Below, one piece after another: positions 1-10,368 of a stretch of 10,368 bases of DNA. The notes beneath the pieces were generated by a model. The model was not told the origin of the DNA. It ran no database searches and saw nothing but the letters and a program-made list of their open reading frames with translations. The translations under genes were made by a program, and so were the position numbers. The stretch is from the UHGV virus genome UHGV-0067349; one strand, given 5' to 3'. Numbering within the stretch: position 1 is the first letter of the stretch; each line of letters starts with the position of its first letter. This stretch comes from a virus.

Positions 1-229
1 GGAGGGCTTTGCATTCTGCTTTGGTATACGTTTTACCGAGCATGATGTCTTTTCCGGTGTGTCCGTGACATACAGTCCATACACCAACAATATCTTTGTA
101 TGGTATGTAGCTAACACCTTCCAGACCATCGTTACCACTTGGTCCAGTGATTAACACAGATGCTATAGCAATAGCCCCGCCACTTATCGCCGCTATTACG
201 CTATTTCGTAGTGCCGGTGACATTGCCAT
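1..229 (-). CDS. SAR-type endolysin (lysozyme family), N-terminal part only; gene continues past the window start
   Basis: Minus-strand ORF from ATG at 229-227, with GAGGA 8 nt upstream. Translation: [76 protein letters not shown]. It has a Gly/Ala-rich weakly hydrophobic N-terminal segment (signal-anchor-release type) followed by a lysozyme-like region, and resembles phage 21 R / P1 Lyz type endolysins from memory. Start overlaps the 3' end of the holin gene. Absent from the ORF track because it is cut by the window edge. Confidence 0.75.
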
Positions 230-404
230 TCAATCTGTCCTCGCGCTCTTTGCGCTTGTAGTACCAGTTGATGCCAAATGTGCCGACAGTACAAAGAATA
301 CCAATGATGACAGCCCAGTCATTCAGGGAGAGAATGCCACCCATCGCAGTCAGTCCTCCGAAGCTGTAACTGAACCATTCTCTGATTTTGTCCATACGGT
401 ACAT
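201..404 (-). CDS. Class II (pinholin-like) holin with dual-start motif
   Basis: 67-aa [70 protein letters not shown]. Two predicted TM segments, the first Gly-rich and weakly hydrophobic, and a charged C-terminus. Met1-Tyr-Arg-Met4 is a dual-start arrangement typical of holin/antiholin pairs. It sits directly upstream of, and overlaps, the endolysin gene. A hairpin CCCCTcaatgaAGGGG immediately upstream includes the likely SD. Confidence 0.7.
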
Positions 405-531
405 GCTCTACCCCTTCATTGAGGGGATTTGCTCTATTTAATTAGGAATAAGGTCGATTACTGATAGAACAAATCCAGGCTACTGTGTTTAGTAATCAGA
501 TTTGTTCGTGACCGATATGCACGGGCAAAAC

Positions 532-561
532 GGCAGGAGGTTATTAGCGCGACCTCCTGCC
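532..561 (-). other. Conserved 10-bp-stem hairpin in the late leader (GGCAGGAGGT / ACCTCCTGCC, 10-nt loop)
   Basis: Perfect inverted repeat seen directly. On the minus strand it is followed by GTTTTGCCC, a weak U-tract. The surrounding leader reads as lambda-like from memory. Function unknown. Confidence 0.3.
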
Positions 562-647
562 ACCGCTTTCACGAAGGTCATGTGTAGAAGGCCGCAGCGT
601 AACTATCACTGATGAATTCAGGATAGCCAGTGGCTACGGCTCAGTTA

Positions 648-723
648 TGGTGCTGGTTAACGGACTTGAACCGCTACCCATTCGCTTACAAGGCGACTGC
701 TCTACCATTGGAGCTAAACCAGC
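648..723 (-). tRNA. tRNA-Thr-like, anticodon UGU
   Basis: Manual cloverleaf fold of the minus-strand 76-mer GCTGGTTTAGCTCCAATGGTAGAGCAGTCGCCTTGTAAGCGAATGGGTAGCGGTTCAAGTCCGTTAACCAGCACCA. Perfect 7-bp acceptor stem, 4-bp D stem GCTC/GAGC, anticodon loop CTTGTAA, T loop TTCAAGT, 3' CCA encoded. One G.A mismatch at the top of the anticodon stem. Confidence 0.6.
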
Positions 724-728
724 ATATT

Positions 729-803
729 TGGCGGGACAGCGTGGACTCGAACCACGATAAGAAGGTTAACAGCCTTCCGTAATGACCTTTATACGACTGA
801 CCC
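729..803 (-). tRNA. tRNA-Asn-like, anticodon GUU (irregular D arm; possibly degenerate)
   Basis: Minus-strand 75-mer GGGTCAGTCGTATAAAGGTCATTACGGAAGGCTGTTAACCTTCTTATCGTGGTTCGAGTCCACGCTGTCCCGCCA. Good anticodon arm GAAGG/CTGTTAA/CCTTC, T arm CGTGG/TTCGAGT/CCACG, CCA end. Acceptor stem has one T.T mismatch and the D stem is only 3 bp. Separated from the tRNA-Thr-like gene by 5 nt. Confidence 0.45.
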
Positions 804-807
804 AAAT

Positions 808-863
808 AAAAAATCCCGAAACCGTTATGCAGGCTCTAACTATTACCTGCTAACTGTTTCGGG
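808..863 (-). terminator. tR'-like intrinsic terminator ending the short PR' transcript
   Basis: Minus strand reads ...GCATAACGGTTTCGGGATTTTTTATTT, with stem CCCGAAAC/GTTTCGGG followed by a U-tract. Sequence and position match the lambda tR' terminator as recalled. Confidence 0.7.
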
Positions 864-999
864 ATTGCATTTTGCAGACCTCTCAGCCTGCGATGGTTGG
901 AGTTCCAGACGATACGTCGAAGTGACCAACTAGGCGGAATCGGTAGTAAGCGCCGCCTCTTTTTATCTCACTACCACAACGAGCGAATTAACCCATCGT
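808..999 (-). ncRNA. Lambda-type 6S RNA (short PR' leader transcript from PR' to tR')
   Basis: About 192 nt between the predicted PR' start (minus-strand ACGATGGGTTAATTCGC...) and the tR' U-tract. Near-identical to the lambda PR'-tR' leader as recalled. Not the host SsrS 6S RNA. Confidence 0.6.
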
Positions 1000-1035
1000 T
1001 GGGTCAAATTTACCCAACTTTATTCAAAAAGTCAA
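1000..1035 (-). promoter_or_regulatory. Late promoter PR' with qut (Q utilisation) region
   Basis: Minus strand has -35 TTGACT (plus 1030-1035), a 17-nt spacer and -10 TAAATT (plus 1007-1012), with start near 999. Lies about 45 nt downstream of the Q stop. Lambda-like arrangement. Confidence 0.65.
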
Positions 1036-1077
1036 TATCATGCCGTTAATATGTTGCCATCCGTGGCAATCATGCTG

Positions 1078-1701
1078 CTAACGTGTGACCGCATTCAAAA
1101 TATTGTCTGCGATTGACTCTTCCTTGTGGCATTGCACCACCAGAGCGTCATACAGCGGCTTAACAGTGCGTGACCAGGTGGGTTGGGTAAGGTTTGGGAT
1201 TAGCATCGTTACAGCGCGATATGCGGCGCTTGCTGGCATCCTGGAATAGCCGACGCCTTTGCATCTTCCGCACTCTTTTTCGACAACTCTCCCCCACTGC
1301 TCTGTTTTGGCAATATCAACCGCACGGCCTGTACCGTGGCAATCTCTGCATCTTGCGCCCGGCGTCGCGGCACTACGGCAATAATCCGCATAAGCGAATG
1401 TTGCGAGCACTTGCAGTACCTTTGCCTTAGTATTTCCTTCAAGTTTTGCAACGCCACGGTATTTCCCCGATACCTTGTGTGCAAATTGCATCAGATAGTT
1501 GATAGCCTTTTGTTTGTCGTTCTGGCTGAGTTCATGCTTACCGCAGAATGCAGCCATTCCGAATCCGGCTTGTGATTGCGCCATCCCCATAGCAGCCATC
1601 ACATCAGTACCGGAAAGAGAGTCAGAAGCCGTAGCCCGTGGTGAGTCGCTCATCATCGGGCTTTTTGGCGAATGAAATTTAGCTACGCTTTCGAGTCTCA
1701 T
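1078..1701 (-). CDS. Q: Late-gene antiterminator Q (lambda Q type)
   Basis: 207-aa ORF MRLESVAKFHSPKSPMMSDSPRATASD...CRDCHGTGRAVD...ECGRCKGVGYSRMPASAAYRAVTMLIPNLTQPTWSRTV..., recalled as essentially lambda Q with a Cys-rich zinc motif. SD GGGGAAGG upstream; ATGA overlap with the ninH stop; located just upstream of PR'. Confidence 0.9.
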   Translation of the reverse strand: MRLESVAKFHSPKSPMMSDSPRATASDSLSGTDVMAAMGMAQSQAGFGMAAFCGKHELSQNDKQKAINYLMQFAHKVSGKYRGVAKLEGNTKAKVLQVLATFAYADYCRSAATPGARCRDCHGTGRAVDIAKTEQWGRVVEKECGRCKGVGYSRMPASAAYRAVTMLIPNLTQPTWSRTVKPLYDALVVQCHKEESIADNILNAVTR

Positions 1702-1886
1702 GGCCTTCCCCTTTTGCCCTGTTTGACCATCAGGACGCCGTTAACTATTACGTGACGCTCGCCTTTGCTGTCTCGGTTGTACTTGAGCACTGTTCCTCTT
1801 GCGCAGGAAAGCATCCTTGCCACTTCGGTCTGATTGCCTCGTGTCTGGATAAGAAGCTCTGGTATCGTTTGAATTGTGGCGTTCAT
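1698..1886 (-). CDS. ninH: NinH, small HTH protein
   Basis: 62-aa ORF MNATIQTIPELLIQTRGNQTEVARMLSCARGTVLKYNRDSKGERHVIVNGVLMVKQGKRGRP. Matches the lambda NinH motif (TIPDML..GNQTEVARRLKCSRGTVRKY) from memory. GGAG SD; ATGA overlaps with both neighbours. Confidence 0.8.
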   Translation of the reverse strand: MNATIQTIPELLIQTRGNQTEVARMLSCARGTVLKYNRDSKGERHVIVNGVLMVKQGKRGRP

Positions 1887-2245
1887 ACGCTCTCCAGTTC
1901 GGTGATTTTTATTCCAAGCCTTCCGCCTGGTACTTTCACGCCACGAATTACGCGAATGTCATCGAATTGCTCGTCGTCTTCCGCAAATCCGGCGTGGATA
2001 AGGGAGTCGAGTAAACCTTTCAGGATGTTATCGAGGTCTCGGCGGCGGGAGTCTGGAACGTCTGCGATGACTTTGATGCGTAGTCGTGATTTGGTGAAAA
2101 TGTCTAACTTGAGTTGGCTGATTATTTGCTGAACGTCTTTTCGGTATTTCTGGCCTTTATCGCTGATGTAGTATTGGCTTCCCCGTCTTCGCCAGTAGGT
2201 ATTCACCGATGGCGGGTATGGAAGCACAAACTGATATTCGTTCAT
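1883..2245 (-). CDS. rusA: Holliday-junction resolvase RusA
   Basis: 120-aa ORF MNEYQFVLPYPPSVNTYWRRRG...DVPDSRRRDLDNILKGLLDSLIHAGF..DDEQ..GGRLGIKITE. Shows the RusA family signature (PPS.N.YW, RRRDLDN, GGRL). Strong SD GGGAGGGGAAG. Confidence 0.85.
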   Translation of the reverse strand: MNEYQFVLPYPPSVNTYWRRRGSQYYISDKGQKYRKDVQQIISQLKLDIFTKSRLRIKVIADVPDSRRRDLDNILKGLLDSLIHAGFAEDDEQFDDIRVIRGVKVPGGRLGIKITELESV

Positions 2246-2532
2246 GACTTAATCTTCCCCTCCCTCAGCAGTATCGCCTGCGTTCTGATCACGCCTTCGA
2301 GGTGGTAAAGTCTGGCGTCTTTGTTGTCGAGATTATGGGTGCGTCGGTCGATTTCATCGTGACACGCACTACAAGCCCATGCACCGATCAGGTCGTCAGG
2401 CTTCATTCCCGCTCCGCAAATTCCAGCCATCCGGTAATGTGCCAGAACTGTAGTTTCAGGATTGCCATTGCATATGCCGTAAATACGTACCTGGCATTCT
2501 CTGCCGCGCGCTTCTTTGCGTAGGTTAGCCAT
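2242..2532 (-). CDS. Cys-rich nin-region protein, YbcO/DUF1364-like
   Basis: 96-aa ORF MANLRKEARGRECQVRIYGICNGNPETTVLAHYRMAGICGAGMKPDDLIGAWACSACHDEIDRRTH... Resembles E. coli DLP12 YbcO from memory, and like ybcO sits immediately upstream of rusA. Several conserved Cys/His suggest a metal site. Confidence 0.65.
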   Translation of the reverse strand: MANLRKEARGRECQVRIYGICNGNPETTVLAHYRMAGICGAGMKPDDLIGAWACSACHDEIDRRTHNLDNKDARLYHLEGVIRTQAILLREGKIKS

Positions 2533-2801
2533 TATGGTTCACTCCAGTAATTCTCAATTGCAGCAGCCATTCTCTGCATCCACTCAGCCAGCTTTAACGC
2601 GGCTTCTCTTTCAGAACCACATTTAGGGAAATCCTTCATTTCCATGCTGGCCTTATATGTTCTGAATGCCAGGTCTCCGGTAATAATCAGCTCCTGATCA
2701 AGCACCGAGCGTTTATTCCGGTGTTGAACGTAATAGACAGATTCAGTCCGCATTTCTTCTCTGTCTTTTTTGAAGGAAATAAGCTCAGAGAAATCACTCA
2801 T
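2532..2801 (-). CDS. Hypothetical nin-region protein (89 aa)
   Basis: ORF MSDFSELISFKKDREEMRTESVYYVQHRNKRSVLDQ... in tight translational coupling: TAATG overlap with the downstream gene, and its start lies inside the ninF stop region. Family not recognised. Confidence 0.55.
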   Translation of the reverse strand: MSDFSELISFKKDREEMRTESVYYVQHRNKRSVLDQELIITGDLAFRTYKASMEMKDFPKCGSEREAALKLAEWMQRMAAAIENYWSEP

Positions 2802-2970
2802 CGTCTTCTTCCTCGTACATTGAGCTATTCGGATCGCTCATCAGTTCTGCGCAGCAGTGCTCACACACGTGAACTTCCAGCACATGTAGCTTCTGACCGC
2901 AGTTAGCGCACGTTAAAGCCCGCTCGACGCTTTCTTTCTGGTATTGGAGGGATTGGGATGGGCTAAGCAT
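2794..2970 (-). CDS. ninF: NinF (58 aa, Cys-rich); absent from the ORF track
   Basis: Manual translation of the minus strand gives [58 protein letters not shown]. Matches lambda NinF from memory with a CxxC...CxxxCC motif. Below the apparent 60-aa track cut-off. Overlaps both neighbouring genes. Confidence 0.75.
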   Translation of the reverse strand: MLSPSQSLQYQKESVERALTCANCGQKLHVLEVHVCEHCCAELMSDPNSSMYEEEDDE

Positions 2971-3328
2971 TATTGGCGTCCTGCATCATGAGAAAGACAA
3001 TCATGGCAGCGCGGAGTGGGTTTTCATCTTGAGTCATATGATATGGGGTACTATCACTGCCAACTTTTCTATGCGCTGCCTTCCATAATCCATTTTCTGG
3101 CGCTGGAATAATGCCAATTCTGTTCTCTACGATAATCGGCTCTGCGTCTGATGGGCTTTTACAGTAATCAACCGTTTTTATTGCATAACCAGTTTCGTCA
3201 TCCCACTCAACACCAACGATTGATGTTCCCAACTTTGCTATTTCGCAATCTTCGGGAGCAAATCCACAGCAAATTGCCACTCGCTTGTTAATTTCAAAAT
3301 CACTTAACTGTGAATAATCCATTGTCAT
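2963..3328 (-). CDS. Hypothetical nin-region protein between ninE and ninF (NinX position in P22-like order)
   Basis: Track ORF 2963..3364. The likely start is ATG 3328 (ATGA overlap with the ninE stop) or ATG 3322 (GAGGA 8 nt upstream), giving M(TM)[31 protein letters not shown]... Family not recognised; synteny only. Confidence 0.55.
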
Positions 3329-3501
3329 TTCCTCGCACGATGTCTTAGCCACCGGATATCCCACAGGTGAGCCGTGTAGTTGAAGGTTTTTACGTCAGAT
3401 TCTTTTGGGACTGGCTTGCGTTTATTTCTGGAGCGTTTCGTTGGAAGGTATTTGCAGTTTTCGCAGATGATGTCTGTGATACTTCGTCGCTGTCGTCTCA
3501 T
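3325..3501 (-). CDS. ninE: NinE
   Basis: Internal ATG at 3501 of track ORF 3325..3546 gives [58 protein letters not shown] (58 aa). Matches lambda NinE from memory. ATGA overlap with the ninB stop. Confidence 0.75.
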
Positions 3502-3908
3502 TCGTACCTCCTGTCGGTAAATCTGACACCCTGACCAATAGCCCATGCTGTCGTGTACTCAATCAGACTTGCCATACGCTTCACGCTCATCTGCGCGCTG
3601 CTTTCGCGAATGTTGACGTATTCGCCTTCAAGGCCTGGCAAAACATCAGCTTCCTGTTTTGTTGCCACTGCATGACCGCTGATCAACAAAACCTTCCATT
3701 GTTCTGGTTTTAACCATTTGCCGCACCATTGAACCTGACGAGCGATATCCGCCAGCATCGCGTGAAATTTTGCGTTCTGGTCAAGGTTGCGCTTGTAGTC
3801 AGTAATGCGGATGGTGACTGGCTTGTCTTTATCGAGAGGAGTTTCGAGGATGGCGTTGATTGCGGCTTGCTGTTGTTGCTTAGTTCGGAGGAATATTGTT
3901 TGCTTCAC
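3498..3908 (-). CDS. ninB: Recombination protein NinB (Orf family)
   Basis: 136-aa [66 protein letters not shown]... aligns with lambda NinB as recalled. GTG start with AAGGAG SD 6 nt upstream. Confidence 0.85.
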
Positions 3909-3919
3909 TGAACACTCCT

Positions 3920-4105
3920 TTATTTTTTATGCCTGTAACCCCATTCTTCCAGCAACCTTGCGGCGTACCACCCAAGAAACAAAGGAAAGAACATTACAAT
4001 GAGATATGCCACGCCACGGTCAATGTTCGAAATTGACCAGATTACGATGTAACCAGTGCAGGACAGGAATATTACAAACCCCAAAAAGCTACTTCGTCGA
4101 CTCAT
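3920..4105 (-). CDS. Small two-TM membrane protein (61 aa), unknown function
   Basis: Track ORF 3920..4111. Better start is ATG 4105 with AAGGAG 5 nt upstream: MSRRSSFLGFVIFLSCTGYIVIWSISNIDRGVAYLIVMFFPLFLGWYAARLLEEWGYRHKK. Two hydrophobic segments and a basic C-terminus. Confidence 0.5.
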   Translation of the reverse strand: MSRRSSFLGFVIFLSCTGYIVIWSISNIDRGVAYLIVMFFPLFLGWYAARLLEEWGYRHKK

Positions 4106-4107
4106 GC

Positions 4108-4440
4108 TCACTCCTTCACTTTGACTCCAGCAGCGCGGATGGCTTTCATCACTGCAATTACCGTTTTGTCCTTCCCATCCTCATGCCCCATCGCATAAGC
4201 ACCTTCTTCACCATCTTTCCAAAAGTCGTCATTCGATTCTGGCCAGTCGATATCCAGTTCAATAGCTGCTCGCGATGCCTGCCACGTTTGCCAGTGGCCT
4301 TGAACATCGTCCATCACGTATTGACCACCAATATCACCACTGCCAATTTCATGGTGATTTTCAGGGTAACGGATAAGGTCTGAGGATTCGCCTCCACGTC
4401 GCAACCAACTTTCTTCAAACTGCTTTCTTGATTCGTCCAT
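4108..4440 (-). CDS. Hypothetical acidic soluble protein (110 aa), unknown function
   Basis: ORF MDESRKQFEESWLRRGGESSDLIRYPENHHEIGSGDIGGQYVMDDVQGHWQTWQ... with GAGGGT SD. Stop lies 2 nt before the start of the downstream small membrane gene. Asp/Glu/Trp-rich. Confidence 0.6.
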   Translation of the reverse strand: MDESRKQFEESWLRRGGESSDLIRYPENHHEIGSGDIGGQYVMDDVQGHWQTWQASRAAIELDIDWPESNDDFWKDGEEGAYAMGHEDGKDKTVIAVMKAIRAAGVKVKE

Positions 4441-4457
4441 CGATACTTACCCTCAGT

Positions 4458-4664
4458 TCAACTCACAAAACGCCACGCCATTTTTGCTACGACAACAGGC
4501 ATAACACCGATAATCACCCACAGGAAAATGCTACCGAAAAGCACACCAACCAGGTCTTTACCTTCGCCTACCAACCGGACAAAACTGCTGGCAACCACAA
4601 TGAACGTCGCCACCATCCACATAGCACCGAGAATCCTCAATGCAGAGAAAATCAACTCAACCAC
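4458..4664 (-). CDS. Small two-TM membrane protein (68 aa), unknown function
   Basis: GTG start preceded by GGGGGAGAG. MVELIFSALRILGAMWMVATFIVVASSFVRLVGEGKDLVGVLFGSIFLWVIIGVMPVVVAKMAWRFVS. First gene after the tR2-like terminator. Confidence 0.5.
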   Translation of the reverse strand: MVELIFSALRILGAMWMVATFIVVASSFVRLVGEGKDLVGVLFGSIFLWVIIGVMPVVVAKMAWRFVS

Positions 4665-4678
4665 GATTTACTCTCCCC

Positions 4679-4711
4679 CAAATAAAAAGGCCTGCGATTA
4701 CCAGCAGGCCT
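4679..4711 (-). terminator. Intrinsic terminator downstream of the helicase gene (tR2 analogue at the replication/nin boundary)
   Basis: Minus strand AGGCCTGC-tggtaatc-GCAGGCCT followed by TTTTTATTT: perfect 8-bp GC-rich stem, 8-nt loop, U-tract. Begins 26 nt after the helicase stop. Confidence 0.7.
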
Positions 4712-4736
4712 GTTATTAACTCAGTGATGTAGATGG

Positions 4737-6113
4737 TCATACGTCAGCCCCTTGTGTATATCGTCTGCCACGCGCAGCAGGTGCATTTGATGCTGTGCAA
4801 ATCTGTCTGGCTTCATCCTGGTCACATGCAACAAAGTGTCCGTTACAGAACCGCTGGTAAACCGTACCAAGCGAGCCAAAACGGTTTTTCGTCACAATGA
4901 TTTCAGCAAATGGCGCGGCGCTACTGTTCTCGTCATATACCGCTTCCCGATAGAGCATGATGATTGAGTCTGCGTCCTGTTCAATGCTTCCTGAATCACG
5001 CAAATCTGCGTTTGTCGGGCGTTTGTTTGGTCGCTTCTCAACATCGCGCGAAAGCTGACTCAGGGAGATAACGGGCGTTTTCAGGTCTTTCGCCATCGCC
5101 TTCAGGCTTCCGGAGATGTGAGCAATTGCGAGGTCGTTGCGGTCTGCTTTCGGCTTCTCAATCAGACCAAGATAATCCACCATGATGAGTGACAGGTTTG
5201 GATTTTCCTGTTTGTGCCGTTCTGCGATTGAGCGTATTTCTTCGACCGATAACCGCGAGGCATCGACTACCCATACATCCAAATCTGCAAGCTGACTCAT
5301 GCCGTTAGCAACGCGCGCCCAGCCTTCGTCATCCATCGATGCAGGATTTCGCAGCACGCTAACCGACATCCTCCCGGCGTTGGCAATGCTTCGCTCTGCA
5401 ATCTGCAATGCGCTCATTTCCATTGAGAAAATCAACACTCCGCGCCGGACGTCAGAACCAGGAATAACGCGGCTTGCAACGCCTTCGGCAATCTTCAGCG
5501 CCAGCTCGGTTTTCCCCATACCAGGACGAGCAGCGATTATCACCAGGTCTTCTGCGTTCATCCCTCCGGTGATGGCGTCAAGTTCTTCGATTCCGGTCTT
5601 CATGGTATCTGACTCTTCTCCGTTCCTCAGACGCCTGTCAAGCGTGTCAGTGTAGTCAGTGATGATTTCCCCTAACCGTACAGGTTTAACCTCGTCACGG
5701 GGCTTTCTGATGGCTGAGAGACGCTTTACAAGCTCGTCCATCGCCTGACTCGATGTATCGATGGTTCCGCTCTGAATTGGTTCACGCATTTCATCCATGA
5801 TTTCCAGCACCAGACGGCGGTGATAGTTATCCGCGACCATTCCGGCGTATCCCTTCAGGTTTGCGGCACTCGGGCAGTTCTTACTGGTCATCAGGATTGA
5901 CGTGAAATGCTCCTCTCCGCACGCCTCGGCAACCATCAGCGCGTCGATTAGGTTTCTGTTTCTCGCCTGCTTGCGGATAACCTCGAAGGCTTTCCGGTAG
6001 AGCGGAATTGAAAACGCTTCCGGCTCCAGCGTTGCCAGAACGTCACTGGCGGTTGGTGTTAATCCACCAATCAGCAGGCCACCGATAACGCTCGCTTCGA
6101 TATCCTGTTTCAT
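4737..6113 (-). CDS. Replicative DNA helicase, DnaB family (P22 gene 12-type phage helicase)
   Basis: 458-aa ORF with an N-terminal DnaB-like domain, Walker A GMGKTELA, and RecA-fold motifs ([24 protein letters not shown]). GGGGGA SD; ATGA overlap with the upstream O-like gene. Confidence 0.9.
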
Positions 6114-6931
6114 GCAATCCCCCTGTCTGCAAACTTACCTTCCCGTACCCCCGTTAACGAGTCTTCCCTCAGCAGGTAATCAAAATCGGCCGTCCAGCCC
6201 GTGTCGTTGTCTCCGAAGTAAAACGGCTTGGCCTGATGCACAAACGCCCTGACATACGCTCTGAAACCGTCCACGTTTGGCGTTTTCAGTTGCGGGATGA
6301 TTTTCTTCAGGCGGCGTTTGCGTTTCTCGTTGACCGCAACAGCGTGTGGCAGTCTGTCACCGACTTCGGTGTTGTAGGCGTTCAGGAAGGATTCGTAGTC
6401 GATTCGTTCTGCCTTGCGACGTTCAGGTTTAACCTGCCCATCACCGCCCCCGTTAGGGGGTAAGGGGGTATTTGTATTTATTGTCTTTTGTATATTGTCT
6501 TTTGTGTTTAGCTGACTTGGCTTATACCCATTAGCCGACTTGGCTAATGTTTTATTAGCTGTTTTAGCTAATGTTAAGCTGTCCTGGCTAATCCACTGAG
6601 AAACCACCTTGTTCACTCCGATTTTCACGCCATCAGCAATGAGGAATTTACGCTCAATAAGCTGGCGCTTGGCAGCGCAAACATGAGTGTGATGAATACC
6701 TGTCATGGCTGCTATCTGCGTGTTTGTGAGTCGATCCATCGGCTTATTGAATCCGTATGTCTTGCGCATGATAGCGAGCATCACCTTCAACTGCCGGACG
6801 GTTAAATCAGCCATCAGCAGACTGTCGGTAATCTCGTTAGCAACGCGCATGAAACCATCTTCGGTATCTGCCACGCGATGCTCCACGACCTCCAGTTGAG
6901 GCCTGTAATCAGCTAACTTAACGACGCCCAT
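6110..6931 (-). CDS. Replication initiation protein, lambda O-like (P22 gene 18-type), containing the origin
   Basis: 273-aa ORF. N-terminal region aligns with the lambda O DNA-binding domain ([12 protein letters not shown]...[32 protein letters not shown]). Central low-complexity linker ([23 protein letters not shown]...PLPPNGGG) is encoded by the iteron/AT-rich DNA. SD AGGAGTG. Confidence 0.85.
6469..6593. repeat. Origin of replication: four iteron-like direct repeats plus adjacent AT-rich region, inside the O-like gene
   Basis: Plus-strand repeats GCTGACTTGGCTTATA (6511), GCCGACTTGGCTAATG (6534), GCTGTTTTAGCTAATG (6558), GCTGTCCTGGCTAATC (6578), spaced 20-24 bp. Flanked at 6469-6510 by an AT-rich block with duplicated TTGTCTTTTGT, and by the palindrome CCCCCGTTAGGGGG at 6446-6459. 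Same architecture as lambda ori within O. Confidence 0.65.
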
Positions 6932-7079
6932 GTTTCACTCCTGCTTTGGCTAGTCTGTAAACACCAACAAGGCGCTCTGCGAACGCCCTGTTATTTGCTG
7001 CGGCTACCACTAATCCCTCAGGTGAATCAGGGTGTCGAATCTCTTCTTTTTCCTGGTATTTCTTACGACGTTTTGTCAT
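6918..7079 (-). CDS. Small basic hypothetical protein (53 aa) in the cII-O gap
   Basis: ATG at 7079 with AGGAG 5 nt upstream: [53 protein letters not shown]. Stop overlaps the O-like SD/start. Lambda has no gene here, so the call is tentative. Confidence 0.35.
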   Translation of the reverse strand: MTKRRKKYQEKEEIRHPDSPEGLVVAAANNRAFAERLVGVYRLAKAGVKHGRR

Positions 7080-7088
7080 AATTACTCC

Positions 7089-7156
7089 TGTGGATTGATC
7101 CAGTCTTTCTACATCAGGCCTCAAAACTGTTGCAGCAGTCTTGAGGCTTTTCTTTT
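7089..7156 (+). ncRNA. oop-like antisense RNA with intrinsic terminator inside the cII 3' end
   Basis: Plus-strand terminator at 7118-7156: GCCTCAAAACTG-ttgcag-CAGTCTTGAGGC (12-bp stem, one mismatch) followed by TTTTCTTTT. It lies antisense within the last codons of cII. A candidate -10 CATAAT sits at 7077-7082. Same arrangement as lambda oop; the 5' end is inferred. Confidence 0.4.
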
Positions 7157-7392
7157 GTCAGCACTATGGCTACTTTCTTTGCCAGCTCCGCTAATTCCTC
7201 GTCTTCAACACCCCACTCCAGCACAGCCAGAAGCATGGCCATCTTTGGGATAAAGCTGTCTTTCCATCGCGAAATTTGCGATTCATTGATCCCTAATGCA
7301 TCAGCAACCTTTCGCTGACCACGTACAGCAATTCGATTTAGGATGTTGCTTGTAATTGCATTCGCTTTCTTGCGAGTACTTGTAAGTTGCAT
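7114..7392 (-). CDS. cII: Transcriptional activator CII
   Basis: Internal ATG at 7392 of track ORF 7114..7479, with AAGGAAA SD. Gives MQLTSTRKKANAITSNILNRIAVRGQRKVADALGINESQISRWKDSFIPKMAMLLAVLEWGVEDEELAELAKKVAIVL..., matching the lambda CII core (SQISRWKRDWIPKFSMLLAVLEWGV) from memory. Confidence 0.8.
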   Translation of the reverse strand: MQLTSTRKKANAITSNILNRIAVRGQRKVADALGINESQISRWKDSFIPKMAMLLAVLEWGVEDEELAELAKKVAIVLTKEKPQDCCNSFEA

Positions 7393-7449
7393 ATGTAAGT
7401 ATTTCCTTAACAAATAAGAAGTTATGCGCATCAACTTATGCGCGTTGTA

Positions 7450-7495
7450 TTCCCGCATTTCGGCGGGAATGAGGACCATGACTGTTAAAGAGCGG
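7450..7495 (-). promoter_or_regulatory. nutR (boxA plus boxB hairpin) between cro and cII
   Basis: Minus strand has boxA CGCTCTTTAACA (plus 7484-7495), a 14-nt spacer, then boxB hairpin UUCCCGC-CGAAAU-GCGGGAA (plus 7450-7469). The same boxA/boxB pair recurs on the plus strand downstream of PL. Confidence 0.6.
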
Positions 7496-7500
7496 TGTTA

Positions 7501-7695
7501 CTATTTGTTTTTCTTGTTGCTTGGGAAAGGACGAACTTCCTCTCCAATCACACTGCCATCAGGCTTTACCGTAACCATGATGTTACGGCCTGCCAGAATG
7601 GCCTTGCTGATAGCGCACTGGATTACACCAAAGTCACTGGCTGCTTTAGCCTGTCCATGGATTTTGGCGTAATCGGCAAGTGTCATTCGAATCAT
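7501..7695 (-). CDS. cro: Cro repressor
   Basis: ATG at 7695 with GGAG 7 nt upstream: [64 protein letters not shown] (64 aa). Roughly 60 percent similar to lambda Cro by eye; diverged in the recognition helix. The track start at 7701 is an upstream GTG. Confidence 0.85.
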
Positions 7696-7724
7696 ATGCA
7701 CTCTCCGTTATTAACCATGAACAA

Positions 7725-7795
7725 AGAATACTACAGGTATTCAAAGCAATCAATACTCAGGGTATTTTTAGTTTAAGTACCTTAGCTATTAGAAT
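7725..7795. promoter_or_regulatory. OR operator region with divergent PR (minus strand) and PRM (plus strand)
   Basis: Three 15-bp sites of form AATAC-N5-GTATT: OR1 7727-7741 AATACTACAGGTATT, OR2 7752-7766 AATACTCAGGGTATT, weaker OR3 7776-7790 AGTACCTTAGCTATT. PR on minus strand: -35 TTGATT (7748-7753), -10 TATTCT (7725-7730), 17-nt spacer. PRM on plus strand: -10 TAGAAT at 7790-7795, 7 nt before the cI ATG with no SD, implying leaderless cI mRNA as in lambda. Confidence 0.6.
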
Positions 7796-7801
7796 TAAGC
7801 T

Positions 7802-8518
7802 ATGGAAAATAAAAAATCACTGACGACAGAACAGCTCGAAGACGCTAAGCGGCTTAAGGCTTTGTATGAGTCAAAAAAGAAAGAATTGGGAATAACCCAA
7901 TACTCAATCGCTGATGAACTGGGTATCACCCAAGGAGCGGTAGGGCATTATCTTAATGGCAGAAACGCGCTAAACGTTGAGGTTGCATCTGGTTTTGCAC
8001 GATTGTTGCAAGTCTCAATTGCTGATTTTAGCCAGTCAATTGCTGCCAAGGTTGCAGAACAGGCAGAAAGCCTTAAGAGCGATGCCAACGTAAGGTATGC
8101 AGGGGAATACAGAGCAGGAAAGAGGTATCCGGTGTTAAGCAGTATCCAGGCTGGCTCGTGGTGTGAAGCATGCGAACCATACACCATTAAAGACATAGAT
8201 GTTTGGCTTGAGTCTGACGCGCATATTCAAGGTAATGCGTTTTGGCTTAAAGTGGAAGGTGATTCAATGACGGCACCGGTTGGGTTAAGCATTCCAGAGG
8301 GAACATTCGTTCTTTTCGATACCGGAAGGGAGGCGATCAACGGCAGCTTGGTCATAGCAAAACTTTCTGACTCTAACGAAGCAACATTCAAGAAGCTGAT
8401 AATCGACGGCGGAAATAAATACCTCAAGGGACTTAACCCTGCATGGCCTCTCGTGCCAATCAATGGAAACTGCAAGATTATAGGCGTTGCAATTGAGACA
8501 AAACTAAGGCTGGTTTGA
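7802..8518 (+). CDS. cI: CI prophage repressor (HTH N-domain plus LexA-like S24 autocleavage C-domain)
   Basis: 238-aa ORF MENKKSLTTEQLEDAKRLKALYESKKKELGITQYSIADELGITQGAVGHYLNG... Parallels lambda cI, with AG cleavage site (IQAGSW), catalytic Ser motif VEGDSMTAP and Lys motif TFKKL. Divergent from, and heteroimmune to, lambda. Confidence 0.9.
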   Translation: MENKKSLTTEQLEDAKRLKALYESKKKELGITQYSIADELGITQGAVGHYLNGRNALNVEVASGFARLLQVSIADFSQSIAAKVAEQAESLKSDANVRYAGEYRAGKRYPVLSSIQAGSWCEACEPYTIKDIDVWLESDAHIQGNAFWLKVEGDSMTAPVGLSIPEGTFVLFDTGREAINGSLVIAKLSDSNEATFKKLIIDGGNKYLKGLNPAWPLVPINGNCKIIGVAIETKLRLV

Positions 8519-8535
8519 TCACGCAAGGGGCGATT

Positions 8536-8904
8536 ATGGTTGGAACCGCTATAGCAAGCTTTTTGGGGATGTTGGCAATCTCAACAATTTACGGCTTAGC
8601 GCATGCTTTTATTGCGAAATCTCTATCAGAAAAAATAAGCCAGGCTTGGGCGCATAGATCAGCTCGTTTCATGATTCTGGTGATCATGGCAATACAAGGG
8701 ATATCTGCATTTATCCTCTATGGATCAAGCTTATGCCTATTGTATCAAGGCGCGACATTTACGCCTTACACCAGTGATTACGGAACTCTATACGATGGTA
8801 GTGAAGACATCTCTATGGCTTGGATTGTCTTTGGTTTATCTATGGCCGTGTCTGTTGTAGCAGACATCATTAAGGTAATTCTCGTCTTAACCTTCGCTGA
8901 CTAA
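8536..8904 (+). CDS. Three-TM membrane protein co-transcribed downstream of cI (rexAB-position moron); function unknown
   Basis: ATG at 8536 with AAGGGG 5 nt upstream, 17 nt after the cI stop, same strand. MVGTAIASFLGMLAISTIYGLAHAFIAKSLSEKISQAWAHRSARFMILVIMAIQGISAFILYGSSLCLLYQGATFTPYTSDYGTLYDGSEDISMAWIVFGLSMAVSVVADIIKVILVLTFAD. Three hydrophobic helices. The track start at 8515 is an upstream TTG. Confidence 0.65.
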   Translation: MVGTAIASFLGMLAISTIYGLAHAFIAKSLSEKISQAWAHRSARFMILVIMAIQGISAFILYGSSLCLLYQGATFTPYTSDYGTLYDGSEDISMAWIVFGLSMAVSVVADIIKVILVLTFAD

Positions 8905-9037
8905 CCCATAATCCCGGCAGCAATAGCTATCGGGATCCACTTCACATATCCCGCATAAAAAGCACTGAACAAGCAGACACCGAAAAAAATAAATATCCTT
9001 TGTATTCATTTACTTATCATTATTTCACCAAAAAATA

Positions 9038-9079
9038 AATACCTTGGGTATTTACACAATAAAATACCTACAGTATTCT
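9038..9079 (+). promoter_or_regulatory. OL operators and PL promoter
   Basis: OL2 9038-9052 AATACCTTGGGTATT and OL1 9063-9077 AATACCTACAGTATT, the same AATAC-N5-GTATT motif and 25-bp centre spacing as OR1/OR2. PL: -35 TTTACA (9051-9056), 17-nt spacer, -10 TATTCT (9074-9079), identical to the PR -10. Confidence 0.55.
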
Positions 9080-9125
9080 TTAGCCATCAGCAGGACGCTG
9101 GAAGCCAAACGGAATAGATTGGCAG

Positions 9126-9167
9126 GCTCTTTAACATTGATGGGATTGTCCCGCCGAAATGCGGGAA
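9126..9167 (+). promoter_or_regulatory. nutL (boxA plus boxB)
   Basis: boxA GCTCTTTAACA (9126-9136), a 12-nt spacer, then boxB hairpin TCCCGC-CGAAAT-GCGGGAA (9149-9167). Core identical to nutR; about 40 nt downstream of the predicted PL start. Confidence 0.6.
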
Positions 9168-9680
9168 CTGAGTTTAACCAAACAGGAGGTGCCGTAATGG
9201 TGCACTAACGCGGTTAGACCGCAGCCGAAAGGCAATGCAGCAGTAATGATGCTGCCCCGAGTCGCGTAATGGCGAGCAGGTTTAGCAGACCGATGTGAGG
9301 GTAAATAAGGGAACATGCTCCGGAAAGGCAGCGCGAATGCCAGACGCGCACCGGTTATCAGCGGCTAATAAGCGACAGAGACTCAAGGGCATGAGCGCGC
9401 TCACTGCGAGAGTGTGAGTCAAAGAGTAGTTGGCTTTGGGGTGACGTGAAGTGCAGCTGCACGACGGCAACCGGAAGATAAGCACCCGGCGCGTCACCGC
9501 CAAAGTCAATTCCATAGGCGTTATGCAGCCGCCACCATATTCAAGAAAGCTGCACAAGAGGTAGGAGGATTTATGTGAATACTTACATTCAGTTGAGAGA
9601 TTAATTAAATAGAACTGATCGAGCAGAGTCCATAAAGGCTCATAAATGCTCTTCCATCCCCGTCTAATTGGCGGGGAAGG

Positions 9681-9716
9681 AAACAACTTTGTAATAAAAA
9701 AATTCCAAAGTTGTTT
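9681..9716 (+). promoter_or_regulatory. 11-bp perfect hairpin immediately upstream of the N ribosome-binding site
   Basis: AAACAACTTTG-(14-nt A-rich loop)-CAAAGTTGTTT, ending 4 nt before GGAGG and 14 nt before the N ATG. Analogous in position to the RNase III-processed leader hairpin that modulates N translation in lambda. Confidence 0.4.
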
Positions 9717-9730
9717 CATCGGAGGTCAAC

Positions 9731-10003
9731 ATGACAGTAGTCATTACATATCTGGCTGACGATAACGCCAGAAATCGCCGCAGAGCACGCAGACAGGCTC
9801 AACGTGAACAGGCAATGCAAGAGCAGCGACTGGCGCGAAAGATTGCGCTAAAGCTCTCTGGTTGCGTCAGAGCAGACAAAGCAGCATCACTCGGAAGCCT
9901 TCGCTGTAAGAAGGCAGATGAATGCAGTGGAAGTATTTGCCTGCCAAACGTAGCCATTTACGCGGCAGGCTACCGGAAATCAAAACAACTGACGGCGAGA
10001 TGA
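9731..10003 (+). CDS. N: Antiterminator N (arginine-rich motif); reading frame appears interrupted relative to the conserved C-terminus
   Basis: ATG at 9731 with GGAGG SD. MTVVITYLADDNARNRRRARRQAQREQAMQEQRLARKIALKLSGCVRADKAASLGSLRCKKADE... carries an ARM like lambda N (QTRRRERRAEKQAQW). The lambda-like N C-terminus (..GEMTCVGRQKQRGKSIPAYYD, stop 10057-10059) is in the -1 frame (open 9922-10059). Confidence 0.6.
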   Translation: MTVVITYLADDNARNRRRARRQAQREQAMQEQRLARKIALKLSGCVRADKAASLGSLRCKKADECSGSICLPNVAIYAAGYRKSKQLTAR

Positions 10004-10067
10004 CTTGTGTTGGTCGCCAGAAGCAACGCGGAAAATCAATTCCAGCTTATTACGATTGAGGTGAGCC

Positions 10068-10205
10068 ATGCTCAAGAAAGTCAAACGCCGACTTTACAAA
10101 GAAGGTAGATATTCATGCCAGTTGCCAAAATGCGACACAACAAAATGGAGTGTCGATGATTGGTGTAACTGGATAGATAGATACGGAACTTGGTGGGATA
10201 AATAA
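10068..10205 (+). CDS. Small Cys/Trp-rich hypothetical protein (45 aa)
   Basis: ATG 10068 preceded by TTGAGGTGAG 2 nt upstream. MLKKVKRRLYKEGRYSCQLPKCDTTKWSVDDWCNWIDRYGTWWDK. Below track cut-off. No family recognised. Confidence 0.3.
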   Translation: MLKKVKRRLYKEGRYSCQLPKCDTTKWSVDDWCNWIDRYGTWWDK

Positions 10206-10259
10206 CAGGTAACTTAAGCGTATTTACTTTCGCAGCAAACCACTTATTTGAGGTGAGAT

Positions 10260-10346
10260 ATGGAAGAAGAATTTGAAGAGTTCGAAGAGCATCCGCAGGA
10301 TGTGATGGAACAATACCAGGACTATCCGTATGACTACGACTATTGA
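10260..10346 (+). CDS. Small highly acidic hypothetical peptide (28 aa)
   Basis: ATG 10260 preceded by the same TTGAGGTGAG motif. MEEEFEEFEEHPQDVMEQYQDYPYDYDY. Overlaps the ral start in another frame. Speculative. Confidence 0.25.
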   Translation: MEEEFEEFEEHPQDVMEQYQDYPYDYDY

Positions 10347-10368
10347 TAAGAATCAATGGTGTGGACAA
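10330..10368 (+). CDS. ral: Restriction-alleviation protein Ral, first 13 codons (continues past window end)
   Basis: ATG 10330 gives MTTTIDKNQWCGQ, matching the lambda Ral N-terminus from memory. Expected position downstream of N on the PL transcript. Confidence 0.6.
   Translation, partial: MTTTIDKNQWCGQ

Follow-up and report, generated by a model that had tools for sequence, protein, structure and literature searches.

A lambdoid late lysis cassette with a putative dual-start holin of the HP1 family and a phage 21-type SAR endolysin behind a lambda-type leader

The dual translation starts of the holin genes of lambda (S105/S107) and phage 21 (S21 68/71) add positive charge to the longer product (PMC9636201), and in lambda the ratio of the two products is set by sdi (PMC3359269). 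The Hol protein of Haemophilus phage HP1 shows pinholin behaviour together with a SAR endolysin and does not release beta-galactosidase; it works without a dual start and has an unusual C-out topology when overexpressed (PMC7312051). Here we describe a lysis cassette that begins at positions 1..440, on the minus strand, of a stretch of viral DNA of 10,368 nt (UHGV virus genome UHGV-0067349; the whole of this stretch is referred to as the window). These positions hold the start of a lambdoid late lysis operon, with its translation-initiation region and its first two genes. The cassette is an ordinary lambdoid prophage lysis module, in which a two-helix holin with two start codons is combined with a phage-21-type membrane-tethered lysozyme; many Salmonella phages and some E. 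coli prophages carry it as well, already annotated.

Together with the DNA in front of it, the cassette is a five-piece mosaic, likewise already annotated elsewhere. The first three pieces are lambda Q/pR'/tR', a tRNA module and a lambda-type distal leader, with the following features.

1078..1701, minus strand: late antiterminator Q, lambda type, 207 aa (PF03589 at E 1e-57).
1007..1035, minus strand: pR' late promoter (TTGACT-17-TAAATT), from a consensus scan, in a segment 98% identical to lambda.
806..866, minus strand: tR' (6S RNA) terminator, stem ATCCCGAAAC / GTTTCGGGAT and then a T-run, from sequence reading and alignment to lambda.
729..803, minus strand: tRNA-Asn (GTT), by ARAGORN and Rfam (RF00005 at 55 bits).
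648..723, minus strand: tRNA-Thr (TGT), by ARAGORN and Rfam (RF00005 at 61.5 bits).
422..646, minus strand: distal late leader, lambda type, from segment identities.
527..561, minus strand: leader stem-loop GGCAGGAGG / CCTCCTGCC and then GUUUUG, from sequence reading, terminator-like in appearance.

The 3'-end of Q and the DNA downstream of it are 98–99% identical to lambda and HK446, and in HK446 the site equivalent to pR' is annotated as PR'-like. Identity to lambda is 98% over 1077..806, and by analogy with lambda the tR' stem presumably terminates transcription. Homology to lambda stops at 806, where the tRNA module (805..647) interrupts the lambda-type leader; lambda has no tRNA genes at this place, whereas tRNA-Asn is also annotated in phage 21, SPN9CC and mEp506. 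A search of 1..1200 against Rfam gave nothing beyond the two tRNAs. These two tRNA genes and their absence from lambda are not mentioned in an earlier note on this DNA; they lie outside the region that it considered. After the module, positions 646..586 are 92% identical to lambda and 98% to phage 21, and positions 585..422 are 99% identical to lambda and unrelated to phage 21, while the distal leader is 97–98% identical to both HK446 and SPN9CC. The stem-loop at 527..561 is invariant in lambda, HK446 and SPN9CC, and a stem of different sequence occupies the same place in a further relative (L243). Judged by its identity to lambda between Q and S, the leader can be assigned to the lambda type. 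The earlier note had likewise read it as lambda-like up to just before the holin, which agrees with the identities on either side of the tRNA module.

The remaining two pieces are an HP1-type holin with the first 16 endolysin codons, and an R21-type endolysin body.

411..426, minus strand: sdi-like hairpin with 5' arm CCCCU (426..422), loop CAATGA (421..416) and 3' arm AGGGG (415..411), from the MFE fold.
201..404, minus strand: class II holin (PF16080), an ORF of 67 aa, from Pfam match, hydropathy and AF2.
404..402, minus strand: AUG of the long form of the holin (putative antiholin), 67 aa, from ORF reading.
395..393, minus strand: AUG of the short form of the holin (putative holin), 64 aa, from ORF reading.
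1..229, minus strand: 76 codons from the 5' end of the gene for an R21/RrrD-type SAR endolysin, from translation, PF00959 and PDB matches; it continues past the window edge.
405..421, minus strand: interval of the leader/holin-module junction; homology to lambda reaches as far as base 422, and clear homology to the holin family starts at 409 (AGAGCAUG).
183..184, minus strand: second mosaic joint, in the SAR-coding region of the endolysin, from segment identities.

We suggest that transcripts from pR', antiterminated by Q, would pass tR', the two tRNA genes and the lambda-type leader before they reach the 67-codon holin gene, where translation most likely begins at either of two in-frame AUGs, codons 1 and 4, and yields two proteins. 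The longer one (67 aa), with its extra Met-Tyr-Arg and one more positive charge, would be the antiholin and the shorter one (64 aa) the active holin. The stem-loop 5' of the first AUG (AUG1) would sequester the sole good Shine-Dalgarno (SD) sequence in its 3' arm, and the stability of the stem would decide what share of the ribosomes goes to each start, like sdi in lambda S and phage 21 S, and thereby tune the timing of lysis. The phage-21-type SAR lysozyme would be exported by Sec and remain an inactive, tethered protein as long as the membrane is polarised, so that depolarisation is all that the holin would have to bring about, as a pinholin does. A putative antiholin/holin and SAR-endolysin mechanism like that of phage 21 is well supported by comparison, because the dual Met, the SD hairpin and the endolysin with a hydrophobic N-terminus recur family-wide in the counts given below. 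The reading as a whole, comprising an HP1-family dual-start holin/antiholin, a start choice set by the hairpin, a SAR endolysin, pinholin behaviour and a mosaic origin, is in our judgement probable.

The identity of the holin gene is read directly from its Pfam match. The protein scores 75.1 bits (cut-off 28.8, E 4e-21) with PF16080 (Phage_holin_2_3, the HP1 holin family) over residues 5–53, and PF16080 is present in 45 of 45 database homologues. Against PF04971 (Phage_holin_2_1, the family of phage 21 S) it reaches only 19.5 bits with a cut-off of 26, and a BLASTP comparison with S21 gave no significant pairwise similarity (E 0.27), which together rule out membership of the phage 21 S family. 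No NCBIfam model matches the holin or S21. A profile of the holin family nevertheless aligns with S21 over nearly its full length by hhalign (probability 79%, E 1.5e-5), which indicates that the holin is a remote homologue of S21 outside PF04971. An in-frame TAG two codons 5' of AUG1 makes a form longer than 67 aa impossible. We also note a plus-strand ORF at 147..422 (91 aa, GTG start) antisense to the holin; the sense holin ORF accounts for this stretch.

The sole uncharged stretch of the holin, residues 10–49, is divided at N28-D29, and hydropathy places hydrophobic segments at residues 10–27 and 30–49. AF2 gives helices at 3–24 and 29–58 with low confidence (pLDDT 65.6). The holin has exactly two TM helices, as is typical of class II; neither hydropathy nor AF2 found the three TM segments of a class I holin, and at 67 aa with charged ends the protein has no room for a third. 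The first segment (TMD1, mean KD 1.02, 50% Gly/Ala/Ser/Thr) is less hydrophobic than the second (TMD2, mean KD 1.34), a pattern that is the same in S21. With K6 and R8 at the N-terminus and KRKEREDR at the C-terminus the charges fit the positive-inside rule, and a topology with both ends inside is predicted from this distribution. The 67-aa holin with two TM segments and an M-Y-R-M start that the earlier note had described is thus found as the ORF 404..201 on the minus strand. We find it reasonable to call the holin pinholin-like, since HP1 Hol, the founder of PF16080, is an experimentally supported pinholin (PMC7312051); as HP1 Hol, the one member of the family for which functional data are cited, has no dual start and is reported C-out, the transfer of its properties is indirect.

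The endolysin gene overlaps the 3'-end of the holin gene by 29 nt, and its product matches the phage 21 endolysin in PDB 3HDE (E 1.6e-41) as well as PDB 4ZPU (E 1e-41). From residue 17 to the window edge at residue 76 it is identical to phage 21 R (3HDE). A SAR segment at residues 11–28 has a KD of ~2.3 and 56% Gly/Ala/Ser/Thr, values computed on identical relatives, and is followed by the catalytic triad E37-8-D46-5-T52. By this order, a Gly/Ala-rich segment and then Glu-8aa-Asp-5aa-Thr, the protein is a SAR endolysin of the phage 21 R type (GH24 lysozyme); in a 100% identical E. coli record it is annotated as lysozyme RrrD. The SAR-type N-terminus proposed earlier is therefore borne out, as is the view that the lysis genes are not lambda S/R, the holin having no real similarity to lambda and the endolysin being of R21 type. 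Of the phage 21-type arrangement that the earlier note had seen here, the endolysin half stands and the holin half needs correction as to family, the holin belonging to PF16080 and not to the S21 family PF04971.

The partner gene bears on the size of the lesion. As expected of a pinholin, the holin is paired with a SAR or signal-anchored endolysin, and across the family we observe the same pairing directly: 75 of 76 downstream genes code for endolysins whose N-terminus is hydrophobic and rich in Gly/Ala, none is soluble, and they comprise at least three sequence types. Such a pairing is no proof of pinholin function, because SAR endolysins are also partnered with large-hole holins. According to the introduction of PMC7312051 they occur beside holins that are not strictly pinholins, as in P1 (LydA/Lyz) and N4. 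The protein could hence be a canonical large-hole holin, making lesions like those of lambda S105, with the SAR endolysin as an incidental partner. Hole size is unreadable from sequence, and the greater hydrophobicity of TMD1 relative to that of S21 (KD 1.02 versus 0.21) makes its exit from the membrane less obvious. We consider a large-hole holin unlikely, if a serious alternative, in view of the near-invariable pairing with several types of endolysin, the lack of beta-galactosidase release by HP1 Hol (PMC7312051) and the remote homology to the S21 pinholin. We favor the formation of small holes, which these comparisons would suggest.

Alignment to the lysis regions of lambda and phage 21, a check put forward in the earlier note, places the mosaic joints directly, at 421..405 and at 183..184. 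Identity to lambda falls from 99% in 585..422 to 59% in 421..405, and the alignment ends at base 422, inside the stem, so that the switch does occur at the hairpin as had been claimed. Over 421..184 the DNA matches SPN9CC at 94–100% and shows no relation to phage 21, whereas over 183..1 its identity is 97% with phage 21, 96% with DLP12 and 89% with SPN9CC. The leader/holin joint is the same in every one of ~60 HP1-type cassettes behind this leader. Only two classes of cassette follow this leader, and a scan of viral contigs with the leader pattern returned the same two. The junction is thus a single old event common to dozens of phages, and the link between leader and holin is ancient, since where the leader has diverged, the holin behind it has diverged too. 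The prophage itself could come from ordinary homologous recombination anywhere in the ~400-nt segment of tRNA genes and leader that HK446-like and SPN9CC-like parents have in common. When the latest crossover was sought by SNPs in the common leader, the differences of this prophage from HK446 and from SPN9CC were few and interleaved and gave no clear breakpoint.

The earlier note went further and suggested that the start-selection hairpin is itself the recombination joint. On this proposal the hairpin is a recombination substrate, and a crossover in the short anti-SD/SD arms that unrelated cassettes have in common swaps holin genes and at the same time rebuilds the structure for start selection. 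It would account for the end of lambda homology within the stem-loop, and the hairpin halves of different family members are nearly interchangeable energetically (-10.0 kcal/mol native versus -8.3 after swapping, a cost of only ~1.7). In two relatives (L252 and L253) the same ATCCCCT/AGGGGGT hairpin stands behind an unrelated leader, and S21-type genes (DLP12 essD, Lambda_ev203) have hairpin types in common with PF16080 members; the latter may be explained if the initiation regions of the S21 and HP1 types descend from a common ancestor. We find the proposal doubtful, as the cassettes offer one independent junction only, with two classes and a joint that is always the same, and as diverged leaders travel with diverged holins. 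Phage 21 joins the same leader ~180 nt further upstream, with a hairpin of its own. Because the junction can be placed no finer than within ~12–17 nt (421..410, or the whole of 421..405), it could equally sit after the SD but before AUG1, as a simple gene boundary maintained by selection. What holds is that homology ends within the hairpin; that the hairpin is the joint has partial support only, and we prefer to regard the junction as one old event. More generally, one might speculate that the SD/anti-SD hairpin in front of dual-start holins is a portable linker, the arms of which supply microhomology for illegitimate or short-homology recombination and are near-identical in unrelated cassettes (lambda S, S21-type, HP1-type) owing to functional constraint. 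We give this a low probability; if true, whole holin genes would be exchangeable, and a control element would explain where the breakpoints of holin swaps lie.

The holin N-terminus reads M-Y-R-M, with AUGs at codons 1 and 4, so that the long form differs from the short form by an extra Met-Tyr-Arg and one positive charge (Arg3, between Met1 and Met4), as the earlier note had stated. In the family we observe directly that two Mets stand 2–3 codons apart in ~95 of 100 unique proteins, with Arg or Lys between them in ~89. A scripted count gave M-x(1-2)-M in at least 88 of 100 and K/R between in 82, and the larger totals include seven Symbiopectobacterium proteins (MTRM) beyond these. Both Mets and the Arg/Lys are kept while the spacing varies (MRM or MxRM) and so does residue 2 (Y, Q, H, T, K, A, N). 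Two in-frame starts 2–3 codons apart, with a conserved basic residue between, are the pattern of a candidate dual start, and phage 21 S is alike in its geometry: one SD ~6–7 nt before AUG1, a second AUG 9 nt downstream, and both starts annotated as used.

It could instead be that one AUG is used, that the second Met is merely a conserved residue and that the hairpin only damps translation of a toxic protein. Two products are so far indicated by comparison only, HP1 Hol works without a dual start (PMC7312051), and the AUG at codon 4 has no good SD of its own. Gene callers have sometimes picked Met4 as the start (P0013, P0017, P0023 and P0025), and a few relatives have MSM or MADM, with no charge between the Mets, or a single Met (L275, L182 and L204). 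We think that a single start is quite improbable, as the pair of Mets and the charge between them persist in most variants despite the changes in spacing and neighbouring residue, and as phage 21 S has an identical M-x-x-M-D-K layout with the same SD spacing. Use of both starts, with the long form as antiholin, would thus be our preferred interpretation.

The hairpin directly 5' of AUG1 is in a position equivalent to the lambda sdi stem, and the SD lies within its 3' arm (AGGGG, 415..411), with GGGG 6 nt before AUG1, which confirms the overlap of hairpin and SD described earlier. It is thus a stem-loop of the sdi type. Taken alone, the 5-bp hairpin of the window does not reach significance (z -1.7, with folds as stable in 13 of 200 shuffles); its weight lies in its position and family-wide conservation. 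A hairpin that sequesters the SD is directly observed in 82 of 82 distinct family leaders, folded one by one, with ~50 different stem sequences. The MFE of positions -38..-1 averages -10.5 kcal/mol in the family versus -5.9 in a control set from these loci, 269 starts of other genes with an SD (p 9e-12). We relied on per-sequence folds and control gene starts because stems are out of register between subgroups, and RNAalifold on a MAFFT alignment of the 82 leaders gave no consensus structure. The probability that the SD is paired with bases upstream of it reaches saturation (0.97 native, 0.89 after shuffling of the 5' part, 0.70 in controls) and does not discriminate. The apparent covariation is largely generic pairing of a C-rich anti-SD with a G-rich SD, a reading that follows from the low cost of swapping halves, and we claim no strong compensatory evolution.

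We find it scarcely credible that the two arms form a transcription terminator, or a palindrome that arose by chance and does not act in translation: a consensus scan marks 411..426 as terminator-like on the plus strand and a 5-bp stem is common by chance, yet the stem has no T-run after it on the sense strand, plus-strand terminator matches are at chance level (2 found versus 1.0 expected), and the SD stays in the 3' arm, 6 nt from AUG1, across ~50 different stem sequences. A role of the hairpin in start choice, by analogy with lambda, would thus be the better explanation.

The window itself is of little importance, as it holds a standard module, already found with annotation in numerous records of phages and prophages. 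A modestly useful by-product is that in the enterobacterial HP1-holin branch the dual-start motif persists together with the SD-sequestering hairpin, which offers a third holin family for the study of start-site partitioning and lysis timing. Natural variants in stem length, 5 bp in the window and 7 bp in the SPN9CC type, may tune lysis timing. The junction data add one more case of lambdoid mosaicism with breaks at or beside gene boundaries.

Compared with phage 21 (S21 71/68 and R21), the window has the same endolysin, identical from residue 17 as far as the window extends and 97% identical in DNA. The two holins are alike in size class, in having two TMDs, in an M-x-x-M-D-K-I dual start that adds one positive charge, in a stem-loop that sequesters the SD and in a charged C-terminus containing REDR; the late leaders of both phages also carry the same tRNA module, tRNA-Asn with tRNA-Thr. 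They differ in that S21 belongs to another Pfam family (PF04971), with similarity only at the level of profiles (79%), has a turn of ~8 residues between its TMDs where the window holin has 2, and has a less hydrophobic TMD1. Phage 21 furthermore has its own short leader and hairpin sequence, and its genes overlap by 1 nt (base 1716, which the stop codon of S shares with the start codon of R) in place of 29 nt. The likeness to lambda S105/S107 is in the leader, which matches at 99% as far as the hairpin's 5' arm, in the place of the hairpin with the SD in its 3' arm (PMC3359269) and in two starts with a basic residue between (PMC9636201). Lambda S, in contrast, is a class I holin of 107 aa that has three TMDs and is unrelated in sequence to the window holin, lambda R is a soluble transglycosylase and not a SAR lysozyme, and the lambda leader has no tRNA genes. 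Hol and Lys of HP1 are alike in PF16080 and in a small holin gene upstream of and overlapping a SAR endolysin gene, and differ in that Hol has 78 aa, no dual start and no known antiholin, and is C-out when overexpressed (PMC7312051). Unlike HP1 Hol, the enterobacterial PF16080 branch has dual start and hairpin, and the S21 family has an initiation region of the same type as this branch.

Essentially the same lysis cassette is found in the P22-like Salmonella phages SPN9CC, BTP1, S107, SEN22 and vB_SosS_Oslo, with 98–100% identity in DNA from the tRNA genes through the holin; their records have an annotated class II holin and endolysin. Holin, endolysin and Rz/Rz1 of SPN9CC reportedly cooperate in lysis. 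The SPN9CC group differs from the window in having a P22-type Q upstream and an endolysin body that is only 89% identical, whereas the window combines a lambda Q with an R21/RrrD-like body.

From Q through the endolysin, every listed feature of the lysis region lies on the minus strand:

1701..1078, minus: Q gene, lambda-type (PF03589, E 1e-57)
1035..1007, minus: pR'-like promoter, from a consensus scan
about 866..806, minus: tR' stem and T-run, read from the sequence
803..729, minus: tRNA-Asn (GTT)
723..648, minus: tRNA-Thr (TGT)
646..422, minus: leader of 225 nt
426..411, minus: small hairpin
404..201, minus: holin ORF of 67 codons
from 229 past the window start, minus: first 76 codons of the endolysin gene, overlapping the holin ORF by 29 nt

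The remaining window is an ordinary lambdoid early region (cI-like repressor, cII, O, DnaB-type helicase, NinB, NinX, YbcO and RusA). Bases 1-1110 are 100% identical to a prophage of E. coli strain 755, where the labels read 'antitermination protein', tRNA-Asn, tRNA-Thr, 'phage holin family protein' and 'lysozyme RrrD'. In the distal leader (527-561, minus) a 9-bp GC-rich stem, GGCAGGAGG / CCUCCUGCC, is followed by GUUUUG; it is invariant among lambda, HK446 and SPN9CC, and the diverged leader of locus L243 has another stem sequence at the equivalent position with complementarity kept. This stem may act in weak termination or in RNA processing. A plus-strand ORF (147-422, 91 aa, GTG start) runs antisense to the holin gene, and we take it as a by-product, since the sense-strand holin ORF accounts for the same stretch.

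The holin begins M-Y-R-M, with start codons at 404..402 (AUG1) and 395..393 (AUG4), and an in-frame stop two codons 5' of AUG1 makes a longer form impossible. Its only uncharged stretch, residues 10-49, is interrupted at N28-D29: the first segment (10-27) has a mean Kyte-Doolittle value of 1.02, with Gly/Ala/Ser/Thr making up 50% of it, and the second (30-49) a mean of 1.34. A low-confidence AlphaFold model places helices at 3-24 and 29-58. The protein is too short for a third membrane span, and the 67-aa holin with two transmembrane segments described in the earlier note stands. The protein clearly belongs to the HP1 holin family (PF16080, 75 bits). Membership of the family of S21, the phage 21 holin, was ruled out (PF04971, 19.5 bits against a threshold of 26; BLASTP against S21, E 0.27). 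A PF16080-family profile aligned to S21 with hhalign over nearly the full length (probability 79%, E 1.5e-5), with M-x-x-M-D-K-I, W-A-x-I opening TMD2 and the REDR tail in common; judged by such profiles, the window holin family is remotely related to S21. The founder of PF16080, Hol of Haemophilus phage HP1, behaves as a pinholin: it is lethal and needed for phage release, causes neither lysis nor beta-galactosidase release, has a SAR endolysin as partner, and its gene is without a dual start (PMC7312051).

The partner gene in the window was taken to encode a phage 21-type SAR endolysin, and the fragment indeed matches the crystal-structure sequences of phage 21 R (3HDE) and RrrD (4ZPU) at E 1e-41, with identity complete from residue 17 up to the window edge and the Glu-8-Asp-5-Thr triad present. 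It starts M-A-M (ATG 229 and ATG 223, minus), with GAGGA 8 nt ahead of the first. A regulated dual start is probably absent here, because the third-position Met varies among relatives (MAISP, MGLSP).

The hairpin ahead of the holin, with 5' arm CCCCU, loop CAAUGA and 3' arm AGGGG, belongs to the minimum-energy structure of the region, and its 3' arm, 6 nt ahead of AUG1, is the sole good Shine-Dalgarno sequence (SD), which bears out the overlap of hairpin and SD proposed earlier. Taken in isolation, the 5-bp stem is not significant (z -1.7; 13 of 200 shuffles fold equally well). In the same fold the start codons lie within CAUG and UAUG (392-406, minus), which can pair as a small second hairpin; in MQRM and some MYRM relatives this pairing grows to a 5-bp stem of the GCAUG...CAUGC type. 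The pairing might tie the accessibility of one start to that of the other, or be incidental.

Relatives were sampled at 160 loci, drawn from one-genome-per-species contigs and viral contigs. The 100 unique proteins range in identity to the window holin down to about 40%. Two Met codons with one or two codons between them occur in at least 88 of these, 82 of which have Arg or Lys between; with seven Symbiopectobacterium MTRM proteins added, the counts become about 95 and about 89 of 100. The variants (MYRM, MQRM, MHRM, MTRM, MTKM, MKRM, MRM, MKM and others) retain both Mets and the basic residue, as expected if selection acts on a pair of starts and a single added charge. Per-leader folds gave an SD-holding stem-loop directly 5' of AUG1 in all 82 distinct leaders, with about 50 stem sequences (for example CCCCU/AGGGG, CACCCGC/GCGAGGUG, CCAUCCGA/UCGGAGGUG and ACACUCU/GGGAGUG), and the folding energy was -10.5 kcal/mol against -5.9 at 269 other SD-bearing gene starts of the same loci (p 9e-12). 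When 5' and 3' hairpin halves are swapped among relatives, the cost is only about 1.7 kcal/mol, so much of the pairing is generic anti-SD/SD and not lineage-specific covariation. Of 76 genes that follow the holin, 75 code for endolysins whose N-terminus is hydrophobic and rich in Gly/Ala; these endolysins fall into at least three sequence types.

A long holin subfamily of 84-92 aa (L134, L137, L149, L154, L155, L162, L164, L167, L169-L171, L183-L197 and others; hosts Kluyvera, Klebsiella, Citrobacter, Phytobacter and Symbiopectobacterium) carries an insert of about 22 aa (e.g. SAKAYADTTKEVSWMLADKIAG) separating TMD1 from TMD2, and retains M-T-R/K-M and the SD hairpin. In viral contig L240 (about 1440-1510) the holin body is 100% identical to that of the window and the sequence 5' of Met4 is exchanged, which removes AUG1, Arg3 and the hairpin; in L257 the holin is cut within TMD2 and joined to an unrelated reading frame. 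Both resemble natural knock-outs or rearrangements that hit the same place. Comparison of the S21-family genes in L124 (2853-2916, DLP12 essD) and L299 (780-925, Lambda_ev203) with L250 and L169 showed that S21-family genes and PF16080 members have in common the hairpins CACCCGC/GCGAGGUG and CACCAUCCG/CGGAGGUG and the start AUG-N6-AUG-GAY-AAR; between the two families the initiation region is conserved more than the membrane-spanning body.

In the annotation of phage 21 S both products carry experimental support, and the start geometry of this gene equals that of the window holin. In the accepted model the extra positive charge keeps the topology of the long form inhibitory until membrane depolarisation (PMC9636201), and in lambda the ratio of the two products is set by the sdi structure (PMC3359269). 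Taking the dual start, the hairpin, the partner gene and the phage 21 precedent together, we favor, with fair confidence, a phage 21-like antiholin/holin and SAR-endolysin mechanism as the best explanation, by sequence and analogy. Both starts would then be used, the hairpin would govern the choice between them, and the holes would be of pinholin-like size.

Window segments against reference phages (% identity, pairwise alignments)
1077..806, Q end to tR': lambda 98, HK446 99, SPN9CC unrelated
805..647, tRNA module: lambda unrelated, HK446 100, SPN9CC 99, phage 21 99
646..586: lambda 92, HK446 98, SPN9CC 97, phage 21 98
585..422: lambda 99, HK446 98, SPN9CC 98, phage 21 and DLP12 unrelated
421..405: lambda 59, SPN9CC 94
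404..184, holin and first 16 endolysin codons: SPN9CC 99-100; lambda, HK446, phage 21 and DLP12 unrelated
183..1, endolysin body: SPN9CC 89, phage 21 97, DLP12 96; lambda and HK446 no counterpart

From these identities the cassette is a five-piece mosaic. The two-tRNA module (159 nt), right after tR' in the late leader, is 99-100% identical across phage 21, HK446 and SPN9CC; lambda has at its position a segment of like length and unrelated sequence. Another joint, 183/184 (minus), falls inside the SAR-coding region of the endolysin, with SPN9CC-like DNA unrelated to phage 21 upstream and an endolysin body nearest phage 21/DLP12 rrrD downstream. At the leader/holin joint, alignment to lambda agrees with the earlier note that the lambda-like leader breaks off at the hairpin: the last lambda-homologous base is 422, the closing base of the 5' arm, and recognisable holin-family homology (AGAGCAUG) runs from 409 onward, so the joint lies in the loop, the 3' arm or the SD, at a resolution of about 12 nt.

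That note also took the start-selection hairpin itself to be the recombination joint. Lambda homology does end within the hairpin, and hairpin halves are interchangeable among family members; in L252 and L253 the same CCCCU/AGGGGG hairpin stands behind a leader unrelated to this one, and S21-type genes have hairpin types in common with PF16080 members, but these last two are equally explained by common ancestry of the initiation regions. Viral-contig scans with two leader patterns found only the lambda S type or the window type after the leader, and a break invariably at the same place means a single ancestral junction. In L242-L244 a diverged leader (about 65-75% identical by eye, not computed) precedes a diverged holin (91-93% protein identity), so the leader-holin association is old. 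Phage 21 parts from the common leader at a point about 180 nt upstream of this joint, and its hairpin is its own. The match to the window extends from Q to the hairpin in HK446-like phages and from tR' onward in SPN9CC-like ones, so the prophage is explicable by homologous recombination anywhere in a shared segment of roughly 400 nt. Because of the single old junction, the upstream joint of phage 21 and the possible recombination within the shared segment, we regard the hairpin as the joint itself as a possibility and not a finding, and consider it unlikely that the hairpin serves as a recombination linker.

Of 5426 complete E. coli genomes, 84 carry the holin with its hairpin and 17 the exact combination with lambda Q. 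To the dual-start reading our comparison makes a modest addition, namely the family-wide conservation of dual start and hairpin among enterobacterial holins of the HP1 family, of which we found no published description in the literature searched. Holins with a dual start and an sdi-type stem-loop are long known from lambda and phage 21. In Salmonella P22-like phages (SPN9CC, BTP1, S107, SEN22 and others) the tRNA genes through the holin are 98-100% identical to the window, and the records of these phages already read 'class II holin' and 'endolysin'.

Follow-up and report, generated by a model that had tools for sequence, protein, structure and literature searches.

A known tRNA-Asn/tRNA-Thr cassette behind the late terminator of a lambda-like phage, with a probable nuclease-resistant tRNA-Thr

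In the phage genome UHGV-0067349, two tRNA genes lie directly behind the late terminator and ahead of the lysis genes. The pair is already known as the cassette of phage 21, Sf6, SfI, BTP1 and HK446, and it is annotated in many records. We consider it probable that both genes are functional, that the tRNA-Thr is a replacement tRNA resistant to the P2 nuclease Old, and that additional supply for ACA codons is a side benefit; the tRNA-Asn may be a second replacement.

The two tRNA genes and their late-operon setting

We analyzed the whole 10,368-nt stretch of DNA (hereafter the window) with ARAGORN, which called exactly two tRNAs, tRNA-Thr(tgt) at 648-723(-) and tRNA-Asn(gtt) at 729-803(-). Both were also detected at full length (model positions 1-71) by the Rfam tRNA model RF00005, with 61.5 bits (E = 1e-11) for tRNA-Thr and 55.3 bits (E = 5e-10) for tRNA-Asn, against a gathering score of 29. 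Both genes are therefore real tRNA genes. An earlier note, made from the letters of the sequence, had described two tRNA-like genes with the anticodons UGU and GUU at 648-803 and had left open whether they would fail covariance-model detection; the two programs agree with the former, and neither sequence fails. The minus strand is the late-transcript (rightward) strand of the phage, as Q and the holin are both encoded on it, and the tRNA genes lie on this strand between tR' and the lysis genes, as the earlier note had placed them. The order along the late strand is pR', the tR' hairpin and T-tract, tRNA-Asn, a 5-nt spacer, tRNA-Thr, about 245 nt of leader and the holin. The individual features are as follows.

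1078 to 1701, minus strand: lambda-type late antiterminator Q, 207 aa (Pfam PF03589, Antiterm Q, E=1.3e-57)
1007 to 1035, minus strand: pR' late promoter, TTGACT-17-TAAATT (sigma-70 scan; aligns with lambda pR')
804 to 863, minus strand: tR' intrinsic terminator, with a long hairpin at 863-815, a T6 run at 813-808 and ATTT (identity to lambda, folds)
729 to 803, minus strand: tRNA-Asn(GUU), G73 discriminator, encoded CCA (ARAGORN and Rfam, 55.3 bits)
724 to 728, minus strand: spacer AAATA, 5 nt, carrying the sole difference from phage 21 (T here, C there)
648 to 723, minus strand: tRNA-Thr(UGU), A73 discriminator, encoded CCA (ARAGORN and Rfam, 61.5 bits); its sequence is that of 'tRNA-Thr21' and of HK446 Thr(UGU)
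579 to 647, minus strand: segment of about 67 nt common to lambda, phage 21 and the window (alignment), holding the right-hand recombination junction
405 to 578, minus strand: lambda-type leader 5' of the holin start, with a GC-rich hairpin at about 561-526; near-identical to lambda 45,0xx-45,185
201 to 404, minus strand: class II holin, 67 aa, not lambda S (Pfam PF16080, Phage_holin_2_3, E=4e-21)

The holin is followed by a SAR-endolysin-like ORF that extends past the window end. At the DNA level, the Q gene is 96-98% identical to the Q genes of lambda and HK446, and pR' also aligns with an HK446 element annotated as 'similar to lambda PR''. The terminator is the same as that of lambda as far as TTTTTTAT, and its hairpin is present in both the MFE and centroid folds. 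The distance from pR' to the T-run is about 194 nt, which we take to match the size of the lambda 6S RNA. The tRNA-Asn begins at G803, 4 nt past the T6 run, so that the distance of 5 nt downstream of tR' given in the earlier note is essentially right. A 50-nt hairpin (640-591), again present in both the MFE and centroid folds, lies inside the 67-nt segment just 3' of tRNA-Thr. By eye, four differences between lambda and the window fall in this hairpin, two of them wobble-compatible and two pair-breaking, and covariation thus favored neither way.

The anatomy of both tRNAs is that of complete molecules. Their anticodon loops have 7 nt with U33 and A37 (CUGUUAA in Asn, CUUGUAA in Thr), G18G19 is present in both D loops, the T loops (UUCGAGU and UUCAAGU) are canonical, and the genes encode CCA behind discriminators G73 (Asn) and A73 (Thr). 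The tRNA-Thr forms a perfect cloverleaf apart from a G27.A43 mismatch at the base of the anticodon stem, and it carries G1-C72, C2-G71, G35 and U36, which are known identity elements for ThrRS. The tRNA-Asn carries G34-U35-U36 and G73; the GUU anticodon and G73 are known identity elements for AsnRS. The imperfect acceptor stem and D arm that the earlier note had seen in tRNA-Asn correspond to the mismatches U4.U69 and U13.U22. In a survey of IMG/VR, these mismatches were kept in at least 120 copies, so that they are traits of the family rather than signs of decay. Anticodon loops, identity elements and encoded CCA were likewise conserved across at least 120 copies.

Next, we considered how the genes are expressed. 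In a sigma-70 scan of positions 380-1120, pR' was the only promoter detected on the late strand, and the other strand gave none, which speaks against a promoter of the tRNAs' own in this interval. Given that pR' is the only detectable promoter, expression of the tRNAs should require either read-through of tR' under Q or leakage through it. In published RNA-seq of BTP1, whose cassette is 99.4% identical to that of the window, both tRNA genes rank with the strongly expressed prophage loci, and the start of the late operon seems to lie immediately behind the pair. This picture agrees with the tRNAs being excised from the leading end of the late transcript. By analogy, the proposal of the earlier note that they would be cut out of the late mRNA under Q antitermination is a reasonable inference.

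Distribution of the cassette and its mosaic relation to lambda and phage 21

Phage 21 (OL657228), whose record annotates both genes, has gene bodies 100% identical to those of the window, and the spacer T/C difference is the only one in the cassette. Over a 173-nt region, identity is 100% in HK446, Kapi1, mEp506, HF4s and CurroJimenez, 99.4% in Sf6, SfI, BTP1 and phage 21, and about 89% in ST64T, L and PS3. Coverage of the region reaches 80% or more in at least 56 phage records. The cassette also occurs in 369 of the 5,426 complete E. coli genomes, with PGAP annotation as tRNA-Thr plus tRNA-Asn, and in at least 120 IMG/VR contigs. A scan of a contig collection with one genome per species gave just 4 matches, the E. 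coli and Salmonella representatives evidently being without the prophage, and these matches carry no information on host range. The genome paper of SfI (2013) described the tRNA pair, and reported one or both tRNAs at the same position in Sf6, ST64T, PS3 and phage 21. The tRNA-Asn gene is unannotated in the HK446 records, and a recent preprint describes HK446 as encoding 'a single' tRNA (bioRxiv 10.64898/2026.07.10.737580).

In phage 21, HK446, Kapi1, mEp506, Sf6, SfI and BTP1, the cassette has the same position as in the window, between the late terminator, which it directly follows, and the lysis genes, with Asn preceding Thr. The surroundings differ. In the window and in HK446 it stands behind the lambda-type Q/pR'/tR', whereas in phage 21 it stands behind Q21 and its own terminator; the lysis genes downstream begin with a class II holin of the HP1 family in the window, with S21 in phage 21 and with a lambda-like S in HK446. 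The IMG/VR matches listed show the same pattern on a larger scale. They include 37 loci with the cassette form of the window and 30 with the phage-21 spacer form, and tRNA-Asn is nearly invariant over at least 120 of them. It directly follows the T-run of the late terminator (...TTTTTTATTT) in all 124 of 124 loci among the matches listed, under at least five types of upstream leader; the terminator is of the phage-21 type in 101 loci, under three different upstream leaders, and lambda tR' in 19-20. Among the same matches, the 67-nt segment lies downstream of the cassette in 110 of 125 loci, and the flank beyond it is most commonly the lambda-type S leader (79 of 119), with the S21 leader in 25. 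Given the invariant attachment to the T-run and the varied flanks, the cassette behaves like a portable module welded to the late terminator.

We then compared the window with lambda and phage 21 in a three-way alignment. The window follows lambda through Q, pR' and tR' to the T-run, where TTTTTTAT is common. From the T-run on it follows phage 21, through both tRNAs and into the 67-nt common segment, in which it has the phage-21 base at five of the six variable sites, the last at position 587. Beyond this segment it follows lambda again, to the ribosome-binding region of the holin. A phage-21-type tract of about 227 nt has thus been recombined in, with the left junction in the U-tract of the terminator (its T-run) and the right junction in the 67-nt common segment. 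The 156-nt cassette of the window stands in place of 159 nt of unrelated lambda sequence at 44,783-44,941 and is thus a replacement without net insertion. The flanks are lambda-like, as the earlier note had it, but the discrete insertion that it read from them gives way to this exchange of a longer tract. Lambda itself has no tRNA at the corresponding position according to ARAGORN, and cmscan at E<=10 gave no tRNA-like match there, which agrees with the earlier note. A degraded tRNA relic in the 159-nt lambda counterpart is likewise ruled out, since ARAGORN found none and cmscan at E<=10 returned only a meaningless snoRNA match.

Other phage tRNAs can be set beside this pair. The Stx phages (933W-type) are said to carry ileZ-argN-argO downstream of Q, in a description reportedly due to Plunkett and colleagues in 1999. 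These genes resemble the cassette in being tRNA genes in a lambdoid late leader, between the Q terminator and the late genes downstream. However, their anticodons are those for rare Ile and Arg codons (Ile CAU-type, Arg UCU/CCU), while those of the window are GUU and UGU, so that the pair lies outside that set; the match of Stx phages to the query ends after its first 33 nt, which is the terminator part, and no similarity is seen beyond the terminator region. The earlier note was right that the pair differs from the Stx set, although the pair is not unusual, having been in print since at least 2013. The SfI genome paper cites related ileX work. The plasmid prophages P1 and P7 carry a tRNA-Thr(UGU) that is about 80% identical to the tRNA-Thr of the window, compared with about 70% for host thrU. 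Their closeness suggests a shared pool of phage Thr(UGU) tRNAs, although in P1/P7 the gene has another genomic context, outside a late leader.

Resistance to Old and the anticodon arms

The nuclease that bears most directly on the Thr member is P2 Old, the effector of classical P2-lambda interference, whose lethal effect comes from cleavage in the anticodon stem of host tRNA-Thr(UGU), a tRNA with a single gene copy (PMC12445682, NAR 2025). Cleavage of host tRNA-ThrU occurs after C28 and C40, in paired CNG motifs, and phage Thr(UGU) tRNAs rescue cells from Old by replacing the host tRNA (PMC12445682). In particular, tRNA-Thr21 of phage 21 protects against Old toxicity and resists cleavage, a resistance ascribed to alteration of the CNG motif together with a shorter anticodon stem; the Thr tRNA decodes ACA, and rescue by related phage tRNAs is anticodon-dependent (PMC12445682). 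Extra host tRNA-ThrU gave no protection from Old, whereas the phage copies did (PMC12445682; bioRxiv 10.64898/2026.07.10.737580). The preprint (July 2026) further reports that HK446 Thr(UGU) expressed from a plasmid brought the plaquing of the Old-sensitive phages HK97, HK542 and Bas34 back to near wild-type, that on its own it failed to rescue lambda, or recB cells from Old toxicity, and that HK446 also encodes a protein inhibitor of Old, Oad2 (bioRxiv 10.64898/2026.07.10.737580). Because Oad2 is carried as well, the tRNA may be redundant in HK446. The functional tests in the literature all used plasmid-expressed tRNA-Thr. Resistance and rescue have been shown by others for the Thr sequence of phage 21 and HK446, which is identical to the copy in the window, and by analogy may be attributed to that copy too.

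With respect to the Asn member, Asn(GUU) is a slower Old substrate, as is Lys(UUU) (PMC12445682), and the preferred Old targets are listed without Asn in the preprint (bioRxiv 10.64898/2026.07.10.737580). AriB, the Toprim nuclease of PARIS, which is related to Old, has Lys(UUU), Thr(UGU) and Asn(GUU) of E. coli as substrates and cleaves them between nucleotides 40 and 41, beside U36-A-A-U39; substitutions at U39 and A41 block its cleavage, and evasion of PARIS needs a resistant tRNA-Lys (PMC12409363). The cassette has no tRNA-Lys.

We therefore checked the host sequences of asn and of the single-copy gene thrU in more than 5,400 genomes and compared the phage copies with them at each position. 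The anticodon arms compare as follows.

Host ThrU: positions 28-30/40-42 CUG/CAG; positions 36-41 UAAUCA; anticodon stem of 5 bp
Phage Thr: positions 28-30/40-42 UCG/CGA; positions 36-41 UAAGCG; stem with the G27.A43 mismatch
Host Asn: positions 28-30/40-42 CGG/CCG; positions 36-41 UAAUCC
Phage Asn: positions 28-30/40-42 AAG/CUU; positions 36-41 UAACCU

In the tRNA-Thr of the window, the paired CNG is altered and the anticodon stem is shortened relative to host tRNA-ThrU, which are the two published features of resistance. The AriB site U36-A-A-U39-C|A41 is altered as well, to UAAGCG. In the phage Asn, AAG/CUU and UAAC stand where the host has CGG/CCG and UAAU. From this we infer that the anticodon arm of the phage tRNA-Thr would explain resistance to Old, and the arm is conserved even in a Klebsiella phage version. 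The Asn variant of the Klebsiella phage has a paired CNG motif (CAG/CUG), so that loss of CNG is not universal for Asn. In a tRNA that is only about 62% identical to the host one, loss of a given stem motif is expected by chance. The T5 tRNAs offer a likeness at the level of sequence, in that the tRNAs of T5 and of the window both bear anticodons that are nuclease targets and are substituted at positions 39 and 41, which flank the cleavage site. However, T5 is a virulent phage with a large tRNA array, and the window cassette is without the tRNA-Lys needed for PARIS evasion.

In the group of phages L and ST64T, the second tRNA has lost 3 nt of the anticodon loop, which leaves a 4-nt loop, while the Asn is intact and identical to the copy in the window. 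The second tRNA is presumably dead in this group, to judge from its loop. The presence of an intact, invariant Asn beside a decayed Thr suggests that Asn is selected in its own right, the target possibly being an uncharacterised nuclease.

Based on these observations, we propose the following course of events. RNA polymerase would start at the constitutive pR' and normally halt at tR', 4 nt short of tRNA-Asn. Once Q has been made, polymerase would read through tR', and both tRNAs would be excised from the head of the late transcript by host processing, with RNase P acting at the 5' ends and endo- and exonucleases at the 3' ends, and would be charged by host AsnRS and ThrRS. The Thr(UGU) would resist Old, the Toprim tRNase of prophage P2, and stand in for the destroyed host tRNA-ThrU, so that ACA decoding is restored. 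The tRNA-Asn(GUU) may act as a second replacement, for a secondary target of the same nuclease family, and extra capacity to decode ACA is likely a side benefit and not the main reason. A further step is more tentative, and we rate it as somewhat less than an even chance: the Asn would also be nuclease-resistant, and Asn and Thr together would form a small counter-defence set directed at those Toprim/OLD-family tRNases, P2 Old and PARIS-like AriB variants, that share Thr(UGU) and Asn(GUU) targets, with the placement at the head of the late operon timing delivery to late protein synthesis.

Codon supply and other explanations

The pair might instead raise the supply of decoders for codons that are commoner in the phage than in the host (ACA; AAC/AAU) and so speed up late protein synthesis. 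HZ41, the closest whole-phage match to the window, has no exact copy of the cassette, and HK446 was therefore used as the cassette-bearing genome for the codon comparison. ACA is about 2-fold enriched, with 13.2 per 1000 codons in HK446 and 18.1 in the ORFs of the window against 6.9 in a 50-kb sample of E. coli. The SfI genome paper gives 17.3 versus 7.1, and the single copy of thrU in the host also speaks for this reading. However, lambda has the same ACA usage (12.9 per 1000) without the cassette. The excess in HK446 lies in the early genes (18.4 per 1000, 36% of Thr codons), whose translation precedes the synthesis of any tRNA from the late leader, whereas the late genes are host-like for ACA (9.9 per 1000; 15% of Thr codons versus 13% in the host). 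AAT/AAC usage equals that of the host (0.42 versus 0.40), and the SfI genome paper found no codon bias for Asn. The failure of overexpressed host tRNA-ThrU in the Old assays, where the phage copies protected, also argues against mere supply. Since neither lambda versus HK446 nor early versus late genes discriminate in its favor, codon supplementation is rejected as the main driver and seems unlikely to account for the pair. It is compatible with replacement of nuclease-cut tRNAs rather than exclusive of it, and codon supply is at best a secondary benefit. The comparison of anticodons with codon usage that the earlier note had suggested thus explains the pair poorly, and replacing nuclease-cut host tRNAs is the better-supported role.

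We also considered the possibility that the tRNAs serve as punctuation for RNA processing, splitting the 6S/tR' leader from the late mRNA or shaping its stability with decoding incidental, or that they are hitch-hiking relics of recombination. Such a role would fit the position of the cassette against the terminator T-run under every leader type among the matches listed, the apparent start of the BTP1 late operon right after the tRNAs and the conserved 50-nt hairpin 3' of tRNA-Thr. However, lambda does without the cassette, at least 120 copies keep the anticodon loops, the identity elements and the encoded CCA, and the Thr tRNA decodes ACA, with anticodon-dependent rescue in related phage tRNAs. 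We regard this explanation as very improbable.

Least credible of all, with hardly any probability left to it, is compensation for a host tRNA gene disrupted by prophage integration, which the preprint suggested for HK446 (bioRxiv 10.64898/2026.07.10.737580) and which would suit the integration of HK446 and SfI at thrW, a tRNA-Thr gene: the anticodon of thrW is CGU and not UGU, the Asn gene is left unexplained, and a quiescent lysogen would express the cassette only poorly, given its place past a terminator in the late leader. The attP of HK446/SfI-type phages, moreover, carries a thrW-like segment. Such a segment normally regenerates the tRNA gene on integration. Phage 21, with the same cassette, presumably integrates in icd, which is not a tRNA gene.

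Replacement of nuclease-cut host tRNAs thus stays our preferred explanation. As a discovery, the pair in the window adds little, given that annotations of the cassette exist in dozens of phage records and in hundreds of E. coli genomes and that experiments already support a role for its Thr member. It is nevertheless a useful, well-defined case of a counter-defence tRNA in temperate phages, and it ties the classic P2-lambda interference to a natural lambdoid allele that is absent from lambda.

HK446 and metagenomic copies of the cassette

The two tRNA genes are unannotated in both HK446 records (JQ086372 and NC_019714), and accordingly this phage has been credited with 'a single' tRNA, Thr(UGU) (bioRxiv 10.64898/2026.07.10.737580). 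This description overlooks the tRNA-Asn that adjoins Thr(UGU); when we ran ARAGORN on HK446, both tRNA genes were called. The exact Asn/Thr junction was also found in short contigs (L015 and L017, from a genome-contig collection) of MAGs that bear the labels Segatella copri and Collinsella sp.; the likeliest explanation is mis-binning of contigs from enterobacterial phages.

Variant cassettes in other phages

The cassette also occurs in variant forms, located as follows.

Salmonella phage L (L007), 590-661: second-tRNA variant, a form also found in ST64T and PS3
Phage JLK-2012 (L008), 590-743: chimeric tRNA-Thr variant, also found in 12 IMG/VR loci among the matches listed
Klebsiella phage ST101-KPC2phi6.1 (L009), 370-689: expanded cassette Asn-Phe(GAA)-Thr-Arg(UCU)

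The form shared by phage L, ST64T and PS3 is about 89% identical to the cassette of the window. In phage L, the second tRNA has an anticodon loop of 4 nt; it scored 42 bits against the Rfam model, with 2 nt in place of five model positions, and ARAGORN made no call for it. Its GenBank label is tRNA-Leu(TAA). The adjoining tRNA-Asn is intact and has the same sequence as that of the window.

In the JLK-2012 type, the tRNA-Thr is chimeric, with a 3' half resembling that of host thrU, and its anticodon stem is weakened by mismatches at both 27:43 and 28:42. Downstream of tRNA-Thr comes a third gene, tRNA-Gly(UCC). It has been reported that Gly(UCC) is among the preferred targets of Old, the P2 prophage tRNase (bioRxiv 10.64898/2026.07.10.737580); despite this, the stem of the phage tRNA-Gly(UCC) retains a paired CAG/CUG. 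The expanded cassette of ST101-KPC2phi6.1 lies 3' of a different antiterminator, and its tRNA-Thr has the same anticodon arm as that of the window, whereas the stem of its tRNA-Asn is unlike the window's (GCAGG/CCUGC).

Hairpins and antisense signal around the tRNA genes

Two hairpins lie in the leader downstream of tRNA-Thr.

591-640, minus strand: 50-nt hairpin (GCCGUAGCC...GCUGCGGC)
526-561, minus strand: GC-rich hairpin (GGCAGGAGG...CCUCCUGCC) followed by GUUUUG, in the lambda-type leader

The 50-nt hairpin, a predicted structure recovered by the MFE and centroid folds alike, begins 7 nt 3' of tRNA-Thr. It lies inside a segment (579-647) that is common to lambda, phage 21 and the window, and that is present in 110 of the 125 surveyed cassette copies in IMG/VR contigs, among the matches listed. 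The few positions at which lambda and the window differ gave no clear covariation in this hairpin, which might serve in processing the late leader or in setting its stability. The GC-rich hairpin is present in lambda too and resembles a terminator; its T-run is below the length needed by the terminator scanner.

The Kapi1 transcriptome paper described a clear antisense signal opposite the two tRNAs (648-803 of the window, plus strand) and a similar one in BTP1, between the tRNAs and the holin. We found no sigma-70-like promoter on the plus strand of window positions 380-1120. Either an antisense RNA that has escaped recognition or an artefact, produced in the library by abundant tRNA, could account for the signal.

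Coding regions and a further junction

The coding features concerned are as follows.

9282-9719, minus strand: 145-aa ORF in the immunity-proximal region
Within 1-425, minus strand: class II holin of 67 aa (PF16080, HP1 family)

The 145-aa ORF had no Pfam match at E<=0.001. The minus-strand leader of the window is lambda-like as far as the holin ribosome-binding region, and the lysis genes of the 1-425 region (minus strand) differ from lambda S and R: the ORF 3' of the class II holin has an N-terminus similar to that of a SAR endolysin such as that of phage 21. The change from lambda-like leader to non-lambda lysis genes marks a further mosaic junction at about 405-425.

Follow-up and report, generated by a model that had tools for sequence, protein, structure and literature searches.

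The control region analysed here is very probably the immunity (immC-type) region of a lambdoid prophage of HK620 immunity, a bistable switch with the architecture of that of lambda and a different DNA specificity. It is contained in a stretch of 10,368 bp from virus genome UHGV-0067349 (the window, to which all coordinates refer). The immunity module itself is already known and holds nothing to surprise a specialist; our small additions to the record are the position of the third leftward operator, probably at 8991–9007, and a structured RNA in the N leader.

Genes, operators and promoters of the switch

In the window, cI (7802–8518, + strand) and cro (7501–7695, − strand, including the stop codon) are divergent and separated by 106 bp that contain three operator sites, as expected for a lambdoid switch. 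The cI product (238 aa; Pfam HTH_3 and Peptidase_S24) shares 43% identity with lambda cI as a whole, rising to 50% in the N-terminal domain, and its closest solved structure is that of lambda repressor (3bdn, E 3e-52). Alignment with lambda cI showed conservation of QAG (Ala117-Gly118), GDSM (Ser155) and FKKL (Lys197), as corresponds to a helix-turn-helix repressor with an S24 autopeptidase domain. The 64 aa Cro protein matches Pfam PF09048 (E 3.6e-26; 91.3 bits, with the gathering cut-off at 32.7) along profile positions 1–59 of 59, placing it in the lambda Cro fold family; it is 63% identical to lambda Cro, and its closest solved structures are lambda Cro entries 1cop and 6cro. The initial annotation considered that both genes had diverged in their recognition regions, and they do encode lambda homologs that differ at recognition-helix positions: the recognition helix (helix 3) of cI is TQGAVGHYLNG here and GQSGVGALFNG in lambda, and the Cro helix contains QCAISK here and QSAINK in lambda.

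The exact motif AATACNNNNNGTATT (AATAC-N5-GTATT) appeared four times in the window (7727–7741, 7752–7766, 9038–9052 and 9063–9077), always inside the two predicted control regions and against a chance expectation of 0.01; none of 200 dinucleotide-preserving shuffles, used as null model, yielded four sites. Allowing up to two mismatches, there were nine matches in the whole window versus 4.2 expected, so that taken by themselves the degenerate sites lack significance. Two of them occupy operator positions, AGTACCTTAGCTATT at 7776–7790 and AATATCCTTTGTATT, with one mismatch, at 8992–9006; neither is significant as a motif match alone, and we called OR3 and OL3 from their position and their conservation in the family. 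The operators are of the 17-bp lambda type, with the 15-bp motif as their conserved core, and by homology with lambda these sites almost certainly serve to bind the repressor in a prophage switch like that of lambda.

The 17-mers of OR1 (GAATACTACAGGTATTC, 7726–7742, core 7727–7741) and OR2 (CAATACTCAGGGTATTT, 7751–7767) contain the exact motif, and OR3 (AAGTACCTTAGCTATTA, 7775–7791) is a weak site with two core mismatches; the centers of the three sites, at 7734, 7759 and 7783, are spaced by 25 and 24 bp. Promoter PR (7725–7753, − strand) has the structure TTGATT-17-TATTCT, its −10 and −35 hexamers being the reverse complements of 7725–7730 and 7748–7753, respectively. These hexamers match the consensus at 8 of 12 positions, slightly below the threshold of our promoter scan; PR is absent from the scan list and was read directly from the sequence. 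The putative PRM promoter (7767–7795, + strand) comprises a −35-like hexamer, TTTAGT (7767–7772), adjoining OR2, and a −10 hexamer, TAGAAT (7790–7795), that overlaps the final 2 nt of OR3 and is separated by 6 nt (TAAGCT) from the cI ATG, a layout exactly like that of lambda (TAGATT-TAACGT-ATG). Most of 43 enterobacterial entries have TAnnAT at this −10 position, with few deviations (the Microbulbifer entries were not assessable), and the 6 nt ahead of the ATG vary among relatives. No Shine-Dalgarno sequence was found at a usable distance upstream of the cI ATG, either here or in most of the 43 entries. By homology with lambda, the cI mRNA from PRM is probably leaderless, with its 5′ end at or adjoining the A of the ATG; the initial annotation had already described cI as apparently leaderless, which agrees with the placement of the start codon with respect to OR3 and the −10, as in the leaderless layout of lambda.

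On the other side of cI, OL1 (AAATACCTACAGTATTC, 9062–9078) and OL2 (AAATACCTTGGGTATTT, 9037–9053) also contain the exact motif and, together with the probable OL3, have their centers at 9070, 9045 and 8999, with spacings of 25 and 46 bp. OL1 and OL2 overlap promoter PL (9051–9079, + strand; TTTACA-17-TATTCT), which was identified by the promoter consensus scan and whose −10 overlaps OL1; nutL and N are located downstream, as expected for the second operator cluster of a lambdoid switch. The five sites initially reported, three in OR (one of them degenerate) and two in OL, thus correspond to the four exact copies plus OR3 at 7776–7790, and the center positions bear out the identical 25-bp spacing claimed for sites 1 and 2 of both operators. 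The −10 hexamer TATTCT said to be shared by both promoters is found at 9074–9079 (+ strand) for PL and, for PR, as the reverse complement of 7725–7730. The two sites listed for OL also stand, but that list missed the probable third, at 8991–9007, with a single mismatch.

The neighboring elements are those of a lambdoid early region. The nutR site (7452–7495, − strand) consists of boxA CGCTCTTTAA (7486–7495) and a boxB hairpin, CCCGCCGAAATGCGGG (7452–7467), and the same boxB sequence is present (9150–9165) in nutL (9126–9165, + strand), next to boxA GCTCTTTAA (9126–9134). The N antiterminator gene (9731–10003, + strand) codes for a 90 aa product with the arginine-rich motif NARNRRRARRQAQ (Pfam PF25694, N_peptide, E 1e-15) and two differences from HK620 N. 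A gene for a small hydrophobic protein similar to HkaS of HK620 (8536–8904, + strand; PHROG 6534, function unknown) occupies the position of lambda rexAB in the same orientation as cI, so that a small membrane protein is encoded here where lambda has rexAB; a Pfam search with this protein gave no match. Two reverse-strand ORFs, at 9282–9719 (145 aa) and 8887–9009 (40 aa), lack a PHROG family and were taken as non-coding.

The N leader contains an unannotated structured RNA, at about 9184–9422, with strong covariation support, which is more interesting than the immunity finding itself. Searches of Rfam, with the gathering threshold for the whole window and an E-value threshold for 8900–9760, had two tRNAs as their only hits, and neither the immunity region nor the N leader gave a match. 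This RNA is unlikely to be a prophage Pas sRNA, as judged by comparing descriptions only: according to a preprint, Pas genes adjoin the holin/lysozyme operon, have Rho-independent terminators and occur largely in Escherichia and Shigella only.

Relationship to HK620 and other immunity groups

In the comparison with HK620, DNA identity was 98.8% over 1769 bp, and it was 98–99% across HK620, HK630, HK140, mEpX2, HF4s and Stx2c phages. The order cII-cro-OR-cI-hkaS-OL-nutL is shared with HK620 (AF335538, NC_002730) at this level of identity. Cro is identical to that of HK620, and cI shows one difference, A66T, outside the recognition helix; the six motif-bearing 17-mers, including OR1, OR2, OR3, OL1, OL2 and the proposed OL3, are also identical. 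The repressor (A66T aside), Cro and operators are therefore those of the HK620 immunity group. The GenBank record of HK620, which PMC2629481 attributes to Clark et al. (2001), already annotates OR1–3, OL1–3, pR, pL and the nut sites, and for OR1–3, OL1–2, pR, pL, nutL and nutR the annotation falls on the same bases as here; consequently, the operator finding is correct but ordinary. The window differs from HK620 in carrying two insertions in the N leader (9169–9419 and 9511–9716), in its mosaic replication and late genes, and in our assignment of OL3 to 8991–9007.

The distribution of the module bears on whether it could represent a lambdoid immunity specificity not catalogued before. The motif presumably differs from the operators of 434 and P22. 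It is also unlike those of lambda (NC_001416), as was stated initially, with a half-site of nAATACy versus TATCACC. Moreover, in a set of 50,697 phage records, identity above 60% with the N-terminal domain of the cI described here was limited to the HK620-type phages, Hafnia phage Pocitis76 and E. coli phage Fostie. Nevertheless, a novel specificity is highly improbable, because the module is present at 98–99% identity in no fewer than 15 deposited phage records besides HK620, its operators are annotated in AF335538, and of 5426 complete E. coli genomes 146 contain the cassette; apart from the phages mentioned above, it was found in HZ41, phi296/phi367 and the Stx2c phages Stx2_EH1904 and Stx2_5044. 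The comparison with catalogued lambdoid immunity groups proposed in the initial annotation thus ends in a match to the HK620 module. A literature search, with the HK620 genome and Cro-code papers outside its reach, found no experimental work on the HK620 repressor or operators.

The module does not belong to the lambda group, since neither the TATCACC(G) half-site nor the lambda cI and Cro helices are present; together with the assignment to the HK620 group, this suggests, at the level of sequence, that the immunity specificity is indeed different, as had been claimed. The architecture is nonetheless lambda-like: operators are 17-bp dyads of odd length, the −10 of PR is embedded in OR1, and PRM has its −10 overlapping the end of OR3, with 6 nt between this hexamer and the ATG. 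The OR centers lie at −68, −43 and −19 from the cI ATG, compared with −66, −42 and −19 in lambda, with spacings of 25 and 24 bp instead of 24 and 23 bp, and about 45 bp separate the proposed OL3 from OL2, where lambda has 20 bp. The immunity regions of 434 and P22 share the overall logic, with divergent repressor and cro genes and three OR operators. However, both phages use operators of even length (14 bp, ACAA-N6-TTGT, in 434 and 18 bp in P22) and have an all-alpha Cro, whereas Cro in the window belongs to the lambda Cro family PF09048, with lambda Cro as the best PDB match. The remark "similar to 434 and L cI" in the HK620 record is less apt than a reference to lambda, the best solved relative of this cI.

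Operator conservation and recognition

Within the group showing 98–99% identity, 1 of 30 operator core positions was variable as compared with 9 of 76 other positions, which is the expected direction but comprises too few variable positions for significance. For this reason, we turned to diverged relatives, assembling a set of 34 non-redundant loci with 40–88% identity in the cI N-terminal domain, from Serratia, Pantoea, Yersinia, Proteus, Providencia, Tatumella, Lonsdalea, Pectobacterium, Hafnia phage Pocitis76 and Microbulbifer. All 34 have the recognition helix [ST]QGAVGHYLNG, and most of them have sites at all three OR positions, even though the spacers and the central 5 bp differ. All 34 relatives have OR1 between −66 and −69 relative to the cI ATG (exact in 28 and with one mismatch in 6), and OR2 is maintained at −42 to −44. 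Conversely, OR3 (−19/−20) is always imperfect, with one core mismatch in 23 relatives, two in 5 and three in 6, the latter being scarcely recognizable; the commonest deviation is AATAG. In 134 half-sites, positions 2 to 6 were A, A, T, A and C in 134, 131, 134, 134 and 120 cases, respectively, position 7 was C or T in 128, and positions 1, 8 and 9 were free. Of 33 family members, 30 have a PR −10 of the form TATTnT embedded in the half-site of OR1.

Family members, including Pocitis76 (OL512804), share the motif, the OR geometry and the OL1–OL2 spacing, which is 24–25 bp in every relative with an identified OL; they differ in spacers, in central base pairs and in the third OL site, situated 21, 29 or 45 bp from OL2. 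Many of them also have a Cro of another subfamily (VHQTAISK). The sites read TATAC-N5-GTAT(T/A) in more distant relatives whose Gln44 is replaced by Lys (TKGAVSHWLN), that is, helix and motif covary.

These comparisons weigh upon the possibility that the palindromes arose by chance, the intergenic regions being A+T-rich, or are bound by a regulator other than cI and Cro, whose binding is deduced by homology. We regard this as extremely unlikely: besides the failure of the shuffles to produce four sites, across the 34 diverged loci the motif keeps fixed distances to the start of cI and follows the cI recognition helix, and it is altered where the helix is altered.

Compared with TATCACC of lambda, the half-site 5′-nAATACy-3′ changes at positions 3–4 (AT versus TC). 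The cI protein retains Gln44, Asn55 and Lys4 of lambda, and operator positions A2 and C6 are likewise retained, whereas Gly replaces Ser45 and position 4 has T instead of C. The change at positions 3–4 is thus matched by S45G in the recognition helix of cI; in lambda cI, Ser45 is reported to contact base pair 4 (structure 1LMB). For Cro, the sequence IQCAISK and the half-site nAATAC fit the three pairings of the Cro code as given in PMC6649833, which cites Hall et al. 2005 and 2011 (H1 Gln with A2, H3 Ala with A5 and H6 Lys with C6).

Proposed switch and the third leftward operator

By homology with lambda, which is also the basis for predicting cooperativity, PRM activation and SOS induction, cI dimers would bind the 17-bp dyad operators through the half-site 5′-nAATACy-3′. 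In the lysogen, cI on OR1 and OR2 would cover the −10 and −35 of PR, and cI on OL1 and OL2 would cover PL, which would keep cro, cII, O and P, as well as N, silent. Bound at OR2, adjoining the −35 of PRM, cI would probably stimulate this promoter, as its positive-control residue Asp38 is conserved, and the weak OR3, overlapping the −10 of PRM, would mediate negative autoregulation at high cI levels. Upon DNA damage, RecA-stimulated self-cleavage at Ala117-Gly118 would remove cI, and the lambda-fold Cro would then occupy the same sites and shut off PRM.

OL probably has a third site at 8991–9007 (AAATATCCTTTGTATTC), with one core mismatch and at 45–46 bp from OL2, as suggested by sequence conservation. 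Its core shows no variation in 46 distinct close relatives, and a motif-like site occurs exactly 45 bp from OL2 in seven diverged relatives (L148, L012, L149, L062, L010, L011 and L029), being exact in L029. The HK620 record, however, annotates OL3 at the equivalent of 9015–9031 (TATCATTATTTCACCAA), 22 bp from OL2, in which case 8991–9007 would be a chance match. A spacing of 21–22 bp would be close to the 20 bp of lambda, and in some relatives (L021, L014, L015, L009 and L013) the third site is indeed 21 bp from OL2. Yet 9015–9031 mismatches 8 of 10 core positions and varies at four positions among close relatives, one of which differs in 22 of the 46 sequences, and we discarded it as a motif match; together with the near-perfect, invariant and recurrent site at 8991–9007, this makes the annotated position an unlikely OL3. 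Going further, we put forward, as an evenly balanced proposal, that the true OL3 of the HK620 group is 8991–9007, about 45 bp or 4.3 helical turns from OL2, rather than that of AF335538, and that nAATACy defines an unusually old and widespread immunity class, constant across repressors diverged to 40% identity, from Enterobacterales to Microbulbifer.

The immunity group of this prophage is now named, with exact coordinates for its operators, promoters and nut sites. For this prophage we predict homoimmunity with HK620, HK630, HK140, mEpX2 and certain Stx2c phages, and heteroimmunity to lambda. The module constitutes a clean natural case in which cI and Cro of the lambda type have shifted their specificity at operator positions 3–4, with matching amino acid changes, and the 34 diverged relatives could serve as a comparative data set for repressor specificity. 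If OL3 does lie at 8991–9007, OL would be built unlike that of lambda, and this could change OL–OR looping and the repression of PRM.

The immunity region and its counterpart in HK620

The ORF list and family scans indicated that the window is a lambdoid early region in the orientation opposite to the lambda map, with genes for Q (1078-1701, minus strand; named from its translation and position), a DnaB-like helicase (4737-6113, minus) and an O-like replication protein (6110-6931, minus), both names being taken from homologous prophage records, cII (7114-7392, minus), cro (7501-7695, minus), cI (7802-8518, plus) and N (9731-10003, plus). Just downstream of Q, two tRNA genes, tRNA-Thr (TGT) and tRNA-Asn (GTT), occupy 648-803 (minus) with no toxin gene between them, and precede an ORF (201-404, minus) that reads as holin-like from its translation.

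Four exact copies of the operator core AATACNNNNNGTATT were found in the window, at 7727-7741, 7752-7766, 9038-9052 and 9063-9077, against a chance expectation of 0.01, and none of 200 shuffles reached four copies. Allowing two mismatches gave 9 matches versus 4.2 expected, so that degenerate copies alone carry no statistical weight; two of them lie at expected operator positions, AGTACCTTAGCTATT at 7776-7790, corresponding to OR3, and AATATCCTTTGTATT at 8992-9006, at OL. From centre to centre, neighbouring sites are 25 and 24 bp apart at OR, and 46 and 25 bp apart at OL. The hexamer TATTCT occurs at 9074-9079 (plus) and as the reverse complement of 7725-7730, and a promoter scan returned PL as TTTACA-17-TATTCT; PR reads TTGATT-17-TATTCT, scoring 8/12. 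Motif counting and direct reading of the sequence located the sites, spacings and -10 hexamers of the initial annotation exactly where it had placed them.

In megablast searches, the interval 7400-9300 matched phage records with 98-99% identity over 93-99% of the query, including HK620, HK630, HK140, mEpX2, HF4s, HZ41, phi296/phi367 and two Stx2c-converting phages. The annotation of the HK620 record (AF335538) comprises pRE, nutR, cro, pR, OR1, OR2, OR3, cI, hkaS, tIMM, OL3, OL2, pL, OL1, nutL and N, and its OR1-3, OL1 and OL2 map onto the motif sites of the window. Cro is identical in both phages, cI differs solely by A66T, and the six motif-bearing 17-mers are the same. The locus is therefore the already annotated HK620 immunity region, with no novelty except for the reassignment of OL3 and the family-wide picture presented below. 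The cassette is present at ≥95% identity in 146 of 5426 complete E. coli genomes, and in at least 586 stretches in IMG/VR.

Between cI and OL, the position of rexAB in lambda, lies a gene (8536-8904, plus) for a small, hydrophobic, hkaS-like membrane protein of 122 aa from the ATG at 8536. Its product matches PHROG 6534, of unknown function, and had no match in a Pfam scan; it is presumably expressed from PRM in lysogens, where it is a candidate for a role in exclusion.

Predicted operator recognition by cI and Cro

The cI protein contains HTH_3 and Peptidase_S24 domains and is 43% identical to lambda cI overall (50% over residues 4-98). Cro, a full-length PF09048 (lambda Cro) protein, is 63% identical to its lambda counterpart; the closest solved structures are lambda repressor (3bdn, 1lmb) and lambda Cro (1cop, 6cro), respectively.

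To the lambda consensus half-site T-A-T-C-A-C-C corresponds, in the 17-bp frame of the window, n1-A2-A3-T4-A5-C6-Y7. Numbering of the window cI in the alignment happens to equal that of mature lambda repressor, from which it retains Lys4, Lys5, Gln33, Asp38, Gln44, Asn52 and Asn55, but differs by Ser45 to Gly, Gly46 to Ala, Ala49 to His, Leu50 to Tyr and Phe51 to Leu. In the 1LMB complex, Gln44 reads A2, Ser45 reads the G of base pair 4, and base pair 6 is read by Asn55 with Lys4. From these contacts, the kept residues fit the kept positions (2, 5 and 6) and the changed residues the changed positions (3 and 4). The window Cro reads I-Q-C-A-I-S-K and its half-site has A2, A5 and C6, thereby satisfying all three rules of the Cro 'evolutionary code' (H1 Gln-A2, H3 Ala-A5 and H6 Lys-C6) as summarised in PMC6649833.

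We gathered 164 loci encoding relatives of cI and retained 34 non-redundant ones with the recognition helix [ST]QG[AG][VI][GA]HY[LIM]N[GA]. They originate from Serratia, Pantoea, Yersinia, Proteus, Providencia, Tatumella, Lonsdalea, Pectobacterium, Lelliottia, Siccibacter, Enterobacter, Scandinavium, Kluyvera, Hafnia phage Pocitis76 and Microbulbifer, and are 40-88% identical in the N-terminal domain. Upstream of cI, most have a site in each of the three OR positions and a few only two clear sites, with centres at -66 to -70, -41 to -45 and -18 to -22. OR1 was exact in 28 relatives and had one mismatch in 6, and OR2 was exact in 23 with one mismatch in 9; OR3 was never perfect, with one (23 relatives), two (5) or three (6) mismatches and AATAG as the usual deviation. 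Half-site positions 2 to 6 were A, A, T, A and C in, respectively, 134, 131, 134, 134 and 120 of 134 cases, position 7 was a pyrimidine in 128/134, and positions 1, 8 and 9 were unconstrained. The PR -10 was TATTnT in 30 of 33. This comparison provides strong evidence that the motif is the operator and would be read in the lambda manner. The interpretation of the locus as an immunity region, proposed in the initial annotation, is correct.

In the more distantly related repressors of four loci (L023, L025, L033 and L064), Lys replaces Gln as the first residue of the helix (TKGAVSHWLN). These carry TATAC-N5-GTAT(T/A) sites, with one site detected upstream of the gene, centred at about -36, which is a different operator layout. 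This is a natural case of residue 44 and operator position 2 varying together, and the change at position 2 is the one that a residue-44 contact would lead one to expect.

Measured from the cI ATG, the centres of OR3, OR2 and OR1 lie at distances of 19, 43 and 68 bp in the window and of 19, 42 and 66 bp in the lambda record. On the cI strand, lambda reads T-ATCCC-TTGCG-GTGAT-A-GATT-TAACGT-ATG and the window A-AGTAC-CTTAG-CTATT-A-GAAT-TAAGCT-ATG. In both, the final two bases of the OR3 17-mer are also the first two of a TAGAnT -10 hexamer, which is followed by six bases and the start codon, without a Shine-Dalgarno sequence. The predicted PRM and cI start of the window have the geometry of the leaderless PRM transcript of lambda. 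Most of 43 enterobacterial entries retain a PRM-like TAnnAT at the same distance from the ATG, with a variable six-base sequence separating the two.

A proposed third leftward operator

The OL3 of the HK620 record corresponds to 9015-9031 (TATCATTATTTCACCAA), where 8 of 10 core positions mismatch the motif and positions 9019, 9025, 9028 (in 22 of 46 sequences) and 9030 are polymorphic among close relatives. The site at 8991-9007 has one mismatch, is shared unchanged with HK620, and shows no variation in its core among close relatives. A motif-like site also occurs exactly 45 bp from OL2 in seven diverged cI-relative loci (L148, L012, L149, L062, L010, L011 and L029, the last with an exact site); in other lineages the third OL site lies 21 bp from OL2, a spacing like that of lambda. 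The single mismatch, the invariant core and the recurrence at 45 bp, together with the poor match and polymorphism of 9015-9031, lead us to propose with moderate confidence that 8991-9007 is OL3.

A reverse-strand ORF of 40 aa (8887-9009, minus) has an ATG that overlaps the proposed OL3. This ORF falls in no PHROG family and probably does not represent a gene; small hypothetical proteins are annotated in this interval in some deposited phage records.

The N leader

The boxB hairpin is one and the same 16-mer, CCCGCCGAAATGCGGG, at nutR (7452-7467, minus) and nutL (9150-9165, plus), and at both places a boxA of the form GCTCTTTAA precedes it. The boxB loop is unlike that of lambda, and a boxB specificity of its own is therefore probable for the N protein (arginine-rich motif NARNRRRARRQ).

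Relative to HK620, the leader between nutL and N contains two insertions, 9169-9419 and 9511-9716, both of which are also present in an E. coli 55989 prophage whose immunity region differs. Also between nutL and N, a stem of about 21 bp, AGTTGGCTTTGGGGTGACGTG ... CGCGTCACCGCCAAAGTCAAT, occupies approximately 9428-9510 (plus). HK620, E. coli 55989 and other prophages preserve this stem through compensatory changes, and in Hafnia phage Pocitis76 its counterpart (locus L003, 3395-3525) encloses an annotated tRNA-Gly; the stem may correspond to the RNase III site in the lambda N leader. The second insertion (9511-9716, plus) contains a conserved start-stop element, AGGAGGATTTATGTGA, with flanks that differ between two variant cassettes, and at least one hairpin, TCCATCCCCG..CGGGGAAGGA versus TCTGCCCCTC..GAGGGGCCAGA, whose arms, examined by eye, change compensatingly between variants.

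Inside the first insertion lies an unannotated element of about 220 nt (9184-9422, plus). Copies with 77-99% identity occur in mEp213, Stx2c phages, Hafnia phage yong1, Klebsiella phages RothC and RothD, E. coli phage 733R5 and Providencia phage PSTCR7lys, and in at least 120 IMG/VR contigs. Their location is variable, either after PL/nutL, after Q and a terminator-like hairpin (read in the RothC row of the alignment) or in a late operon, always co-oriented with the flanking genes, and the genes downstream are diverse accessory genes. We evaluated a 41-pair model on 95 distinct copies that had been aligned with MAFFT without regard to structure, and took slid partners as controls. Standard pairs were formed in 92% of cells (24-43% in controls), 22 pairs (6-15) and 146 cells (11-38) had changes on both sides, and the covariation score was 0.157 (at most 0.043); values as high as these arose in none of 500 shuffles. 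Immediately ahead of the first helix, 77 of 94 copies have a Shine-Dalgarno sequence and the end of a mini-ORF of 1-6 codons, most often three; that of the window is AGGAGG-N7-ATG GTG CAC TAA (9184-9208, with ATG to TAA at 9197-9208). The element, which had no match in Rfam 15, has the appearance of a structured RNA, as yet unnamed, that is carried by temperate enterobacterial phages; this candidate merits separate follow-up.

Follow-up and report, generated by a model that had tools for sequence, protein, structure and literature searches.

An HK620-type immunity region with a single gene behind the repressor

The window (the whole stretch of 10,368 nt that was analysed, from the virus genome UHGV-0067349) carries the gene hkaS between the repressor gene cI and the left operators. 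Among its neighbors, Pfam identified cI, cro, an N-type antiterminator gene, and also CII (Table 1). The surrounding immunity region is of the type of coliphage HK620, because the OR1–3, OL1, OL2, pL, and nutL elements annotated in that phage map onto the window without a mismatch and OL3 with only one. The HK620 record gives the gene order cI, hkaS, tIMM, OL3–OL1, pL, nutL, N.

Table 1. Features of the immunity region and the adjoining PL–N leader, in window coordinates
Feature	Position	Strand	Description and basis
cro	7501–7698	−	Identified by Pfam; identical to cro of HK620
OR1–OR2–OR3 with divergent PR/PRM	7726–7791	.	Identical to annotated HK620 OR1–3 and pR; PRM by analogy to lambda
cI	7802–8518	+	HK620 immunity type, 238 aa; Pfam HTH_3 and Peptidase_S24; 99.6% identical to HK620 CI
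hkaS Shine-Dalgarno sequence, AAGGGG	8525–8530	+	5 nt 5′ of the ATG; from sequence
hkaS	8536–8904	+	122 aa; three-helix integral membrane protein, phrog_6534 family
RNA hairpin 3′ of hkaS	8911–8936	+	Folding; lacks a U-tract in the E. coli lineage
OL3–OL2–OL1 with PL	9014–9086	+	HK620 annotation mapped, 0–1 mismatches
OL3	9014–9030		One mismatch to HK620
OL2, OL1, PL	9037–9086		HK620 annotation, no mismatch
PL, TTTACA-17-TATTCT	9051–9079	+	Sigma-70-like
nutL	9125–9166		HK620 annotation, no mismatch
Structured RNA candidate, ~200 nt	9207–9421	+	Same strand as PL transcription; covariation
N-type antiterminator	9731–10003	+	Pfam

As the original prediction had stated, a 122-aa reading frame with its own Shine-Dalgarno sequence starts 17 nt behind the cI stop codon on the same strand, and the mapped operators place it before OL/PL. 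In the program-made listing, the same frame appears as a 129-aa ORF initiated by TTG (8515–8904). This upstream start was dropped in favor of the ATG at 8536, which yields an M-[VI]-G N-terminus conserved in all lineages and follows a Shine-Dalgarno sequence whose AGG-type counterpart sits at the equivalent spot in the Salmonella, Hafnia, and metagenome homologs. Likewise, a 40-aa minus-strand ORF (8887–9009) was discarded, being broken in the Salmonella lineage and starting within operator-like DNA. The ORF listing of the window contains no second ORF between cI and OL besides hkaS, in line with the earlier claim that no soluble partner gene is present. The GC content of hkaS (~43%) resembles that of cI, and its base composition does not look foreign.

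Between positions 7400 and 9800, the sole sigma-70-like site is PL, and none was found between cI and hkaS. Upstream of the repressor, a TAGAAT hexamer resembling a –10 element (7790–7795) ends 6 nt before the cI ATG, suggesting that the PRM transcript may be leaderless, as in lambda. Downstream of hkaS, hairpins of different sequence were predicted at the equivalent place in the window (z-score –2.2), Hafnia (–5.1), and Salmonella (–3.4), and the Buttiauxella homolog is followed by a canonical intrinsic terminator composed of a stem and a U-run. Hairpins thus occur behind hkaS in four to five lineages, the canonical terminator in Buttiauxella only, and the hairpin of the window is a candidate for the end or a stabilizer of a cI–hkaS transcript.

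The shared strand, a gap of 17–20 nt in every lineage, the conserved Shine-Dalgarno sequence, the lack of a promoter-like site between the two genes, and the hairpin or terminator behind them together are consistent with a cI–hkaS operon. In HK620-type immunity regions, hkaS would then be the second cistron of this operon, presumably transcribed in the lysogen from PRM and, while lysogeny is being established, from PRE, and translated from its own Shine-Dalgarno sequence to give a three-helix product that would be inserted into the inner membrane. By analogy to cI–bstA of BTP1, which form one transcript by RNA-seq (PMC7067206), and to the cI–hex genes of phage 434, whose co-transcription was demonstrated by RT-PCR (PMC3564112), hkaS should be made in the lysogen. 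For a cI gene that may differ in type from the present one, an sRNA, svsR, has been reported at the 3′ terminus (PMC12803456).

The element named tIMM by the HK620 annotators maps to about 8987–9017 of the window. The stretch 8987–9009 on the plus strand (AAATAAATATCCTTTGTATTCAT) forms no hairpin. Its sequence looks like an operator half-site (pattern AATA...GTATTC) and has been kept in the Salmonella-type loci. Rather than a terminator, it may be an additional or the true OL3 site. At the other end of the window, two tRNA genes (651–803, minus strand) lie between a Q-like antiterminator gene (1078–1701, minus strand) and a holin-like ORF (201–404, minus strand). Stx phages carry tRNAs and stx at the equivalent place; in the window, no toxin gene is present at the position of the tRNAs.

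HkaS belongs to a catalogued family and is a sequence and fold orphan

The protein had been introduced as uncharacterised, which does not hold in the sense of a new gene: it was already catalogued as hkaS of HK620 in 2001 and as phrog_6534, in both cases with function unknown. Residues 1–122 of HkaS align to positions 1–122 of the 122 positions of the phrog_6534 profile (E = 1.8e-77), its sole PHROG match. Over all 122 residues, the protein is 95% identical to HkaS of HK620 (AAK28867, annotated "unknown"), from which it differs at six positions. The two are the same gene, as they occupy an identical position between cI and OL/PL next to a nearly identical cI, and HK620 shares the cro gene and the operators of the window apart from the single OL3 mismatch. 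Copies with 90–98% identity reside in HK630, HK140, mEpX2, HZ41, HF4s, phi296/phi367, vB_EcoP-611R6, and two Stx2c-converting phages.

A word-indexed search of 5.8 billion proteins retrieved 11 HkaS clusters at 53–98% identity, from E. coli, Hafnia paralvei, Salmonella Mbandaka, and metagenomes. Exhaustive HMMER comparison of a six-member HkaS family profile against 1.84 billion representative proteins returned the HkaS cluster itself, a 44-aa fragment, one repeat-protein artefact, and nothing else. No match was obtained in NCBIfam, the PDB sequence search, or BFVD, and with either start codon 0 families of PADLOC-DB 2.0 were matched at E ≤ 1. A Pfam match to TssN remained below threshold (13.6 bits vs. 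a cut-off of 30.3 bits) and was dismissed as noise from hydrophobic segments. Pfam, NCBIfam, PDB, and the exhaustive HMMER search thus gave no confident match to a housekeeping or structural family, and HkaS is a strict orphan in both sequence and fold. This orphan status, together with clear purifying selection and the fixation and co-divergence of the gene in one immunity lineage across four genera (see below), is what the present analysis adds; hkaS as an ORF and the idea of defense genes in the cI–N slot were known before.

A three-helix membrane protein with a conserved, predicted periplasmic loop and a conserved third helix

The predicted three-transmembrane (TM) character was borne out by Kyte–Doolittle analysis, which placed hydrophobic segments at residues ~3–27, 45–70, and 93–121, and by an AlphaFold2 model (mean pLDDT 89.8) with helices at 2–29, 31–38, 41–74, and 89–121 and a small beta-hairpin in the 75–88 loop. 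The loop at 28–44 is basic (K28, K33, R41, R44), and that at 71–92 combines an acidic character (D81, D87, E90, D91) with many Tyr and Gly residues. Based on the positive-inside rule, we infer an N-out/C-in topology, with the basic loop predicted to be cytoplasmic and the acidic hairpin loop periplasmic.

Invariant residues fall into three clusters, namely AWAHR-ARF (cytoplasmic, juxtamembrane), LLYQGATF-PY-S-YG--Y-G (periplasmic loop), and TM3 including D110 and K113. TM1 and TM2 are the variable parts of the protein, and the periplasmic loop and TM3, with its buried D110 and K113, the most conserved ones. Conserved polar or charged residues within helices comprise Q54, S106, D110, and K113. 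Judged from the alignment, this pattern would suit a specific partner, either inside the membrane or on its periplasmic side.

Two other interpretations of the hydrophobic segments were rejected. A cleavable signal peptide (AHA, residues 22–24) was dropped, as the motif is missing in the Salmonella-type proteins and a basic n-region is lacking. A class I holin would match the predicted N-out/C-in topology; however, HkaS ends in ...LTFAD directly after TM3 with no basic tail, hkaS is part of the immunity region rather than of a lysis cassette, a separate holin-like ORF is present in the window, and no Pfam holin family was matched. Codon 67 of the window's hkaS (8734–8736) encodes Cys instead of the Tyr found in the other 79 E. 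coli-type copies (Y67C; 80 sequences, comprising 79 IMG/VR copies and the window), and this position is nearly invariant in the wider family, too.

Immunity proteins of the colicin E1/Ia type have a length of about 110 aa and span the membrane with three TM helices. The size and layout of HkaS match this class, its loop and TM3 are conserved, and hkaS is widely distributed among E. coli, commensals and pathogens alike, as might be expected if the gene served lysogenic conversion unrelated to phages, that is, as an immunity protein against a pore-forming bacteriocin or as an envelope-stress factor. We consider this quite improbable: Pfam colicin-immunity families gave no match at E ≤ 0.1, none of 72,556 plasmids, the usual home of such immunity genes, carried a homolog, and the window contains no bacteriocin gene nearby.

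hkaS is maintained by purifying selection and inherited with cI

hkaS was detected in 146 of 5,426 complete E. coli genomes (~2.7%), and HK620-type cI (at least 95% identity) likewise in 146 of the 5,426, the two genes having been counted independently of each other. All 80 copies in IMG/VR are intact, with neither stops nor frameshifts, and in each of the 79 IMG/VR loci with upstream sequence a full-length HK620-type cI precedes hkaS by 17–19 nt. Indeed, hkaS stood behind every HK620-type cI that was examined, and in the Salmonella, Hafnia, metagenome, and Buttiauxella loci it directly follows cI as in the window. Across lineages, the divergence of HkaS scales with that of CI, with identities of 96% for CI and 80% for HkaS in the Hafnia lineage, 86% and 59% in the Salmonella lineage, and 84% and 53% in the metagenome lineage.

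Relative to the Hafnia copies, synonymous divergence was called the same for both genes (dS of 0.76 for cI and 0.66 for hkaS), and dN/dS amounted to 0.16 for hkaS and 0.03 for cI. Two Salmonella hkaS copies differed by 10 synonymous and 0 non-synonymous changes. Within E. coli, 23 codons of hkaS are polymorphic at the amino acid level vs. five in the twice-longer cI; most of the hkaS polymorphisms are conservative changes in TM1 and TM2, and there was no sign of diversifying selection.

Could hkaS be a non-functional or mis-called ORF, a mere filler between cI and OL? The lack of a known domain and a non-synonymous polymorphism above that of cI might be read this way, but the probability is negligible and the idea effectively refuted. 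The low dN/dS at a dS of 0.66, the 80 intact copies out of 80, the conserved Shine-Dalgarno sequence, and the confident AlphaFold2 model all speak for a real, maintained gene under purifying selection, as does the retention of 53–59% protein identity in distant lineages whose synonymous sites are saturated.

The Buttiauxella locus (Buttiauxella sp. contig CBCPKK010000004.1, mosaic repressor and hkaS at 2333–3369) reveals which part of cI travels with the gene. Here, an HkaS of 54% identity is encoded behind a 215-aa repressor with an HK620-type C-terminal domain, and the N-terminal helix-turn-helix domain of the repressor as well as Cro are unrelated to the HK620-type ones. The junction of the mosaic thus falls within cI and keeps the C-terminal domain joined to hkaS. 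Hence, hkaS and the C-terminal domain of cI have been passed on as one unit, in which hkaS evolves four to five times faster than the domain at non-synonymous sites.

This module occurs in HK620 (Lederbergvirus, the genus of P22), HK140 (Hendrixvirinae), HK630, and Stx2c phages. As these phages belong to different taxonomic groups, the role of hkaS should serve the lysogen rather than one particle type. Carriers of hkaS include O145:H28 and O111 E. coli strains as well as the Stx2c-converting phages.

A stable occupant of a variable slot

The interval between cI and N is a documented site of lysogen-expressed accessory or defense genes, among them rexAB, bstA, 933W stk, and hex (PMC8585504, PMC7067206, PMC3564112), and a mosaic hotspot according to Degnan et al. 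2007, to whom PMC8585504 and PMC7067206 refer. As originally stated, rexA–rexB fills the cI–OL interval of lambda, and rexAB also occupies the slot of Hafnia phage yong1; bstA of BTP1 resides in the cI–N slot as well (PMC8585504). The slot is empty in P22, where OL follows c2 after 38 bp, and codes for an unrelated soluble protein of 103 aa in a prophage of O103:H2 with a cI C-terminal domain 72% identical to the present one. In another prophage, the slot contains a 67-aa ORF on the opposite strand, and in epsilon34 two genes (44/45), for which the record assigns no function, lie there behind the repressor. bstA, stk, hex, and the epsilon34 genes are placed downstream of the repressor as is hkaS, with roles in defense or induction tuning, but are unrelated to HkaS in sequence, and PADLOC, which should hold BstA, gave no match.

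Taken across phages, these occupants identify the slot as a recognized site of lysogen-expressed accessory genes, of which HkaS is one specific and stable occupant. The earlier description of the slot as a cargo hotspot therefore stands for other lambdoid phages but not for this lineage, where hkaS is fixed and co-diverges with cI. Its linkage contrasts with the usual picture of the interval, and the gene behaves as a fixed part of the HK620-type immunity module, not as swappable cargo.

One way to account for such linkage is that HkaS modulates the lysogeny switch or prophage maintenance, tuning induction or repressor stability, perhaps through a membrane protease such as FtsH. Linkage to and co-divergence with the C-terminal domain of CI, which mediates cleavage and dimerization, are absolute, and HkaS was kept in Buttiauxella despite the swapped DNA-binding domain and Cro. 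There are also precedents, as Hex of phage 434 blocks RecA-mediated repressor cleavage (PMC3564112) and a role of lambda RexAB is cited in PMC12315714. Still, linkage may reflect mere adjacency, the only parts of HkaS predicted to be cytoplasmic, a loop of 17 residues and the tip of TM3 at the C-terminus, offer little surface for contacts with CI or RecA, and the more distant relatives of the cI C-terminal domain have other genes or nothing in the slot. On balance, we regard a switch modulator as improbable.

A related option, to which we likewise give only a small chance, comes in two forms. HkaS may be a membrane component coupled to the CI C-terminal domain, e.g. a sensor linking the state of the envelope or membrane to repressor cleavage and induction, or else a sensor-less single-protein defense with a new mechanism. 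The former is compatible with the unbroken co-inheritance of hkaS and the cI C-terminal domain in four genera despite exchange of the DNA-binding domain and Cro.

HkaS as a candidate superinfection-exclusion protein

Lambda RexB (PF15968) is the obvious comparison. It shares with HkaS the slot, the operon logic of cI, accessory gene, and OL/PL, and the nature of a small polytopic protein that in lambda is made in the lysogen and resides in the inner membrane, as predicted for HkaS; RexB, however, comprises 144 aa, as opposed to the 122 aa and three predicted TM helices of HkaS. The earlier impression that HkaS is unlike RexA and RexB was correct: the Pfam RexB family gave no match to HkaS at E ≤ 0.1 (vs. 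8.5e-92 for lambda RexB itself), an hhalign comparison with RexB reached 0.3% probability, and no RexA homolog is encoded in the window or at any homologous hkaS locus.

These results bear on the possibility that HkaS is an abortive-infection effector, i.e. a latent RexB-like membrane pore that an infection signal would open to depolarize the cell and abort phage growth. Its slot is that of rexAB and bstA, and a small polytopic protein with the intrahelical residues Q54, S106, D110, and K113 is what a channel might look like. Yet RexB needs RexA, and the present slot, which contains hkaS only, provides no sensor partner; homology to RexB or to any PADLOC family is absent, and a pore lacking a sensor should be toxic if PRM drove its production constitutively. 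We therefore rate an abortive-infection pore as unlikely.

The best functional analog is SieA of P22 (phrog_7745), a prophage-expressed inner-membrane protein with three predicted TM segments and no soluble domain, which alone is sufficient to protect against DNA injection (PMC10883804). No homology between HkaS and P22 SieA could be detected (hhalign probability 0.25%). SieA also differs in its size (162–164 aa) and in the location of its gene, which has a promoter of its own in the immI/ant region, whereas HkaS is encoded behind the repressor. T4 Imm and HK97 gp15 are further small membrane proteins that block the entry of phage DNA at the inner membrane; they differ from HkaS in size and TM number and are not known to be encoded behind a repressor.

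Our tentative reading, to which we assign somewhat less than an even chance, is that HkaS is a lysogen-expressed superinfection-exclusion protein of the inner membrane. Acting alone, it would hinder DNA delivery at this membrane by heteroimmune phages, which CI cannot stop. Several observations point in this direction. HkaS is a lone, small protein that is nearly all membrane, with neither a soluble domain nor a partner gene; the precedents in its slot (bstA, hex, rexAB, stk) act in the lysogen and are co-transcribed with the repressor; and SieA, an unrelated three-TM protein, blocks entry by itself. Purifying selection, the conserved periplasmic loop and TM3, and the independence from virion type are consistent with the same role. 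Moreover, lone membrane proteins that are harmless when constitutively present, as HkaS would have to be, are typically entry blockers, and a protein of this kind is more easily reconciled with an entry block than with a depolarizing abortive-infection effector.

Several points weigh against superinfection exclusion. HkaS resembles no exclusion or defense protein in sequence, profile, or fold, and a literature search, which did not include the original 2001 description of HK620 (J Mol Biol), found no functional study of hkaS or of HK620 phenotypes, and hence no published hkaS phenotype. There was no sign of diversifying selection, and the periplasmic loop is the most invariant part of the protein, contrary to the expectation for an arms race against proteins of phages. 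A role within the immunity module would account equally well for the way in which hkaS and the cI C-terminal domain are strictly linked 1:1 and diverge together. Finally, these phages already possess a SieB-like gene (hkaP in HK620, HK140_046).

With ~2.7% of complete E. coli genomes carrying hkaS in what is, by inference, the most strongly expressed operon of the prophage, the function of its product matters beyond the present virus. If HkaS blocks phage entry, it would add a new sequence family to the few characterized inner-membrane exclusion proteins and be relevant to E. coli phage therapy and phage typing; if it tunes induction instead, it would bear on the activation of Shiga-toxin phages. 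As a single 369-bp gene present in the natural phages HK620, HK140, HK630, and mEpX2, hkaS is a cheap and well-defined target.

A structured RNA in the PL–N leader

Compared with HK620, the PL–N leader of the window contains two extra segments. The second of these (~200 bp, about 9512–9720, plus strand) is missing in HK620 but present in HK140, whose annotation has a 'hypothetical protein' of 41 aa within it. It includes two hairpins just 5′ of the N start (CCCCGTCTAATTGGCGGGG and AAACAACTTTG...CAAAGTTGTTT), and comparison of the segment with Rfam yielded chance-level matches only.

The first extra segment (251 bp, about 9170–9420), also missing in HK620, lies just after nutL and encompasses what looks like a structured RNA of lambdoid phages that lacks an Rfam family (Table 1). 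The element had no match in Rfam 15 even at E ≤ 10, and a text search of the literature for its conserved motifs found no paper. Elements 77–99% identical to it occur in unannotated DNA of Escherichia, Hafnia, Klebsiella, and Providencia phages. They always point in the direction of transcription, but their location varies: some lie in the interval from nutL to N, others immediately behind Q, and others where the lysis genes adjoin the terminase genes. An exact 19-nt pattern retrieved the element from at least 120 IMG/VR contigs with 99 distinct sequences. Of the 5,426 E. coli genomes, 113 contain it, virtually always without an annotation in RefSeq.

An alignment of 16 sequences supports a consensus structure of 11 helices and 42 pairs that is 98.5% paired. 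Compensatory double changes affect 15 pairs, vs. 4.9 ± 1.6 in shuffled alignments (0 of 500 reaching 15) and 1–5 in slid registers.

Just 5′ of the first helix, the window contains a strong Shine-Dalgarno sequence, AGGAGG, followed by a mini-ORF of three codons (AUG GUG CAC UAA; 9184–9208, plus strand). Among 92 distinct sequences upstream of the element, 79 have an ATG-initiated mini-ORF of 1–5 sense codons at this place; in 53 cases, the number of sense codons is exactly three. A GGAGG-like Shine-Dalgarno sequence precedes the mini-ORF in 65 upstream sequences. The encoded peptides vary (MKH, MKQ, MVH, and others), that is, the length of the mini-ORF is conserved and the peptide sequence is not, in a manner reminiscent of the bar minigenes of lambda.

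Follow-up and report, generated by a model that had tools for sequence, protein, structure and literature searches.

What occupies the leader between the early left promoter PL and the antitermination gene N in this prophage? The window (the whole stretch of DNA analyzed, 10,368 nt of virus genome UHGV-0067349) carries a block there which a preliminary description had singled out as GC-rich, dense in hairpins and free of ORFs, and for which it had considered a structured leader with a regulatory role, a small RNA made by processing, and an insertion that has degraded. Based on comparison with related phages, homology searches, and covariation analysis, we conclude with high confidence that the block harbors a genuine, conserved structured RNA family of ~240 nt.

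The PL-N leader and its insertion

The window is the immunity region of a lambdoid prophage, read from right to left. Its main features are as follows.

201-404, minus: holin.
648-803, minus: tRNA-Thr(TGT) and tRNA-Asn(GTT), between Q and holin.
1078-1701, minus: Q-like antiterminator.
Further genes, all minus: RusA, DnaB-like P, an O-like gene, cII, and cro.
7802-8518, plus: CI-type repressor.
8515-8904, plus: 129-aa ORF between cI and PL, phrog_6534 (a PHROG family of unknown function), E = 2e-77.
9051-9079, plus: PL-like promoter of sigma-70 type, TTTACA-17-TATTCT, aligning to the annotated pL/OL1-OL2 of HK620.
9125-9166, plus: nutL, with boxA GCTCTTTAAC and boxB hairpin CCCGCC-gaaau-GCGGG, by alignment to HK620.
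9169-9419, plus: inserted module with a type A middle domain, absent from HK620 and CUS-3.
9429-9510 (within 9420-9510), plus: native long N-leader hairpin, 82 nt, 98.9% identity to HK620, outside the new element.
9511-9730, plus: CUS-3-type leader extension, 220 nt, common to CUS-3 and HK140, outside the new element.
9657-9677 and 9681-9716, plus: hairpins of the leader extension (predicted fold).
9721-9725, plus: N Shine-Dalgarno sequence GGAGG.
9731-10003, plus: N antitermination gene, phrog_271, E = 4e-34.

Because the PL/OL/nutL stretch is ~99% identical to annotated sequence of HK620, nutL could be placed at 9125-9166 (98.6% identity to the HK620 stretch annotated as nutL, L002 1526-1567) and the PL transcription start near 9087 (9086-9087). 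With the promoter at 9051-9079 and N at 9731-10003, the leader of ~645 nt from the PL start to the N ATG was confirmed, as was the elevated GC content (0.53-0.58 over ~9100-9500 vs. 0.36-0.42 on either flank). The claimed lack of ORFs holds for the plus strand, whose longest frames are 54 aa (9044-9208) and 40 aa (9295-9417), but not for the minus strand, which has a 145-aa ORF at 9282-9719. Upstream of PL, the phrog_6534 ORF takes the position of rex in lambda and of hkaS in HK620, and its end is overlapped by a 40-aa minus-strand ORF (8887-9009) that belongs to no family. A tRNA/tmRNA search of the window detected no others besides the two late-region tRNAs.

The block had been treated as one unit. 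Comparison with HK620 and CUS-3 showed instead that it consists of three parts (9169-9419, 9420-9510, and 9511-9730). HK620 matches 9100-9168 and then runs straight into 9420-9510, indicating that 9169-9419 is an insertion, whose point in HK620 is L002 1569|1570. CUS-3 has a leader like that of the window, 9511-9620 included, but without these 251 nt, and the insertion is clean relative to the otherwise identical PL-N leaders of both phages. The N leader without the new element would still be ~394 nt long, and the hairpin at 9681-9716 ends 4 nt upstream of the N Shine-Dalgarno sequence.

The nutL boxA (CTCTTTAAC, 9127-9135) is 89% complementary to GTCAAAGAG (9418-9426), directly past the insertion point. 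As these two sequences are ~35 nt apart in HK620, the insertion splits a possible native boxA pairing. A CAAAG motif is also found 3' of the last helix of the module at several other genomic locations.

An IS or MITE was rejected as the identity of the insertion, given no inverted repeats at 9169/9419, no target duplication, and 1-2 copies per genome. A group I or group II intron was likewise rejected: the nucleotide before the insert is C, its last nucleotide is U, its start is not GUGYG, and no Rfam intron matched. The preliminary description had named a match to a known gene or IS element as grounds for refuting it. No such match and no terminal repeats were observed, and none of its sequence-based grounds for refutation applies.

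Folding energy z-scores fail to pick out the inserted element. The energy of the 251-nt insertion, folded as a single sequence, is not beyond chance (z = -1.30; 22 of 200 shuffles fold equally well), and the case for structure in it therefore rests on covariation. The strongly stable portion of the leader is 9420-9745, far below its shuffles (z = -6.26).

Distribution and genomic slots of the module

BLAST matches to the module were detected in mEp213 (99%), two Stx2c phages (88%), a Providencia phage (84%), Hafnia phage yong1 (83%), Klebsiella phages RothC and RothD (80%), and Escherichia phages 733R5 and 716R3 (78%); altogether, 15 of 50,697 phage records contain it. An exact pattern combining two invariant stretches, GTTAT.AGCGGC...CTCAAGGGCAT, served to gather the main set of homologues; it hit at least 120 IMG/VR contigs among the matches listed as well as 35 bacterial species representatives, 33 of them Enterobacterales. 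The remaining two records, titled Vagococcus and Bacillales, were taken to be contamination. Among complete E. coli genomes, 113 of 5426 have the module, each with 1-2 chromosomal copies and none on their plasmids. Conservation as a unit in other prophages, a check proposed for the whole block, was found for 9169-9419, for which BLAST and pattern matches extend across phages and Enterobacterales. Within the window, an nhmmer search with the family found a sole copy at 9185-9417 (E = 5.6e-61).

The left operon of mEp213 (L001) has two N genes in its annotation, different from each other (391-723 and 1876-2148), and the element lies directly upstream of the second, an HK620-type N.

Copies of the module were never annotated as such, and some are covered by spurious "hypothetical proteins" (in RothC and some E. 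coli genomes). The Rfam search that the preliminary description had proposed recognized no family: at the gathering threshold, Rfam 15 reported two tRNAs only in the whole window, a permissive search of 8900-9800 gave a best E of 3.3, and nothing consistent was found in nine homologous loci. A weak match to STnc100 in one locus (17 bits, E = 8) was not reproduced and was discarded. The literature searched by topic and by sequence string, including a 2025 review of phage small RNAs, did not describe the element.

Clustering of flanking ORFs into families defined three slots, in all of which the module is in sense with the surrounding operon.

PL slot, between nutL and N: CI-type repressor upstream and N downstream, as in the window.
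Late slot, between the Q-terminator and the lysis genes: upstream, two families of Q-like antiterminators; downstream, holin or genes of unknown identity.
Spanin/terminase slot: Rz-like spanins upstream, e.g., in phage 733R5.

In one late-slot locus (L019), the end of Q at 3258 is followed by a terminator-like hairpin at 3328-3351 and then by the element, which starts at 3359. The Klebsiella phage RothC has it between Q and two tRNA genes. Ten of 161 loci have same-strand tRNAs beginning 4-160 nt past the element; on its upstream side there are none within 1.5 kb. In the window itself the late leader is filled by tRNA-Thr and tRNA-Asn, and elsewhere that slot holds the structured element, sometimes together with tRNAs. 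The interval between the element and the next gene is 58-390 nt and variable in content, and may include tRNAs or an RNase III-type hairpin.

The element had been described as a feature of the PL-N leader. The same module also occurs after the Q/tR' terminator and between lysis and terminase genes, which contradicts this restriction and argues against a dedicated regulator of N. No promoter-like site was detected within the element, no terminator-like or RBS-sequestering expression platform past its last helix, and no co-occurring partner gene near it. For a riboswitch assignment we looked for coherent downstream genes together with an expression platform and found neither, which disfavors it.

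Conserved fold and start-stop minicistron

Covariation was analyzed in 70 nonredundant copies with less than 93% mutual identity. The resulting structure has the following parts, all on the plus strand.

9210-9222: P1 hairpin, GCGG-uuaga-CCGC; 88% paired over the 70 copies, nearly invariant with little covariation.
9224-9233: P2 hairpin, GCC-gaaa-GGC; double changes in three of three pairs, variable in length, missing from some copies.
9237-9255: P3 hairpin, GCAGCA-guaauga-UGCUGC; six of six pairs compensated, 97% paired.
9256-9301: middle domain, closed by Pa (CCC 9256-9258 with GGG 9299-9301).
9262-9265/9272-9275: P4, inside Pa.
9279-9281/9289-9291: P5, inside Pa.
9302-9319: A-rich linker UAAAUAAGGGAACAUGCU; variable, purine-rich, without a supported helix.
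9320-9354: P6 (CCGG 9320-9323 with CCGG 9351-9354); five U-A substitutions.
9331-9335/9345-9349: P7 (GCGCG with CGCGC), conserved loop aaUGCCAGA; five of five pairs compensated.
9355-9381: joint UUAUc-AGCGGC-uaauaaGCGACagaga; AGCGGC almost invariant.
9382-9395: P9 hairpin, CUCA-AGGGCA-UGAG, invariant loop; examined by targeted variant scans.
9400-9418: P10 terminal hairpin, CUCAC-ugcgagagu-GUGAG; double changes in three of five pairs, 98% paired.

Over the 70 copies, the structure of 43 pairs is 94.1% paired (98-99% for P6/P7). Double-sided changes were observed in 27 of the 43 pairs (154 cells), and none of 500 column shuffles reached any of the five measures used; the preliminary description had named covariation as a way to check the block, and the insertion clearly shows it. 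When partners were slid by 1-3 columns, pairing dropped to 30-36%, with at most 14 pairs showing double changes. RNAalifold independently found 15 compensated pairs. G-U outnumbers A-C in the helices (178 vs. 77), an excess which favors the plus strand as the likely RNA strand.

The short hairpins listed in the preliminary description are all present in the sequence. CGCGG/CCGC, GCAGC/GCTGC, and GCGCG/CGCGC correspond to P1, P3, and P7 of the covariation-supported structure, but GAGCGCGCTC forms no helix of the conserved fold, and TGCAGCTGCA forms the apex of the native long hairpin in the N leader and so lies outside the new element.

The middle domain, which includes the invariant joint GAGUC, comes in three variants, one with an additional hairpin, and its MAFFT alignment across these variants is imperfect. 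Its closing helix is defined by long-range covariation between Y9258 and a purine ~40 nt downstream (C-G 82, U-A 46, and U-G 2 of 132 copies), with a corrected mutual information of 0.74, second-highest among all column pairs; this is the pair that establishes Pa around the P4/P5 domain. An alternative pairing of CCY with GGG of the P9 loop was superseded by this covarying CCY/RGG helix.

As the homologues were retrieved by pattern, the invariance of motifs is partly due to ascertainment, which is partly offset by the copies found by BLAST and by variant scans. Single-base variants of AGCGGC were sought at C224, G225, and G226 (three of its six positions) and were found in 0, 1, and 0 contigs vs. 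at least 120 with the consensus; the lone variant has no compensating change. P9 is invariant in the pattern-selected set, and copies with an altered 5' arm were therefore sought separately: 12 of 15 CCCA copies have UGGG (C-G), and one CUAA copy has UUAG (A-U).

Two further pairings of this region were rejected. A pseudoknot of GAG (9259-9261) with CUC of CUCAAGGG does not agree with the CCC copies, which keep GAG and compensate inside P9. Pairing of CUCAAGGGCAUGA (9382-9394) with the tip of helix 26 in 16S rRNA (834-846) would involve 10 Watson-Crick pairs, or 13 with G-U, at a whole-element P of ~0.3, and is contradicted by the P9-internal compensation. No antisense target of CUCAAGGGCAUGA was found within the window. 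The CCGC arm of P1 has two possible partners, the GCGG on its upstream side and the invariant GCGG further downstream in AGCGGC, and RNAalifold took the long-range option.

Some natural copies lack the middle domain. The short forms at L138 3794-3941 (Xenorhabdus sp.) and L033 5561-5729 keep the minicistron described below, P1, and the full 3' domain and are missing P3, Pa, P4, and P5, and the 3' part stands alone at L011 2438-2558. Such short forms suggest that the 3' domain may be the functional core. In three other loci (L032 3288-3688, L057 4631-5031, and L104 628-1045), the minicistron and P1 lie ~125 nt upstream of the remainder, as if interrupted by an insertion.

The module can be divided into three: P1-P3 on the 5' side, the variable middle domain Pa/P4/P5, which is dispensable, and a 3' domain with almost no variation (P6/P7, AGCGGC, P9 with its AGGGCA loop, and P10). 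Among the three readings offered at the outset, a structured RNA is supported by covariation and conservation, and a degraded insertion disagrees with the intact state of the insert.

Directly upstream of the fold is a very short reading frame, also on the plus strand.

9184-9189: Shine-Dalgarno sequence AGGAGG, read from the sequence, 7 nt before the ATG.
9197-9208: minicistron ATG GTG CAC TAA (M-V-H-stop), whose stop ends 1 nt before P1.

Statistics were taken from 104 copies anchored by a parser. A Shine-Dalgarno-like motif is present 4-12 nt upstream of the start codon in 99 of them (ATG 94, TTG 5), and the distance from the start codon to P1 is 12-14 nt in 96 of these 99. The frame has one codon in 15 copies, two in 13, and three in 63 (91 of 99 have three or fewer), and six or fewer in 98 of 99; as a control, the other two frames are open for at least 12 codons in 102 of 198 cases. 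The encoded peptides show no conservation (MKH, M, MVH, MKQ, MHQ, and others). From this fixed start-to-fold spacing and the unconserved peptides, we infer that the selected feature is a ribosome start with an immediate stop rather than the peptide. The arrangement has the sequence make-up of a leader minigene of the lambda bar type, i.e., a Shine-Dalgarno sequence, a start, a few codons, and a stop in a transcribed noncoding region.

Possible function and known systems

The module may move as a unit by recombination among noncoding transcribed slots of temperate phages of Enterobacterales. In this prophage it would be transcribed from PL right after nutL, and it is thus presumably made only in lytic growth. 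Since the downstream genes differ by slot (N, holin, tRNAs, terminase), it is most likely an autonomous RNA unit. Our leading hypothesis, to which we would still give somewhat less than an even chance, is that the element is an autonomous, ribosome-engaging phage noncoding RNA of the lytic cycle, possibly freed by processing at flanking hairpins or tRNAs. Selection would act on ribosome loading, with the mRNA entry side of an initiating or terminating ribosome held against the folded RNA; the minicistron would stabilize the RNA or couple it to the ribosome, and the invariant 3' domain would be the binding site of a partner from host or phage. As no partner gene co-occurs with the element, this effector role of the 3' domain is conjecture. 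A bolder proposal is a new class of ribosome-engaging phage RNA in which the minicistron parks a host ribosome and the 3' domain acts on or through that ribosome; we regard it as rather unlikely. If true, such an RNA might sense or manipulate translation status in lytic growth or under translation-targeting defense, and it would be an architectural bacterial counterpart of the short-ORF-plus-structure devices of eukaryotic viruses.

The element could instead be a generic cis-acting leader device that modifies its own transcript. Ribosome loading might shield long untranslated leaders from RNase E or Rho, the minicistron might sense translation capacity by refolding P1 against the GCGG of the AGCGGC joint, or the RNA might act on RNA polymerase, as HK022 put RNA does. 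The slots, all in sense and placed where long transcription units begin or soon after (just past nutL, just past a tR'-like terminator, and before terminase), fit such a device as well as they fit an autonomous RNA, the CCGC arm of P1 does have two possible GCGG partners, and leader minigenes are able to affect downstream expression (PMC3262186, PMC8708949). However, no covariation separates the two P1 pairings, the distance and content up to the next gene vary (58-390 nt, with tRNAs or an RNase III-type hairpin), no expression platform follows P10, and these phages already have N and Q, so that we consider a cis device possible but on balance unlikely. The same variety of downstream genes (N, holin, tRNAs, terminase-region genes, and unknowns), together with the absence of a recognizable expression platform and of any resemblance to known Rfam aptamers, makes an aptamer of the riboswitch kind, or a small-molecule sponge (e.g., for a nucleotide signal), improbable, even though the fold has many helices, of which the peripheral ones tolerate change, and its unpaired AGCGGC, GGUUAU, AGGGCA loop, and CCYGAGUC show a high degree of invariance.

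We would place a little less weight still on a self-cleaving or otherwise catalytic RNA, whose own boundaries would be the sites at which it processes polycistronic lytic transcripts. In size, conserved core, and phage context it is like small or medium ribozymes, and it adjoins processing-prone features (boxB hairpin, terminator hairpins, tRNAs), but it matches no ribozyme family, its boundary nucleotides differ between slots, and its ends violate the rules of group I and group II introns. A functionless selfish or decaying insertion (a MITE or IS remnant), or a DNA-level site, would account for presence/absence polymorphism with exact boundaries. This reading is very improbable, as strand-specific compensatory changes with G-U tolerance imply selection on RNA, the start-stop frame is kept across diverged copies, and the terminal inverted repeats, target duplication, and higher copy number of such elements are lacking. 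Finally, a protein could be encoded by the 145-aa minus-strand ORF (9282-9719) or another frame, given that an ATG ORF is present and minus-strand frames are often open across the core. Yet the 145-aa ORF has no PHROG family match and spans three independently assorting modules, the purine-rich composition of the plus strand accounts for the open frames, and the core lengths differ by non-multiples of 3, their spread over all three classes modulo 3 (50/48/34) arguing against coding; its probability is close to nil. Together, the functionless and the coding readings retain very little probability.

E. coli and its phages have the genomes that have been studied most intensively, and structured RNAs with conservation of riboswitch or ribozyme grade are seldom found there. 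This element is missing from Rfam and genome annotation even though its sites include the late Q leader and the classic lambda PL-nutL-N leader. It offers a compact and genetically tractable case, as it is present in mEp213 and in many E. coli lysogens, and leaders of the CUS-3/HK620 type are natural deletions. It could help to ask what prophage-borne RNAs such as GOLLD and ROOL do, and could show why a peptide-less start-stop frame is kept by selection, with constant spacing to an RNA fold. If it acts on ribosomes, defense systems, or transcript fate, it would be an RNA-level accessory module ("moron") for lambdoid phages. At minimum, a new RNA family entry would end the spurious "hypothetical proteins" calls over the element.

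Several known systems share parts of this architecture. In CaMV 35S leader shunting and T4 gene 60 bypassing, a very short ORF or a take-off site stops before a stable structure. The resemblance is one of architecture alone, as the element has no conserved landing codon, restart site, or ORF past P10. Lambda has a long hairpin, the RNase III hairpin, between nutL and the N ribosome-binding site; the very stable hairpin at 9429-9510 of the window is in the same position and is part of the native leader, outside the new element. The lambda bar minigenes are located in the PL operon. Like these and other leader minigenes, the element has an RBS, an ATG, one or a few codons, and a stop within a noncoding part of the transcript, but those minigenes are without a conserved multihelix fold at a fixed distance. 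Other leader minigenes include those of the EHEC LEE1 leader and axe-txe, and some minigenes affect the expression of neighboring genes (PMC3262186, PMC8708949).

The element is found at a position after PL equivalent to that of HK022 put RNA, but N, nutL, and Q are present here, and its size and fold are different. put is ~70 nt long with two stem-loops, and HK022 lacks N. Two comparisons disfavor a put-type RNA. In likeness, HK022 is not among the 15 matching phage records and the element has ~10 helices over ~215 nt; in location, the post-PL position is shared, but the phage is not N-less, N and nutL being present. HK022 putL and putR are structured RNAs transcribed in cis just 3' of early promoters in a lambdoid phage (PMC9378689). 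The element is also found 3' of the late terminator, a position from which it could give polymerase no help in getting past that terminator.

GOLLD is expressed upon prophage induction. Like GOLLD and ROOL, the element belongs to prophages, is presumably expressed in lytic growth only, and has tRNAs directly past it in some loci. It differs from them in having no sequence or model similarity, in its size (~240 nt vs. roughly 500-800 nt), in its restriction to Enterobacterales, and in its conserved start-stop minicistron, of which we know no example in GOLLD or ROOL. Both are conserved, intricately folded noncoding RNAs of unknown function, often located in prophages and beside tRNA genes (PMC5737381). 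They are the nearest known kind to the element, without homology, and its minicistron is new.
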